A DNA stretch of 64,000 nucleotides from an uncultured Actinomycetota bacterium (GCA_963780675.1 CAWACR010000003.1:1078645-1142644), one strand, 5' to 3'. Positions 1 to 64,000 are shown, counted from the stretch's first letter. Notes: a model not told the origin generated them from the letters alone. Translations and numbers: made by a program.

Positions 1-189
1 GTAGGCCGTCAGCCCGGCGATCGAGAGCGTCAGGAGGATCTCGTCGGGCGCGTACGCGACCGACGACAGCGCGTCGGATGCGAAGACCGGCAGCGCGATC
101 CGCTTGGAGAGCAGGGTGTGGCTCATCCGCTCCGAACGGACGGGAGCACCCAGGAGGACGCGTTTGACCGCGTCGGCGATGTCCGGCAC
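1..189 (-). CDS. APC-family (KimA/YdaO-like) permease, N-terminal part; continues off the left edge
   Basis: Manual translation from GTG at 189: MPDIADAVKRVLLGAPVRSERMSHTLLSKRIALPVFASDALSSVAYAPDEILL. ASDALSSVAY is characteristic of this family. Divergent from the trkA pair. Confidence 0.85.
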   Translation of the reverse strand, partial: MPDIADAVKRVLLGAPVRSERMSHTLLSKRIALPVFASDALSSVAYAPDEILLTLSIAGLTAY

Positions 190-319
190 GAGGCCCCATG
201 CTAGGACCCCGGAGCGACCTGGACCGGTCCTCGTCTCGGCGGGGCGTTCCGTAGCCTCGGCCGGCCGCCGGCTAGGCGTTCGACACCGGGCACTGCGGTC
301 CGCGTGTAGCGTTCCGCGC

Positions 320-988
320 GTGCACTTCGTCATCATGGGGTGCGGCCGCGTGGGCGTCACGCTCGCGGAGTCGCTCGAGTCCAACGGACATTCCGTCGCC
401 GTCATCGACTTCAACCCGGACTCGTTCCGTCGCCTCCCGCCCGAGTTCGAGGGCCAGCGCGTCACCGGGATGGGCTTCGACCGCGACTCGCTGCGGCAGG
501 CGGGTATCGAGGACGCCTACGGCTTCGCAGCGGTGTCCAACGGCGACAACTCCAACATCCTGTCGGCGCGCGTCGTGCGGGAGACCTTCGGCGTCGACAA
601 CGTCGTGGCGCGCATCTACGACCCCCGCCGCGCCGAGGTCTACCAGCGGCTGGGGATCACCACTGTCGCGACCGTCCGGTGGACGGCGGACCAGATCCTG
701 CGCCGGATGCTCCCGCTGGGCGCGTCCAGCGAGTACCGGGACGCCTCGGGGATGGTCAGCCTCGTGGAGATGGACCTGAACTCGCGTTGGATCGGGCACT
801 CCGTGCGCAGGATGGAGTCCGACACCGGGGCGCGGGTCGCGTACCTCAGCCGGCTCGGCGAGGGCATGCTCCCCTCCCCCGACGCCGTGCTCCAGGAGAA
901 CGACGTCGTCCACGTCATGGTCCGGACGGACGAGATCACCGCGGTTCAGCGCATCCTCGCGCAGCCGCCCGTGCGGGAGGAGGGCTGA
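320..988 (+). CDS. trkA: TrkA-family potassium uptake regulatory (RCK) protein
   Basis: Starts MHFVIMGCGRVG (Rossmann GxGxxG) at GTG 320; SNGDNSN and VVARIYDP motifs. Confidence 0.93.
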   Translation: MHFVIMGCGRVGVTLAESLESNGHSVAVIDFNPDSFRRLPPEFEGQRVTGMGFDRDSLRQAGIEDAYGFAAVSNGDNSNILSARVVRETFGVDNVVARIYDPRRAEVYQRLGITTVATVRWTADQILRRMLPLGASSEYRDASGMVSLVEMDLNSRWIGHSVRRMESDTGARVAYLSRLGEGMLPSPDAVLQENDVVHVMVRTDEITAVQRILAQPPVREEG

Positions 989-989
989 G

Positions 990-1682
990 ATGCGGGTCGT
1001 CATCGCCGGCGCCGGCAGCGTCGGCCGCTCGATCGCCAGGGAGCTGCTCGGGCACGGTCACCAGGTGGCCCTCCTGGACCGGCAGCCGTCGGCCATGAAG
1101 ATCGCCTCCGTCGCGGACGCCGAGTGGCACCTGGCCGACGCCTGTGAGCCCTCCGCGCTGGTGCAGGCCGGGATCGAGGAGTGCGACGTCGTCGTCGCCG
1201 CGACCGGCGACGACAAGGCCAACCTCGTGGTCTCGCTCCTGGCGAAGACCGAGTTCGCCGTGCCCCGGGTGGTCGCCCGCGTCAACAACCCGAAGAACGA
1301 GTGGATGTTCGACGAGGCCTGGGGGGTCGACGTCCTCGTCTCCACTCCGCGCATCATGACGGCGCTCGTCGAGGAGGCCGTCTCGGTGGGCGACCTCGTC
1401 CGGATCTTCACCTTCCACCAGTCCGGCGCGTCGATGTTCGAGATGACGCTCCCGGAGGACTCCCCCGTGGTCGGCCTCCGGGTCAGTCAGGTGGTCTGGC
1501 CCGGTGACGCCGTGCTCGCGGCGATCATCCGCGGCGACCGTCCGATCCCGCCCAGCCCCGACGACACGCTCGAGGCCGGCGACGAGATCCTCCTCATCGC
1601 GTCGGCGGAGACGCCTGAGGAGCTGGACGAGCTGCAGGACCTGCTGGCTCCCGCACGAGGATCCACGTCAGCCACAGCGTGA
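990..1682 (+). CDS. trkA: TrkA-family potassium uptake regulatory protein, second subunit
   Basis: MRVVIAGAGSVG, ATGDDKANL, VARVNNPKNEW; starts 1 nt after the first trkA. Confidence 0.93.
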   Translation: MRVVIAGAGSVGRSIARELLGHGHQVALLDRQPSAMKIASVADAEWHLADACEPSALVQAGIEECDVVVAATGDDKANLVVSLLAKTEFAVPRVVARVNNPKNEWMFDEAWGVDVLVSTPRIMTALVEEAVSVGDLVRIFTFHQSGASMFEMTLPEDSPVVGLRVSQVVWPGDAVLAAIIRGDRPIPPSPDDTLEAGDEILLIASAETPEELDELQDLLAPARGSTSATA

Positions 1683-2280
1683 GCGCCCAGAGCGGCACAC
1701 CCATCACGAGCCGCGCGCTGCCGAGCCACGCGACCTCGGCGTTGAGGTAGAGCGGGACCTGGACCGCGAGGCGGACCGCGAAGAGGCCGAACCAGAACCA
1801 GGTGGCGATCGTGTACCGCCGCACGTGGCCCGGATCGCTGCGCCAGCCCGTCCCGGTCTGGCGGATGAGCCCGACGACCACCCCGACGGCGGGCCAGCGC
1901 ACGAGGATCGACACCAGCATGCCGACGGCGAAGAGCACGTTCGTCACGAGGCCCCACGCGAAGTAGTCCTCCGCCTCGCCCGACCGCCACGCCCAGAGCA
2001 CCCCGATGAGCACGCCGACCACGCCGCTGAACGCCTGGGTCAGGGGACTCCGGGTCGCCAGGCGGGCGATCACCGCCACGCCGGCCACAGCGAGCGAGGC
2101 CACGAGCGACGGGGTGATCTCGTGGGTCGCGACGTAGACGACCACGAACACCAGACCGGGGGCGATCGACTCCACGAGCCCCCGCCAGCCGCCGATCGCA
2201 TCGGCGACCGAGAAGTCGGCCGCGACCAGCTGGCGCACGCCCCGGGCGCCGGGCTCGGCGCCTGCCTCGGGCGTGCTCAT
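1594..2280 (-). CDS. DUF3159-family membrane protein
   Basis: ATG at 2280 overlaps the upstream stop. AIGGWRGLVES motif and several hydrophobic helices. Usual position next to trkA and dut. Confidence 0.85.
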   Translation of the reverse strand: MSTPEAGAEPGARGVRQLVAADFSVADAIGGWRGLVESIAPGLVFVVVYVATHEITPSLVASLAVAGVAVIARLATRSPLTQAFSGVVGVLIGVLWAWRSGEAEDYFAWGLVTNVLFAVGMLVSILVRWPAVGVVVGLIRQTGTGWRSDPGHVRRYTIATWFWFGLFAVRLAVQVPLYLNAEVAWLGSARLVMGVPLWALTLWLTWILVREPAGPAARPAPQASPPTR

Positions 2281-2675
2281 CACTCGCCCCCGATCGGGGC
2301 CAGCTCGTAGCGAGGGTTGTAGATCGTGTTCCTCCGCGGTCCCGGGGAGACCATGCCGGAGGCGACGACTCGGCGACCCGGCTGGATCCCCGCGACGTCC
2401 CGGCGACCCAGCCACACCAGGTCGACGCTCCCGGAGCCGTCGTAGAGCTCCGCGACGAGAGCCGGGACCTTGCCCTGCGGCCGGTACGTGACGGCCCGGA
2501 GCACTCCCGAGACCTGCGCCCGCGACCGGGGCCGCGTGTTCACGGCGAGGGTGCCACCACGGCGGTGGGCGACGGCCTGCTCGTCGACCGCCTCGATCTC
2601 CGCCCGGGAGGCCACGAGTCGGCCGAAGAAACCCTTCCGCGGGGACGGGGCGCCGGGCCGCGCGGACGTCGTCAC
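2280..2675 (-). CDS. OB-fold nucleic-acid-binding protein
   Basis: GTGA overlap with the DUF3710 stop; ELYDGSGSVDLVWLGRRDVAGIQPG and IYNPRYEL motifs. Confidence 0.85.
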   Translation of the reverse strand: MTTSARPGAPSPRKGFFGRLVASRAEIEAVDEQAVAHRRGGTLAVNTRPRSRAQVSGVLRAVTYRPQGKVPALVAELYDGSGSVDLVWLGRRDVAGIQPGRRVVASGMVSPGPRRNTIYNPRYELAPIGGE

Positions 2676-3406
2676 CGGACCTCCGTGATCTCGGGTCCGC
2701 GCCGGAGGGGGTCTGGCGCCTGGTCTGTTGCCGGGGTGGCGGGAACGGGCGGCCGTCCCGGCAGGTGCAGCGTGAGGAGCTCGCGCGGCGCGCGGGCCTC
2801 CGTGCCACGGACGACGACGACGTCGGCGATGACCGACTCGAGCGCCGCGGCGGCCTCGGGGTCGACGGCGGCCCTGCCTGTCAGCACGGCCCGGAGGAAC
2901 CACCGCGGGCCGTCGATGCCGATGAACCGGGCCGGCCGGTGCCCGGTGCGACCCTCCGGGGTCCGGATCGGGAGCCGGGCGAGCAGCTCCCGGCCGAACG
3001 GACCGGGGACCTCGTCGGCCGTCCCGCCCTGCCGCGTGACCGAGGTCGCGATCTCCGCCCGCAGCTCGTCCCAGATGCCCGTCGTGCGAGGCGCGGCGAA
3101 CGCCTGCACCTGCAGGGCCGAGCCCTCCAGGCCGATGTTGGCCGCAACCACCCGCGACCCGTCCTTCTCCATCTCCATCCGCAGCTGCATCCCCTGGCGA
3201 CCGGGGATGCGCAGCGCGCCGAGGTCGAGCCGGGCACCGAGATCGGGCATGTCCGAGACGTCCCACGGACCACGTGCGGATTCCGGGCTCGCCCCGTCAC
3301 CGGCCGCAGCCGACTCGGTCTGCCCAGGGCCAGTCTCGTCCGCGACCGCCGCGTCCACGCCCACCGCGTCGTCGTCCTTCGCGCGCCGCCTGCCGAAGAT
3401 GCTCAC
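2672..3406 (-). CDS. DUF3710-family protein
   Basis: GPWD, LDLGAL, QAFAAPR, GPFGREL and FIGIDGPRWFLR motifs; lies downstream of dut. Confidence 0.88.
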   Translation of the reverse strand: MSIFGRRRAKDDDAVGVDAAVADETGPGQTESAAAGDGASPESARGPWDVSDMPDLGARLDLGALRIPGRQGMQLRMEMEKDGSRVVAANIGLEGSALQVQAFAAPRTTGIWDELRAEIATSVTRQGGTADEVPGPFGRELLARLPIRTPEGRTGHRPARFIGIDGPRWFLRAVLTGRAAVDPEAAAALESVIADVVVVRGTEARAPRELLTLHLPGRPPVPATPATDQAPDPLRRGPEITEVR

Positions 3407-3900
3407 CGCGCGCCGCCCGTGTCCGCCGCCCCGCCCGGAGCGGCCCAGCCGCCGGTCGACCCGAGCCCACCGCTCCCCCGCTGCGACCCGGGAAGTCGCT
3501 CCGTGCGCACGAACCGTGCGCGCGAGACGCGCTGCACGACCAGCTGGGCGATGCGGTCCCCGCGACGCAACGTCACCGCCTCGCGCCGGTCGGTGTTGAG
3601 CAAGGTCACCGTGATCTCGCCCCGGAAGCCGGCATCGACGGTGCCGGGCGCGTTGACCACGGTCAGCCCGTGCCGGGCGGCGAGGCCGGACCGCGGGTGC
3701 ACGAACGCCGCGTACCCGTCGGGCAGCGCGATGGACGTGCCCGTCGGGACGGTCACCCGCTCCCCCGGCGGGATGGCCACGTCCACCCTGGTCCGCAGGT
3801 CGGCCCCGGCGTCGCCTGGGTGGGCGTAGTCGGGCTCCGCCAGGTCCTCGTCGAGCTGGCAGAGCAGGACGTCGACGACGTCGACGGCTGAGTCGGTCAC
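3403..3900 (-). CDS. dut: dUTP diphosphatase
   Basis: DAGADL, PRSGLA, NAPGTVDAGFRGEI, GDRIAQLV and RGSGGLGSTG motifs. Confidence 0.97.
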   Translation of the reverse strand: MTDSAVDVVDVLLCQLDEDLAEPDYAHPGDAGADLRTRVDVAIPPGERVTVPTGTSIALPDGYAAFVHPRSGLAARHGLTVVNAPGTVDAGFRGEITVTLLNTDRREAVTLRRGDRIAQLVVQRVSRARFVRTERLPGSQRGSGGLGSTGGWAAPGGAADTGGAR

Positions 3901-3989
3901 GGGAAGGACTCTACTGACGACTCGCGAGGTGCACCGCCCTGCGGCCGGCCGAGCGGAACCGTTCCGGCCACGCGTGGCACGCTGGAGCC

Positions 3990-4469
3990 ATGCTTCCTTA
4001 CCGCGAGCGACTCAGCGCCTCGATCGGCTACTGGACGCTTCCGCTGATCACCGGCGTCTTCGTCTCCCTGGCGCTCCTGCCCGTCGACGGACTCCTCGCC
4101 GCGGTCGTCGGCGCGGTGGCCACGGCCGGCGCGGCCACCGCGCTGGTCCGGGCCGGGGCGGTGGTCGAGGTGACCGCCGCGTCGTTCCGCGCCGGGACGG
4201 CACGCGTCCCCGCTCGCCACGTGGGCGCCGTCGAGGCCCTCGACCGTTCCGAGACCCGGCACGCACTCGGTCCCGGGCTCGACGCGAGAGCGTTCGCCTG
4301 CACCCGGCCGTGGGTGGCCACCGCGGTGCGCGTTCACCTGACGGACCCCCGGGACCCCGTCCCGTACTGGCTCGTCTCCACGCGGCACGCCGATCGCCTC
4401 GCGGGAGCGTTGCGCGAGGCCGCGGCGTCGGGCGGAGCTCAGGCCGCGCACTCCGAGCAGACCAGCTGA
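3990..4469 (+). CDS. DUF3093-family membrane protein
   Basis: YRERL N-terminus, two TM segments, DPRDPVPYWLVSTR motif; divergent from dut. Confidence 0.88.
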   Translation: MLPYRERLSASIGYWTLPLITGVFVSLALLPVDGLLAAVVGAVATAGAATALVRAGAVVEVTAASFRAGTARVPARHVGAVEALDRSETRHALGPGLDARAFACTRPWVATAVRVHLTDPRDPVPYWLVSTRHADRLAGALREAAASGGAQAAHSEQTS

Positions 4470-4738
4470 CCGTTCTCCTCGTAGGCGAGCTGGCTGCGGT
4501 GGTGCACCAGGAAGCAGCGGGAGCACGTGAACTCGTCGGCCTGGCGGGGCAGGACGCGGACCGAGAGCTCCTCGCCGCTGAGGTCGGCGCCGGGGAGCTC
4601 GAAGCCCTCGGCGGCCTCCGTCTCGTCCTCGTCGACGGCTGCCGAGTTCTTCTCGGCGCGCCGGGCCTTGAGCTCTTCGAGGGAGTCCTCGCTGAGCTCT
4701 TCGTCCGTCTTCCGCGGTGCGTCGTAGTCGGTCGCCAT
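4439..4738 (-). CDS. DUF4193-family protein
   Basis: MATDYDAPRK ... FELPGADLS ... EFTCSRCFLVHHRSQL ... CSEC. Confidence 0.92.
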   Translation of the reverse strand: MATDYDAPRKTDEELSEDSLEELKARRAEKNSAAVDEDETEAAEGFELPGADLSGEELSVRVLPRQADEFTCSRCFLVHHRSQLAYEENGQLVCSECAA

Positions 4739-4893
4739 GAGGGGCGTCACGCTCCGGTCTGGTCGGTGGGTCGCGGGCCGGGTTCGCCCGGCACGGTGTC
4801 TAACGCGCGCGGGCGCCACATGTTCCCGCGAGCGAAGGGATTGTGCACCATCCGGACCACCTGCGCAGCACCACGGCCGCACCGCGGCCGTGT

Positions 4894-5769
4894 TCATTCG
4901 CCGGGAGCGTCAGCACCCTCCGCTCGGAGGGCCCGGAGAAGCGTGTCCAGCTCGGCCACGACGCCCTCCGACCCCGCCACGGTCATCGCCTCGCCCGCCG
5001 GTCGGCCCCCGAGGCCGACGACGACGCCACCCGCCTCCTCCACGAGCAGTGCCCCCGCCGCGAGGTCCCACGGGTTGAGCCCGCGCTCGTAGTAGCCGTC
5101 GAGCTCACCGGCCGCGATCGCGCAGAGGTCGAGGGACGCGCAACCCGCCCTGCGGATGTCCCGGACCCTCGGCAGGACCTCGGCCACGACGCGGCCCTGG
5201 TCCGCCCGTCGGTCGGCGGTGTAGCCGAAACCCGTCCCGACGAGAGCCAGCGCGAGCGGAACAGCCGGGTTCACGGTCAGCCGCTCGGACGTCCCGAGAC
5301 GGTCGTCCGCGCGCCACGCGCCCAGTCCCCGCGCCGCCCGGTACGTCCGGCCGAGCGCCGGAGCGCTCACGCACCCGGCGACGGGCGCCCACCGCCCCGG
5401 CTCGGTCGGCTGACCCGTGACGACGGCGATGCTGACGGCGTAGGAGGGGATGCCGTAGAGGAAGTTGACGGTGCCGTCGATGGGATCGACCACCCACGTC
5501 AGCCCGCTGGACCCCGGCTCGTACCCGTACTCCTCGCCGAGGACGCCGTCCTGCGGGCGGGCGGCGCGGATCGCCGCGCGGACGAATCGTTCCGAGGCGG
5601 TGTCGAGCTCGGTCACCACGTCGACGGGGCTCGACTTGGTCGCGGCCACCCCGACGCCGGAGCGCCGCCCGCTCAGCACCAGCTCCGCCGCGCCGCGCGC
5701 GGTCCTGACGGCCAGGTCCATGAGCTGCCCGGCCTCGCCGACCGGGACGTCCGTACGTGCGCCGTTCAT
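4894..5769 (-). CDS. suhB: Inositol monophosphatase family protein
   Basis: KSSPVDVVTELD, GEE, WVVDPIDGTVNF, DIRRAG and NPWDLAAG motifs; GGAGG RBS before ATG 5769. Confidence 0.9.
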   Translation of the reverse strand: MNGARTDVPVGEAGQLMDLAVRTARGAAELVLSGRRSGVGVAATKSSPVDVVTELDTASERFVRAAIRAARPQDGVLGEEYGYEPGSSGLTWVVDPIDGTVNFLYGIPSYAVSIAVVTGQPTEPGRWAPVAGCVSAPALGRTYRAARGLGAWRADDRLGTSERLTVNPAVPLALALVGTGFGYTADRRADQGRVVAEVLPRVRDIRRAGCASLDLCAIAAGELDGYYERGLNPWDLAAGALLVEEAGGVVVGLGGRPAGEAMTVAGSEGVVAELDTLLRALRAEGADAPGE

Positions 5770-5999
5770 CTCCACCTCCTGTGGGACTCTTGGGTGTGGG
5801 GCCTCGCCCCGGTGGGCGGGACGCGCCGAGACCGTGCCCGCGCCGCGCGCACCGCACCCGCTCGTGCACCATACGGGCGCCGGGCGAACGCGGGGCGAGC
5901 GCCGCACGAACGCCGAACGACGACGCCACACCGAGCCGGGTGCCGGCACTCGTCGGCCGGGGATGGCACTCTGGCCGCAGGGACTGTGAGGAGGCGGGT

Positions 6000-7076
6000 A
6001 TGGCTGAGCTCGAGCTCGAGGGGCTCCACGCCGACGGCGAGCATCTCGTCCTGGTCGGCCCCGATGGGCAGCGGTTCCGGCTGCTGATAGACGACGCCCT
6101 GCGCGCGGCGGTCCGCCGGGACCGCCCGCAGCTCGAGCACCTGAGGTCCGCCGCGCACCCGCGGCCACGGGACATCCAGAGCAGGATCCGCGCCGGCGAG
6201 TCCGCCGAGGACGTCGCCCGGCTCTCCGACCTCCCGGTCGAGCACGTCCGCAAGTACGAGGGTCCGGTCCTCGCCGAGCGCTCGTGGGCAGCCGAACAGG
6301 CGCGAGCGATCGCGATCGGCCGCGAGAGCGGCGCCCCGCGCCTCGGTGATCTGGTGATCGACCGGCTCGCGGCCAGGGGCGTGCCACCCCAGGACCTCGA
6401 GTGGACCGCGATCCGCCGACCGGGCGAGGCCTGGGAACTGGTCCTCACCTTCACTGCGGGCGGCCGCGAGCGGCAGGCGCGGTGGAGCGTCGACCTCCCC
6501 TCCCGCTCTCTCCACGCGCTCGACGACGAGGGCCGGTGGCTCTCCGAGGTGGAGCTCGGTGGGCCGGCGACCCGCCGGCACCTCACGACGGTGCGCTCGC
6601 GCGTGTACGACGTGGACGTGACCACAGGCACTCCCGTACCCGTTGCGGCCGACGAAGTGGCACCGTCGGGGGCCCTCGCGTCGGAGGCCCCGTCGTCGGA
6701 GGCTCCGTCGTCGTCGTCGGACGCCACGACCACGACCGACTCGGCCTCCCTCACCGACGACCTCCTCGACGAGCTGCGGGCCTCCCGAGGCGTGCGGCAC
6801 GAGATCCCGCGGCTCGAGGACGAGGCCTTCGACGTCGACCAGCCCCCTGCGGCCCACCCGCCCGCCTCGGCCCCCGAGGAGGCGCGAGACGCGGCCGTGC
6901 TCCCGCTCCCGGTGGGCGCCTGGGCCACGGTCTCCACCGAGCCCGACGGGGCCGGGGCGGAGTCGGAGGCGGCGGATCGGCCGGCGCCGGATGTCGCCCG
7001 CAAGCCCCGGAGCCGCTCCCGCCGTACCAGCGTCCCCAGCTGGGACGAGATCGTCTTCGGCGCCAAGCCCGAGTAG
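6000..7076 (+). CDS. sepH: Septation protein SepH (DUF3071)
   Basis: GAGGAGG RBS; PRDIQSRIRAG HTH, YEGPVLAER and C-terminal SVPSWDEIVFG motifs. Confidence 0.9.
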   Translation: MAELELEGLHADGEHLVLVGPDGQRFRLLIDDALRAAVRRDRPQLEHLRSAAHPRPRDIQSRIRAGESAEDVARLSDLPVEHVRKYEGPVLAERSWAAEQARAIAIGRESGAPRLGDLVIDRLAARGVPPQDLEWTAIRRPGEAWELVLTFTAGGRERQARWSVDLPSRSLHALDDEGRWLSEVELGGPATRRHLTTVRSRVYDVDVTTGTPVPVAADEVAPSGALASEAPSSEAPSSSSDATTTTDSASLTDDLLDELRASRGVRHEIPRLEDEAFDVDQPPAAHPPASAPEEARDAAVLPLPVGAWATVSTEPDGAGAESEAADRPAPDVARKPRSRSRRTSVPSWDEIVFGAKPE

Positions 7077-7101
7077 CGAGCCGGACACCTCGCCCGCGGC
7101 C

Positions 7102-8325
7102 TCAGCGCGTCACGACCACCAGGGGGACGACCATCTCGTCCCGGGTGAGGGATCCGTGCATGCCGACCAGACCGAGGGACTGCGGCGTCTGCGTGCGGGA
7201 GTCCAGGACCGCACGCCTCCCTCGGGCGGCCACGACGACGTCGCCGATCGCGGCCCGGTGCCGAGCGAGCACCGGGCCGAACAGCCCCAGGCCCTCGGCC
7301 TGCGCACGGGTGAGGACCCAGGCGGTCTCGCCCAGCACGTCCTGCCAACGCAGCGCCACGTCGTCGGCCTGACCAGCCGCGCAGTAGACGTGCGAAGCCC
7401 GTGGCTCACCGGCGACGAGGTCGACGCCGCGCGCGAGGTCCGGGGTCTTGGCGACGTCGATCTTGTCCTTGTGGCCGACGTCGACCATGCCGTGGTCGGC
7501 GGTCACGAGGAGGGTGGTACCCGTCGGCAGGGACCGGGCGAGGCGCGCCAGCTCGCGGTCGACGCTCTCGACCTGCTCGCCCCACTCCCACGACCCCCAG
7601 CCCTTGTGGTGACCCGCCGTGTCCACGTCCCCCCAGTACAGGTAGACGAGCCGAGCGGGGCCGCGGCGCAGGGCCCGCAGCGCGACGTCGACGCGGTCCG
7701 CCATCGACCCCCCCGCCGAGAAGCTGCCCCCTCGGAAGGCCGCCCGGGAGAGGCCGGAGTCCCGGAACCGCTCCTTGCCGATGCTGACGATCTCGACCCC
7801 GGCAGCTGACAGCCGCTCGAAGACGGTCGGGCAGGGCTGCCACTCCTCGGGCCGCGCCGAGCCGCCCCAGCTGAGCATGTTCGTGAGCTCCCGCGAGCGG
7901 GGGTCGCGGAGGGTGTAGCCGAGCATCCCGCTGACCCCGGGGTGGAGCGCGGTCCCGAGCATCGTCAGGGACGTGGCGGTGGTCGAGGGGAACCCTGCGC
8001 TGAGGGCCCGCGCCCCCGGCAGCAGGGAGCGGAGGAACGGGGCGTGTCCCCCGCGCTCCTCGAGCATGCGCATCCCCAGGCCGTCGACCAGGACCACGCA
8101 CACCTTGTCCGTGGGTTCGAGCCGCACGCCACCGGGGGGCTCGGCCCGGCCGACGCCGCAGCCCGCGTCGTCGCCCGCGTCGTCGCCCGAGGACGCCGCC
8201 AGCGGTGCTCCCAGCGCCTCCGCGACCGCGGGCAGGACCGCCCGGAGGCTGGGCCCCCCGTAGTCGGGGAGCGTGAACTCCGCCGGGGCCGGCACGAGCG
8301 AGCCGGCGTGCCCCGATGGACTCAC
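7102..8325 (-). CDS. Alkaline phosphatase superfamily / nucleotide pyrophosphatase protein
   Basis: VLVDGLG, FPSTTATSL, DTAGH, VTADHGMVD and GMHGS motifs; GTGA overlap with DUF5998. Confidence 0.88.
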   Translation of the reverse strand: MSPSGHAGSLVPAPAEFTLPDYGGPSLRAVLPAVAEALGAPLAASSGDDAGDDAGCGVGRAEPPGGVRLEPTDKVCVVLVDGLGMRMLEERGGHAPFLRSLLPGARALSAGFPSTTATSLTMLGTALHPGVSGMLGYTLRDPRSRELTNMLSWGGSARPEEWQPCPTVFERLSAAGVEIVSIGKERFRDSGLSRAAFRGGSFSAGGSMADRVDVALRALRRGPARLVYLYWGDVDTAGHHKGWGSWEWGEQVESVDRELARLARSLPTGTTLLVTADHGMVDVGHKDKIDVAKTPDLARGVDLVAGEPRASHVYCAAGQADDVALRWQDVLGETAWVLTRAQAEGLGLFGPVLARHRAAIGDVVVAARGRRAVLDSRTQTPQSLGLVGMHGSLTRDEMVVPLVVVTR

Positions 8326-8897
8326 GAGTGCCTGGCGGTGGCGGCCGAGATCGCGCGGCTGAAGGCGATCGCCGCGTCGACCGCGGCCCGACCCTCGGCG
8401 GCCGCGCTGACGCGCACCACGACGTCGTCGTGCGCGATCGTGCCCGTCAGCCCGTGGTCGGCCTCGCACCTGGGGTCCCCGCAGGTCGCCGGCTCGAGGT
8501 CGATGCGCTGGAGCGCGCCCCAGCCGAGCGCGAGGGTCAGCTCGCCCGGGGTGCGCCCCGATCGGTGGCGGGCCGGGTTCTCCACACCGTGGGTGAGGAC
8601 CACCGATCGGATCTCCCGCAGCGGTACCGCCTCGGTGGTCGCCGACGCGACGGGCGGGTTCTCGGGGTTCTCGGCGGGATGGTCGTCCGCGTGCGCCACG
8701 ATCACCCGGGTCGGGGTCAGCACGAGCGCCGTCACGTGGCGCCTGACCTCGGACTCGTCGAACGTGGTCTCGGGGTGGACGAGGTAGGACAGGACGGCCT
8801 CGCCGCCGAGTGCGACGTCCAGGACGTCGGCGACGAGGTCGGGGTAGTACCCGGCGTGGTCGAGGTCCGCCCTGAGCCGGGAGTTCAGCGTGCTCAC
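8322..8897 (-). CDS. DUF5998-family protein
   Basis: AGYYPDLV, ETTFD, CGDPRCEADHG motifs. Confidence 0.88.
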   Translation of the reverse strand: MSTLNSRLRADLDHAGYYPDLVADVLDVALGGEAVLSYLVHPETTFDESEVRRHVTALVLTPTRVIVAHADDHPAENPENPPVASATTEAVPLREIRSVVLTHGVENPARHRSGRTPGELTLALGWGALQRIDLEPATCGDPRCEADHGLTGTIAHDDVVVRVSAAAEGRAAVDAAIAFSRAISAATARHS

Positions 8898-8947
8898 GCG
8901 ACCATCCTCGCACCTCGACCTGCGCGGGACGGGTGCTCACCGCCGGG

Positions 8948-11643
8948 TCAGCCCGGCAAGGACCGCCGCTGCGCCCCGGAGCGGGCCGGCCGTGCCAGCT
9001 CGATCCGGGCCCCCAGCACGGCGAGACCCTCCTCCGCGACAAGGACGGGGTCGAGCACGAGGTTCGCGACGTCCGGGAGGTCGTCGCCGAGCACGGCGAC
9101 GCGCGCCAGGAGGTCCTCGAGGGCGTGCACATCCACGGGCGGTGCGCCCGCCGCACCGAACAGCCGCGGCGCCGCGTGGACGGAGCGCACGATCTCCCGG
9201 ACGTCGACGTCCGTCAGGGGCGGGATGCCGTGAGCCACGTCGCCGAGGAGGTCGACGGCGTCCCCCGCGAGGCCGAAGGAGACGACGGGCCCGTAGAGCT
9301 CGTCCTCGCGCGCACGGATCACGCACGCCACCCCGAGCGGGGCCATCGGCTGGACCTCGACGCTGCCGCCCTCCTCCCCGGCCGCCGCGGTCAGGTGCGC
9401 GACCGCGTCCCGCACCTCGACGTCGCCGGCGACGTCCAGGCGGACGCCCCCGAGGTCCAGCCGGTGGCGACGCCGCGGGTCGGCCGTCTTGACCGCGACC
9501 GGACCGCCGAACCGTCGGGCGGCCTCGACCGCCTCCTCGGCCGTCCGGGCGGTCTCCGCAGGCCACAGCGCGATCCCGTAGTGGCCGAGGACCTCGGTGG
9601 TCCGGGCTCGGTCGAGGACCACCGAGCCCCCGCCCGGGAGCCCCGTCGCGAGGGTCCGGACCAGTTCGAGCGCCGCGCGGTGGTCGATCCCGGTGGGGGC
9701 GACCGGCGTTCCGCGGTCGGCCCGGACCCAGCGTGCGTAGCGGGCCGCCGCGGCGAGGGCGGCCACGGCGTCCTCGCCGCTCGCGAAGGCCGGGACCCGG
9801 GTGACGGAGTCCTCGCCCCGGTGGGTCAGCTCGTCGGCCAGCCCGTGCAGACCGAAGATGCAGGCCGCTGTGGTGCGCCCCGTCCGGGCGGCGGCCGCGG
9901 CGACCACAGCCCCGACACGTGCGTCCGCGTCGCCGAGCACGGGGAGATAGGCCACGACGAGGCTGTCCCAGTCGGTCTGCCCGAGAGCCGCTCGAGGGCC
10001 GCCTCGTAGGCGTCCGAACCGGCGTCGGCCTCCAGGAAGGCCGGCTCGCCGGCGACGGCGAGCCCGCGTGCCCGCGCGACCTCCCCGAGGAGGCTCGAGA
10101 GGGAGCCAGAGTTCGTGAGGATCGCCACGCGCTCGCCGGTCGGCAGCGGCTGGGACTCCAGGAGCTGGGCGACGTCGAGCATCGCGTGGGTGCTCTCGAC
10201 CCGCACGACGCCGGCCTGGCGCAGCAGCTCCTCCAGGACGCGCCTCGGCTCGCGCGAGGTGCGCACCGGGTGACCCGGCGGGACCACCTGTCCCGTCTGC
10301 CCGGAGACGACGGCGACCACCGGCTTGAGCGCGCTCAGGCGACGGGCCACCCGGGTGAACTTGCGGGGGTTACCGATCGACTCGAGGTAGACCGCGGCCA
10401 CCCGCGTCGCGTCGTCGTCGGCCCAGAACTGCATCGCGTCGTTCCCCGAGACGTCTGCTCGGTGGCCGGCCGAGAGGAACGTCCTCAGCCCGATGCGGCG
10501 CCGGTGGGTCGCCGCGAGGAGCGCGAGGCCGGCCGCGGCCGACTGGCAGAAGAGACCGAGCCCGCCCGGGGGCGGCAGGTCGGGCCACAGGGTCGCGTCC
10601 AGGCGCCCGGCCGCCCCGCTCGCGACGAGTCCGAACGACTGCGGACCGACCAGGCGCATCCCGCCGTCGCGGGCCGCCCGCAAGAGCTCGGCCTGCAGGA
10701 GAGCGCCCGCGGGGCCCGTCTCGCCGAAGCCGCCCGAGAGCACCACGAGCCCGCGAGCGCCCAGGTCGGCCACCTCCCGAGCGATCGCCGGCAGCCGGTT
10801 CGCGGGGGCCGCGACCACCGCGAGGTCGACCGGTCCGGGCACGGCCCGCAGCGAGACATGGACCGACACCCGGGGGCCGTCGTCGCGCACGGGGTCCGGG
10901 ACAGGCCCTGCGGTCCCCGCGGTGTCCGCCCTGACGAGGTGGACGGCCCCCGAGAACGGGCTCGCCTCGACGGACCGCGCGACCCGCAAGGCGAAGCGGG
11001 CCTCCCGCTCCCCCTCCGCGACGACGACGACGGAAGACGCGCCGAGGAGGGTCTGCATGCTCCGCGCGTCCGCGCGATGCTCCCGCTCTGCCATGACCGC
11101 GAGCGACCGCTCGGTCGGGTCGATGTCGAACCCGACCGCGATCACGCCGTCGTCGTAGGACTGCCGGACGTCGTACCCGGCGTCCCGGAAGACGTTGATC
11201 ATGCGCGCGTTGCCCGGCAGGACGTCCGCGACGAACCGGCGGATGCCTCGCTCGCGGGCCGCCGCGGCCAGGTGCTCCAGCAGCACCGAGCCCAGGCCGT
11301 GGCCCTGCAGGGCGTCGGCGACGTTGAACGCCACCTCGGCCCGGGCGGCGTCGAGCCGGTCGTAGCGACCCACGGCCACGATCTCGCCACCGGAGACCAG
11401 GACGAGCGCCACCCTCTCGTCGTGGTCGACTCGGGTGAGGCGCGCGAGGTCCCGGTCGCTCAGACGCGCCAGCGGCGCGAAGAAGCGGAAGTAGGTCGAC
11501 TCCGGCGACTGGCGCACGTGGAAGCGCTGGAGCGCGTCGGCGTCGTCGGGGCGGATCGGGCGGATGTGCATGGTGCTGCCGTCCCGCAGCACGACGTCCG
11601 CCTCCCAGTGCGCGGGGTACGGCGCGGAAGCCTCGTCGCCCAC
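8948..11643 (-). pseudogene. Pat-type protein lysine acetyltransferase (GNAT + acyl-CoA synthetase + ATP-grasp) with a one-base frameshift near 9975; may be a sequencing error
   Basis: [18 protein letters not shown] start and YLESIGNPRKF in one frame. At ggc aga cc gac tgg the frame shifts into DWDSLVVAYLPV, then the ATP-grasp C-terminus (VQPMAP, GPVVSFGLAG). Confidence 0.85.
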
Positions 11644-11734
11644 GAGCGCCACCCTAGCCGCGCGGCCCACCCGGTGGGCCGTCCGCGGGCGTGTGCGCCC
11701 GGGGCACACGACGGGACCGGCGACAATCGTCCCC

Positions 11735-14194
11735 ATGCCCCGACGCAGCACGGCCCCGCCGCCCGAACGGCGGCCCGAGGAGCGGATCGTCGACATCGAC
11801 GTCGCCCGGGAGATGCAGGACTCGTTCCTGGAGTACGCCTACTCGGTCATCTACTCCCGAGCCCTGCCCGACGCCCGGGACGGCCTCAAGCCCGTGCAGC
11901 GGCGGATCCTGTACCAGATGGCGGAGATGGGGCTGCGCCCGGACCGCGGGCACGTCAAGTCCGCTCGCGTTGTCGGCGAGGTGATGGGCAAGCTCCACCC
12001 CCACGGCGACACGGCCATCTACGACGCACTGGTCCGCATGGCACAGCCGTTCTCGCTGCGCCTGCCCCTGATCGACGGGCACGGGAACTTCGGCTCGCTC
12101 GACGACGGCCCGGCGGCCCCGCGCTACACCGAGGCCCGCCTCGCTCCGGCGGCGCTCGTGATGACCCGCGACCTGGACGAGGACGTCGTCGACTTCGTCC
12201 CCAACTACGACAACCAGCTCACCCAGCCCGAGGTGCTCCCCGCGGCGCTCCCGAACCTCCTCGTGAACGGCGCCAGCGGCATCGCGGTCGGCATGGCGAC
12301 CAACATGCCGCCGCACAACCTGATCGAGGTGGTCGCCGCGGCGCGCCACCTCATCGCGCACCCCGACGCCGACCTCGAGACCCTCCTGCGCTTCGTCCCC
12401 GGCCCCGACCTGCCCACGGGCGGCAAGATCGTGGGGCTGTCGGGCATCCGCGATGCCTACCGCACCGGTCGCGGCACCTTCCGCACGCGCGCCACCACTC
12501 GCATCGAGACCATCACCCCGCGGCGCAAGGGCATCGTCGTCACGGAGCTGCCGTACCTCGTCGGCCCCGAGCGCGTCATCGAGAAGATCAAAGAGGCCGT
12601 CCAGGCCAAACGGCTGCAGGGGATCGCCGCGGTCACAGACCTCACGGACCGTGAGCACGGGCTGCGGCTCGTCATCGAGATCAAGAACGGCTTCAACCCG
12701 GACGCGGTCCTCGCGCAGCTGTACCGGTACACGCCCCTCGAGGAGTCGTTCGGGATCAACAACGTGGCCCTGGTCGACGGCCAGCCCCGGACGATGGGCC
12801 TGCGCGAGCTCCTCGAGGTGTACGTCGCCCACCGCCTGACCGTCGTCCGACGCCGGACTGCGCACCGCCTCGGACGACGCCGCGACCGGCTCCACCTGGT
12901 CGAGGGCCTGCTCGTCGCCATCGCCGACATCGACGAGGTCATCGCCGTCATCCGCAGCAGCGACGACGCCGAGGCGGCCCGGACGCGGCTGATGTCCGTC
13001 TTCGAGCTCTCCCTCGCCCAGGCCGAGTACATCCTCGAGCTGCGGCTGCGGCGGCTGACCAAGTTCTCGCGCATCGAGCTCGAGGCCGAGCGCGACACCC
13101 TCGTGCGCGAGATCGCCGAGCTGGAGGCAGTCCTCGCCGACGAGAACGCGCTGCGCTCCCTCGTCTCCGACGAGCTGGCCGCCGTCGCCGCCGAGCACGG
13201 CACCCCCCGACGGACCGTGCTGCTCGAGGGCGCCGGGACCGCGGCCCTCGACGCCGCCGCAGCGGCCGCGTCGGCAGGCCCGCTCGAGGTCCCGGACGCC
13301 CCGTGCTGGGTCCTGCTCTCCACCACCGGACTCCTCGCCCGCACCAGCGACGCCCGGCGCCCGCCGCGGGACGGCTCGCGCGCCGCGCACGACGCCCTCC
13401 GCTCCGCCGTGCCGTCGACCGCGCGGGGGCAGGTGGCCCTCGTGACCAACCGGGGGCGCCTCGTCCGCGTCGGCGCGCTCGACGCCCCGGCCCTGCCGCC
13501 GACGGAGGGAGCACCGGCCCTCTCGGGCGGCGTGCCCGTGGCCGAGCTCGCCGAGCTGGGGAAGGGCGAACGCGTGATCGCGCTCGCCCGACTGGACCCC
13601 GACGCCCCGACGCTCGCGCTCGGCACCGCGCTCGGTCAGGTCAAGCGGGTCACCGCCGACCGGCCCGCGAACAAGGACTCGTGGGAGGTCATCGCGCTGA
13701 AGGACGGCGACGAGGTGGTGGGCGCGGCCGAGGTGGTCGACGACGACCACCTGGTCCTCGTCACCGACGACGCCCACCTCCTGCACTTCGTGGCGTCGTC
13801 CGTCAGACCGCAGGGCCGGACGGCGGCCGGGATGGCCGGCATCCGGCTCGCCGACGGCGCGCGGGTGACGTTCGTCGGCGCCGTCCCGGCCTCCGACGCA
13901 CCGACCGCCGTCGTGGTCACGGTCGCGGGCAGCAGCAGCGTCCTCCCGGGCACCGTTCCCGGCACGGCGAAGACCACACCGTTCGCGCTCTTCCCGCCCA
14001 AGGGGCGCGCGACCGGCGGCGTCCGCGCCCACCGCTTCCTGCGCGGCGAGGACCGCCTCGACCTCGCGTGGGTCGGACCGTCGCCCGCTCGGGCATCCGG
14101 CTCGGCGGGTCAGCCGATCCGGCTCCCGGCCGTCGACGAACGCCGCGACGGGTCGGGCACACCTCTGACGCAGCCGGTGGTCGGCATCGGCTAG
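11735..14194 (+). CDS. parC: Type II DNA topoisomerase subunit A (topoisomerase IV / GyrA-like)
   Basis: [41 protein letters not shown] (catalytic Tyr); beta-pinwheel CTD; paired with parE away from dnaA. Confidence 0.93.
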
Positions 14195-15252
14195 AGCTCC
14201 AGGCTGTACATCGCCGACCCGTGGGTCGGCTCGAAGCCGAGGGCTGCGTAGATGCCGAAGGCGCCGGACGGGTTCTCGGTGTCCACCCCGAGGCCCGCGT
14301 ACTCGACACCGTCCGCGGCGTAGGCGCGCATCGCCGTCGTCAGGAGGGCCGTCGCCACCCGTTTGCCCCGCCACGCGCGCCGGACGCCGAGCAGGTCGAT
14401 GTACCCCTCGCTGTAGCCGAGCGACGGCCAGTCCTGCTCGTAGCGTCCCGAGAGGAGGTAGCCGGCCACGGGTGAGCGGTCGTTCGACCGGTCGATCACC
14501 ACGAAGCTCCACGCGGGCGCGAAGCACGTGCGCCCGTCCACCCACGACTCCGGCGTGTGGGGCTCCGAGCCCCAGTGGTCGCCGAACGCCTCGTTGTGCG
14601 CGAGGCGCACCTGGTCGTCGAGCTCGGGGGTCCACCCGGTCAGGACCAGGCCGTCGCGGACGGTCACCTCCGGGATCGGCAACCGCAGGTCGCGCCGCAT
14701 GTCGGTGTAGAAGCGCCGCGGCGCGAAGCCTGCCGCCACCACGATCGCGCGCTTGTCCTCGAGCCCGTCCTCGATGAAGGTCGCGATCCGAGCGGGGACG
14801 TCCTTGCCGGAGGCGGCCAGGACCTGACGTGCTCGCGCGGTCTGCCAGGCGAGCAGGGCCGTGCCGACGCCCCGGCGACGCCACCCCGGGTCGACGCCAC
14901 CCTCGAGAACCGCGCGGACCGTGTGCTCGTCACCGGGAGCCACCCGGACGAAGCCCTGAGCCCGCAGCCGGCCGGCGGCGTCGAAGCCACCCAAGGAGTT
15001 CCGCGCGGTGTCCTTCCACTCCCCGTCGAAGAACTCGCGCACCTCCTCGGCCGTCGTCCGGAAGGGCGGGTTGTCGTGCGCCTCGATGCGGCCGATGAGC
15101 TCGGCGAGCGCCGTCGTGTCGTCGATCGTGAGAGGTCGCCACGTCAGTCCCAGCGCCTCGTGCGGGAGCCGGACCTGGGTCGGTGCCTGGGCGCGGACGA
15201 CGATCGACGGCGGTGGCCCACCCCCGCGGTACGGCGTCGACGTCGCGCTCAC
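14191..15252 (-). CDS. GNAT-family N-acetyltransferase (tandem GNAT)
   Basis: [28 protein letters not shown] and [18 protein letters not shown] motifs. Confidence 0.88.
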
Positions 15253-15345
15253 CCCATGACGATACGTACTCGGCCCGCGCCGTGCCTATTCCTCGGGCTC
15301 GCGGGACTTGGATCCGGCACGCAGGATCGCCGTCCCACTCGCACC

Positions 15346-17487
15346 TCAGGCGTCGATCCGGTCGCGGTCGAGGTTCTCCGCACCCGCGACGATGAAGTCC
15401 TTGCGCGGTCCGACCTCGTTGCCCATGAGCAGCTCGAAGACACCTTCGGCGGCTACGGCGGCCTGGGCGTCCTCCACCCGGATCCGCCGCAGCGACCGGT
15501 GCGCGGGGTCCATCGTGGTCTCCGCCAGCTGGTGGGCGTCCATCTCGCCGAGACCCTTGTACCGCTGGATCGGTTCCTTGTAACGGCGGCCGGAGCGCTC
15601 CAGCCGGGTGAGGAGCTGGTGCAGCTGGGCCTCGGAGTAGGTGTAGACCACCTCGCCCCGCCGGCCCCCGGCGCCCGAGATCTCGACACGGTGGAGCGGT
15701 GGCACCGCCGCGTACACCCGACCCGCCTCGACCAGTGGGCGCATGTACCGGAAGAACAGGGTGAGCAGGAGGGTGCGGATGTGGGCGCCGTCGACGTCGG
15801 CGTCCGTCATCAGGATGATCTTCCCGTAGCGCACCGCGGACAGGTCGAAGGTGCGTCCCGAGCCTGCGCCGAGCACCTGGATGATCGACGCGCACTCGGT
15901 GTTCTTCAGCATGTCGGCCAGCGACGCCTTCTGAACGTTGAGGATCTTCCCGCGGATCGGCAGCAGCGCCTGGAAGTCGGACATCCGGGCCAGCTTCGCC
16001 GTGCCGAGCGCGCTGTCGCCCTCGACGATGAAGAGCTCCGAGCGCTCGACGTCGTCCGTGCGGCAGTCCGCGAGCTTGGCGGGCAGGGTCGACGTCTCGA
16101 GGGCGTTCTTGCGTCGGGAGATCTCCTTGTGCACCCGCGCGGAGACGCGGGCGCGCATCTCGCCGACGATCTTCTCGAGCAGCGCCGCCGACTGGGCCTT
16201 CTCGGTGCGCCGGGTGGAGGTGAGGATCTCCGTGAGCTCGCGCTCCAGCACCTTCGCGACGATCCCCCGCACGGGCGCGGTGCCGAGGACCTCCTTGGTC
16301 TGCCCCTCGAACTGGGGTTCCGGGAACCGGACGGCGACGACGGCGGTGAGACCCGCCGTCACGTCGTCCTTCTCCACCCGGTCGGTGCCCTCCTTCGCGG
16401 AGATCTTCAACCGGCGGGCGTTCAGCTCCACCTGCTTGCGGACCGTCCTCAGGAGGGCCTGGTCGAAGCCCGCGAGGTGGCTGCCGCCCTTGGGGGTGGC
16501 GATGATGTTGACGAACGAGCGCACATCGGTGTCGTAGCCGGTGCCCCAGCGCAGCGCGATCTCGACCTCGCACGCGCGCTCCACCTCGAGGGGGGCGAGG
16601 TGTCCCCGGTCGTCGAGCGCCTGGACCGTCTCGGTGAAGGTCTCGGTCCCCGCGATCCGCCAGGTGTCCGTGACCGGCGGGTCCTGCGCGAGGAAGTCGA
16701 CGAAGTCCACGAGACCGCCGTCGTGCCGGAACGACTCCTCGACGACGCCGCCCTCCCCGGGGGTGCCGGGCAGCCTGCGCTCGTCCCGGACGACCAGCTC
16801 GAGGCCCGGCACCAGGAAGGACGTCTGCCGGGCTCGCGTGATCAGCTCGTCGTAGGAGAACGACGACGACGCCGGGAAGATCTGCCGGTCGGCCCAGTAC
16901 CGGACCCGGGTCCCGGTGCGCCCGCGGGGCACCCGCGCGACGACGGCGAGCTCGGAGCGGTCCGTGAACGGTGTGAAGGGCGAGTCCGGCGTGCGCCCCT
17001 GGTCGTCGTCGTACTGCCCCGGCTCGCCACGCCGGAACGCCATGCGGTAGGTCTTGCCGCCGCGGTCCACCTCGACGTCCAGCCGGGCGGAGAGGGCATT
17101 CACCACGCTCGCCCCGACGCCGTGCAGCCCGCCCGACGCCGCATAGGACCCCCCGCCGAACTTGCCCCCCGCATGCAGCTTGGTGAAGACGACCTCGACG
17201 CCGCTCAGGCCGAGCCGCTCGACCGTGTCCACCGGGATGCCCCGGCCGTGGTCGCGGACCTCCACGGACGCGTCGGGGTGCAGCACGATCTCGATCCGGT
17301 GACCGTGGCCCTCGAGGGCCTCGTCGACGGAGTTGTCGATGATCTCCCACAGACAGTGCATGAGCCCGCGGGAGTCGGTCGAGCCGATGTACATCCCCGG
17401 GCGCTTGCGGACCGCCTCGAGCCCCTCCAGGACGGAGAGGTGACGGGCGGTGTAGCTCGAGTCCGACGGTGACGACACGCCCGTCAT
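15346..17487 (-). CDS. parE: Type II DNA topoisomerase subunit B (topoisomerase IV)
   Basis: LEAVRKRPGMYIG, GGLHGVGASVVNALS, IVEGDSA, MTDADVDG and QRYKGLGEM motifs. Confidence 0.95.
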   Translation of the reverse strand: MTGVSSPSDSSYTARHLSVLEGLEAVRKRPGMYIGSTDSRGLMHCLWEIIDNSVDEALEGHGHRIEIVLHPDASVEVRDHGRGIPVDTVERLGLSGVEVVFTKLHAGGKFGGGSYAASGGLHGVGASVVNALSARLDVEVDRGGKTYRMAFRRGEPGQYDDDQGRTPDSPFTPFTDRSELAVVARVPRGRTGTRVRYWADRQIFPASSSFSYDELITRARQTSFLVPGLELVVRDERRLPGTPGEGGVVEESFRHDGGLVDFVDFLAQDPPVTDTWRIAGTETFTETVQALDDRGHLAPLEVERACEVEIALRWGTGYDTDVRSFVNIIATPKGGSHLAGFDQALLRTVRKQVELNARRLKISAKEGTDRVEKDDVTAGLTAVVAVRFPEPQFEGQTKEVLGTAPVRGIVAKVLERELTEILTSTRRTEKAQSAALLEKIVGEMRARVSARVHKEISRRKNALETSTLPAKLADCRTDDVERSELFIVEGDSALGTAKLARMSDFQALLPIRGKILNVQKASLADMLKNTECASIIQVLGAGSGRTFDLSAVRYGKIILMTDADVDGAHIRTLLLTLFFRYMRPLVEAGRVYAAVPPLHRVEISGAGGRRGEVVYTYSEAQLHQLLTRLERSGRRYKEPIQRYKGLGEMDAHQLAETTMDPAHRSLRRIRVEDAQAAVAAEGVFELLMGNEVGPRKDFIVAGAENLDRDRIDA

Positions 17488-17635
17488 CGTAGGCGGGCAG
17501 GCCCGGCGGACCTCCGCGGCGCACCAGACGACGGGCGCACGAGGGCCCGGGCCCGGCCGCGGGCCCCGCTACGCGGTCAGCGAACCTCGGCCATCTCGTG
17601 ACACGGCTGTCACATCCGGGTGGTTCCATGGACTC

Positions 17636-17842
17636 ATGAACGCCACTGTGACCGATCACCTGACAGCGACAGACCGCTGCGACCGGTGTGGCGCACGTGC
17701 CTACGTCCGGGTCGTGCTCCCCGTCGGTGAGCTGCTGTTCTGCGCCCACCATGGCCGCAAGCACGCCGACGCACTCCGTGAGGTCGCCGTCGCGGTCCAC
17801 GACGAGAGCGACCGCCTCCACGTCGACCAGGCCGCCCGCTGA
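17636..17842 (+). CDS. Small conserved actinobacterial Cys/His protein (DUF7455-like)
   Basis: LTATDRCDRCGARAY ... LLFCAHH; usual neighbour divergent from parE. Confidence 0.85.
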   Translation: MNATVTDHLTATDRCDRCGARAYVRVVLPVGELLFCAHHGRKHADALREVAVAVHDESDRLHVDQAAR

Positions 17843-17868
17843 GGCGACCCACCCCCGACCACCCTGAC

Positions 17869-17907
17869 GAGCGAGGGCCCGACCGGATCCCGGTCGGGCC
17901 CTCGCTC
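17869..17907. terminator. Perfect 18-bp hairpin, probable intrinsic terminator
   Basis: gagcgagggcccgaccgg-atc-ccggtcgggccctcgctc, 26 nt after the upstream stop. Confidence 0.8.
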
Positions 17908-18213
17908 TCGTCCCGGGGCTCCTCTCGTGCGGGGTGCCTCTCGCGCGGGGGTCTCGCGGTGATGGTCGTCGCACCGACCTGACCCGGCCCGACCCGACCC
18001 GGCACTCCGGAGTCGGATCACGGCTGGGACCTCCGGCGCTTTCGCGGGACATGTCGGCCGCGTCAGAGTCCTGAGTGAGTCGCTCGTGAACGACGCCGGC
18101 CGCGCCCTGCCCACCGGTCCGATGCTCAGGGCGCCCGCGGGGCAGGTGAGACCCCGAGCACGGGAAGAGGCTGGACATGCCGTCGCCGACGTCGATCCGC
18201 ACGACCATCGCCT

Positions 18214-18384
18214 ACGCATGACGTGGACGAGGCTGTCCTGCTCGCGGACCGGGTCCTGGTGATGTCCGACCGGCCGGGCCGGATTGTCGCGTCCGTGGCC
18301 ACCAGCGGGGACCGGGATACCGCGGTGGCGCGCGACCGTGTCCTGCAGCTCCTCAATGCGAGCACGTCCCTGCGGGCGGGCTGA
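18214..18384 (+). pseudogene. Remnant C-terminus of a nitrate/sulfonate/taurine-type ABC ATPase
   Basis: Reads THDVDEAVLLADRVLVMSDRPGRIV ... stop (H-loop onward). No Walker A/B upstream. Confidence 0.75.
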
Positions 18385-18437
18385 GCCGGGAAGGCCTCGC
18401 CCCGAGGTAGCAGGGGTCCCGCGGCAACGGTTGTGGT

Positions 18438-18665
18438 TCACCCCCCGTTCGTTCGTCCGTCGATCCACAACGCCCGGCGGGGGCAGGCTCGAACCGCGCG
18501 CTCCGCCGCCGTCACGTCACCCGGGGCGAGGTCACCTGCGGCGAGGATCGGGTAGCCCCACCGATCGAGGTCGACGACGGCGCCCGCGAGGTGGGCGCAC
18601 AAGCCGACCGCCTCGCAGGCGATCGGGTCGACGCGCAGCCGGAACGCCGGCGGCCGCCCGGTCAC
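18438..18665 (-). CDS. Ferredoxin (3Fe-4S type)
   Basis: LRVDPIACEAVGLCAHL ... DRWGYP ... AVRACPRRAL; GTGA overlap with the upstream stop. Confidence 0.88.
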   Translation of the reverse strand: MTGRPPAFRLRVDPIACEAVGLCAHLAGAVVDLDRWGYPILAAGDLAPGDVTAAERAVRACPRRALWIDGRTNGG

Positions 18666-19976
18666 CAGGCCACGTCCGGCACGGGAACGGTGACCCGACC
18701 TGCGCCCCCGCACAACCGGCCGCGTCGGTGGGCCTCGACGTCGGCAGCGAAGACGGTGAGCGCGGAGGCGATCATGCGCGTCGCGCCGTCGGGGTGGTGG
18801 CAGGCGCCACGCCCGGCTACGGCACCGAGGACGTCGTCGAGCCGCCCACGGTCGCGACGCGGTCCGCGCCCGAGCGGCCAGTCTCCGCAGGTCTTCGGCC
18901 AGCGCGGGGAGCCCGAACATGCACGGCCCGCACTGCCTCGCGCTCATCGCGGCGAGGTAGGTCGCGACCACCGCCACCTCGGCCACGCCGCAGGCTCCCG
19001 GCCACACGGGCGCGACGACTCCCGCGCCCAGGCTGAGCCCCGCGCGGCGCACGGCGAACTCCTCGACGGCCAGGCCCTCGACCTCGCTCCACTGCGCCCA
19101 GGTGCCGCCGAACCCGCCGAGCAGCACCGCCTGGGGCCGGCCGGACCGCAGGACCCCCGCCGCCGCGAGCACGTCGGCGAACCGCGCCGCCTGCGGCACC
19201 TGGAGGACCTGGCGGTCGTGCGGGCCGAGCACGGTGAGCAGCGAGACCTGCGGGTTCTCCAGCCCGCGGGCGACGAGGGCCACTCGGGCAAGAGTCTCGA
19301 CGTTCTGGACGAGCGTCCGGGGAACGGCCTCCCCCGCGGCCCGCGGACGACGCGACGTCGGCAGGGCGGGCCTGCCGACGAGAGCAGCGGCGATCGCCGT
19401 CGACTCCCCGGCGAGGTAGTGGACCGGACCGGCCACGACCTCCATGACCGGCCCGGCGAGGCCGGCCCCGCGCCGCTCGGTGAGCGCGGTCTCGAGCGCG
19501 AGCCGGGACCCGCGGTCGTCGCCGTGCAGCCAGACGACGGCACGGCGTGCGCCGAGCGCCTCGCTCGCGAGGGCGAGTCCGTCGAGGACGAGGTGGGGTC
19601 GCTGCCGCATCAGGGTGGCGTCCTTGGCGCTGATCGGCTCGCTCTCCGCGCCGTTCGCCACGACCGTGAGGGGCTGCCCGGCGCGCAGCGCCGAGCGCCA
19701 CTTGAGGGCTGTCGGGACGTGCCCGCCACCGTGACCAGTCAGGCCCGCGGACTCCAGGGCGTCAGCGAGCACCGGGCTGCCCCCTGGGCGCGCTCCGAGC
19801 CGGGCAAGGTGCTCGTCGAGCCCCTCGGCGGCAATTGTGCCGGGCGGGTCGGCGGGGCCCGATCGCGGGAGCCGCACGCCGCGCAGGAGCAGGTCCTGCT
19901 CCGGAGGCCGCGACCCGCCCACGACGGCACCGCTGGGACGCGCGACGCGCCATGGTTCTGTCCCGTTCGTGGTCAT
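18662..19976 (-). pseudogene. NuoF-like FMN/Fe-S oxidoreductase subunit with a frameshift near 18875; may be a sequencing error
   Basis: GLTGHGGGHVPT, VANGAESEPISAKD, QNVETL and SARQCGPCMFGLP in one frame. GRGACHHPDG ... VAW-stop continues in another frame. Confidence 0.85.
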
Positions 19977-20578
19977 CGACGGCCTCCCTGAAGGCTGTGG
20001 TTTCGCACGTCGGACACGTGCAGCGCGGACGCCAGCTCCTCCGCCCGGTCCCGCGGGGAGCGCGCGACGTAGCGGGAGACGGCGAGGGCGACGACGGCGC
20101 CGCCGCTGGCCAGGTAGAGCCCGCGCAGGGGCCCGGTGTCCGAGCCGGCCAGGACGCCGTGAGCCCAGGCGAGCGCGAAGACGCCTGCCGCCAGTCGGTG
20201 GACGGGCAACCAGAACCGGCCCACGACTCGCCCGGCGAGGGCCGCCGTCGCGCCGGTGAGAAGGCCGGCCCACACGGCGATCACTCCGAGGGTGACGGGG
20301 ATCGGCCGGTAGGTCGACGCCATCGGCAAGATCGCGCCCCGCCAGCCGACCTGCGCCCACGGGTCCGTGGCGAGGACCGCCACGTGCAGCGCCGTGAAGG
20401 CGAGGGTGAAGGTCGCCAGGCTGGCGTGAACACGCAGGCGGGAAGTCCGACTCGGCCGCCGCAGCCGCACCGCCCACGGATGGGCGAGCACCAGGCCCAG
20501 GACCACCAGCGCGAGGAGGAGGACGTATGAGGTGATCCCGCTCGCCCGGGCGAGCTCCCACGAGAGAGCCGCGCTCAT
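19973..20578 (-). CDS. Ferric-reductase-like transmembrane (heme b) protein
   Basis: WELARASG, VHASL, LHVAVLATD, VHRLA and HGVLAGSDT with conserved His residues; ATGA overlaps at both ends. Confidence 0.88.
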   Translation of the reverse strand: MSAALSWELARASGITSYVLLLALVVLGLVLAHPWAVRLRRPSRTSRLRVHASLATFTLAFTALHVAVLATDPWAQVGWRGAILPMASTYRPIPVTLGVIAVWAGLLTGATAALAGRVVGRFWLPVHRLAAGVFALAWAHGVLAGSDTGPLRGLYLASGGAVVALAVSRYVARSPRDRAEELASALHVSDVRNHSLQGGRR

Positions 20579-21600
20579 CGCGGCCCTCCCTGGTCGGAGC
20601 GCTCCGTGCTCGTCGGACCCGGCGCGCTGCGCGCCCAGACGACGCGGCGTGCCATGGCCGAGGACGTCCCGACGTGCCCGTCGTCGGTGATCCACGCCGC
20701 GGCGAGCCCTCGCGCTTCGGCACCGGCACGGACGCCGGACGCCCCGAACAGGAACAGGGCCTTGCTCCACACCTCGGACCATGCGGGGTCCGCCTCCGCG
20801 ACGGTCACGGCCGCGAGGCCGTCCCCGCCCGGGCGCCCGGTCCGCGGGTCGACAAGGTGGTGCACCGGGTGGCCCTCGACCTGCCACCGCCGCAACCGGG
20901 TCGACGACGTCGCGCAGGCCGTGTCGGTGAGCTCGAGCACGAGGACGGGGGCGTCGCCGCCGAGGGGGTCCTCGACACCGACCCGCCAGGGCCCGCCGTC
21001 GGGCGCGACACCCTGCAGGGCCACGTCTCCGCCGGCGTCGACCATCGCTCCCGACCCGGCCTCCGCCAGTCGGGCGGCGGCCCAGCGTACGGCGAGGCCC
21101 TTGCCGATGCCCCCGAGGTCGATGCGCGATCCGCCCAGGTTCAGGAAGTGGCGCCCGGCGTCCCGGACGACCTGCGGCCGCCACGGCCCGGGCGCCGGAC
21201 GGGACTCGACACCACCGGACGACGTCGATCCCGCGACCCGCTCGACGCCGCCCTCCGCGAACGGCAGCGACCGGTCGTAGCCCCAGGCGACGAGCGTGTC
21301 GTGGACCCTCGGGTCGAACAGGCCATCGGTCTCGGCGTGGGCCCGGGCCGCCTCGGCGACGGCGCGGGCGAGCGTGCCGGGGACCTCGTGCCACTCGCCG
21401 GGGGCTGCGTTCGCCCGAGAGAGCGCGCTCGCGGCGTCGAAGCGCGAGCACGTCCGCTCCACTTCACAAAACACAGCCTCGGCCAGGTCCAGCGCGTCGT
21501 CCGCGCCCGGGCCCGGTTCGACGACACTCATCGTCACCGGGCTCGCCATCGCACGCAACGTCCGGGTCCGAACCGCGAGGTCCTGCACCATCGCGCTCAT
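20575..21600 (-). CDS. apbE: FAD:protein FMN transferase (ApbE family)
   Basis: CSRFDAASALS, TDGLFDP, IDLGGIGKG, DAGGD, ATSST and HHLVDPRTG motifs. Confidence 0.93.
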   Translation of the reverse strand: MSAMVQDLAVRTRTLRAMASPVTMSVVEPGPGADDALDLAEAVFCEVERTCSRFDAASALSRANAAPGEWHEVPGTLARAVAEAARAHAETDGLFDPRVHDTLVAWGYDRSLPFAEGGVERVAGSTSSGGVESRPAPGPWRPQVVRDAGRHFLNLGGSRIDLGGIGKGLAVRWAAARLAEAGSGAMVDAGGDVALQGVAPDGGPWRVGVEDPLGGDAPVLVLELTDTACATSSTRLRRWQVEGHPVHHLVDPRTGRPGGDGLAAVTVAEADPAWSEVWSKALFLFGASGVRAGAEARGLAAAWITDDGHVGTSSAMARRVVWARSAPGPTSTERSDQGGPR

Positions 21601-21959
21601 CCCGAGGCCTTCGTCGTGACGTGCACAGGCGGTGGGGCCGCTGGGGCAGCTGCGGCAGCCGCGGCAGCCGCGGGCGCCAGGACCGCAGGTGCCTGCGGGG
21701 CGGCGGCCTCGCCCTGGGCCAGGGCCGACTCCAGCGCGGCGAGGCGCTCCTGGGCTGCCTGCACCTGGGCGGTCAGAGCGGCGATGGTCGCCGCATCGGC
21801 GGCTGCCGGTTCCAGGGCGACCGAGGCCGCGCCCGCGGGGTCCGCGGCGAGCGGGTCGTGGCTGCCCGCCCAGGCCAGGCTCCCGCCGAACACCGCCGCG
21901 ACCGCGGGGAGCAGGACGAGCGCCGTCCCCCCGCGGCCCGGCCGACGCAGGTCAGTCAT
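21597..21959 (-). CDS. Small exported protein, candidate ApbE flavinylation substrate
   Basis: N-terminal hydrophobic segment, coiled coil, Ala/Pro linker, C-terminus PPPVHVTTKASG; ATGA-coupled to apbE. Confidence 0.7.
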   Translation of the reverse strand: MTDLRRPGRGGTALVLLPAVAAVFGGSLAWAGSHDPLAADPAGAASVALEPAAADAATIAALTAQVQAAQERLAALESALAQGEAAAPQAPAVLAPAAAAAAAAAPAAPPPVHVTTKASG

Positions 21960-22293
21960 CGTCGGAGGCCCGGTCGCCGCCGTGGTCGTCCCCCGAGTCG
22001 TCGTCAGCGTCGTCGTCCTGGCCGTCGCCCCCGTGGTCGTCGTACCCGACGTCGTCGGACGAGGGGGCCGTGGTCGTCGGCGACTGCGTCGCCGCGCCCG
22101 TGGCCACGGCGGCTTCGAGCGCGCCCATCTGAGCAGACAGGTCCTCGAGCGAGCGCTCGAGTTGCGCGGCGTCAGCGGGGGCGTCCGCGGAAGGCGCCGG
22201 CGACGGGGCGCCGCTCGCCGCGACGGCGAACCCGGCGCCCGTCAGGACCGCCGCAGCGGCGACGGCGACGGCAGAGCGACGCTTCCAGCTCAT
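21952..22293 (-). CDS. Small exported protein with Asp/His/Gly-rich tail
   Basis: GAGGGAG RBS; signal-like MSWKRRSAVAVAAAAVL; tail DDVGYDDHGGDGQDDDADDDSGDDHGGD. Confidence 0.7.
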   Translation of the reverse strand: MSWKRRSAVAVAAAAVLTGAGFAVAASGAPSPAPSADAPADAAQLERSLEDLSAQMGALEAAVATGAATQSPTTTAPSSDDVGYDDHGGDGQDDDADDDSGDDHGGDRASDDD

Positions 22294-22370
22294 GGTGACT
22301 CCCTCGGTCGGTGTGCGACGCGGCTCTCGCGTCGTCACTACCGTCCCGCCCCGCGCGTGAGGGGCGCGGC

Positions 22371-22396
22371 AAGCCCGTGACAAGGCTCGGTTAAGG
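22371..22396 (-). promoter_or_regulatory. Three CTT-core direct repeats at 11-bp spacing, probable OmpR-type regulator site
   Basis: Plus-strand AAG[C/G] at 22371, 22382 and 22393 (minus strand cctt-aaccgag cctt-gtcacgg gctt), upstream of the apbE operon. Confidence 0.55.
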
Positions 22397-23698
22397 AGTT
22401 CGCGGGTGATCAGGGGAGGTCAGGTCCGGAGTCGGGAGCTCCAAGGTCACGTCCGCCCCACCCAAGCCGGACCGGGCGACCACGAGGTGCCCTCCCGCCT
22501 GCTCGGCCGTCCGCCGCGCCACGTCGAGGCCGAGGCCAGTGGACCCCGCCCCGCTTCGCCCCCGCGTGAGGAGGTCCCCGCCCGCGAACCCCGGCCCGGC
22601 GTCGCCCACCGACACCGACACGCGCCCTTCCCCGCCTGCTCGCACCGCGAGCGCGAACGCCGTCCCGTCCGGGGTGTGGCTGAAGACGTTGTCCACGAGG
22701 GCATCGATCGCCGCACCCAACGCGTCGGCCCCCACGGCGACCGCACAGGGGCCAGCGGGCAGGTCGACGCGCAGGTCCCGGCCCTGGTCGCGGGCGAGGA
22801 CGCCCCAGAACCCGGCCCGGTCCCGGACGACGGCGGCGGCGTCGCACCGCGGCGTCAGCGACTCGTCCCGCGGCTCGCGGGCAGCCCGGACGACGGCGTC
22901 GACGGCCCCCACGAGGTCGTCGACGTGCGCGGTCATCCGCTCGCGTTCTTCCGGGTCGGCGAGCAGGTCGGCGTCGAGCCGAAGTGCGGTGATCGGCGTG
23001 CGGAGGCGGTGCGAGAGGTCGGCGACCAGCTCCCTCTCCCCCGCGAGCAGGCCCGCGACCCGTGCCCCGAGCCCGTTGAGCACACGCCCGACGGAGGCGA
23101 CCTCCGGCGGCCCCGACGGCTCGACCCGCGCCGTCAGGTCGCCGGAGCCGAGCCTCTCGGCGACGGCCGAGAGGTCGAGAACGGACCGCGACAGCCGCAC
23201 GGCGATGCGGTCCCCCGCGACCGCCGTCCCGCCCAGCAGCACCAGACCGACCGCGGCGAGGATCGCCCACGACGTCGCGACACCCGCCGTGAGTGCGGCG
23301 TCCGGTACGAACGTGCGGACGACGGCGATCCCGGCCTCCCCGCCGACGGGCAGGAGAACCTCGACGCCCCCGTCCGTGTCAACGGTCAGGGCCGTCCCCT
23401 GCGCGGCGAGCCCCACGGACGTCGACGCCGGCATCGGCTCGCCGACGCCGGTCCCGTCGGGCAGCAGAACGGACGTGCTGTTCGCGCCGTCGTTCACGGA
23501 GAACACCGCCGCCTCCAGGCGGGCCCGATCCTCACCTGCGCCACCCGCGAAGACCGCCACGGTCTGCGCGTCCTGCCGTCCCGCGGCGACGGCCCGGTCG
23601 AAGGCGAGCGAGCGCGCGAGCAGGCCCAGCGGCACGAGGAAGGCGACAAGGACCACCGAGGTCATCGCAAGCCCGTACAGGACCAGGAGGCGCCTCAT
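22391..23698 (-). CDS. Sensor histidine kinase (HAMP-HisKA-HATPase)
   Basis: DLSHRLRTPITALRL H-box, DNVFSHT, DAGPG and STGLGLD motifs; two TM segments. Confidence 0.93.
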   Translation of the reverse strand: MRRLLVLYGLAMTSVVLVAFLVPLGLLARSLAFDRAVAAGRQDAQTVAVFAGGAGEDRARLEAAVFSVNDGANSTSVLLPDGTGVGEPMPASTSVGLAAQGTALTVDTDGGVEVLLPVGGEAGIAVVRTFVPDAALTAGVATSWAILAAVGLVLLGGTAVAGDRIAVRLSRSVLDLSAVAERLGSGDLTARVEPSGPPEVASVGRVLNGLGARVAGLLAGERELVADLSHRLRTPITALRLDADLLADPEERERMTAHVDDLVGAVDAVVRAAREPRDESLTPRCDAAAVVRDRAGFWGVLARDQGRDLRVDLPAGPCAVAVGADALGAAIDALVDNVFSHTPDGTAFALAVRAGGEGRVSVSVGDAGPGFAGGDLLTRGRSGAGSTGLGLDVARRTAEQAGGHLVVARSGLGGADVTLELPTPDLTSPDHPRTP

Positions 23699-24375
23699 GA
23701 CGGCGCGGTGACCTTGACCCCCACGCCACGGACGCGGTGGAGGTAGCGCGGGGCGTCTGCGCTCTCGCCGAGCTTGCGGCGGAGCCAGTGGAGATGGACG
23801 TCCACGGTCTTGTCGGCTCCCCCGTAGGGCTGGTTCCACACCTCCGAGAGCAGCTCACGCTTGCCGATCACCTCACCCGGCCGCTGCGCCAGGTACAGGA
23901 GCAGGTCGAACTCCTTCGGGCTCAGGTCGAGGGCCACGCCGTCGAGCTGTGCGGTCCGCGCGCGGGCGTCCATCACGAGCCCACCCACGACGACGGGCCC
24001 CGGCACGTGCACGGCTTCCGCCCGGCGCAGCACGGCCCGGATGCGGGCGTCGAGCTGGTCGACGGCGAACGGCTTGACCAGGTAGTCGTCCGCGCCCGCA
24101 TCCAGCACCGACACGATGCCCGGCCCGTCGTCCCGGGCCGTGACGACGATGACCGGGACGTCGCTCACCGAACGGATCATCGCGAGGAGAGCCGCGCCGT
24201 CGAGGTCGGGCAGGCCGAGGTCGAGGAGGACGACGTCGGGCCGGTGCGCGACGAGGCTCTCCAGACCGGCCAGGGCCGTGGGCGCCGTCATCGTCGAGTG
24301 GTTCCGCGCGGTCAGGGCGCGCACGAGGGCGCTCCGTATCGTCGCGTCGTCCTCGACGATGAGTACGTCAGCCAC
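23695..24375 (-). CDS. OmpR-family response regulator
   Basis: VLIVEDD, LLDLGLPDLDG, GADDYLVKPF and winged-helix VDVHLHWLRRKLG motifs. Confidence 0.95.
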   Translation of the reverse strand: MADVLIVEDDATIRSALVRALTARNHSTMTAPTALAGLESLVAHRPDVVLLDLGLPDLDGAALLAMIRSVSDVPVIVVTARDDGPGIVSVLDAGADDYLVKPFAVDQLDARIRAVLRRAEAVHVPGPVVVGGLVMDARARTAQLDGVALDLSPKEFDLLLYLAQRPGEVIGKRELLSEVWNQPYGGADKTVDVHLHWLRRKLGESADAPRYLHRVRGVGVKVTAPS

Positions 24376-24434
24376 ACCGCGACGGTAGGGCATGCGCACC
24401 GGGGCGGGCAGGACCGCGGTCGCCCGGGCGCGAG

Positions 24435-24460
24435 TCTTGCCGTCCCCTTAACCCGGTCTT
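24435..24460 (+). promoter_or_regulatory. Three YCTT direct repeats at 11-bp spacing in the divergent promoter region
   Basis: tctt-gccgtcc cctt-aacccgg tctt at 24435, 24446 and 24457; shares CCTTAACC with the 22371-22396 site. Confidence 0.55.
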
Positions 24461-24487
24461 CACCCGTCGGTGCGCGACGATGTCGTC

Positions 24488-24985
24488 ATGGCACTGAAGG
24501 CGCGGACCGGGCCGGGGAGAGCCGTCACCTTCGTCGGCTGGGCCGTGGCTGCGGTCCTGGCCGGGTGGATCGCCTGGTGGGCCGTGGCCCTGATCGCCGG
24601 CCGGCCGGGGACCGGTTCCACCGGGGTCCTCACGCAGGCCCAGGTCGAGGCTCTCGCAGCCGAGCAGACGACAGCGCCGCCCGGGCCGCCATCGCCCGAA
24701 CCCACACCGCCGGGGGCCACGAGCACCTCGCCGTCGACCTCGACGGCCGGTCCGGAGGTCGTCCGCACCTGGACGGTCCCGGGCGGCGGCGTCGGCGCCG
24801 CCTGCCGCGACACCACGATCACCCTGCTGTTCGCGACACCCGACGACGGGTGGACGGTGGAGGTCAAAGATGCCGGGCCGGAGAACCTCGAGATCGAGTT
24901 CCGGCACGGTGAGGACGAGACCACGACCCTGGCGGCATGCCAGGGCGGCATCCCCACCCTCCTCGACGAATCCACCGACGACTGA
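24488..24985 (+). CDS. Membrane-anchored/secreted hypothetical protein
   Basis: N-terminal TM, Pro/Thr linker, then GGGVGAAC ... ATPDDGWTVEV ... C domain; divergent from the response regulator. Confidence 0.75.
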   Translation: MALKARTGPGRAVTFVGWAVAAVLAGWIAWWAVALIAGRPGTGSTGVLTQAQVEALAAEQTTAPPGPPSPEPTPPGATSTSPSTSTAGPEVVRTWTVPGGGVGAACRDTTITLLFATPDDGWTVEVKDAGPENLEIEFRHGEDETTTLAACQGGIPTLLDESTDD

Positions 24986-25028
24986 TGGCGTTCCCGGGGG
25001 ACGCCCGCTGAGTGCCGACCGGGTGGGG

Positions 25029-25538
25029 TCAGTCGCGCTCGACCCAGCGATCCACGGCCCAGAGGATCGCGAGCGCCAGGCCGACGTCGATCCCCTCGAC
25101 GACGTCGAGGGTGTAGGTGTCGCGGATCGTGACCCACTTCTGCGTGATCTGGACGACCGGTCGCCCGCCGGCGGCGACCGAGTAGTTCTTCTCGATGAAC
25201 GAGCCCTCGAGCGTCCAGGTCTCCCCGGAAGGCACCTCGAGCGTCATCCGCGTCTTGATCGGAGAGAACGTCTTCGCCCGCAAGGAGGCCACCTCGGCGC
25301 CGCCGGCATCCGAGATCGTCATCTGCTTGGGGATGCCGAGCACCCGGCCGGTGACGCGGTAGAGAACCTGGTTCGCGCCGTCGAGCACATCCGCCTTCGG
25401 GCGGGTGCCCATCTTGCCGTCGACGAAGAACAACTGCTCCTCGCTCTCCGGGTCGAGCACCGCGAAGTCCCGCCCTGCGCCGAACTTGGCCTTGACGAGA
25501 TAGCGGGACCAGCCCGCAGGGGGCGGGGGCAATGCCAT
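25029..25538 (-). CDS. LURP-one-related / scramblase-like protein
   Basis: GRDFAV, FFVDGK, LEGSFIEKNY, KWVTIRDTYTLDV and C-terminal helix LALAILWAVD. Confidence 0.8.
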   Translation of the reverse strand: MALPPPPAGWSRYLVKAKFGAGRDFAVLDPESEEQLFFVDGKMGTRPKADVLDGANQVLYRVTGRVLGIPKQMTISDAGGAEVASLRAKTFSPIKTRMTLEVPSGETWTLEGSFIEKNYSVAAGGRPVVQITQKWVTIRDTYTLDVVEGIDVGLALAILWAVDRWVERD

Positions 25539-25689
25539 CGGACCCTCTCCTTGTCATCGGACGGCGCAACGCTCACACGTCCGCCGGCGCCCATCCTCCC
25601 GCAGTCGAGAGTTCCTGACGAGCCCGGCGCCGCTCGCGCCCGACCGTCACCACGACGACTGCCCGACCAACGAGCCGATCAGGCTTCCG

Positions 25690-26112
25690 ATCCGGGCCGC
25701 CGGCAGAATCGACCAGCAGATCCTCGGGATCGGTTCCCCACCTCGCGTTCAACCTGCCGATGTCGAGCCTGGCCAGCCGAACCCGCCTCAAGACGCTCAC
25801 CCCCAAGACGCGACAGGACAACGCCCCGTTCTTCGACGGCGACCTCGCCCAGGTGCCCACGCACTGCCTCATGCAGGGCCTGGGCACGATCATGAACAGC
25901 CGCCACACGATCATGCTCGGCTTCGGCCGCGGCAAGGCCCAAGCCGTCCGCGAATGCGTCGAGGGAGCCGTCTCCGCCCACTGGCCCGCCTCGATCCTGC
26001 AGATCCACCCCCACGCAACCGCGTCGTCGACGAGGAGGCCGCGAGCCGACTCGCCTTCACCGGGTACTACCGCTCCACCTGCCAGGGCAAGCCGCCCTGG
26101 CAGGAGATCTGA
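25690..26112 (+). pseudogene. nagB: Glucosamine-6-phosphate deaminase, 5'-truncated and frameshifted
   Basis: IRAAGRIDQQILGIGS /shift/ HLAFNLPMSSLASRTRLKTL ... QGLGTI ... WPASILQIHPHAT /shift/ VVDEEAASRL ... KPPWQEI-stop. N-terminal half absent. Confidence 0.85.
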
Positions 26113-26155
26113 CACCCCGCCGACACCCACCCCGCCGACACCCACCCCCAGACAC
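26113..26155 (+). repeat. 15-bp tandem repeat (caccccgccgacacc), about 2.9 copies
   Basis: Two exact units at 26113 and 26128 plus a degenerate third, between the nagB remnant and nagA. Confidence 0.75.
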
Positions 26156-26180
26156 GCCCACCATCGGAGATGACCTACCC

Positions 26181-27359
26181 ATGACGACGATCCACGCCTC
26201 GCGCGCGCTGGTCGACGGCGCCCTCGTCGGCCCGGTCCGCCTCGACGTCGACGCCGGACGCATCACTGCGCTCCTCGTCGGCGAGGAGGCTCAGGCCGGA
26301 CCACCCGCCGACATCACCCTCGACGGCGGCACCCTGACTCCAGGCCTGCTCGACCTGCAGAACAACGGTTCCTTCGGCGCCGACTTCGCCGACGCCACCC
26401 CAGGGCAGTGGGCCCAGGTCCTCACCGGGCTCGCCTCCCGCGGCGTCACCGCCCTGCAGCCGACGATCATCACCGCCCCGCTCGATGAGCTCAATGCCGC
26501 GTTCGACCGCATCCAGGCGGCGCAGACCACCAACCGCGACCAACCGGTGTGCCGCATCCTGGGTGCCCACCTCGAGGGCCCGTTCATCTCCGAGCGCCGG
26601 AAGGGTGCCCATCGGGCCGAGTGCATGCTCGACCCGACCCCAGACGCCCTCGACACCCTGCTTCACCACCCGGCCACGGCCGCCGTCCTGCTCACCGTCA
26701 CCCTCGCCCCAGAACGCGCGCACGCCCTCGACGCGATCCGCCGCCTGGCCGCGCGCGGCGTCGTCGTCTCGGTCGGACACTCCGACGCCACCGCGGACCA
26801 GGTCACGGCCGCCGCCGACGCCGGAGCCACCATGACCACGCACATCTTCAACGCCCAGCGCACCCTGGGGCATCGCGAACCGGGGGTCTCCGGGGCGGTG
26901 CTCGCCGACGAGCGGTTCTTCATCGGCACGATCATCGACGGCCAACACGTCCACCCGAGCATCGTGAAGGTCATCTACGCAGCCGCGCCGGGGCGCGTCG
27001 TCGGGGTGACCGACGCGATCGTGACCGCCGGCCTGCCGAACCACACCCCGCTGATGTTCGGCGGGCAGCCGGTCGCGAACGACGAGACAGGCCTCGGCCG
27101 GCGCGAGGACGGCACACTCGCCGGCGCCGGGATCGTGCTCGACGAGGGCGTCCGGCGCATGATCGCCGCGGGGCTCGACCCGGCCGCGGTGCTCGCCTCG
27201 TGCACCGAGGTGGCCGCGCGCTCGCTCCGGCGGACGGACGTCGGGCACCTCGCCCCGGGCACCCTCGCCGACCTGGTCTGGTGGGACACCGCCTGGCACC
27301 CCCGACGCATCTGGATCGCCGGCACCGAGATCCCCGCCACCGAGCAGGGCACCGACTGA
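26181..27359 (+). CDS. nagA: N-acetylglucosamine-6-phosphate deacetylase
   Basis: PGLLDLQNNG, GAHLEGPF, TLAPE, GHSDAT, THIFNA, DGQHVHP, VTDAI and TLAG motifs. Confidence 0.93.
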   Translation: MTTIHASRALVDGALVGPVRLDVDAGRITALLVGEEAQAGPPADITLDGGTLTPGLLDLQNNGSFGADFADATPGQWAQVLTGLASRGVTALQPTIITAPLDELNAAFDRIQAAQTTNRDQPVCRILGAHLEGPFISERRKGAHRAECMLDPTPDALDTLLHHPATAAVLLTVTLAPERAHALDAIRRLAARGVVVSVGHSDATADQVTAAADAGATMTTHIFNAQRTLGHREPGVSGAVLADERFFIGTIIDGQHVHPSIVKVIYAAAPGRVVGVTDAIVTAGLPNHTPLMFGGQPVANDETGLGRREDGTLAGAGIVLDEGVRRMIAAGLDPAAVLASCTEVAARSLRRTDVGHLAPGTLADLVWWDTAWHPRRIWIAGTEIPATEQGTD

Positions 27360-27390
27360 GCCGAGGAGGTCACGCCCCGACCTGGCCGTT

Positions 27391-27765
27391 CGGACGGCGT
27401 GGTCGCCGTGGGAAGACGTCGACCCCGCCATGCAGCGCGACTACTCCGGTACAGGTTCGGGAGTGGGCGCGGGCTACTCCTGGCGTGGCAACCGCAAGGC
27501 GGGCACGGGACGCATGGAGATCACCTCCTCCACCCCGGAGATGATCGGCATCGCGCTGAGCTTCCTCAAGCCGGTCAAGGCGGAGAACCGGATCGAGTTC
27601 GGCTTCGCCGACGCCGTCGGCGCCACCACCGTGACGTGGCGGATGACCGGTCAGCAGACCGGCCTGAGCGCACTCCTCGGCACACTCGTCCCGATGGACA
27701 AGATGGTCGGCAAGGACTTCGAGAAGGGCCTGCGCCAGCTCAAGCACGTCGCCGAGACGCAGTAG
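27391..27765 (+). pseudogene. SRPBCC/polyketide-cyclase-family protein, probably 5'-truncated
   Basis: Homology starts at RTAWSPWEDVDP, upstream of the first ATG (27430). Then GVGAGYSWRGNRKAGTGRMEI and MDKMVGKDFEKGL. No room after nagA for the N-terminal strand. Confidence 0.7.
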
Positions 27766-28015
27766 CCCGAGCAACGGCGTGGCGCACGCCGCGACTCGCG
27801 TGTCGAACATTCCGCAGGGCTATCACCCACGACCCAGCCGTCGGGCCCGTCAGGTGCAGTTGCCTATGATCGCCTCCGTCGACTGCGCTGGTACTCGCTC
27901 GCCCTTCGGATCCGCTGGGCCACGTGCGTTCACCGCCCCCTGCCTCGTCGAAGCCTCGGGGTGGTGGGCGGGATTCAGGTCGGCGTGGGATGTCGAACGA
28001 GACGGGAGTCAACGC

Positions 28016-28852
28016 GTGACCCTCTTGCAGGCGATCCTCCTCGGCATCGTCGAGGGCGTCACCGAGTTCCTTCCGGTCTCCAGCACGGGGCACCTGACGA
28101 TCACCGAGCAGCTGATGGGCCTACCGATCGACGACCCGGGCGTGACGGCGTTCACCGCCGTCATCCAGATCGGCGCCATCCTGGCCGCGATGCTCTACTT
28201 CCGGGCCGACATCATCCGCCTCGCGCTCGCCTGGTTCCGTGGCCTGCGCGGCCGCGAGCACCGCGCGGACCCGGACTACCGCATGGCCTGGTACGTCATC
28301 ATCGGATCCCTGCCCATCGCCGTCGTCGGCCTGGCCGCGAAGGACCTCATCACCGGGCCTCTGCGCAGCCTGTGGGTCGTGGTGGCAGCGCTGGTCGGGT
28401 GGAGCTTCGTCATGGTGGCGGCCGAGCGAGTCGGCCGACGGACCCGCGGCGAGCAGAACGTCAACCTGAGGGACGCGATCGTCATCGGCACGATCCAGGT
28501 CTTCTCCCTGGTCCCGGGCGTATCCCGGTCTGGGGCCACGATCAGCGCGGGCCTGATGCTCGACCTCGACCGGGTCGCGGCCACCCGGCTCTCGTTCTTC
28601 CTCGGCATACCGGCACTGGTCGCCGCCGGCGCCTACGAGAGCGCCACGCAGGCCGGCGCGATCAGCAGCTCCGTGGGCTGGGGCCCCACCCTGGTCGCCA
28701 CGATCACGAGCTTCGTCGTCGCCTACGCCGCGATCGCCTGGCTCCTTCGCCTCGTCGCCCACCACCCGATCTCGGTGTTCGTCCCCTACCGCCTCGCCCT
28801 CGCCGCGCTCATCGCCGTCCTGCTGACAACCGGAACCCTCACCGCCGTGTGA
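28016..28852 (+). CDS. uppP: Undecaprenyl-diphosphate phosphatase
   Basis: LGIVEGVTEFLPVSSTGHL and PGVSRSGATI motifs. Confidence 0.96.
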   Translation: MTLLQAILLGIVEGVTEFLPVSSTGHLTITEQLMGLPIDDPGVTAFTAVIQIGAILAAMLYFRADIIRLALAWFRGLRGREHRADPDYRMAWYVIIGSLPIAVVGLAAKDLITGPLRSLWVVVAALVGWSFVMVAAERVGRRTRGEQNVNLRDAIVIGTIQVFSLVPGVSRSGATISAGLMLDLDRVAATRLSFFLGIPALVAAGAYESATQAGAISSSVGWGPTLVATITSFVVAYAAIAWLLRLVAHHPISVFVPYRLALAALIAVLLTTGTLTAV

Positions 28853-29115
28853 CGACGCGCCGCACACGCCGACGCGGGCGAACCAAAGCCTGGCTCACCG
28901 ACGTGGGTCGCCGTCGTCCTCGCCGTCGTCGCGCTCGTCGTCTCGACCGGGACCCTGGTCCTGGCCGTGCGCATCGGGCAGAGCCGCGATCCTCCGGCCG
29001 TGCCCGGTGTGGGCCTGGCGCGCACCGTCACACGAGTGAGCCCAGCAAAGACACCATGTGGTCCGGGTCGGTCGGTGCGGGTCCGCGTTGGGCCCGGGTA
29101 GGTGTGCCCGCCTTC

Positions 29116-31839
29116 CTACGACGGGGCGCCGGGAGCGGGTGGCACGCGACGGTGGGTGGGCAGGACGGTAGCGGTGGTGAAGCGTGCTGCGCGGCGGTGG
29201 ATGCGGCGCCCGGGCCGGCGGGGTCGGGCCGTCGTCGGGACGGTCGGGGCGGCTGCGAGGGTGCGGTAGAACCACCACTTGGTGGCTTCGATGAGGACGA
29301 GGTAGACCGCGACCATCAGCGCGAGAGCGGCGAAGAACTGGGCGGGCAGCGGGGTGAAGCCCAGGGCCGGTCCCAGAGGTGTCTGTGGGAGAACCGCGCC
29401 GACCAGGGCGACGCCGATCGCGGAGATGGCCAGCGGGCGGCTGGGGTTGCTGCGGAAGAAGGGGATCCGCCGGGTCCGGATGGCGAAGATCACCAGGGTC
29501 TGGGTGGCGAGCGACTCCACGAACCAGCCGGAACGGAACAGCTCGGGGCCGGCGTGGAAGACGCCGAGCATCACGGCGAAGGTGGCGAAGTCGAACAGCG
29601 AGCTGATCGGCCCGAAGACCAGCATGAATCGGCGGATGAAGTGGATGTCCCACTGGGACGGGCGAGCGAGCTGCTCGGCGTCGACGTGGTCGGTGGGAAT
29701 CGTGAGCTGGCTGGAGTCGTAGAGCAGGTTGTTCAGCAGGATCTGCGAGGGCAGCATCGGCAGGAATGTCAGGAACGCCGACGCCGCGGCGGCGCTGAAC
29801 ATGTTGCCGAAGTTGCTCGAGGTCCCCATGAGGACGTACTTGATCGTGTTGGCGAAGATGCGCCGACCTTCCACGACGCCGTCGGCGAGGACGTCGAGGT
29901 CCTTCTCCAGCAGCAGGACGTCGGCCGCGTCCTTGGCCACGTCGCTGGCTGACTCCACGGATATCCCGACGTCGGCGGCGTGCAACGCAAGAGCGTCGTT
30001 GACGCCATCGCCCAGGAACGCGACGTCGACCCCGGTGCGCCGCTGGGTGCGCACGATGAGCGCCTTGTCCTCGGGGCTGACGCGCGCGAAGACCGTCGAC
30101 GCGGCGACCTTCTCGGCGAGCTGCTGCTCATCCAGGCCCTCGAGGTCGGCCCCCGTGCACGCCTTCCCGGCAGGTAGGCCGAGGTCGGCGCAGACACGCA
30201 GGGCGACTGTGGCGTTGTCTCCCGTCACGATCTTGACGGACACCCCCAGGCCGGCGAGCCGCTCGATCGCACCCCGAGCGCTGGGCTTGGGCGGGTCGAG
30301 GAAGACCAGCAGCCCCCGAAGACTCAGCCCGGACTCCGCGGCCGGCGAGAGGGTGAGCAGACCCGGCGCCGGTCGGGAGGCCACCGCCACTACCCGGTTC
30401 CCGGCGGCGAACTCCGCCTCCAACGCGGCCCGCACCGCTCCCGGGACCTCGACACACCGCTCGAGCACCGACTCCGGAGCCCCCTTCGTGACAAGCAGGC
30501 GGCCCACCCCCGGCCCGTCCTCGCCGACCCCGACCTCGACGCCGACGTCGACGTCGACAAGGACGGAGACCATCCGCCGCTCGTGGTCGAACGGCAACGT
30601 CGCGACCCGGCGAACGCCCCGCACGAAGGCCCCATGCGCCGCGGCCTCCGGCGACTCCCACAGGGCGACGTCGAGGGCGTTGCCGCCCGCGACCTGACCG
30701 TCCTCGACGACCGCCTCGGAACACACGAGCCCGAGCCGCACGGGCTCGCCGGCGCCATTCCCGTCCCGGCCGAGCGAGCGCGCGAATCGGATGCTCCCCT
30801 CGGTCAACGTGCCCGTCTTGTCGGTGAACAACACCTCGACGTCACCGAGATCCTCGATGCATACCAGGCGCGTGACCAGCACCCTGCGCTTGGCGAGCTC
30901 TCGCGAACCGGTCGCCAAGCTGGCGGAGACGACCGCGGGCAGCAGCTGCGGGGAGATCCCGACAGCGATCGCCAACGAGAACAGCAACGCGTCGAGCACG
31001 GGCCGGTGCAGCACGACATTGATCACGAAGATGCCGATCGTCAGGGCGCCGGCCACCTCCACGAGAAGCAACGAGAACTTGCGCAGCCCGACCTGGAACT
31101 CGGTCTCCGGGTGACGCTCACCCAGGCCCAAGGCGATCCGACCGAACGTCGCCCGGCCCGCGGTCGCGACGACCACGCCTCGCCCAGACCCGGCATGGAC
31201 CACCGTGCCCATCAACGCGCACGAGCCCAGGTCCGCCAGCGCCGCGCGGTCGGCTACCGGCTCGACCTGCTTCTCCCGCGGCAGCGACTCCCCGGTCAAC
31301 AGGGACTCCTCACACTCCAGCCCCGTGCACTCCAGCAGCCTCATGTCAGCGGGAACCACCTCCCCGAGCTGCAGGTCCACCACGTCGCCCGGGACCAGCC
31401 CGGTCACATCGAGGGACACCGGATGCCCCCCACGGATGACCACACAGCGGTGGCGGACCTGGGAATGCAGGCCCTCGGCCGTCTTCTCGGCCCGGTACTC
31501 GTTCCATACGTCCAGGCCCACGGACGCCGCCAGGATGACCCCGATGATCAGCGCGTCGGTCTGCTGACCAAGGAAGAACGCCGCCACCGCCGTGACGCCC
31601 AGCAGCACCAACAACGGGGAACGGAACTGACGCAGCACGACCGGCAGCAGCCGGGCCCTGTGCGAACGCACCGCGTTCGGCCCGCCCGCCGCGAGACGAC
31701 GGCCCGCCTCCACCGCGCTCAACCCACCCGGACCCGACCCCAAACCCGCGAACACGCCCTCGGCCCCCATCGCCGCGGCCACCCGCACGTCCAACCACGG
31801 GACACCGGGCACCGGAACGCGCACAGCCGGCGGACCCAC
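29116..31839 (-). CDS. mgtA: Mg2+-translocating P-type ATPase (P3B, MgtA-like)
   Basis: TGES, DKTGTLT, TGDN, GDGVND, SSNFGNMFS, NNLLYD and GWFVESLATQ motifs. TM4 reads GISPQLLP. Start uncertain. Confidence 0.9.
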   Translation of the reverse strand: MGPPAVRVPVPGVPWLDVRVAAAMGAEGVFAGLGSGPGGLSAVEAGRRLAAGGPNAVRSHRARLLPVVLRQFRSPLLVLLGVTAVAAFFLGQQTDALIIGVILAASVGLDVWNEYRAEKTAEGLHSQVRHRCVVIRGGHPVSLDVTGLVPGDVVDLQLGEVVPADMRLLECTGLECEESLLTGESLPREKQVEPVADRAALADLGSCALMGTVVHAGSGRGVVVATAGRATFGRIALGLGERHPETEFQVGLRKFSLLLVEVAGALTIGIFVINVVLHRPVLDALLFSLAIAVGISPQLLPAVVSASLATGSRELAKRRVLVTRLVCIEDLGDVEVLFTDKTGTLTEGSIRFARSLGRDGNGAGEPVRLGLVCSEAVVEDGQVAGGNALDVALWESPEAAAHGAFVRGVRRVATLPFDHERRMVSVLVDVDVGVEVGVGEDGPGVGRLLVTKGAPESVLERCVEVPGAVRAALEAEFAAGNRVVAVASRPAPGLLTLSPAAESGLSLRGLLVFLDPPKPSARGAIERLAGLGVSVKIVTGDNATVALRVCADLGLPAGKACTGADLEGLDEQQLAEKVAASTVFARVSPEDKALIVRTQRRTGVDVAFLGDGVNDALALHAADVGISVESASDVAKDAADVLLLEKDLDVLADGVVEGRRIFANTIKYVLMGTSSNFGNMFSAAAASAFLTFLPMLPSQILLNNLLYDSSQLTIPTDHVDAEQLARPSQWDIHFIRRFMLVFGPISSLFDFATFAVMLGVFHAGPELFRSGWFVESLATQTLVIFAIRTRRIPFFRSNPSRPLAISAIGVALVGAVLPQTPLGPALGFTPLPAQFFAALALMVAVYLVLIEATKWWFYRTLAAAPTVPTTARPRRPGRRIHRRAARFTTATVLPTHRRVPPAPGAPS

Positions 31840-32009
31840 CTCGCCATCGTGTCACCGCAACTGCGGGGACGCACGGTCCTGCACCCACGGAACGCGAGCT
31901 CACCCTGCTGAGCACGATCGACGGGTGCCGCGGAACCCAGCAGCTGTTCCACGCCGCGCTGTCGGGCACGGCGACCGACAACGACAGCCGGCCCGCCCGC
32001 CACCAGATG

Positions 32010-32543
32010 TCAGCCGGGGCCCGCGCTCAGTCGCTCGAGGAGAGGCTTGTGCTCGGGGAAGGCTGCCTCGAGCCGGTCGAGGTCGCCCCGGGCGGGGACG
32101 AACGAGTCGGCCGGGTCGTAGCCGGGGCTGAGACTGCAGGTGACGAGCGCGTAGGTGGTCCGTAGGAGCTCGGCGCCGAACCATGTCGAGTGCGGCGCGA
32201 CGCCGTGCCACACCTCGCCGCGAGACGGCGCGGACCCGAGGGTGATCGCGCTGTAGCCGTCCGTCTCGGAGAAGACGTGGAGGCGAATCGGCCCTCCGGT
32301 GTGGAAGAACCACAGCTCGTCCTGGTGCAGCATGTGCAGGCGCAGCACCTGGCCCGCGTCGAGCAGGTACCAGTTGGAGGAGTACAGCGACCGGCTACCT
32401 CCGAACCGTGCGGGCAGCGCCGAGCCGTCCACCCGCTCGTCGGAGCCCATAGCAGGCGCGAACCAGCCACCCACGGGTACGGGGGTCAGGCCGAGTCGCT
32501 CGACCCACCGACGGGCCGTCGGCCGCCTCGTCCGCTCAGTCAT
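32010..32543 (-). CDS. DUF985 / Cupin_5-family cupin (divergent)
   Basis: LGLTPVPVGGWF, SSNWYLL, LHMLHQDELWFFHTGGP, WFGAEL and LVTCSLSPGYD; ATG overlaps the PAS gene end. Confidence 0.82.
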   Translation of the reverse strand: MTERTRRPTARRWVERLGLTPVPVGGWFAPAMGSDERVDGSALPARFGGSRSLYSSNWYLLDAGQVLRLHMLHQDELWFFHTGGPIRLHVFSETDGYSAITLGSAPSRGEVWHGVAPHSTWFGAELLRTTYALVTCSLSPGYDPADSFVPARGDLDRLEAAFPEHKPLLERLSAGPG

Positions 32544-32952
32544 CGACGGGCTTGCGCAGCGAGAAGCACACGGTGATGCCGATGATCTGGCCCGTGCACG
32601 GGTCGCGCAGCAGACCCTTCTGCGTGACGATCTCCACATTGACCATGCCACCGCGACTGGTCGGGACGGCGATGGTCTCGTGGAAGTTGAGCAGGGGCTT
32701 GCCGCTGGCCATGACCTGCTTGTCGTGCGCGACGTGGGCGGCGCGGCTGTCCTCCTGCCCGATCAGGTCGGCCTTGCTCACCCCGACGAGGTCCGCGAAG
32801 TTCTGGTTGACCCACAAGATCACCGAGTTGACGTCCTTGACCACCCAGTAGACGCCGTCCTGGCGATCGAGGACGTCCGCGATGCTCAGGGGCGGCTCGG
32901 TGGGGAGCACCGGGTTCGACGGGGCGTGTGCGGCATCCGCGGGCGCGCTCAC
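32536..32952 (-). CDS. Stand-alone PAS-fold protein (138 aa)
   Basis: YWVVKDVNSVILWVNQNFADLVG...LIGQED ... DKQVMASGKP ... KGLLRD..GQIIGI is a PAS_4 pattern with no output domain; GTGA overlap with the GMC stop. Confidence 0.82.
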   Translation of the reverse strand: MSAPADAAHAPSNPVLPTEPPLSIADVLDRQDGVYWVVKDVNSVILWVNQNFADLVGVSKADLIGQEDSRAAHVAHDKQVMASGKPLLNFHETIAVPTSRGGMVNVEIVTQKGLLRDPCTGQIIGITVCFSLRKPVDD

Positions 32953-34700
32953 CGCCGGGCCTCGTCGGTGTCCGCCGTCGAGGTGAGGGACTCCGCGAGG
33001 TCCTGCGCCAACGCGACCATGGTCATCGTGGGGTTCCACGAACCGCCCGTCGGCCACAGGCCACCGCCGGTGACGTAGACGTTCTCGACCCCGCGCAGCC
33101 GGTAGTCCAACCCGACGGGCGCGTCGTCGTCCTCGCCGATGTGCAGGGTGGAGCCCTCGTGGACGAGGCCGGGAACTCGCCGCTCGGGTGGGCGCGGGCG
33201 CTCGGCGCCCCACGTGCCGGTGTCCGGGTCACCGTGCCAGTACTCCACCCGGTCGGCGCCGGCCGGGGAGAACACGCACTCCATCATCTGGAAAGTCGCC
33301 TCGTCCATCGTGTCCCAGGTCTCGCGATCGACATCGTTGGCCAGCACCTGCAACGTCACGTTCGTCGTCGGATCCGTCCCGCCGTCGAGGGCGAGGTAGT
33401 TCTCGGCGTTCTTCTCGTCTATCTCGCCGAGCACGGCGCACACGAACACGAGGTGATCGGGTGAGGAGACCAGCTGCGCCAACGACGCCGTGGCGACGAC
33501 GTCGGGGGCGTACCGCTCGGCCTTCTGCGCGTCGGCCTGCGGGTCGCGGTCCGAGAGGACGGACAGCTGCACGTGGTACTGCATCCCGGCCGGGCTCTTG
33601 CCTGCCAGGTAGATGGCCGCCAGCTCGAGCTCGGCCAGCTTCGAGGCGAAGTCGAAGTCGGCGCGCGGCACCCGGGCGACGACGGCGGTGATGAAATGCG
33701 CGGTGAAACGCGCCCCGGTGTGGCGAACCTGGGGGAAGGAGTTCAGGACCAGGGTGGTCGGCGGGAGCGTGCCCATCGCAAGGATGAGGTTTGCATCGCC
33801 GATGGGGACGACGCCGCGGCTCGTCTCTAGCGCCGTCGCCCGCCCGCCCTGCTGAAGGACCCGGTTGACCACGCACTCCGTCACGATCTGCAGCGCGCTC
33901 CCCGTGCCGGCGGCGGCGGCCCCAGCCTGCTGGTCCACGAGGCCCAGGAGGACGGCAGGAGTCGAGAACTTGGCGAAGTCGATTCCGGCGTCGGCGCCGG
34001 CCGCGGCCGCGAGCGGTGCGGGCAGCCACCGGGTGGCCGAGTCGATGCGGCCCAGGCCGGCGGCGAGGAGGGCCTGCAGCCCCTTCTGCAGCCGCCCGTA
34101 CACCGGACGGTGCCCTGCCACGAGGTCACGCTGGGACGCCGTGAGGTTCTTGTCGATCCGATCAGCGGGAATGACGTTGAGGAGTGCCTCCGCCGAGGCG
34201 AAGTGGCGCTGCGCGGCGGCGATCGTGGCAGCGGGCCACTCGCGCATCTCGTCCTCGAGCGGACGAGGGCACCACGCGCTCCACATGATGCTGCGGCCGC
34301 CGAAGAACGGGACCATGCCGTGCTGCCACTGGATGTTCCCGGCCGGCTGATCGTGAGTCGCCGCGGACAGGGTCCACGGGAAGGTCTCGGAGAGCCCGCC
34401 CAGGGTCTGGCGGTAGGGAAGCGGCAGGTTCTGGAAGTGCTCCGGAAGGAAGTACGGCCCGCGCTCGATCACCAGGATGCGGGCGTGGGGGTCCCGTGCG
34501 AGGGCCCGTTCGGCGAAGGCGAAGCCGCAGAAGCCGCTACCGACCACGATGTGGTCGAACTGCTGATCCTCGCGGGCCTCTTTCCATCCCGCCTGGGACA
34601 GGAAGAAGACGTGGTCCATCACCTTCTGCGGCGTCGGCGCCTGTGGTCCGGGCGTCGGATACCCGTAGTTGAAGTTGGGTGTGGAGGAGACAGCGCTCAC
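32949..34700 (-). CDS. GMC-family FAD oxidoreductase (pyranose-oxidase-like)
   Basis: IVVGSGFCG, IERG, GGRSIMWSAWCPR, VHEGST and GSWNPT (His/Asn pair). An alternative in-frame ATG at 34913 has a GAGGTG RBS. Confidence 0.88.
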   Translation of the reverse strand: MSAVSSTPNFNYGYPTPGPQAPTPQKVMDHVFFLSQAGWKEAREDQQFDHIVVGSGFCGFAFAERALARDPHARILVIERGPYFLPEHFQNLPLPYRQTLGGLSETFPWTLSAATHDQPAGNIQWQHGMVPFFGGRSIMWSAWCPRPLEDEMREWPAATIAAAQRHFASAEALLNVIPADRIDKNLTASQRDLVAGHRPVYGRLQKGLQALLAAGLGRIDSATRWLPAPLAAAAGADAGIDFAKFSTPAVLLGLVDQQAGAAAAGTGSALQIVTECVVNRVLQQGGRATALETSRGVVPIGDANLILAMGTLPPTTLVLNSFPQVRHTGARFTAHFITAVVARVPRADFDFASKLAELELAAIYLAGKSPAGMQYHVQLSVLSDRDPQADAQKAERYAPDVVATASLAQLVSSPDHLVFVCAVLGEIDEKNAENYLALDGGTDPTTNVTLQVLANDVDRETWDTMDEATFQMMECVFSPAGADRVEYWHGDPDTGTWGAERPRPPERRVPGLVHEGSTLHIGEDDDAPVGLDYRLRGVENVYVTGGGLWPTGGSWNPTMTMVALAQDLAESLTSTADTDEARR

Positions 34701-34945
34701 GTCGGGACCCCCTGACGTCACGCCGGACGTCGACGCCGGTCCGTCGTCGGACCAGGCCGTCCACGCGCGGCTTCTTGTCCGGCACCGGGCAGGGGCCGGA
34801 TTGCGGGGGGCGGTCTTCTCAGCGTCGACGCCTGACCCACGGTCGAGCGGCCCGGCGTCGAACTCTCCCCCCGGCGAGTACTGCCGACCCCGCTCGGGGA
34901 TCGACGCCGGCATCGGCGTCACCTCGGTTGGAGTAGCAGGGCCTC

Positions 34946-34995
34946 ATCCTGGTGTCGCGGAAGCGGGCCTGTCAATGAATCATTCCGAGAATGAT
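34946..34995 (-). promoter_or_regulatory. Putative housekeeping-sigma promoter of the GMC operon with an adjacent palindrome
   Basis: Minus-strand TTGACA (34975-34970), 18-nt spacer, CAGGAT; perfect ATCATTC-cga-GAATGAT at 34979-34995. Confidence 0.55.
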
Positions 34996-35129
34996 CCGTC
35001 GCGTTGCAGCATTCGACGGCGCCTCCGTCTGGGTCCACCGGCACATCCTGCAGCTGCCAGGTGCCCGAAGCTCGACGAGGGCGGACTGCCGCGCCCCGGG
35101 TGGGCCACCCCGCTCTCGGAACCTCACGT

Positions 35130-35290
35130 CAGCCCGAGGTCGCCTTCGCCGTCTCGTCCCTGACAGTGCTGCGTATGCTCCCGGTCGCCGTGATCGCCCT
35201 CACGGTCCTACTCAGCGTGCTCGCCCACGGGCTCAGCGCCGACGTCCTCGCCACCCGCTACGGCCGCTGGGTCACCGCACCGACCCGACG
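35130..35290 (+). pseudogene. Collapsed remnant of a CPA1-type cation:proton antiporter C-terminus
   Basis: FAVSSLTVLRMLPVA joined directly to VIALTVLLSVLAHGLSA..LATRYGRW. From recall, the GWFGPRG helix normally lies between these two segments. Confidence 0.55.
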
Positions 35291-35342
35291 CCAACGGAAT
35301 CGCCCCTGGTCGGGGGCCGTGCCCTCGACCACGGGCGGATTC

Positions 35343-35507
35343 TCAACGGCGGTCGCGCCGGTCGTCGCGGCGGTCGTCACGCCGGTCGTGACGCCGGTCG
35401 ACGCCGTGGGCCACGACGGCGGCCGTCCCGACGACAGCGGCGGTTCGCGCCACGGGTGCGGGGCCGATCACGCCCGGTCCCCCGATCCTCCTGCGTGCCA
35501 GTGGCAT
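35343..35507 (-). CDS. Small 54-aa protein with DRRx repeats
   Basis: MPLARRRIGGPGVIGPAPVARTAAVVGTAAVVAHGVDRRHDRRDDRRDDRRDRR; AAGGAGG RBS; starts 1 nt after the DUF6325 stop. Confidence 0.7.
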   Translation of the reverse strand: MPLARRRIGGPGVIGPAPVARTAAVVGTAAVVAHGVDRRHDRRDDRRDDRRDRR

Positions 35508-35508
35508 C

Positions 35509-36006
35509 TCAGGCCTCCTTCTCCGTCGCGGCGGCCTCGTCGGCCGCCTCCTCGATCTCCTCGATCTCTTCGTCCAGGTCCGCCTCGATCGCGGCCAGGA
35601 TGGCCTGCACCGGGATCCGCCCGTTGGCCACCAGCTGGCCACCCGCCCGGCGCACGGCCGAGGCGAACGGCGCCGCCCACGTGTTCTCCCAGATCAGAGC
35701 CGCGGCGGTGCTACCCGGCTCGACGGCCGCGGCCAGGGACTCGACGTCCTCGGCGCTCAACAGCATCGCCAGCTCCGTCTCGTAGGAACGCAGCCCCCCG
35801 ATCTCGGCCTCCTCCAGGTCGGACAACTCGAAGGCCTCGATCGCCCCGTCCTCGTCCTTGCGCAGGATCAGCAGGTCGAGGACGCGGATAATCCCGCGGT
35901 CCACGAGGTCATTCAGTGCCGGCGCGATCTCGCCCTTGAACTGGCTGCCCGGGAACTCCACCACGAGCCAGTCCACCGGACCCAGCTCGTCGATCTCCTC
36001 ACTCAT
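35509..36006 (-). CDS. DUF6325-family protein
   Basis: LGPVDWLVVEFPG, GIIRVLDL, PGSTAAALIWENTWAAPF and GRIP motifs; AAGGA RBS. Confidence 0.85.
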   Translation of the reverse strand: MSEEIDELGPVDWLVVEFPGSQFKGEIAPALNDLVDRGIIRVLDLLILRKDEDGAIEAFELSDLEEAEIGGLRSYETELAMLLSAEDVESLAAAVEPGSTAAALIWENTWAAPFASAVRRAGGQLVANGRIPVQAILAAIEADLDEEIEEIEEAADEAAATEKEA

Positions 36007-36263
36007 GCGCACGTCCTTCGTCGTCACTGCTTCTGGCTGCGACCGAACCCCGGTCGGGCCAGTCCTCCACCGATCGCGGCGCGCTCGGCAGACGCTCCCT
36101 GACGCTAGACCCCTAGCCGCGCTCTCGGATCGGGACCATTGCACCCTTTCTCCTCCCGGAAGTACCCGTGCGATCGCCTGTGGAGGGTCCGACAGTCGCG
36201 CCGCCGGGATATCTCGGTCCGAGATGGCACGGGCGCCGCACCGGCGCAGGCGATACTCGCGGG

Positions 36264-37574
36264 GTGACTTCTGTTGACCTGGGGATGCCCCGCCCGGGTG
36301 GTGCGTTCCCGTCCCGCCCCGAAGGCGTCGTGGGGGCGCCGTCGTCGTTCCATGTGCTGGCCAAGCCGACGGGAGCGATCTGCAACCTGGACTGCTCGTA
36401 CTGCTTCTTCCTGTCCAAGGAGGAGCTCTACCCGGGCAGCCGGTTCCGGATGCACGACGACGTCCTGACGCAGTACCTGCGCCAGCTGCTCGAGGCCCAG
36501 CGGGGGCCGGAGGTGACCGTGTCCTGGCAGGGCGGGGAGCCGACCCTGATGGGGCTGGACTTCTTCCGCCGGGCGATCGAGAAGGTGGAGGCCCTCGCGG
36601 GGCCGGGCCGGCGGGTCGAGCACACGATGCAGACGAACGGCACCCTGATCGACGACGAGTGGGCGAAGGTCCTGGCCGCCCACGACGTGCTGGTCGGGAT
36701 CTCGATCGACGGCCCCCGGGCGCTGCACGACGCCTACCGGGTGGACAAGGGCGGCAAACCCACCTACGACCGCGTGATCCGCGGACTGGAGAAGCTGAAG
36801 GCGCACGGCGTGCGGTGGAACGTCCTGACCACGGTCCACCACGCGAACGAGGAGCACGGCCCGGAGGTCTACCGGTTCCTGCGCGACGATCTGGGGGCGG
36901 AGTTCATCCAGTTCATCCCGATCGTCGAGCGACCCTCACCGGGGGGGATCCCGACCGGCGACGAGGTCACGGACCGGTCCGTCTCCCCCGGCGGGTACGG
37001 CCGGTTCCTCGTGGCGGTGTTCGAGGAGTGGGTGCGCCGCGACGTCGGAACCGTGTTCGTGCAGATGTTCGACTCGACGCTGGCGAGTTTCCTCGGGGTG
37101 CCCGGCTCGCTGTGCGTGCACACCGAGACGTGCGGCACCGCCCTGGCGCTCGAGCACAACGGGGACCTGTACTCCTGCGACCACTTCGTCGAACCCGACT
37201 ACCTGCTGGGGAACATCCGCGAGCGGCACATGCTCGAGATGGTCGCCTCCCCCCAGCAGCGGGCGTTCGGGGACGCCAAGCGTGACGCCCTGCCCGCGTA
37301 CTGCCGCTCCTGCGACGTGCGGTTCGCCTGCCACGGCGGCTGCCCCAAGGACCGGTTCACCACCACCCCCGACGGCGAGCCCGGCCTGCACTACCTCTGC
37401 CCCTCCTACCAGCAGTTCTTCCGCCACATCGACGCACCGATGCGGTTCATGAGCGCCGCCCTGCGCTCCGGCCGCGACGCCGACGACGTCATGGGCTGGT
37501 ACCACCGCCGCGACACCCGGGCCTCGGCGGGGCGGGACGGCGGGCGGCCCGAGCGCGAGGGGCCGACGACGTGA
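36264..37574 (+). CDS. Anaerobic sulfatase maturase (radical SAM/SPASM)
   Basis: FHVLAKPTGAICNLDCSYCF, WQGGEPTL, QTNG, YSCDHFV and CRSC..RFACHGGCPK. Start is GTG 36264 or ATG 36285. Confidence 0.93.
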   Translation: MTSVDLGMPRPGGAFPSRPEGVVGAPSSFHVLAKPTGAICNLDCSYCFFLSKEELYPGSRFRMHDDVLTQYLRQLLEAQRGPEVTVSWQGGEPTLMGLDFFRRAIEKVEALAGPGRRVEHTMQTNGTLIDDEWAKVLAAHDVLVGISIDGPRALHDAYRVDKGGKPTYDRVIRGLEKLKAHGVRWNVLTTVHHANEEHGPEVYRFLRDDLGAEFIQFIPIVERPSPGGIPTGDEVTDRSVSPGGYGRFLVAVFEEWVRRDVGTVFVQMFDSTLASFLGVPGSLCVHTETCGTALALEHNGDLYSCDHFVEPDYLLGNIRERHMLEMVASPQQRAFGDAKRDALPAYCRSCDVRFACHGGCPKDRFTTTPDGEPGLHYLCPSYQQFFRHIDAPMRFMSAALRSGRDADDVMGWYHRRDTRASAGRDGGRPEREGPTT

Positions 37575-39289
37575 CCGGGCCGGCCGAACCCACTGACGGC
37601 CGCGGGCGAGGCTCCGGCCTCGGGGCCTCCCTGCGGTCCTCCTTCTCGCGCAAGACGGCGGGGAAGGACCTCAGCGCCGGGCTCGTGCTCGGCCTGGAGA
37701 GCGTGCCCGACGGGCTCGCGGCGGGGCTGCTCGCCGGGGTGAACCCGGTCGCGGGCCTGTACGGCTACCTGGTCGGGACGGTCGCGGGCGCGTTCGCGAC
37801 GTCCTCGGTATTCATGTCCGTGCAGGCCACCGGGGCGATGGCGGTGATCATCGCCGACGTCCCGCAGGTGCGTGAAGGGCCCGACGCCGCCACCGCCCTG
37901 TTCACGTTGGCCGTCCTGACCGGGGTCGTGATGCTCCTCGTGGGAGTGCTCCGGCTCGGCTCGCTCGTGCGGTTCGTGCCGAACGCGGTGCTGACCGGGT
38001 TCGTCAACGCCGTCGCCGTCAACATCGTCCTGGGCCAGCTGACCAACTTCACCGGGTACGCGGGGCAGGGCCCGAACCGGATCGCGCGAACGGTCGACAC
38101 GTTCCTCCACATCACCTCCTTCCACTGGCAGACCGTGGCCGTGGGAGCCCTGACCGTCGTCCTCATCGTGGTCCTCGAACGCACCCGCCTCGGCCCCCTC
38201 GGCCTCGTCGCCGCCATCGTCGTGGCCTCCGCCGTCGTTCCTCTGCTGGGCTGGGACAGCGTCGCCCAGCTCAACGACGTCGCGGACATCCCCGGCGGGC
38301 TGCCCACGCCCGTCCTGCCCTCGCTGTCACTCGCCCTGACCCTGCTGGTGCCCGCCGTGTCGCTGGCCTTCGTCGGGCTCGTCCAGGGCGCGGCCATCAG
38401 CCAGTCGGTGCCCAACCCGGACGGGACCTACCCGGACGCCTCCGGCGACTTCCGCGGCCAGGGGGTCGCGAACATCGCCGCCGGGATCTTCCAGGGCATG
38501 CCGGTCGGCGGGTCGATGTCCGCCACCAGCCTGGTCACCACCGCCGGTGCCCGCACCCGACTGGCGAACATCAGCGCGGCCGCCGTCATGGCCGTCGTCA
38601 TCCTGCTGTTCGGTGACGTGGCGGGCGCGATCGCGATGCCTGCGCTCGCGGGCCTGCTCATGGTCATCGGCGTGCGCACGTTCAGGCCCGACCGGGTGAA
38701 GATGGTCTGGCGCACCGGGGGGACCCAGGCGATCGTCATGGTCACCACGTTCGTCCTGACGATCGTGATCCCGCTGCAGTACGCCGTGCTCATCGGGGTC
38801 GCGATGTCGGTGATCCTCTTCGTCGCCCACCAGTCCAACAAGGTCACCGTGATCCGGTGGGTGTTCCCCGCCGGCTCCCCCTTCCCCCACGAGGAGCCGC
38901 CACCCGCCGAGCTGCCGCCCGGCGAGGTCGTCGTCCTGATGGTCTACGGGAGCGTGTTCTTCGCTTCCGCCCAGGTGGTCGAGGCGCAGCTGCCCGCCGT
39001 CACGCCCGCCTCGACGGGCTCCGTCGTCGTGCTGCGCCTGCGCGGCAAGGAGGACCTCGGCTCGACCTTCATCCGCGTCGTCACCCGCTACGCCGACTCC
39101 TTGAACGCCGTCGGCAGCCACCTCGTCCTGGCCGGCGTCGGGGATCACGTCCTGCGCCAGCTCACCGCCACCGGAACCCTCGACGCACTCGGCCCGGACA
39201 ACGTCTTCCCCGCGACTCAGGCGCTCGGCACCTCCGTGACAGCAGCGCTCACTCGCGCGAACGAACTGCTCACCGCACCACCCCGCTGA
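37571..39289 (+). CDS. SulP-family anion permease with STAS domain
   Basis: DLSAGL..G..SVPDGLA.GLLAGVNPVAGLY, GMPVGGSMSAT and YGSVFFASA motifs; GTGA overlap with anSME. Confidence 0.92.
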   Translation: MTGPAEPTDGRGRGSGLGASLRSSFSRKTAGKDLSAGLVLGLESVPDGLAAGLLAGVNPVAGLYGYLVGTVAGAFATSSVFMSVQATGAMAVIIADVPQVREGPDAATALFTLAVLTGVVMLLVGVLRLGSLVRFVPNAVLTGFVNAVAVNIVLGQLTNFTGYAGQGPNRIARTVDTFLHITSFHWQTVAVGALTVVLIVVLERTRLGPLGLVAAIVVASAVVPLLGWDSVAQLNDVADIPGGLPTPVLPSLSLALTLLVPAVSLAFVGLVQGAAISQSVPNPDGTYPDASGDFRGQGVANIAAGIFQGMPVGGSMSATSLVTTAGARTRLANISAAAVMAVVILLFGDVAGAIAMPALAGLLMVIGVRTFRPDRVKMVWRTGGTQAIVMVTTFVLTIVIPLQYAVLIGVAMSVILFVAHQSNKVTVIRWVFPAGSPFPHEEPPPAELPPGEVVVLMVYGSVFFASAQVVEAQLPAVTPASTGSVVVLRLRGKEDLGSTFIRVVTRYADSLNAVGSHLVLAGVGDHVLRQLTATGTLDALGPDNVFPATQALGTSVTAALTRANELLTAPPR

Positions 39290-39319
39290 GTCCGACGGGC
39301 GACCGGACAGTCCGTCCCG

Positions 39320-39545
39320 CAGGCAAGCCTGCAGGACGTGCTCGCGCTCCTGCCGGGAGCGGTCGGGATCTTCGCCGTGGGCTTCGCCGACAGCGTCCTG
39401 ACCGCCCGCTCGTTCGCCGGGCGCCACGGCCAGCACGTCAGCGCGAACCAAGAACTCCTGGCCCTGGGCGCGGCGAACGCCGCCGCCGGCCTCTCCCAGG
39501 CCTTCCCCGTCGGCGCGAGCGGTTCCCGCACCGCCGTCAAACGAG
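39320..39545 (+). pseudogene. Internal fragment of a second SulP permease
   Basis: DVLALLPGAVGIFAVGFADSVLTARSFA...ANQELLALGAANAAAGLSQAFPVGASGSRTAV; both ends missing. Confidence 0.8.
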
Positions 39546-39826
39546 GCGCTGGGTCTCTTCGAGGGTGTCGGGCTCGAGGTTGATGGTGACGTTGTCGCCG
39601 ATTCTCAGGGCGTGTCCCATCGACTCGAGCGTGTCGGTGCCCATGAGGACGGTTGCAGCCCGACGACGGCCGGCCCACGCGCACTGACGTCACCCATGCG
39701 TATCCGACCCCAGGCCGGCGATAGTCCGACGGGGCAGGTTCCCTGCTGATCGCCGCGCCGTGCGGTGGCACGTCGCGGCGACTCCCCGTCACACGCATGC
39801 CAACCGCGGTCCGAGGGTCGGCAAGG

Positions 39827-39845
39827 AATACCCCCATGGGGTATT
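39827..39845. promoter_or_regulatory. CsoR-type copper operator
   Basis: AATACCCC-cat-GGGGTATT palindrome about 185 nt upstream of the Cu-type ATPase; matches the known C/G-tract CsoR operator form. Confidence 0.8.
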
Positions 39846-40028
39846 TGTTGACCGAGGAGCGCCACGGCGACACGGTGCCGGAGACGGGCCTCGAGGACCC
39901 ACCGGCGCCACACCAGCACGGCGTCCGTGCCGGCCGCTGATGCGGTCAGCGCGAACGGACTCGCCGGTGGCGACGACGGCAGACTCACCTGGAGACCCGT
40001 GTCGCTCAAGGAGGGGGGAGCAACTCGC

Positions 40029-42524
40029 ATGAAGACTGTGAAGCGCGTGGTGGTCCTGGAGATGGCGGGGGTTCAGTGGGCCTCCTCGAAGGCGGTGGCC
40101 GAGTCCGTCCTGGGTCGGGTGCCCGGGGTCGTCGCGGTGGCGGTGAACCCGGTCGCCCAGACCGCGAACGTGACGTATGACCCTGCCGTGACGTCGGTGG
40201 CCGAGCTGGCCGGGTGGGTCCGCGACTGCGGCTACCACTGCGCCGGGGCGTCCGTCCCGGACCACGTGTGCGACCCGATGACCGAGCCCGGCCCACCCCT
40301 CGACCACACGCACCACCCCGACCTCGACCACGCGCACCACGTCGAGGCGCACGCCCACGCGGGCGATCACCCGAGCCCCGTGGGGCCCACCGCTGCACCG
40401 GTCGCCCACGCCGAGCACGCGGGCCACCCGATGGCCGACGCCGGGCCCGCAGCCCCGGCGACGCGTCACGCCGGGCACGCGGCGCCCTCGCCCGGGTTGT
40501 CGGCGCATGAGGCGATGGGGCATGGGAGCCACGCGCCGGGGGTGTCGATGGCGGACATGGTCGCCGACATGCGCAACCGGTTCCTGGTGGCGGCGGTGCT
40601 GTCGGTGCCGATCCTGTTGTGGTCCCCGATCGGGCGGGAGGTCCTCGGCTTCGAGGTCCCGGCCCCGTTCGGGCTGCGCGACGACGTCTTCGCCCTGGTC
40701 TTGTCGCTGCCGGTGATCTTCTACTCGGCGTGGATCTTCGTCGACGGCGCCGCCCGCGCCCTGCGCGCACGGACCCTGGACATGATGGTCCTGGTCGCCG
40801 TCGCCGTGGCCGCGGGCTGGGTCTACAGCCTGGGCGTGACCCTGACCGGGGGCGGGGAGGTCTTCTACGAGGCCGCGACGGTGCTGACGGCGTTCGTGCT
40901 GCTGGGGCACTGGTTCGAGATGCGCGCCCGGGGCGGGGCGAACGACGCGATCCGCACCCTGCTGCAGCTCGCCCCGCCCATGGCCGTCGTGCTGCGCGAC
41001 GGCGCGGAGGTCGAGGTCCCCACGGCCGACGTCGCCGTCGGCGACCTCCTCCTGGTCCGCCCCGGCGCGAAGATCCCCACCGACGCCGTCGTCGAGGCCG
41101 GGGAGTCCGAGATCGATGAGTCCATGGTCACGGGTGAGTCCCTGCCCGTGGCCAAGGCGCCGGGCGACGCGGTCATCGGGGCCTCGGTCAACACCACCGG
41201 CACCCTGCGGGTCCGGGCCACCAAGGTCGGGGCAGACACCGCGCTGGCCCAGATCGTGGCCCTGGTCCAGGAAGCGCAGAACTCCAAAGCCCCCGGCCAA
41301 CGCCTGGCCGACCGGGCCGCGTTCTGGCTCGTCCTCGTCGCCCTGGTCGGCGGGACCCTGACCTTCGCCGTCTGGCTCGCCAGCGGGGCGGGGGTGGAAA
41401 CGGCGCTGCTGTTCGCCATCACGGTGGTGGTCATCACCTGCCCCGACGCCCTCGGCCTGGCCACCCCGACGGCGATCATGGTCGGCTCCGGCCTCGGCGC
41501 CCAGCGCGGGGTGCTGTTCAAGAACGCCACCGCGATCGAGACCGCCGCCCGCATCGACACCGTCGTGATGGACAAGACCGGCACCCTCACCCGGGGCGAA
41601 CCCGAGGTCACCGACCTCGTCCTCGACGGGATCACCGAGGACGACCTCCTGCCCCTGCTCGCCGCCGTCGAGCGGGAGTCCGAGCACCCGCTCGCCGCCG
41701 CGATCGTCCGCTACACCGACACCCGCGGCACCGCCACCCTGACCGCGGCCGAGTTCCGCAACGTCCCCGGACACGGCGCGAGCGCCGTCGTCGCCGGCAA
41801 GCGCGTCCTGGTCGGCACCCGCCGCCTCATGGCCGCCGAAGGCGTGGACGACGGCGCCCTCGCAACCCGGCGGGAGGCCCTCGCCGCGGCCGGGCGCACC
41901 GCCGTCCTGGTCGCCGTCGACGGCCGGGCGCTCGCCGTCCTCGCCCTCGCCGACGCCCCACGCGAGACCGCGCCCGCCGCCGTCGCCGCCCTGCACGACG
42001 CCGGCATCACAGTCGTCATACTCACCGGCGACAACCAGGCCACCGCCGAACGCATCGCCGCCCACCTCGGCATCGACAGCGTCATCGCCGAGGTCCTGCC
42101 CGGCGACAAAGCCGCCCACATCGCCGCCCTCCAGGCCCAGGGCAAGCACGTGGCGATGGTCGGCGACGGCGTCAACGACGCCCCCGCCCTGGCCCAGGCC
42201 GACCTCGGCATCGCCATCGGCGCCGGCACCGACGTCGCGATCGAGACCGCCGACGTCGTCCTCATGCGCTCCGACCCCCTCGACGTCCCCACCGCCCTGA
42301 CCATCGGGCGCGGCACCCTGCGCAAGATGCGCCAGAACCTCGGCTGGGCCATCGGCTACAACACCATCGCCCTGCCCATCGCCGCCGGCATCTTCATGCC
42401 CTCCCTCGGGCTCATGCTCCGACCCGAGATCGCCGCCCTCTCCATGTCCGGCTCCAGCTTCCTCGTCGCCGTCAACGCCCTCCTCCTCAAACGCCTCCAC
42501 CTGCCCGCGGTTCAGGGCGAGTGA
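40029..42524 (+). CDS. Heavy-metal (copper-type) P1B ATPase
   Basis: His-rich N-region, [45 protein letters not shown] and MSGSS motifs; AAGGAGG RBS. Confidence 0.93.
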
Positions 42525-43666
42525 GGCGCGCCGGGGAGGTGGATTCGGAACGTGGCGCCGGTCCCGGGGCCGCCGCTGCGGGCCGTCAGGGTGCCGCCGT
42601 GGGCCTCGATGATCGCGCGGGCGATCGTCAGGCCGACGCCGCTCCCGCTGCCGTTGCGGGTGCGGGAGGCCTCGACCCGGTAGAAGCGCTCGAAGATCCG
42701 CTCGGCCTCGGCCGGGTCGAACCCCTCCCCCGTGTCGGCGACGTCGATGCCCACCCCGTCAGGCTCCGCCCCGACGGCCAGGCGCACCTCGCCGCCGGGC
42801 GGGGTGTGCCGCCGGGCGTTGTCCAGGAGGTTCGCCAGCGCCTCCGCGAGTCGCCGGGAATCGGCTCGCAGGTCCGAGACCCCCCCGGGGACCTCGATCT
42901 CCAGCCGCACCCCTGCGCCTGCGAACCGGGCGCGCTCGGCCGCGACAACCTCCCGGGCAACCTCGGCGACGTCGACCGACTCCAGGTGCAGGGCCAGTTG
43001 ACGCTCCTCCGCGCGCGAGACAGCCGACATGTCCGCCACGAGGTGGTTCAGGCGGTCCGTCTGCTGGCGCAGGGTGGCGAGCGTCTCCGGGTCAGCGCGG
43101 AGCACCCCGTCGACGACCGCGTCGACGGTCGCCCCCAGGGAAGCCAGCGGGGTCCGCAGCTCGTGGGCGAGGTCCCCGATCAGGCGCCGCCGGGTGGACT
43201 CCGTCTGCGCCAGCCGATCGGCCATCGCGTTGAACGCGGCCGCGAGCCGCGCGAACTCCGGGCCGATCCCGGGCGCCTCGACCCGCGCGCGCAGGTCACC
43301 ACCGGCGATGCGGTCGGCCGCCGCCGCGACCGCGGTCACCGAACGCGCGAGCCGCTGCGCGACGACCCAGGCCACCGCGAACGCCGTCAGCAGGGCCACC
43401 GGGACCGCGACGCCGAGAGAAATCAGCATCGCGTTCGCGAAGGCCTCGTCGACGTGGGCCTGGACCGCGGGCTCGACGTCGGCGTCGAGCACGACCTCCA
43501 GGTGGGCATGGAACACCTGCGGGGCCACGACCAACGCGACGACCAGCAACGTCACCGCCCCGGCCAGCACGACGAGCCCGAGCACGGCCGCCAGCCGCCA
43601 CGCGATGCCCAGGGGCGGTCGAGGGGATCCGGACGCGGGCCCGTGCCCCTCGGGACCCGGTCTCAT
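42512..43666 (-). CDS. Sensor histidine kinase (CopS/BaeS-like)
   Basis: [31 protein letters not shown] and GSGVGLTI motifs; short sensor loop FHAHL ... HVDEAF. Confidence 0.93.
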
Positions 43667-44424
43667 CCGGGACCCATCCGGTACCCGACGCCGCGCACGG
43701 TCAGCACGTACTTCGGGTCGGCGGGGTCGTCGCCGAGCTTGCGACGTACGTGACCCAGGTGGATGTCCACCAAGCGCTCGTCCCCGTACCAACCTGGGCC
43801 CCAGACCCGTTCGATGAGCTGTGCCCGGGTGAACGCGGTCCGCGGCCGGGAGGACAACGCCTCGAGAAGATCGAACTCCGTGCGGGTCAGCACGACCAGC
43901 CGGCCCTCGAGCCACACCTCCCGGGCCTCCGGATCGATCGTCAAGGCCCCAAAGCGGCGCCCCGGCGGGCCTGCGTCACTGGGCTCGGCACGCGAGGAGG
44001 AGCCGCGCGGGCGGCGCAGCAGACTGCGGATCCGAGCCACCAGGACCCGGGGGGAGAACGGCTTGGTCAGGTAGTCATCCGCCCCGACCGACAGACCGAG
44101 GAGGGTGTCGATCTCCTCCGCGCGGGCGGTCAGCATGATCACGTACGTCTCGGAGAACGTCCGCAACCGGCGGCACACCTCCAGACCGTCGATCCCCGGC
44201 ATCATCACGTCCAGCACGACGACGTCGGGCTCCGCCTCCCGGGCCAGGCGCAGCGCCTCGAAGCCGTCGGCCGCGGTCAGCACCTCGAAGCCCTCATGCT
44301 CCAGATACGCGGCCACGACCCGCACGAGCGCCGGCTCGTCGTCCACGACCAGCGCCCGAACCACGACGGGCCCGGACGGCCCCGCGGACTGCCCCGGCAC
44401 CGGCGTGCTCAGCTGTTCGACCAC
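43663..44424 (-). CDS. OmpR-family response regulator (CopR-like)
   Basis: LVVDDE, LDVMMPGIDG, GADDYLTKPFSPR and TVRGVGYR motifs. Exact start uncertain. Confidence 0.93.
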   Translation of the reverse strand: MVEQLSTPVPGQSAGPSGPVVVRALVVDDEPALVRVVAAYLEHEGFEVLTAADGFEALRLAREAEPDVVVLDVMMPGIDGLEVCRRLRTFSETYVIMLTARAEEIDTLLGLSVGADDYLTKPFSPRVLVARIRSLLRRPRGSSSRAEPSDAGPPGRRFGALTIDPEAREVWLEGRLVVLTRTEFDLLEALSSRPRTAFTRAQLIERVWGPGWYGDERLVDIHLGHVRRKLGDDPADPKYVLTVRGVGYRMGPG

Positions 44425-44658
44425 TCATCCATCATCCCGGGCCCCGAAACCGCGGGACCCTTCCATCATGCCGGGCCTGTCACCGCGCTGCTCCTGCCAC
44501 TCCCGGGAGACGCCGCCCGGGCAGGCCCCCGCCGAGAATCCCGACGTGTGGCCGAACGCCCCGCCCCACGCCGAAGCGGCCAGAACCGTCCCGATCAGCA
44601 CCGTCACGGCGACCACCAGGGCCGCGATCAGCCACCCGCGCCGGGCCGTGGCGCTCAT
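44425..44658 (-). CDS. Small exported protein, possibly truncated
   Basis: ATGA-coupled to the SHOCT gene; signal/TM segment followed by a PGMMEG segment; 77 aa. Confidence 0.5.
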   Translation of the reverse strand: MSATARRGWLIAALVVAVTVLIGTVLAASAWGGAFGHTSGFSAGACPGGVSREWQEQRGDRPGMMEGSRGFGARDDG

Positions 44659-44927
44659 TGCCCGCCCCCACGCGCCTCGACCAGGGCGGCACGCTGCGCC
44701 TTGTAGGTCTCGAGGTCCACCTCGCCCCGGGCGAAGCGTCGGTCCAGGATCTCCAGCGGGGACTCCGGCGCCGCAACCTGCGGAAGGACCGGCGGCGCTG
44801 CGGGCTGGGCCTTCGACGGCAGCAACTTCACGACCAGCCAGATGATCAACGCGATCAGCGCGACCCAGAACAACCCCATGAACACCCACATACCCGGGCC
44901 CATGCCGCCGCCGTACCAACCCATCAT
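44655..44927 (-). CDS. SHOCT-domain membrane protein
   Basis: MMGWYGGGMGPGMW, a TM helix, then LEILDRRFARGEVDLETY. Confidence 0.88.
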   Translation of the reverse strand: MMGWYGGGMGPGMWVFMGLFWVALIALIIWLVVKLLPSKAQPAAPPVLPQVAAPESPLEILDRRFARGEVDLETYKAQRAALVEARGGGQ

Positions 44928-45000
44928 CGCCGTCTCCACATCTCCGACAACGCTCTCTCGCTACGGCACCAGCATCACCCACCCACACGACGATCCCGAC

Positions 45001-45026
45001 AAGAGACGACGAAGATCCGACGAAGA
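45001..45026 (-). promoter_or_regulatory. 11-bp-period direct repeat, probable site of the adjacent response regulator
   Basis: AAGA at 45001, 45012 and 45023 (cgacaagaga cgacgaagatc cgacgaagaac), upstream of the SHOCT/TCS operon. Confidence 0.55.
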
Positions 45027-45183
45027 ACACCCGACCCCGGCGCGGGACTGCCTCTGCTCCCGCCCCGAACATCCATACGGCATCGCCCTGCTGGCGGTGC
45101 TCCCCGGCGTGCGCGTGGGGGTTTCCTACCGGCTGGAAGTCCCGGCCCAGCCTGCGGTGTTTGATGGGTGAGAGTCTTGGCGT

Positions 45184-46104
45184 GTGGAAGGCAACGAGAC
45201 AGCTGACGTCGTGGTGCTTTCCCCCCATCTGGACGATGCCGTCCTCTCGATGGGCGCCGCGATCGCCAGAATGACTCACGGGGGGCGTCGAGTGCAGGTC
45301 TGCACCGCGTACACCTCCGGGCCGCCCCTCGAGGCGATCCCGCCCCGCCACCGCGCGTTCGGCAACTACGGGCTCCGAGAGGCCGAGGACGACCGCGCGC
45401 TGGAACGCCTCGGCGCCGACCATCATCGCCTCGGCCTTCACGAAGGGATCTGGCGCGAGCCACGGCCGAGGAGCCTTGTCGGGGCCTTCCGGACCCCCGA
45501 CGCCGTCGCGGCGTTCGACGAGCTTCCTCGCCTCACCGCCGTCGTCCGGGAGATCCTGAGCCAGCCGGACGTCGAGGTGTATGCGCCGCTCGGAGTGGGT
45601 CACCACGTCGACCACACCGAGGTCACCCTTGCTGTGCTGCACGCAGCGATCGAGTCCGACGCGTGGGGCCGGCTCGCCTTCTACGAGGACTTCTACGCCC
45701 TCGGCGAGTCCATACGGCGTCAGCACCCGATCTCCCGGCGGCGCGAGTGGCCACTGACCCAGGCGACCGGATGGACCGCACCCCTTGGCGGTCTCAGGTT
45801 CTGGCTCACCGCGCTGATCCCGCGCGGGCCTCAGCTCGACGACTACCTGCCGACCATCCGCACGATGTCCTGGACGTGCGAGCCCCGGCCCGTCGAGGGT
45901 TTCGAGGAGGTCAAGTTCGAGGCGATCGCCGAGTATCGGTCCCAGCTGCCGATGCTTGGCGGCCTGTCACAGATCGAGAAGCTCTACCGCCGCGCGCATC
46001 GTGTTCGAGGCGGCGAGCTCTTCTGGCGCGCTTCGGCCGCCACCTCCTCGACGGACGACGGACGCGCCCGCGGAGCGTACCCGGCGCCTGACCGCCCCGG
46101 GTAG
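45184..46104 (+). CDS. PIG-L / LmbE-family deacetylase
   Basis: LSPHLDDAVLS, REAED, PLGVGHHVDH, FYED and YRSQ motifs. Confidence 0.88.
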   Translation: MEGNETADVVVLSPHLDDAVLSMGAAIARMTHGGRRVQVCTAYTSGPPLEAIPPRHRAFGNYGLREAEDDRALERLGADHHRLGLHEGIWREPRPRSLVGAFRTPDAVAAFDELPRLTAVVREILSQPDVEVYAPLGVGHHVDHTEVTLAVLHAAIESDAWGRLAFYEDFYALGESIRRQHPISRRREWPLTQATGWTAPLGGLRFWLTALIPRGPQLDDYLPTIRTMSWTCEPRPVEGFEEVKFEAIAEYRSQLPMLGGLSQIEKLYRRAHRVRGGELFWRASAATSSTDDGRARGAYPAPDRPG

Positions 46105-47379
46105 GCGTGACGACAGCCGCGGCGGTGCGGCGCCCAGACGTCGGCGCGCCTGCACCGCCCGTCCGAGGACCGCGGCGAGCTTCGAGGCCTGAGCGGCCTC
46201 GCCCACCTCAGCCGCCCGCCGTCGGGCCGCCTCGCCTAACCGCTCCCGGAGATCCGGGTCCTGCAGCCGGCGCATGCCCTCGGCGAACGCCCCAGGATCA
46301 TGGGCGACGACGATCGCCGACACCCCGTCACAGACCACCGGATTGACCTCACCGTCGGCGACGAGCAGGGGCAGGCCCTCGTGCGCCGCTTCGTTCAGCA
46401 CGAAGGCCTGCGTCTCGACGACCGAGGGGAAGGCGAAGACGTCGGCGCTCGCGTACACCCCCTGCAACCTGGAGCGCTCGTACGGGCCGAGCAGGGTCAG
46501 CCGATCGGCAACGCCGAGCCGCTCGGCCTCCTCGGCAAGGTCCTCACGCAACGGACCCTCTCCCACCATCACCATGTGCACATCGGCGCCGGCGTCGACG
46601 GCCGACCGCAGCGCTCGCACGAGCAGGGAGAGGCTCTTCTCAGGTGCGAAGCGGCCGACGTACAGCACTCGCAGTGCGCCCTCGCGCCAGCGCAACTCGC
46701 TCGGGGGAGGCGTCGGCGGCAGCCGGTCAACACCCGCGGGGAAGAGCGTCACCGGCAGCCCACCCCCCGGAAGGCCGTATGCCGGGAGCGACTTAGGTGA
46801 CAGCAGCAACACCTCCGAGGCTTCAGCGTTGAGTGCGCTCGCCCACCGTGCGGCCATGTCCTCGGCCGACCAGCGCCGCCGCGCCGCTTTCACCTGCGAC
46901 GAACGCTGGAACGCGTCCCGAGCGTGTCGGGCGGTCAGCAGAACGACGGCGGGCTTCGGGCCCATGGCCACCGCGGCCCGGCCGACGCTGTAGTACTGCG
47001 CGGCCCCGATCGTGTCGGTGGACACGACAAGCACGACCGGTATCGAGTACCGGGCCGCGACAGTGACTCCGAGTGCGCCGACCCGACCAGGTGTGGCGAT
47101 GAGGATCACGTCGGGCAGCGGCTCGCGGTTGGCCCTCCGGAGCTCGACAAGACTCGAGAACCGTGCGTGGTAGTCGCCGCGGTAGGAGACGTGACGCAGC
47201 GTCCGGAAGGTCACGGACGCGGAGTCTCGGGATCGCGCACCCCACCGTCCCGACGGGACGAACGTTCGCGTACGCATCTCCTGGCTGCGCAGTTCCCGAA
47301 CCCACGACTCCACCATGTAGGAGACGCCGGACACCGTTCCGAGTGGAACGTCGCAGAAGATCCACACGCACAACGACAC
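45967..47379 (-). CDS. Glycosyltransferase family 4 (GT-B)
   Basis: SGVS N-motif, LYVGRFAPEKS and YASADVFAFPSVVETQAFVLNEAA. Start uncertain; 3' end overlaps the convergent PIG-L gene. Confidence 0.85.
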   Translation of the reverse strand: MSLCVWIFCDVPLGTVSGVSYMVESWVRELRSQEMRTRTFVPSGRWGARSRDSASVTFRTLRHVSYRGDYHARFSSLVELRRANREPLPDVILIATPGRVGALGVTVAARYSIPVVLVVSTDTIGAAQYYSVGRAAVAMGPKPAVVLLTARHARDAFQRSSQVKAARRRWSAEDMAARWASALNAEASEVLLLSPKSLPAYGLPGGGLPVTLFPAGVDRLPPTPPPSELRWREGALRVLYVGRFAPEKSLSLLVRALRSAVDAGADVHMVMVGEGPLREDLAEEAERLGVADRLTLLGPYERSRLQGVYASADVFAFPSVVETQAFVLNEAAHEGLPLLVADGEVNPVVCDGVSAIVVAHDPGAFAEGMRRLQDPDLRERLGEAARRRAAEVGEAAQASKLAAVLGRAVQARRRLGAAPPRLSSRLPGAVRRRVRSAGASVVRRGGGGRSAPEELAASNTMRAAVELLDL

Positions 47380-47488
47380 CGCAACCGACTCCCTGAACGA
47401 TGACACCCGCAGCACAGGCCTGAAGCAGGCGACAGTCCCGCTCCCGCGGGACAGGGGCCAGTGCCCCCGGATACCAGGATGCACTGCC

Positions 47489-47549
47489 TGCCCTCATCAG
47501 CGTGCCCTCATCAGCGTGCCCTCATCAGCGTGCCCTCATCAGCGTGCCC
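47489..47549 (+). repeat. 14-bp perfect tandem repeat (tgccctcatcagcg), 4 copies plus a partial
   Basis: Exact units at 47489, 47503, 47517 and 47531, then tgccc. Confidence 0.92.
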
Positions 47550-47714
47550 CAGCGCAGCCGTCAGCGTGACGACCACGACGTCACCGTTCCGACCAAGCCG
47601 TCACCTCGCCGACGAACCACCCGAAACCCGTCTCCATCCGCAGTGACGGCATCATCGTCAGAACCAGTGACGGTCAACACGGCTCTGGCCTCTCGTGCGT
47701 ACGATCTAGCCATC

Positions 47715-48146
47715 ATGGACGAACACGAAACGGCGACGGTCTCTGCCCTGCGACTGCGGCTCGGGGTGTCTCTCGTTGTCTTGTGGTGGCTTCCGTTCTG
47801 GGCGCTCTCGCCATACATCGCGGATTCGATGAGCTCATTGAGCAACCCTCCCTCGGTCGCGGCCGTGACAACCGCGATCGTCATCGCACAGACGATCATC
47901 GGCATCATTGGGTTCCTTATTGCCGGCGCTCAGGTCAAGCAAATAGTCAAAGGCGCCCCCAAGAAGCAGGCCCTCGGCAGCATCTTATACATTCTGCTTC
48001 ATGGCAAAGTTCGAGATAACCCGGCAGCCGGAGCAGATTCTCGCCAACTAATGGCATCTCGGGACCCCGAAACGACGAACCCGGTCACGATGGCTGATTT
48101 CGGTGCGCCTGAAGCCGAATCAACAGGTCCGTTGACTATGTCATGA
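47715..48146 (+). CDS. Hypothetical two-TM membrane protein (lower GC)
   Basis: RLRLGVSLVVLWWLPFW and AIVIAQTIIGIIGFLIAG hydrophobic segments; AT-richer codons. Confidence 0.65.
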   Translation: MDEHETATVSALRLRLGVSLVVLWWLPFWALSPYIADSMSSLSNPPSVAAVTTAIVIAQTIIGIIGFLIAGAQVKQIVKGAPKKQALGSILYILLHGKVRDNPAAGADSRQLMASRDPETTNPVTMADFGAPEAESTGPLTMS

Positions 48147-48284
48147 CGGCGTGACGCCCACGACGACAAAGCCTTCACCCGTCGGGTCCACACCAACATC
48201 GGCGCACGAGCGGCACGGGCTGCACCCGTCCGAAGATGATGGTGACCACGCGGGCCTGTGAGCCGACGCGCGCCTTGGGTGAGG

Positions 48285-48372
48285 TCAAGCCGCGGGGGTG
48301 AGGGTGACCTGGTAGCAGAGGGCTTCGAGTTCGCAGACGTGGTGGCGGGCGCGGCGGTTGTGGTTGACGCTC
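48285..48372 (-). mobile_element. Remnant 3' end of an IS110-family transposase gene
   Basis: VNHNRRARHHVCELEALCYQVTLTPAA-stop resembles the recalled IS110 C-terminus R..HIRQLEALGY.VTL.PAA. Confidence 0.6.
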
Positions 48373-48468
48373 ACCAGCAACGCAGCTTCCACCCGCACGT
48401 CCAACCACGGCGCACCCGACCCGGCAACGGCGGCAGGTGGCACACCCACCACAACATCGTGTCACCGG
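48373..48468 (-). repeat. Diverged copy of the mgtA 5' end (upstream sequence plus about 25 codons)
   Basis: Shares cccgcacgtccaaccacgg and catcgtgtcaccg with 31782-31857; VGVPPAAVAGSGAPWLDVRV versus VGPPAVRVPVPGVPWLDVRV. Confidence 0.75.
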
Positions 48469-48518
48469 CACCCCGGCAGGGGGGTACAAGACCAACCCCC
48501 CGGACTTGTCGGAGCGTT

Positions 48519-49343
48519 TCAGGCTTCCGCCACCGGGACTCGCTCGTTGGTGGTGATAGGTGGCTCAGCGGGGCCGGCAGCGGCTGCCTCGCGGGCGAGG
48601 AAGTTGCCGAGCTCCATGATCGTGGACATCAACGGGGCGGGGAACACGACGGTGGTGTTCTTGTCCACGCCAATCTCGACCAGGCTCTGCAGATTGCGCA
48701 GCTGCAGTGCCAGGGGGTGGGCCATCATGATGTCCGAGGCGTCTCCGAGCGCGGCCGCGGCGTGGGCCTCCCCCTCGGCGTTGATGATCTTCGCCCGCTT
48801 CTCCCGCTCGGCCTCGGCCTGGCGGGCCATCGCCCGCTTCATGGTCTCGGGCAACTGGATGTCCTTCAACTCCACCAGGGTCACCTCCACACCCCACTCC
48901 AGGGTCGTGACGTCGAGGATCTGACGGATGTCCAAGTTGATCCGGTCGGTCTCGGCCAGGGTCTCGTCCAACGTGTGCTGACCGACCACCTTCCGCAACG
49001 TGGTCTGCGCGATCTGGTTGATCGCCGCCTTGACGTTCTCGATAGCGACCACCGACTTCACGGCATCAATCACACGGAAGTAGGCCACGGCGGAGATGTC
49101 GACGCTGACGTTGTCCCGGGTGATGATCCCCTGGGACTGGATCGGCATCGTGACCACGCGCAGCGACACCCTGTGGAGCACGTCGATCAGCGGGATGATG
49201 ATCCGCAACCCCGGTTGGCGGACACCCCGCAGCCGGCCGAGCCGGAAGAGCACACCCCTCTCGTACTGCTTCACCACCTTCAACGACAACCCGAGCAGCA
49301 CCAGCAGGAGGACGACGACGACGAAGACAGCCAGACCGTTCAT
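48519..49343 (-). CDS. SPFH/band-7 (stomatin/slipin) protein
   Basis: QYERGVLFRLGR, ITRDNVSV, QTTLR, MARQAEAEREKRAK and ALQLR motifs; AAAGGAG RBS. Confidence 0.93.
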   Translation of the reverse strand: MNGLAVFVVVVLLLVLLGLSLKVVKQYERGVLFRLGRLRGVRQPGLRIIIPLIDVLHRVSLRVVTMPIQSQGIITRDNVSVDISAVAYFRVIDAVKSVVAIENVKAAINQIAQTTLRKVVGQHTLDETLAETDRINLDIRQILDVTTLEWGVEVTLVELKDIQLPETMKRAMARQAEAEREKRAKIINAEGEAHAAAALGDASDIMMAHPLALQLRNLQSLVEIGVDKNTTVVFPAPLMSTIMELGNFLAREAAAAGPAEPPITTNERVPVAEA

Positions 49344-50001
49344 GGGGCACTCCTTTCAGACGTCATCATTCAGATGGCGGGGATGTGGGTTTGACGGGTT
49401 TGCGCTGATCGCCTCGGGTGGGCAGGCAGGACGTCCTCGCGCTCGGTCCGCATCGCTCTCGCCGCCGTGGCGTCGCGGCGCATCTCGAGCCCACACCGGG
49501 GCGTGTGTCACCCCAGCGCCGGCACCGCCAGCGCTCCGCGGCGACACAAGGCCGCTGACCACCCTGACCCCTCACGCTCGGCCCACACTCAGCATGACCC
49601 CACTCCCCCGCTCTCGCACAACGATCCGGGCTCCCTACGTCACCCACGACGCCGGTGACGTTGGCTAACGCGGGGCGATGGGCGTGAGGATGCCAAGCCC
49701 TGCCACGATCGCGACTGAGGCGCCGGGCAAACGCCTACCCGGTGGGAAGGAACGATCAGCTACACCCTCTGCGGTCGGCCTCGACCTTGAAAGGGATGTC
49801 CGTGCAGACGAGTGCGAATCACCGGTCGATCTCCCGGAGACCGAACCCCGACCAGCGGCAGCGCCCGACCGACTCGTTGTCGGGGGCACAGGTTCCACTC
49901 AGGGGAGTCCCAGTGCGCTGGCAGGTGGGCGCCCGAGCGTGATCCTCGAACCCGGCCGGACAGTCCCTCCTCCCGGGCACCACACCACCGAGGAGCTGCA
50001 C

Positions 50002-50352
50002 ATGGGAACCGCGCCCACTCTCACCCGCGACGATCCGACGACGCCTGCTCCCCTCGACCCCGACCACCCGGTCTGGCTCACCGCCACCGTGCGGCCCGCC
50101 GGCCTCCTCGACCGCCGCGACAGCGGACGCCTGCGCGCACTACTCGACGCCCTCTCAGCCTGCGCCTCGGTCGTCGTCCTCGACCTCGAGGCCGCGCACC
50201 TTCGCGGTCGGACCACCGCCGGCGTGATCGACGACGCCGCGAGCGTCCTGGAGTCACGCGGCGGGTGCCTGGTGTGCATCCACGCCGACCAGGACGATCG
50301 CCGCTGCCTGACCGCCGCCGGCAACCACGCGGTCTTCGTCGACACCGCCTGA
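50002..50352 (+). CDS. Small STAS-like hypothetical protein
   Basis: GAGGAG RBS; VRPAGLLD...RLRALLDAL...VVVLDL resembles a degenerate STAS fold. Confidence 0.55.
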   Translation: MGTAPTLTRDDPTTPAPLDPDHPVWLTATVRPAGLLDRRDSGRLRALLDALSACASVVVLDLEAAHLRGRTTAGVIDDAASVLESRGGCLVCIHADQDDRRCLTAAGNHAVFVDTA

Positions 50353-50631
50353 CCCGGCCTGCGTCAGCAGCACGACCCTGACCGACCCGAAGGTCAGGCG
50401 CCGGATGGACCACACGGGTGCTGAGTGCGCGTCGCATATACCTCGACGAGGGCACCACCCTCTGCCGGAGTCCCTCCACACCAAGGCCAACTCGATCGCC
50501 CCAGCCCGTGCGCAACACGGAAGGCCTGCACCGAACCGGCGCACGCCCGCACCCACTTCGTAGGGCCATCGGCGCAGCGCCGTTGCGCGAGCGCCCGCGC
50601 CGAAGGACCCGCGCCAGGGCTGGTCGCGCCG

Positions 50632-51330
50632 TCAGATGGTGGCCGTGGCCCACCTGGTTCCGGTGTCGGTCACCATCTCCACGCCCACGACCTGGGCGTC
50701 CTGCGGGCGAGTGATCACCCACGTGCCGCCACCAGCGGGGTCGAGCGCCCAGGACCCCGCCGGCCGGCTGGTTCCGTCCGCCAGGACCAGCCGGCACTCG
50801 TAGTACGCCCCGGCCTCGCCGTCGCTCACGCTGACCACGAGCACGGGCTGCCCGTCGTGCCGGCTCTCCTGCACCGCGCCCACGGACGTGCCGTCGCCCG
50901 TCAGGAGGGGGGAGCCCGCCGCGAGCACCTCCTGCGCGCTCTCGGTCCGGGCCCCAAGGACGACGACGGCGCCCCCCGCACCGACCACGAGCCCGACGGC
51001 TGCCGCCGCGGCCACCACCATCGCGACGCGGTGCCGCCGCCCCCGGGCCCACCACCGCGGCGGCGACGTGACGGCGCCAGAGCTGTCGTCAGAGCCGGCG
51101 CCGGGCCCGAGGCCCATCGCGGCCACGACCGAGCGGGAGAACCCGGCAGGAGGGTCCACCCGCGGTGCGGCGAGCAGGACGTAGTCCACGGCGTCGACGA
51201 CCGCGGCGTACTGCACCCGGCACGACTCGCACCCGCTCAGGTGCACCGTGAGGTCGTCGCGGCGGTGGTCGTCCAGATCGGACAGCGCGAAGTCGAGCAG
51301 GATCTCCTCGCCCGGGTGCCGGTCAGTCAC
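50632..51330 (-). CDS. Zinc-finger (ZAS) anti-sigma factor
   Basis: HLSGCESC (HxxxCxxC), TM helix and extracytoplasmic domain; overlaps the end of the sigma gene. Confidence 0.88.
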   Translation of the reverse strand: MTDRHPGEEILLDFALSDLDDHRRDDLTVHLSGCESCRVQYAAVVDAVDYVLLAAPRVDPPAGFSRSVVAAMGLGPGAGSDDSSGAVTSPPRWWARGRRHRVAMVVAAAAAVGLVVGAGGAVVVLGARTESAQEVLAAGSPLLTGDGTSVGAVQESRHDGQPVLVVSVSDGEAGAYYECRLVLADGTSRPAGSWALDPAGGGTWVITRPQDAQVVGVEMVTDTGTRWATATI

Positions 51331-51898
51331 GGTCCGCCTCCATCGCCTCGCGCACCCGGCGTAACCCCGTCCTGATCCGCGTCTTCGCGGTCCCCAGCGG
51401 GATGCCCTCCACGACGCTCACCTCCGCCGCTGTCCTCCCCCCGATCACGGCCAGCACGACCGCCCGCGCCTGCTCCGGTGGCAACGTCCGCAGCCGGGCG
51501 ACGGCGGCGTCCCGCTCGTCGTGGCGCACCACCTCATCCTCCGGGCCGGGCACCTGCAGGGTCGCGGTGATCATCTCCTCCAGAACCGCGGAGTCCGTCG
51601 GCACCGCCCGCCGGGCCCGCACGCAGTCGATGGCCGCGTTGCGCGTGATCGTCAACAACCACGTCAGCACCGAGGCGCGCCGCACGTCATACGTGCCCGC
51701 GGCCCGCCACGCCCGCACGAACACCTCCTGGCTGACATCCTGGGCCAAGCCCACGTCGTGCGTGATCGAGACCGCCAAGCCGAACACCGGCCCCTGGAAG
51801 CGGCGCACGAACGCCACCGCCGCCGCCTCGTCATCGACCGCCAGACCCGCGACCAGCGCCGCGTCGCCCACGCGGTCTGCGCCCGAGAAGAGGCTCAC
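51323..51898 (-). CDS. ECF RNA polymerase sigma factor
   Basis: AQDVSQEVFVRAWR, WLLTITRNAAID and GIPLGTAKTRIR motifs. Start uncertain. Confidence 0.92.
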   Translation of the reverse strand: MSLFSGADRVGDAALVAGLAVDDEAAAVAFVRRFQGPVFGLAVSITHDVGLAQDVSQEVFVRAWRAAGTYDVRRASVLTWLLTITRNAAIDCVRARRAVPTDSAVLEEMITATLQVPGPEDEVVRHDERDAAVARLRTLPPEQARAVVLAVIGGRTAAEVSVVEGIPLGTAKTRIRTGLRRVREAMEADRD

Positions 51899-51967
51899 AT
51901 CTTGTTCTACGCCCACCGGCCCGCCAGGGATTGCGGACCCACGATCGGAACTCGCACCCTCGGGCGG

Positions 51968-51993
51968 CAATCCCTGCGCGGGGCTTCGCCGTA
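51968..51993 (+). promoter_or_regulatory. Putative ECF (SigK-like) promoter of the cupredoxin operon
   Basis: CAATCC-N16-CGTA, divergent from the sigma gene; resembles recalled SigK-type ATCC...CG(A/T)A promoters. Confidence 0.5.
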
Positions 51994-52136
51994 TCACCCA
52001 TAAGGGTCGCCCCGCCCGGGCCGGCCGACCGGCACCAGGTCCTGGAGGAACCATGACGGCACCATCTCGCGTCCGGGCGCTGACGGCCAGCCCGCGAGCC
52101 CATGCCTTCAGCCCAGCGACACGAAGGAATACGACG

Positions 52137-52565
52137 ATGCAGATGCAGATGCCGATGACGGGATCAGCAACGGGCGCCCGGCGGGCCGGCAGAGGGCACC
52201 GTGTGCCGGGGGTGGCATTCCTCACCCTGCTCCTGGGGGTCCTGCTCGCCGCGTGCGGCGGCGGGAGCACGCCGTCCTCGTCGGACGGCGGCTCGAGCGG
52301 GGGCGCCGGCACGACCTCGGGCACCGAGGTCACGATCAAGGACTTCGCTTTCAGCCCGGCGACGCTGACCGTCGCAGTCGGGGACACCGTCACCTGGACC
52401 AACGAGGACTCCGCGACCCACACGGTGACGGCCGACGACGGCTCGTTCGACAGCGGCGACCTCGCCCAGGGCGACACCTTCACCCAGACCTTCGACACCG
52501 CGGGCACCTACGCCTACCACTGCGCGATGCACCCCAGCATGGTCGCTGAGATCGTCGTCCAGTAG
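52137..52565 (+). CDS. Cupredoxin (plastocyanin/amicyanin-like) lipoprotein
   Basis: Lipobox LAAC; FAFSP, GDTVTWTN, HTVT and YHCAMHPSM type-1 Cu ligands. Confidence 0.92.
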   Translation: MQMQMPMTGSATGARRAGRGHRVPGVAFLTLLLGVLLAACGGGSTPSSSDGGSSGGAGTTSGTEVTIKDFAFSPATLTVAVGDTVTWTNEDSATHTVTADDGSFDSGDLAQGDTFTQTFDTAGTYAYHCAMHPSMVAEIVVQ

Positions 52566-52651
52566 CCCCCCGAATCAGCAGGCCCCGCGCCCGGGCCGCG
52601 GAAGCGGTCCGGGCCGGAGACCCCCACACCGAAGGAGCATGAACAGGAGCG

Positions 52652-53876
52652 ATGACGACATCGAACATCGTGATCGTGGGGGCAAGCCTGGCCGGCGCGA
52701 AAGCCGCCGAGACGCTGCGAGAGCAGGGGTACGACGGGCGGGTCACGCTCCTCGGCGACGAGCCCTACCGCCCGTACGAGCGGCCGCCCCTGTCGAAGAG
52801 CTACCTCCAGGGCACGGCCGCGCGGGACGCCGTGTTCGTGCACACCGCCCCTTGGTACGCCGAGCACGACGTCGACCTGCGGCTGGGAACCCGGGCGACG
52901 GCAGTGGACGCCACCACGCACGAGGTGCTCCTGGCCGATGGCGAGCGGATCGGCTACGACGCGTTGTTGCTGGCGACCGGTTCGGCGCCGCGGCGCCTGG
53001 ACGTCCCGGGCGCCGACCTGGCCGGCGTGCACTACCTGCGCCGCCTCGACGACGCCGACGCCCTGCGGGCGGCGTTCGCCCGGGCGGGGCGCGTCGCGGT
53101 CATCGGCGCGAGGGTGGATCGGTCTCGAGGTCGCCGCCGCGGCCCGGGCGGCGGGTCTTCAGGTCACGATCCTCGAACGGGAGCGCCTGCCGCTGTTGCC
53201 GGTCCTGGGGCCGGAGGTGGCCCAGGTGTTCGCCGACCTTCATCGCGACCACGGCGTGGACCTGCGGTGTGAGGTCCGGGTGGAGGCCATCGTCGGCGAG
53301 GCTGAGACCGTGCGGGGGGTCGAGCTCGGCTCCGGCGAGGTCGTGGAGGCCGACCTGGTGGTCGTCGGCATCGGCATCACGCCCAACACGGCCCTGGCGC
53401 AGGGCGCCGGTCTCGACGTCGACAACGGCATCCGCGTCGACGAGCACCTGCGCACGTCGGACCCTGACGTCTACGCCGCGGGCGACGTCGCCAACGCCTA
53501 CCACCCTCTCCTGGGCCGGCACGTCCGGGTGGAGCACTGGGCCAACGCCCTGCGCCAGGGCCCGGTCGCGGCCCGGGCGATGCTCGGCCAGGACGTGACC
53601 TACGCGCGGCTGCCGTACTTCTACACCGACCAGTACGACCTCGGGATGGAGTACACCGGCCACGCCGACCCCGGCGCCTACGACCGAGTCGTGCTGCGCG
53701 GGGACGTCGCAGCCCGGGAGTTCCTCGCGTTCTGGCTCACCGGGGGCCGTGTGCTCGCCGGGATGAGCGTCAACATCTGGGACGTCACCGCCGACATCGC
53801 CCGACTCATCCGCTCCCGCCGCCAGGTCGACGTCGACGCCTTGGCCGACCCCGACGTGCCCCTTCCCGACCTCTGA
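52652..53876 (+). pseudogene. NAD(P)H-ferredoxin reductase family protein with a +1 frameshift at about 53111; may be a sequencing error
   Basis: IVGASLAG, YERPPLSK and ATGS; atc ggc gcg A ggg tgg atc breaks IGAGWIGLE; then YAAGD, RVEHW and PYFYTDQY. Confidence 0.88.
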
Positions 53877-53902
53877 GCCGACCACGGACAGGACGCACCT
53901 TC

Positions 53903-54485
53903 ATGACCAGCGGGAGTGACATCACGGGAGGGGCGCCGCCGCGACGGACCGACGCCGGCACCCGCACGCTCGTCGCCTTCATCCTCATCGGCGGCGCCGT
54001 CTCGCTCAGCCTCGGCGTCTACGCCAAGGTGCACACCCCCACCGGGCGAACCCTGACCACCCTCGGATTCCCCGACCTGATCCACATGAAGGCCTGGCTG
54101 GCCACCGCCGCCCTGGCCCTGGCCGTCGTGCAGGTGCTCACCGCGCTGCGGATGTACGGGCGCCTCGGCCACGGCCCCAGCCCCCGTTGGGTCAGCCTCA
54201 CCCACCGTGCCTCCGGTGTGACCGCCGTCGTCCTCACCCTCCCTGTTGCGTTCCACTGCGCCTGGTCCCTCGGCTTCGCGACCTACAGCCCCCCGCGTGC
54301 TCGCCCACTCCCTCCTCGGGTGCGTCTTCTACGGCGTCTTCGTCACCAAGATGCTCACCCTGCGCAGCCGCCACGTCCCCTCCTGGGCGCTCCCCTGGCT
54401 CGGCGGCACCCTCGCCACGATCCTCCTGGCCCTCTGGCTCACGTCCTCGCTGTGGTTCTTCACCCACACCACAACCGGCTACTGA
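53903..54485 (+). pseudogene. DUF6529-family membrane protein with a +1 frameshift in a C-run at about 54290
   Basis: LGVYAKVH, MKAWLAT, HRASG and PVAFHC, then shifted RVLAHSLLGCVFYGVFVTKM ... WLTSSLWFF. Confidence 0.8.
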
Positions 54486-54599
54486 GACCCCGCACCTCCC
54501 GTCGCACCGTCACCACCCGCACGACTGACCGGAGCCCAAGCCGTCCACGTCCCCGCCCGTCAGGGGAACCGCCGCCCCGTGCCTCAGCTCGGGCGGTAG

Positions 54600-54653
54600 T
54601 CAGGTGATGCCGGCGTAGGTGACGCCGGTGAGGTCGGCGATGTCCCTCCTCCA
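54600..54653 (-). pseudogene. Short C-terminal remnant resembling FMN-binding glutamate-synthase-related proteins
   Basis: WRRDIADLTGVTYAGIT-stop; similarity from recall only. Confidence 0.35.
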
Positions 54654-54674
54654 GCGCGTCGGTCACACCGAGGC

Positions 54675-55292
54675 TCAGCCCGCGGCGACGGGCTGGGCGC
54701 GCAGGTAGCGCGCAGCGAGGCGCAGCCAGACGGGCCAGGCGAGCCAGGCCACGGCGCCGGGCACTCCGCCGGCGACCAGTAGCACGCGACGGCCGCGCGA
54801 TCCACGCGGCAGGAGCGCGCCGATCGCGGCGACCGCACCTCCGGCGAGCGCGCCGACGCCGATCCCGCGTGCGAGGTCGCCCGCCGTGCGCCCAGTCGGC
54901 TGCGAGCGCAGGTGGCCGCTCACGGCGAGCAGCCACGCCGACTGCACGGTGATCGCCGCGATGGAGAGCGCCGACGACGGCGCGAACGGCAGCACGCGCG
55001 CTACCAGGAGCGCACTCGAGGCGGAGCCGACGGCGCAGGAGGCCAGTGTGACGGGCGCGAGCACTTGCCGGATCGGACCGGGCGGGAGTTCCGCCGACAC
55101 CTCGGCGACCACGGGGAAGAGCAGCGCGTTGTGGACCACGCCGAGCATGTCGTTGGTGGTGCCGAACAGATACGGACCGCCCCTCGGGACCTCGATCACA
55201 TACATCAATCCGAGCGTCGCTGCCGCCGCAGCGTCCACGGCAACCCCGACATCGGCGGCTGTCGCGACGAGATCACGTCGCACGGAGCCCAC
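54675..55292 (-). CDS. Hypothetical multi-pass membrane protein
   Basis: Five to six hydrophobic segments; EVPRGGPYLFGTTND motif; GAGGGGG RBS. Confidence 0.7.
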   Translation of the reverse strand: MGSVRRDLVATAADVGVAVDAAAAATLGLMYVIEVPRGGPYLFGTTNDMLGVVHNALLFPVVAEVSAELPPGPIRQVLAPVTLASCAVGSASSALLVARVLPFAPSSALSIAAITVQSAWLLAVSGHLRSQPTGRTAGDLARGIGVGALAGGAVAAIGALLPRGSRGRRVLLVAGGVPGAVAWLAWPVWLRLAARYLRAQPVAAG

Positions 55293-55734
55293 CCCCCCTC
55301 GGCGTAACTTCCCTCATGGTTGTCCGTCGATCATCCCCTCGGTGATAGCGCCCGGCAAGACTTCCTCAGGCGCGACGGGAGAGGGCTCGTGGGCGCGCGA
55401 GACGCGGGCGGCTCGGACAACGACCGTCCGCAAAGGGTGCTCGGTCCTGACCGACAGCGCGGTGCCGGCCTGCTGGCGTGCGGGGAGCATGACCTGTTCC
55501 TCCCCAAGTCTCTCGTGGCGGAGGACGGTACGGCCGATTCCCGACGGCACCCTGGTCTGGCGCCCGGGTCAGGGCAACGCCAGAACGACGACGGGCAAGC
55601 GGACCGCGCACAACATCCTCGCCATTGTCCACCGGCGGCAGACAGGTGAGAGGCCTGCGGCCTGGAGCGAGAGGGCTACGACGGCGAAGCCGCCCCGAGC
55701 GGCGAGGCGGGCGCGCATCAGCAGGACGAGCGCG

Positions 55735-55890
55735 GTGGCCGCCGCCTGCGCCTCGCAGGATGTCGACCGGATCCGCACGATCAGCCGATGGTTCCCACGC
55801 ACCGAAGCTGCTCCGTTGAGCCTTCTTGCGGGCGTCCTTGACTATGCCACGGTCAAGGTGCCCTCGCAGTTCGCGCCGCGGCCCCACTCG
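55735..55890 (-). pseudogene. N-terminal remnant of a DUF2252-family protein
   Basis: KDARKKAQRSSFGAWEPSADRADPVDIL /shift/ EAQAA matches the recalled GK.ARK..PRS....W.P..DR.DPV..LE.QA pattern, then similarity stops. Confidence 0.55.
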
Positions 55891-55947
55891 GGCTTGGTCG
55901 GTCGTCTCGTGCGCGGCTTCCCTGCGCGGCGGACGACCGTTCTCCGC

Positions 55948-56064
55948 TCAGTACGGCGTCGGGACGTACCGGAGCGGGCGGTGCGGCTCCACGTAGTCGC
56001 CGACCTCCTGGCGCTCGGGCAGGGTGACGTCCCGCTCGGGCAAGGCCTCGTTCTCGTCCCTCAT
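55948..56064 (-). CDS. Possible 38-aa small protein
   Basis: GAAGGA RBS, then MRDENEALPERDVTLPERQEVGDYVEPHRPLRYVPTPY-stop, directly after the P-type ATPase. Confidence 0.3.
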   Translation of the reverse strand: MRDENEALPERDVTLPERQEVGDYVEPHRPLRYVPTPY

Positions 56065-56111
56065 CGCCCGCTGGTCCTTCTTCTTCCTGCCCGTGGCTTC
56101 CGCCTCCCGGC

Positions 56112-58904
56112 CTACCGCGTGGAGGTCGTGGCGAGCGCTCGCTCCGGGGCGAGCGCTCGCTGGGTGTCGGCCGGGGTCGCCGTCGGGATCCGGCGCCGAC
56201 GGACCCACTTGCTGACCTCGATCACCACGGGCAGCGCGAGCGCGAGGGCGATGCTCGCGAGCCACTGGCTGCCGGTGAGCGAGGTGGTCATGAGTGCCCC
56301 CTGCAGGCCGGGCAGCTCCGTGGCCAGGTAGAGGGCCGCCGCGGGCACAATCGAGATGCCGACCGCCTTGAGCACCGGCGCGGTGAGGCCGCCCGTGGGG
56401 TCGCGGCGGTTCGTCAGGGCGTTGAACACCGTGCCGAGGCCCAGCACCACGAACGTCATGGTCATCGAAGCCGAGGCCGCCTCGGTGCTGGGCTCGTCCG
56501 GGCCTGCGACGAGCGGCGCGAAGGCCGCGAGGAACAGGACCGCGCCGTAGACCACCCACCACGTGACGGCGGCGCGGTTGGTGATCGGCAGCTTGGGGTC
56601 CCGCGGCGGTCGGCTCATCACGTCCGGATCGCCCGGGTCCACCGCGATGACGATGACGCCGGCCACGGTGACGAAGAACAGGAGGAAGAGCACCATGGTC
56701 GGCGTCAGTGCGACGCCCTCGTTGACGTTGACGGCGGTGGCCGCGACGAACAGCATGATCAACGACAGCAGCTGCGTCATCTGGAACCGGATGTAGGAGA
56801 CGATCTTGTCGTAGACGCGCCGGCCGAGTTCTACCGCGTGCACCAGGGTGCCGAAGTTGTCGTCCGTGAGGATCATCCGGGCGGCCTGCTTGGTCACCTC
56901 GCTGCCGGAGCCCATCGCGACGCCGATGTCCGCCTGCTTGAGCGCCGCGGCGTCGTTCACCGCGTCGCCGGTCATCGCGACGACGGCGCCCTCCTCCTGC
57001 ATCACCCGCGCCAGGCGCAACTTGTCCTCCGGCGTCACGCGACCGAAGACGTGCAGCTGGGGCAGCCGTGCCTTGAGATCCTCATCGGACATCGCGGCGA
57101 GTTCCGTCCCGCTGATGGCGCCCGGGCCCAGGCCGAGCATCTCGCCGATGGCCCCGGCGGTGACGGCGTGGTCGCCGGTGATCATCCGGACGTCGATGCC
57201 GGCGTGCAGGGCGACGGCGACGGCGTCCTTGGACGACGGGCGCAGCGGGTCGATGATCCCGACGAGGCCCACGAACGAGAGGTCGTGGACCAGCGACATC
57301 GGGTCGGCGGACCCGGCGGCGAACTCGTCCTCGCCCACGACGCGCGCGGCGAACGCGAGGACCCGCAGGCCCTTGGTGCCCATCCGCTCGTTGGCCTCGT
57401 CGATCGCGCCTCGCGCCTGCGCGATCGGCACCTGGTCGCGGAACGGCCCGCCTGACTCGGCGCACCGGGCGAGCACGACGTCGGGCCCGCCCTTGACGAG
57501 TTGGACGATGCGCTCCGTCCCGTCGATGACCACCCGGTGGAAGGTCGCCATGAACTTGTAGTCGGAGTCGAAGGGGACCTCGGCGATGCGCGGGTAGGCG
57601 CGGCGCGTCTCCTCGGCGTCGACGCCGAGCTTCGCGGCGAGGACCACGAGCGCGGCCTCGGTCGGGTCGCCGACCACGTCGCCGGCGTCGGACACGGTGG
57701 CGTCCGAGTCCAGGACGAGTCCGAGAGCCAAGCGGGTGAAGTCGGGAACCGGTGTGGCGGCCACCGAGCGGATGGCGCCGGACTTCTGGTAGCCCTCACC
57801 ACCGACCGTGAACCACAAGCCGTTCGCGTAGATCGTCGAGACCATCATCTGGTTCAGCGTCAGCGTGCCCGTCTTGTCGCTGTTGATCACACTGGTGGCA
57901 CCGAGGGTCTCGACGTCCGCGAGGTTCTTCACCACCGCCTTCGCCTCGGCCAGCTGCTTCGCGCCCTGGGACAACAGACCGGAGACGAACGCCGGCAGGC
58001 CTGTCGGGATGGCCGAGATCGCCATCGCCGTGCCCAGCAGCAGCAACTCGCTGACCGGCATTCCGCGGACCAGGCCGACCACCACGATGAAGGCGACCGC
58101 TGCCCACGCGATGATGCCGATCACCTTCGTCAGGGAGTCGAGTTCGCGCTGGAGCGGCGAACGGCTCCGCGTCACCGAGGTCAGCATCGTGGCGATCTGA
58201 CCCATCTGCGTGTTCATGCCCGTGCCGGTCACCACCATCGAGGCGGTGCCGCGCGTGACCGAGGTGTTCTGGAACAGCATGTTCGTGCGGTCCCCCAGGG
58301 CCACGTCGCCGCCGGGCAGCGCCCCGGCGTCCTTCGGCACCGGCGCGCTCTCGCCCGTCAGCGCGGCCTCCTGAGCTTCCAGGGTCGCCGAGCGCAGGAT
58401 CCGTCCGTCCGCGGGGACGAGGTCTCCGGCCTCGACCTGAACCAGGTCGCCCGGCACCACGTCGGAGGCCGGGACGAGGACGAGTTGCCCGCCCCGCACC
58501 ACCTTCGCCTGCGGCACCTGGAGGTTCGACAAGGCGTCGACGCTCGCCCTGGCCTTGAGCTCCTGGCGGGACCCGAGCACCACGTTCAGGAGGATCAGCA
58601 GAGCCACGATGGTGCCGGTGGACACCTCCCCGATCAGAAAGCTCACGATCGAGACGGCGACGAGCATGAGGTTCATCGGGTCGCGCAGCTGCTGCAGGGC
58701 CACGGCGGCGATCGACGGCGGCTTCTCGCCCTTGATGGTGTTCGGCCCGTATGTCACCAGCCGGTTCGCGGCCTCCGGCGGAGTCAGACCCTGGACCGCG
58801 TCGGATCCCATCGAGGCGACGACGGCCGCCGCCTCACGGGCGTACGGAGCGGGCGCGTCCGGGGCGCCACGCCCCGTGGTGCCCCTCGGCGTGGTTTCGC
58901 TCAT
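56112..58904 (-). CDS. P2-like P-type ATPase with atypical membrane sites
   Basis: TGES, SDKTGTLT, PFDS..K, KGGPD, MITGD and MTGDAVND motifs; TM4 reads SAIPTGLP; AGGAGG RBS. Confidence 0.93.
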   Translation of the reverse strand: MSETTPRGTTGRGAPDAPAPYAREAAAVVASMGSDAVQGLTPPEAANRLVTYGPNTIKGEKPPSIAAVALQQLRDPMNLMLVAVSIVSFLIGEVSTGTIVALLILLNVVLGSRQELKARASVDALSNLQVPQAKVVRGGQLVLVPASDVVPGDLVQVEAGDLVPADGRILRSATLEAQEAALTGESAPVPKDAGALPGGDVALGDRTNMLFQNTSVTRGTASMVVTGTGMNTQMGQIATMLTSVTRSRSPLQRELDSLTKVIGIIAWAAVAFIVVVGLVRGMPVSELLLLGTAMAISAIPTGLPAFVSGLLSQGAKQLAEAKAVVKNLADVETLGATSVINSDKTGTLTLNQMMVSTIYANGLWFTVGGEGYQKSGAIRSVAATPVPDFTRLALGLVLDSDATVSDAGDVVGDPTEAALVVLAAKLGVDAEETRRAYPRIAEVPFDSDYKFMATFHRVVIDGTERIVQLVKGGPDVVLARCAESGGPFRDQVPIAQARGAIDEANERMGTKGLRVLAFAARVVGEDEFAAGSADPMSLVHDLSFVGLVGIIDPLRPSSKDAVAVALHAGIDVRMITGDHAVTAGAIGEMLGLGPGAISGTELAAMSDEDLKARLPQLHVFGRVTPEDKLRLARVMQEEGAVVAMTGDAVNDAAALKQADIGVAMGSGSEVTKQAARMILTDDNFGTLVHAVELGRRVYDKIVSYIRFQMTQLLSLIMLFVAATAVNVNEGVALTPTMVLFLLFFVTVAGVIVIAVDPGDPDVMSRPPRDPKLPITNRAAVTWWVVYGAVLFLAAFAPLVAGPDEPSTEAASASMTMTFVVLGLGTVFNALTNRRDPTGGLTAPVLKAVGISIVPAAALYLATELPGLQGALMTTSLTGSQWLASIALALALPVVIEVSKWVRRRRIPTATPADTQRALAPERALATTSTR

Positions 58905-59159
58905 GGGAAAAGTCCCTCCTGCGCGGGTCGAACCTCACCAACCGGCAAGGAGTCCCCGCTCTTCGAACCATTGACTTCGCCGGCGCCGCTCGTGACGCAA
59001 CCCCCGGCACACCCGGACCTGCCGGACGTCGCCACCATACTCGCGCTCGGGGCACCTGCTGCCATCCCCCCATCCGTATGAATAGGTGCAGGTCGAAGCG
59101 CACGACCTCCTTCGCGACCGGAGAGGTCGGAGACTCGGACACGACGCTCCCTCGGCCCT

Positions 59160-59635
59160 CTACCCGCCACGGACCGCCTCTCTCGCGCGGATGAGGTCGG
59201 CCACGGACCGGGCCTGGAAGGGGCAGCCGGTTGCCGCATGCGGGACGTCGCCGTCGGCGGTCTCGGAGACGGATCCGAGGCCGTACTCGGCGACTTCGGC
59301 GGCCAGGTCGACGTCACCGCTGTGCGCGACGTGCCGGCCGAGCGCATGCAGGAACCACAGCGTCCCGTCAATCGTGTGTACTCGAGCGTGCCGACGTCCG
59401 CGGTGTTGGCGAGCGTGCCCTCCGAGACGGTGCCGGCCGCACGGAGCAGCACCGAGCGGCCCTCCTCGGCGCGGCCCGTGCGCAGGAAGAGCCCCTCGTG
59501 GAAAGTGAACAGGTCGCGGGACCACTCCCCGAACCAGCCCGACCGCAACGGCCTCGACCAGGATCGAGCCCGTGCTCACGTCCGGCTCCGGAACCTCCTC
59601 GTAGCGGACCGACCCGGCAACCCGACGGCCTTCAT
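59160..59635 (-). pseudogene. Chimeric remnant: glucose 1-dehydrogenase N-terminus fused to fragments of a glycogen debranching enzyme
   Basis: MKAV /shift/ GSVRYEEVPEPD..GSILVEAVAVG; then WFGEWSRD..HEGLFL.TGR..EGR ... ANTADVG.LEY /shift/ IDGTLWFLHAL; then EYGLGSVSETADGDVPHAATGCPFQA.SVA. Confidence 0.7.
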
Positions 59636-61350
59636 CGCGTATACGCCTCGGCAGCCGCGGGCCGCGGGGTGAGCATGGCGTGGGAGAGCATCCCTCCGGA
59701 GATGGTGCGGGCGTCGAACCCGTGCTGGAGGAGGATCCGGGTGGCGGAGTAGGCCCGCTGACCCGACCGGCACAGGACGTGGATCGTCCGGTCGCGGGGC
59801 AGCTCGTCCAGGCGGGAGCGAAGCTCACCGAGGGGGATGTTCACAGATCCGGGCACACCCTCGACCCTGAGCTCGGGCTTCTCGCGAACGTCGAGGATGA
59901 ACCCGTCGACGGCCTCGTCCCAGTGCGAGAGGGGCTGGTCGCCGCGCAGCACGTCCGCGGCGAGCATCCCGGCGAAGTTGACGGGGTCCTTCGCGGAGCC
60001 GAAGGGCGGGGCGTAGCACAGCTCGGACTCCTCCAGGTCATAGACCGTGGCCCCGAGTTGGATCGCCATGGCGAGGTGCCCGATCCGCTTGTCCACCCCG
60101 TCCTCACCCACAGCCTGCGCACCCAGCAGCCGCCCGTCCGACGGCCGGAAGATGACCTTCATCGCGATCGGCTTGGCCCCGGGGTAGTAGCCGGCGTGGG
60201 AGTTGGGGAAGAGGTAGACCTTCTCGTAGTCGGTCTCCCCCAAGCGCTGGAGCGTCTTCTCGTTCAGACCCGTCCACGCGGCCGTGGCACCGAAGATGCC
60301 GACGACGGCGGTGCCCTGCACTCCGCGGAACGCCGAGTCGCGCCCGGCGATGACGTCCGCAGCGATGCGGCCCTGCCGGTTCGCCGGCCCCGCGAGGGCC
60401 ATGAGGGTCCACTCCCCGGTCCCGGCGTCGCGGACCTCAACCGCGTCGCCGACGGCGAAGATGCTCGGGTCAGACGTGCGCATGTGCTCGTCCACCCGGA
60501 TCCCGCCGCGCTGCCCGATCTCCAGGCCGGCGGCCTTCGCCAGCGTGGTGTCCGGGCGCACACCCAGGGACAGGATCACGACGTCGGCCGGGTAGGAGCC
60601 GCCGGACCTCGTGGTCACGACCAGCGACTCGCCGTCGTCGGCCTGGGAGAAGGAAGCGACCCCGTCCCCCAGGACCACGTCGACGCCGTGCAGGCGCATC
60701 CGGTCCGCCACCGCTCGGCCGAACTCGGGATCCAGCGGGGCCAGCACCTGACCCGCCATCTCGATCACCGTGACCCCGAAGCCGCGTTCCGCGAGGTTCT
60801 CCGCGGTCTCCAGGCCGATGAACCCGCCACCGACGACGACGGCGTGGCGCGCCGGACGCACGGCCTGGAACCCGGAGTACCGCGCCATCCCACCCAGGAA
60901 GCTCGTGCCGCGCTCGGCCCATTCCCGCACCGCTCGCGCGTCGGGCACGGTCCGCACCTGGAAGATGCCCGGCAGGTCGATCCCGGGGATCGGCGGGTGG
61001 ATGGACGCGGCGCCGGGCGAGAGCACCAGCGCGTCGTAGGACTCGGTGGTCACCTCACCCGTGGTGACGTCCCGCAGCTGGACGGTCCGCTCGGCGGGCG
61101 AGATGGCGACGGCTTCGGTCAACGTCCGGCAGTCGATCCCGAACTGCGTGCGGAACAGCTCCGCACTCGCCACCAGCAAGTCGGCCTCACGCTCGATCAC
61201 CCCACCGATGTGATACGGCAGGCCGCAGTTCGCGTACGAGACATAGGGGCCACGCTCCACCATCACGATCTCGGCCTGCTCGTCCAACCGCCGCAGCCGA
61301 GCCGCGCACGACGCCCCGCCCGCGACCCCACCGACAATGACAACCTTCAT
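59632..61350 (-). CDS. CoA-disulfide/persulfide reductase with C-terminal rhodanese domain
   Basis: VGGVAGGAS.AARLRR, SYANCGLPY, GGGFIGLE, YAPPF and rhodanese CRSGQR motifs. Confidence 0.93.
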   Translation of the reverse strand: MKVVIVGGVAGGASCAARLRRLDEQAEIVMVERGPYVSYANCGLPYHIGGVIEREADLLVASAELFRTQFGIDCRTLTEAVAISPAERTVQLRDVTTGEVTTESYDALVLSPGAASIHPPIPGIDLPGIFQVRTVPDARAVREWAERGTSFLGGMARYSGFQAVRPARHAVVVGGGFIGLETAENLAERGFGVTVIEMAGQVLAPLDPEFGRAVADRMRLHGVDVVLGDGVASFSQADDGESLVVTTRSGGSYPADVVILSLGVRPDTTLAKAAGLEIGQRGGIRVDEHMRTSDPSIFAVGDAVEVRDAGTGEWTLMALAGPANRQGRIAADVIAGRDSAFRGVQGTAVVGIFGATAAWTGLNEKTLQRLGETDYEKVYLFPNSHAGYYPGAKPIAMKVIFRPSDGRLLGAQAVGEDGVDKRIGHLAMAIQLGATVYDLEESELCYAPPFGSAKDPVNFAGMLAADVLRGDQPLSHWDEAVDGFILDVREKPELRVEGVPGSVNIPLGELRSRLDELPRDRTIHVLCRSGQRAYSATRILLQHGFDARTISGGMLSHAMLTPRPAAAEAYTR

Positions 61351-61619
61351 GAATCCAAGCCTTCCCTCGTGCGTCGAACGAAACTGCTTCTTCCGTGCGC
61401 GTGCCGGGGCGGCCCCGCAGGCACGCCGGCCGTTCCCTCACCCCGCCGGTTCACCCCGGGGGTGATGACGGCGGCTCTCCCGCCGGCACCTCAGACCTTT
61501 CGCATCGTGACCTGATACTCGCCGGTCACCGGGGCCCTGCCATCGCACGGATCGTATGAACGTCGCAATCCCGAACCCGGGAGAGGTCGGTGGGACGCAC
61601 GAGGCCGTCCGACTTCGCG

Positions 61620-61790
61620 CTCATCGGCCCGTCGATGTCGGGATCGTCGACTGCCTCGAACCCTTGGACATGAATCCGAATTGGCTGGCCGTCGCGATCG
61701 GCTTGGCACCGCACCAAACCCATGACGACCTCGAGATCCAGAAGGACCACCTCGGGCCTTCCATCGACGAGATCCGCCCCTCGCGCCGTC
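61620..61790 (+). pseudogene. Collapsed HigB/HigA toxin-antitoxin remnant
   Basis: PVDVGIVDC (compare HigB C-terminus P.DVEIVDYH) joined to LEPLDMNPNWLAVAIG and DLEIQKDHLGPSIDEIRP (compare HigA N- and C-terminal segments). Confidence 0.5.
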
Positions 61791-62197
61791 GGCCGGCCGG
61801 CCCGCTTGCGTCGTAGCGACGCGCGCGAGGGACGGAGTGCGACCTGTGGGCACGAGGTCGAGAGCGGCTTGCGCGCAGGCATCGTCGGCCGCGCGAGCGC
61901 GACGACGCCGCGCGAGCGCGGGCGACGCGCCCTGTGCGAGGCCCTCAGCAGGGGGCAGTCGCTCACCCCTCGACGACTTGCAGCCTGGATCTCGACGTCG
62001 CAGGCGCAGCTCAACGTGCCGCGCCCATCGTGCCGATGCCCGCCCCGACGACGTCACTGCACGCGATTGAAGGGCGAGGACCCCCGGGCGAGGACCGGCC
62101 GTCGTCCGCCGCGCGGAATCGACTCCGGACGGGACGGGTTCCCTTCCTGCCCACCCGAACGCACCGCCGCCGCCCGCCCACCGAGGAGCATCAGGGC

Positions 62198-62908
62198 ATG
62201 GACATCTACGACTTCTCCGACCTGCGCGCCGTGTTCGTCAACTGCACCCTCAAGCGGTCCCCGGAGGTCTCCCACACCGAGGGTCTGATGGCGGTCAGCA
62301 CCGCCATCATGCGCAAGCACGGGGTGAGCGTCGACGAGATCCGCGCGGTCGACCACGACATCGCCCCCGGGGTGTACCCGGACATGACCGAGAAGGGCTG
62401 GGAGCGCGACGACTGGCCAGAGCTCACGCCGCGGATCCTCGCCGCCGACATCCTGGTGATCGGGACACCGATCTGGTTGGGGGACAAGTCGAGCGTGGCG
62501 ACCCGCGTGATCGAGCGGCTGTACTCCCTGTCCGGGGAGCTGAACGAGGCGGGGCAGTACTTGTACTACGGGCGCGCGGGCGGCGTCGTCGTGACCGGGA
62601 ACGAGGACGGCGTCAAGCACGTCGCGATGAACGTCCTGTACTCGTTGCAGCACCTGGGGTACGCGATCCCGCCGCAGGCGGACGCCGGGTGGATCGGGGA
62701 GGCCGGCCCCGGCCCGTCCTACCTGGACCCCGGCTCGGGTGGCCCGCAGAACGACTTCACCCAGCGCAACACAACGTTCATGACGTGGAACCTCATGCAC
62801 CTCGCGGCCCTGCTCAAGCGCCGGGGCGGGTTCCCGGCCCACGGCAACCAGCGCAGCCTCTGGGACGCCGGCGCCCGGTTCGACCACCCCAACCCCGAAT
62901 ACCGCTGA
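62198..62908 (+). CDS. Flavodoxin-family / NADPH-dependent FMN reductase protein
   Basis: NCTLKRSPE.SHT, GTPIWLG, TGNEDG and NTTFMTWN motifs; GAGGAG RBS. Confidence 0.9.
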   Translation: MDIYDFSDLRAVFVNCTLKRSPEVSHTEGLMAVSTAIMRKHGVSVDEIRAVDHDIAPGVYPDMTEKGWERDDWPELTPRILAADILVIGTPIWLGDKSSVATRVIERLYSLSGELNEAGQYLYYGRAGGVVVTGNEDGVKHVAMNVLYSLQHLGYAIPPQADAGWIGEAGPGPSYLDPGSGGPQNDFTQRNTTFMTWNLMHLAALLKRRGGFPAHGNQRSLWDAGARFDHPNPEYR

Positions 62909-63009
62909 GGACCGGGGTGCCGGACGCGGGCGAGGCGGCGCGGTCGGGACCGCCGGCACAGCGGGACGTCATCCGTCGATGACCGCAGGTCTCGGCGGCC
63001 GAGGACCCT

Positions 63010-64000
63010 TCACCCCTCTCCGATCCGTGGTCCGGCGAGGCCCACGGACCCTTCGCAGGCGGTCAGCGGCTCAGCGCCGGTGAGGAGGCGGAACCCGCCG
63101 GCCATGACCTCACATGGTCGCGGCCCGAGGCCAGCGCGTTCGGTCGAGGATCCGGCGAGTCCCCACGCCAGAGTCGAGGCGGCCAGCTCGACACCGCGCT
63201 GCGCGGCGCGGACGGCTGGGTCATCCCAGGACGCGCCGACATAGGCAGTGAAACGGTCCCTGGTTCTCTCGTCCAGATGGGTGATGAGCCAGGCATGGCC
63301 GAGTTCGTGCACGAGGAGCTCACGCCGGCTCCAGCTGATGTTCGGGCAGGAGGCTTCAGCGCAGGCGTCGCCCTCCTCTGGACCACGCGGGGCGGTGTCG
63401 CCGGCATCGGCGCAGATGACGATGGTGGTGACACCGTCCGACGCGTCGGTGTATCCGTTGTAGTCGGCGCACAGCGGCGAGAACGGGTCGAAGGCGATCG
63501 TCCGCACGCGGGGGGACGCCAGCCCGGCCTCCGCGAATCGACCCAGACCCCAGCGAACGAACTCCTCCAGTTCTGGCGTGCCGTTGCGGATCTCGATCGA
63601 CCCCGAGCCGGAGTCGACCCGACCGGTGACCCGCTCGGAGAGCGGGACAGGTAGCCCACGGCCCGTCCACCAGCCCGGTTGGAGGTCACGCGCCGAGACG
63701 CAGGCCCGCACCGACGCCAACGCGTGGAAACGACGCTCCGCGATGACGTGCCCGGCGGTGTCGACGGTCAGCACCACGGCCGAGGCGCCGGGGCAGGTCT
63801 CGACGCTGCGTTCGAGGAGGAGCAACTGGGCCGGATGCCTCTCGTCGGGTTGCATGTAGTTCCAGGTGACGTACACCGCAGGAGCGTCGCGCGGCGGCTG
63901 GAGCGGGGACAGGACCTCCTCGGAATACAGGTCCTCGGCCCGGTCGAGGTGTGCAGGAGAAGCCGTCTGCGGGTCAGCGAGCGCAACGATTGCCTCCCGG
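63010..64000 (-). CDS. Hypothetical protein with HExxH motif, 5' end beyond the window
   Basis: Frame is open from the window edge to the stop at 63010; LLVHELGHAW and a downstream RGVE; several Cys. Confidence 0.65.
   Translation of the reverse strand, partial: REAIVALADPQTASPAHLDRAEDLYSEEVLSPLQPPRDAPAVYVTWNYMQPDERHPAQLLLLERSVETCPGASAVVLTVDTAGHVIAERRFHALASVRACVSARDLQPGWWTGRGLPVPLSERVTGRVDSGSGSIEIRNGTPELEEFVRWGLGRFAEAGLASPRVRTIAFDPFSPLCADYNGYTDASDGVTTIVICADAGDTAPRGPEEGDACAEASCPNISWSRRELLVHELGHAWLITHLDERTRDRFTAYVGASWDDPAVRAAQRGVELAASTLAWGLAGSSTERAGLGPRPCEVMAGGFRLLTGAEPLTACEGSVGLAGPRIGEG

Follow-up and report, generated by a model that had tools for sequence, protein, structure and literature searches.

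The window, by which we mean the entire 64,000-nucleotide stretch of DNA that was analysed, carries three intact open reading frames on its minus strand that encode, in this order, a flavoenzyme of the GMC superfamily, a PAS protein and a cupin of the DUF985 (Cupin_5) family (Table 1). Direct reading of the sequence bears out the original prediction that the genes are intact and that the stop codon of one overlaps the start codon of the next. The GTG start codon of the GMC gene at position 34700 adds 28 residues before an alternative ATG at 34619, and these residues are conserved across phyla in an alignment of homologues. A promoter and terminator scan of positions 31700–35600 returned no promoter-like sites, and its two terminator-like sites, about as many as chance would give, both fall within the GMC gene on the other strand.

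Table 1 Coordinates of the three genes and of the signals at their boundaries
Feature	Position	Strand	Details
GMC-superfamily flavoenzyme gene	32949..34700	-	583 aa; Pfam GMC_oxred_C
PAS protein gene	32536..32952	-	138 aa; apparent split-off N-terminal domain of a PAS-Cupin_5 protein
DUF985/Cupin_5 gene	32010..32543	-	177 aa; subfamily without the Cff1 catalytic Glu
GTGA overlap of GMC stop TGA (32951-32949) and PAS start GTG (32952-32950)	32949..32952	-	read from sequence
ATGACTGA overlap of PAS stop TGA (32538-32536) and cupin start ATG (32543-32541)	32536..32543	-	read from sequence
Shine-Dalgarno-like AGGGGG, 7 nt upstream of GMC start GTG 34700	34708..34713	-	read from sequence

The domain assignments made in the original prediction are correct. 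Specifically, the Pfam model GMC_oxred_C (PF05199) matches the first protein with 41 bits (gathering cut-off 24.6) and Cupin_5 matches the third with 105 bits (cut-off 25). PAS_4 scores just below its cut-off on the second protein (22.7 versus 23.1 bits), and precomputed PF08448 matches are found on most of its close homologues. The N-terminal FAD-binding GMC domain (PF00732) reaches 14.1 bits versus a cut-off of 23 in the window protein and 25.1 bits in a homologue called P0093.

That the three genes might not co-occur elsewhere had been named in advance as a refuting outcome, and this outcome is not seen. GMC, PAS and cupin genes are present in the same order at 38 of 39 genome loci located by using the PAS as seed, which represent at least seven bacterial lineages. 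Trio loci reside in Actinomycetota, Alpha-, Beta- and Gammaproteobacteria, Bacteroidota, Cyanobacteriota, Myxococcota and Acidobacteriota, with Arthrobacter and Flavobacterium among the carriers. PAS identity across phyla is about 55–82%, a level of sequence conservation that suggests a specific bound molecule. The shared order across phyla, the overlapping start and stop codons, and the existence of PAS–cupin, GMC–PAS and three-way fusions make it very improbable that the three genes are chance neighbours with unrelated functions. No further neighbour is shared across phyla: when the flanking ORFs of the 39 loci and the window were clustered all against all, only two small clusters had members from two phylum groups. 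A Pfam search with 68 flanking ORFs from 17 of the 39 loci likewise revealed no theme and no consistent transporter, regulator, exporter or pathway gene.

The fusions define how the PAS and the cupin are related. PAS and Cupin_5 domains reside in one protein in 59 database entries of 279–314 amino acids, and they are fused, with the PAS at the N terminus, at 21 of the 39 PAS-seeded loci (20 flagged automatically, plus L023, where both matches share one stop codon). The split form is found at actinobacterial loci and at one cyanobacterial locus. Residues 15–138 of the window PAS align with residues 1–126 of the fused protein P0031 (72% identity), and residues 4–173 of the window cupin align with its residues 137–306 (45% identity), such that the two window proteins tile P0031 end to end. 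The match to the window PAS stops at P0031 residue 126 and that to the window cupin starts at residue 137, so the ATGACTGA overlap marks the fission point, which falls within the interdomain linker of the fused homologues. Furthermore, P0093 is an in-frame GMC–PAS fusion, and GMC_C, PAS_4 and Cupin_5 lie within one open frame at locus L027. The order of the genes and all the fusion variants alike place the PAS between GMC and cupin.

These alignments identify the window PAS as a detached piece of a PAS–cupin protein, rather than a free-standing signal receptor. Given that it is fused to the cupin in most lineages and to the GMC protein in some, the PAS would be an integral domain or subunit of an enzyme unit, and the original picture of a lone PAS that binds, sequesters or relays a molecule does not survive. 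The earlier statement that the PAS has no output domain holds for the window gene, but this gene is the split form of a PAS–cupin fusion. Similarly, the second refuting outcome named in advance, that the PAS is a truncation of a larger regulator, came close to the mark in that the PAS is part of a larger PAS–cupin protein, although that larger protein is no regulator.

The GMC homologues share a GxGxxG-type start and a conserved Glu that follows it. In an alignment of the window protein with the pyranose oxidase 8qve, H514 and N556 occupy the catalytic His and Asn positions, as proposed, and both residues are invariant in 23 homologues. A sequence search of the PDB with the window protein matches 8qve at 7e-10. 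The family profile matches 8qve (6e-11) and 7qf8 (1e-6), with three short segments as the only parts that align. Bacterial pyranose oxidases and (C-)glycoside 3-oxidases, of which 8qve and 7qf8 are examples, belong to the GMC superfamily (PMC10646112, PMC10807413, PMC9659204, PMC11650716). Like 8qve and 7qf8, which are its best solved sequence matches, the window GMC family has an FAD Rossmann start, a GG...W..CP.P segment, and catalytic-position His and Asn residues near the C terminus. These enzymes differ from the window family, which has a conserved Pro-rich N-terminal extension and carries Met or Leu at the position of the flavinylation His. Specifically, the GGRSIMW segment of the window protein lines up with GGxxxHW of 8qve and 7qf8 such that Met takes the place of the His, and the profile consensus at this position is Leu.

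We take the His in the GGxxxHW segment to be the flavinylation site of covalent pyranose oxidases. By the profile alignment, the window GMC protein has no His in this segment and would not be of the covalently flavinylated pyranose oxidase type. Since the flavinylation His is replaced, its FAD is probably non-covalent, in agreement with the original proposal. The protein is also not a pyranose oxidase equivalog according to the NCBIfam model pyranose_ox (TIGR02462), on which its score of 20.4 bits falls far short of the 544.9-bit cut-off. Among named Atlas clusters, those nearest to it outside its own family are pyranose oxidases, which we regard as a lead only. Judged by these sequence comparisons, the GMC protein belongs to an as yet uncharacterised family and is distantly related to the pyranose oxidases and glycoside 3-oxidases of bacteria. 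Glycoside 3-oxidases have deglycosidase partners, whereas the partner here is the PAS–cupin. Separately, the idea that the enzyme is secreted or periplasmic and has a hitch-hiker subunit was considered and rejected, as inspection by eye revealed no signal-peptide-like N terminus on the GMC protein.

The dependence between the partners is one-way: PAS–cupin goes with GMC, and GMC is often alone. Among 41 GMC-seeded metagenome loci (each with a complete GMC gene and at least 1000 nt downstream), 30 are without PAS and cupin within about 3 kb, 9 carry both and 2 carry the cupin only. Solo and trio GMC proteins interleave on a quick tree, where the starred branches force at least 4 changes. This interleaving implies that the GMC protein works without its partner, which may be regulatory rather than catalytic. 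The distribution is patchy. Apart from the window's own genome, none of 400 genomes sampled from the window's class and none of 400 Burkholderiales genomes yielded the GMC. The PAS was found in none of three genomes of the same genus, though the flanking genes are present there, and it has no match in a phage collection. A plasmid collection holds two records with a solo GMC of 55% identity, and the annotated features around the GMC gene in a Mesorhizobium plasmid record include no PAS or cupin gene. GMC homologues are also listed from Pseudomonas sp. ZL2, Cupriavidus necator, Polyangium and Pyxidicoccus, four genera that do not occur among the loci picked up by the patterns of the PAS-seeded scan.

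The original prediction had described the PAS as resembling the ligand-binding domain of the quorum receptor VqmA. Indeed, a sequence search of the PDB matches the window PAS to three VqmA entries only (E 0.0014, over query residues 30–69), and the PAS profile matches VqmA with an E value of 5e-4. This alignment extends over about 40 residues (VqmA 14–54) and covers the first two strands and the subsequent helix. A model of the window PAS alone, built from 17 sequences, was poor (pLDDT 54.9), and an AF2 model of a fused homologue with 72% identity over the PAS (pLDDT 93.3, pTM 0.79) was therefore used for the structure search. This model is predicted to have the PAS fold of a five-stranded antiparallel sheet with flanking helices, and its PAS portion resembles sensory PAS domains in general (Z 11–14). 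In the model-based ranking, VqmA PAS is the top PAS structure and has the highest identity (VIA Z 13.5–13.7, rmsd 2.2–2.5, 110–112 aligned residues, 22–23% identity), but it is tied with the PAS domains of CitA and ThkA (Z 13.1–13.3). The closest sequence relatives outside its own family are PAS repeats of multi-PAS proteins of more than 1,000 amino acids, and the one such protein that was scanned is a sensor histidine kinase. By these comparisons, VqmA is the closest solved PAS, yet not the closest relative overall. The resemblance to VqmA that had been pointed out is real.

In VqmA of Vibrio cholerae (PDB 6ugl, 6kju, 6ide), K23 and Y36 have been mutated as binding-site residues for DPO, and F67, F99 and K101 carry DPO binding. 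The equivalents of K23 and Y36 are kept as K39 and F52 in the window PAS, both of which are invariant in the PAS family, and F67, F99 and K101 fall outside the aligned stretch. Unlike VqmA, the 138-residue window PAS has no HTH DNA-binding domain, and its listed homologues either stand alone or are fused to an enzyme-type domain, Cupin_5 or GMC. The long helix before the third strand of the PAS carries a near-invariant His (57 of 59 fused homologues), Val (59 of 59) and Asp (58 of 59), as well as a second His (49 of 59). This is the PAS helix region in which heme-PAS proteins presumably place their proximal His.

Sequence searches match the window cupin to the PDB entries 3loi (2.8e-17), 3m3i, 1yud and 1znp. 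The cupin portion of the homologue model is similarly predicted to resemble DUF985 structures (Z 20–24), among them 1yud (Z 24.1) and yeast YML079w (1xe8, Z 20.5). Of the titles listed for the matched DUF985 structures, none mentions a metal, and GDP, in 3loi, is the only ligand named.

Two reports on the yeast protein, Cff1p (YML079w), state that it is required for the AI-2 mimic MHF, that its Glu E44 is needed and that H96 is putatively catalytic (PMC8092285, PMC13267403). E44 is the Glu immediately before the conserved Gly-Gly in 1xe7. As originally noted, the corresponding HPEGG motif is altered in the window cupin, where VPVGG aligns with HPEGG of 3m3i. The E44 column holds Val in the window and Ile (29), Val (19) or Leu (11) in the 59 fused homologues, none of which has Glu. 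The H96 column, by comparison, holds His in the window and in 59 of 59 fused homologues, and an invariant Asp-Glu pair is also present in the cupin of the fused homologues. Thus, the window cupin is like Cff1p in Pfam family, in fold and in its invariant H96-equivalent His, and is unlike it in that Val, Ile or Leu replaces the E44 equivalent in this subfamily and in that the cupin carries or partners an N-terminal PAS and is tied to a GMC gene. By the measure of the catalytic Glu, the cupin would not be an MHF synthase of the Cff1 type, and the analogy with Cff1 that had been drawn for the window is weakened accordingly. The cupin may be no enzyme at all, because it is without the sole residue experimentally needed in its only studied relative.

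The likenesses to VqmA and Cff1 permit a reading in which oxidase and cupin synthesize or break down a small heterocyclic, furanone- or pyrazinone-like signal that the PAS binds, sequesters or relays as a VqmA-like receptor. Although VqmA provides the only PDB sequence matches and the top-ranked PAS structure, K39 and F52 are invariant, and a DUF985 relative is required for an AI-2 mimic, we consider this reading unlikely. Being joined to cupin or GMC in most lineages and nowhere accompanied by an output domain, the PAS cannot relay a signal in the manner of VqmA. Moreover, the Cff1 catalytic Glu is absent throughout the fused homologues, the VqmA match is short and structurally tied, closer sequence relatives exist among multi-PAS proteins, three of the DPO-binding residues lie beyond the alignment, and the flanking genes surveyed include no linked regulator or exporter. 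It is equally improbable that the genes constitute a mobile signal-processing cassette, wherein the oxidase and PAS–cupin make or destroy a diffusible furanone or pyrazinone heterocycle held in a VqmA-like PAS pocket. If this were true, the capacity to make or quench a cross-species signal would pass horizontally among soil and freshwater bacteria.

A different role is suggested by the 30 of 41 loci at which the GMC gene is alone, as expected if its partner were an optional regulator. The PAS–cupin could be a non-catalytic regulatory subunit that senses a ligand, oxygen or redox state and switches the GMC protein by direct contact, possibly with a cofactor on the His/Asp helix of the PAS. Also consistent with this possibility are the absence of the Cff1 catalytic Glu, the origin of the PAS in the sensory PAS_4 pool, the conserved His, Val and Asp of its helix, and the existence of GMC–PAS fusions. 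However, the cupin keeps both the H96-position His and the Asp-Glu pair, which more closely resemble an active site than a scaffold, and no tool identified a cofactor motif. We know of no precedent for PAS–cupin regulators of flavoenzymes, and we view this role as possible but doubtful.

The central position of the PAS in every fusion variant and the conserved His residues in both PAS and cupin would also fit an electron relay, in which a GMC dehydrogenase passes electrons through a heme or flavin PAS to a cupin metal centre that acts as an oxygenase or reductase. This scheme is purely inferential, and the DUF985 structure titles name GDP rather than a metal. We judge it highly improbable.

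The explanation that we favour, with a probability of roughly 0.5, is that the GMC protein and an accessory PAS–cupin form a compact, horizontally transferred, cytoplasmic enzyme module. The GMC protein would use non-covalent FAD to oxidize its substrate, a sugar-like compound or another alcohol, by turning a hydroxyl group into a carbonyl. A subset of the GMC family presumably acquired the accessory PAS–DUF985 protein, which in actinobacteria, including the source of the window, appears to have split into two translationally coupled genes. As an integral domain or subunit, the PAS would most likely bind a ligand, regulate or assist assembly. The most probable role of the cupin would be to bind the carbonyl product or convert it by isomerization, tautomerization or dehydration, through a mechanism that would differ from that of Cff1 because the catalytic Glu is missing. 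The GMC protein and the PAS–cupin may also associate physically; a complex prediction for GMC with the PAS–cupin fusion gave a score of 0.00 in two runs without controls, which is evidence neither way.

The proposed enzyme module is similar in logic to the fungal pathway to cortalcerone, wherein pyranose 2-oxidase converts a sugar to a keto-sugar and a cupin-containing enzyme, aldos-2-ulose dehydratase/isomerase, forms a small heterocycle. The latter enzyme has cupin domains. However, its cupin family is different, the fungal pathway includes no PAS, and it is eukaryotic and secreted or periplasmic.

No publication that describes a GMC–PAS–cupin module was found in the literature on DUF985/Cupin_5 and on GMC, cupin and PAS combinations, which was covered mostly at the level of titles and abstracts. 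DUF985 is widespread and has a single functional lead, Cff1 with MHF, and the GMC family has hundreds of members, none of which is characterised. The module gives each family a specific partner and a setting in which its function can be tested. It is unusual for a sensory-type PAS to be built into a metabolic enzyme unit, fused to the oxidase in some cases and to the cupin in others. Were its product a signal or an antimicrobial heterocycle, the cassette would be an ecologically interesting trait that can move between hosts. If the reaction is instead a catabolic step, it would represent a new branch of oxidative sugar or glycoside metabolism.

At one locus (L079), a single case, a ligand-binding protein of the Polyketide_cyc2/SRPBCC type occupies the place of the PAS beside the same cupin subfamily and GMC, and may be a substitute for it.

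The genes for the GMC flavoenzyme, the PAS protein and the DUF985/Cupin_5 cupin, here called the trio, overlap one another in the window. Read from the sequence, the GMC stop and PAS start share GTGA, and the PAS stop and cupin start share ATGACTGA. The sequence AGGGGG lies 7 nt upstream of the GMC start, and the 28 residues ahead of an alternative ATG at position 34619 are kept in aligned homologues from other phyla, which supports the upstream GTG. This Pro-rich N-terminus (roughly 28 residues, positions 34617-34700) is conserved across phyla in trio GMCs and in solo GMCs (those lacking PAS-cupin nearby) alike, and several database annotations of GMC homologues begin downstream of it.

Coordinates of the trio and its neighbours in the window
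Feature	Position	Strand	Details
GMC gene	34700-32949	minus	start GTG 34700, stop TGA 32949, 583 aa
PAS gene	32952-32536	minus	start GTG 32952, 138 aa
cupin gene	32543-32010	minus	start ATG 32543, 177 aa
DUF6325 gene	35509-36144	minus	upstream of trio
radical-SAM/SPASM gene	36168-37574		diverges from DUF6325 gene
SulP/STAS sulfate-permease-family gene	37571-39289		start overlapped by radical-SAM/SPASM stop
P-type cation ATPase gene	29116-31839	minus	downstream of trio
BacA/UppP gene	27779-28852		downstream of trio

The trio recurs far beyond the window. A PAS profile built from 17 stand-alone homologues retrieved 39 loci from one-genome-per-species contigs, and tblastn with the three window proteins shows the order GMC-PAS-cupin at 38 of them, with identities of 50-77%, 56-82% and 38-62%, respectively. 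Hosts include Arthrobacter, Sinomonas, Paenarthrobacter, Curtobacterium, Chitinibacter, Caballeronia, Pseudoduganella, Flavobacterium and Hymenobacter, along with MAGs labelled Acidobacteriaceae, Alphaproteobacteria, Zoogloeaceae, Burkholderiaceae, Cytophagales, cyanobacterium, Myxococcota and Endozoicomonadaceae. The co-occurrence anticipated by the original prediction is thus borne out, and a chance adjacency of three genes is scarcely credible. The one exception, at 5076-6654 of a Cystobacter fuscus locus (L042), has a truncated PAS-cupin frame with no GMC nearby and looks like a decayed copy; of the PAS, just the last 48 or so residues are left, and the frame overlaps a weak IS200-like ORF. 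At the Arthrobacter sp. Hiyo8 locus, the PAS match ends at residue 116 and the cupin match falls into two pieces in different frames, which could reflect frameshifts or sequencing errors. Clustering of all flank ORFs revealed no further neighbour common across phyla, and Pfam searches covering 17 of the 39 loci (68 flank ORFs) revealed no common transporter, regulator or pathway.

The original prediction treated the PAS as a stand-alone protein, and this does not hold for the family. A search of longer proteins found 59 of 279-314 aa in which a trio-type PAS precedes Cupin_5, and PAS and cupin occupy one open frame at 21 of the 39 loci (20 as flagged, plus L023, where the two matches share a stop codon). 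Of the 18 split loci, 17 are actinobacterial and one belongs to a cyanobacterial MAG. Residues 15-138 of the window PAS align with residues 1-126 of one fused homologue (P0031), and residues 4-173 of the window cupin align with its residues 137-306. Because the two products tile P0031 in this manner, the two genes amount to a fused protein divided within its linker, and translational coupling is retained. The actinobacterial split forms group as a single clade (22 members, support 100) amid fused lineages in a quick, midpoint-rooted GMC tree, and we take them to have arisen by fission.

Other fusions also involve the PAS. In a Myxococcota MAG (L027, 5032-6894), a single 620-aa frame spans GMC_oxred_C, PAS_4 and Cupin_5, with an inserted run of Asp-Cys repeats in the GMC part. 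The N-terminal part of this GMC sits in a different frame, and either a frameshift or misassembly could account for the break. The fragment P0093 is an in-frame GMC-PAS fusion. The PAS is always the middle piece, joined to either the GMC or the cupin, a classical sign that the three polypeptides would function as one unit. Very probably, then, the PAS is a built-in component of a PAS-cupin unit associated with the GMC. In a 518-aa database protein (P0090), an RNase T2 domain is joined to the front of PAS-cupin, behind an N-terminus that to the eye resembles a signal peptide; the gene could be eukaryotic, or the fusion an artefact of gene modelling.

Seeding a scan with the GMC gave 80 loci on metagenome contigs; in 41 of them, the GMC is complete and followed by 1000 nt of sequence or more. 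Nine of these carry PAS and cupin, two carry only a cupin, located upstream, and 30 show neither within about 3 kb of sequence around the GMC. Unrelated neighbours were found at two solo loci whose ORFs were read (L050 and L061) and at one plasmid copy. Trio and solo forms are intermixed when 76 GMCs are placed on a quick maximum-likelihood tree, where parsimony requires eight changes and starred branches force at least four. PAS-cupin nearly always accompanies the GMC, whereas the GMC often occurs without PAS-cupin within about 3 kb; together with the interleaved tree, the counts of 38 of 39 and 30 of 41 indicate a one-way dependence. On one metagenome contig (L079, 380-3234), a Polyketide_cyc2/SRPBCC protein comes first, followed directly by a Cupin_5 of the subfamily seen in the trio and then by the GMC, with no PAS. 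A different small-molecule-binding fold thus takes the usual PAS place, a single case that is consistent with a ligand-handling role at that position.

The window GMC scores 41 bits against GMC_oxred_C of Pfam (cut-off 24.6), and NCBIfam gives only matches far below threshold, such as pyranose_ox (20.4 against 544.9). Its proposed catalytic pair is confirmed by alignment, since H514 and N556 match the catalytic-position His and Asn of a bacterial pyranose oxidase structure (8qve) and are invariant in 23 homologues. Likewise, GGRSIMW does align with the GGxxxHW of 8qve and of a glycoside 3-oxidase structure (7qf8), with Met at the His position. The family profile matches only 8qve (6e-11) and 7qf8 (1e-6), over three short aligned segments, which argues that the GMC is a distant relative of the pyranose-oxidase/glycoside-3-oxidase branch, outside that branch. 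Pyranose-oxidase clusters also rank next beyond the GMC's own family in a language-model Atlas, which serves as a lead only. The family is also large: among 8000 candidates scored, 489 proteins belong to it at E ≤ 1e-5, all with generic names.

The window cupin scores 105 bits against Cupin_5 of Pfam (cut-off 25), and its VPVGG aligns with the HPEGG of a Leishmania DUF985 structure, as predicted. The cupin half of a modelled fused homologue (AF2, confident, pLDDT 93.3, pTM 0.79) matches 1yud with Z 24.1 and yeast YML079w (Cff1) with Z 20.5. The analogy drawn with Cff1, which is needed to make the AI-2 mimic MHF, stands for the DUF985 fold but falters at a key residue. The Cff1 papers report that E44 is required for MHF production (PMC8092285, PMC13267403), which makes it the one residue proven essential there. 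Profile alignment to 1xe7, a YML079w structure, identifies E44 as the Glu directly before the conserved Gly-Gly, a column with Val in the window and Ile (29), Val (19) or Leu (11) in the 59 fused homologues. In contrast, the His equivalent to Cff1 H96, a putative catalytic residue, is present in all 59, followed five residues later by an invariant Asp-Glu pair. By this pattern, PAS-linked cupins form a distinct DUF985 subfamily that has lost the Glu essential to Cff1 and kept a conserved polar cluster. That the cupin performs a second chemical step is a tentative proposal, somewhat short of even odds, and a purely regulatory PAS-cupin is unlikely.

The window PAS scores 22.7 bits against PAS_4 of Pfam, just below the cut-off of 23.1. 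Its best PDB sequence matches are three entries for the quorum receptor VqmA (E 0.0014, residues 30-69), and VqmA is also the best structural match of the modelled PAS half (Z 13.5-13.7, 110-112 residues aligned, 22-23% identity); the PAS domains of CitA and ThkA come within one Z unit, at 11-13% identity. However, a full-library profile search (1614 proteins at E ≤ 1e-3, 11 at E ≤ 1e-30) finds its best matches outside the PAS family in proteins that exceed 1,000 aa and match at several PAS stretches each; the one subjected to a domain scan (P0096) is a multi-PAS histidine kinase. Thus, the predicted VqmA likeness survives in that VqmA is the nearest solved structure, although other proteins are nearer relatives. 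K23 and Y36 of VqmA align with invariant K39 and F52 of the PAS, and the alignment stops short of F67, F99 and K101, which bind the VqmA ligand DPO. A signal synthesis and sensing operon, as first proposed for these genes, is improbable.

We favour a GMC enzyme with a PAS-cupin accessory, at a probability of about 0.5. The GMC substrate would be an alcohol, probably a sugar-like one, oxidized to a carbonyl using non-covalent FAD. PAS-cupin would bind nearby and either convert the GMC product or tune the enzyme, with the PAS providing ligand binding or assembly. An electron relay through the unit is less probable still than the signal model. The GMC, PAS and DUF985 families are each already known; in the literature, Cff1-paper supplements aside, we found no description of the GMC plus PAS-Cupin_5 module or of the PAS-Cupin_5 architecture. 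The module is well defined, apparently widespread through transfer and experimentally tractable.

A sample of 400 genomes of the window's class turned up the GMC in no other genome, and a sample of 400 Burkholderiales in none apart from the centre. No PAS was found in three same-genus genomes (86-89% complete); these do carry the genes that flank the trio in the window, at 72-80% DNA identity, but nothing substantial from 32010-34700. The module is rare and patchy, a pattern that fits horizontal acquisition. On a plasmid of Mesorhizobium sp. L-2-11, a solo GMC (138767-140515 of the record, 55% identity) neighbours purH, a SAICAR-synthase-like gene, phosphoribosylanthranilate isomerase, a beta-ribofuranosylaminobenzene-phosphate-synthase-family gene and a Rieske protein, giving the cluster an odd ribosyl/nucleotide flavour. 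In the window, the P-type ATPase and BacA/UppP neighbours show no link to the trio in other genomes, and the radical-SAM/SPASM and SulP/STAS pair may be a maturase-transporter unit.
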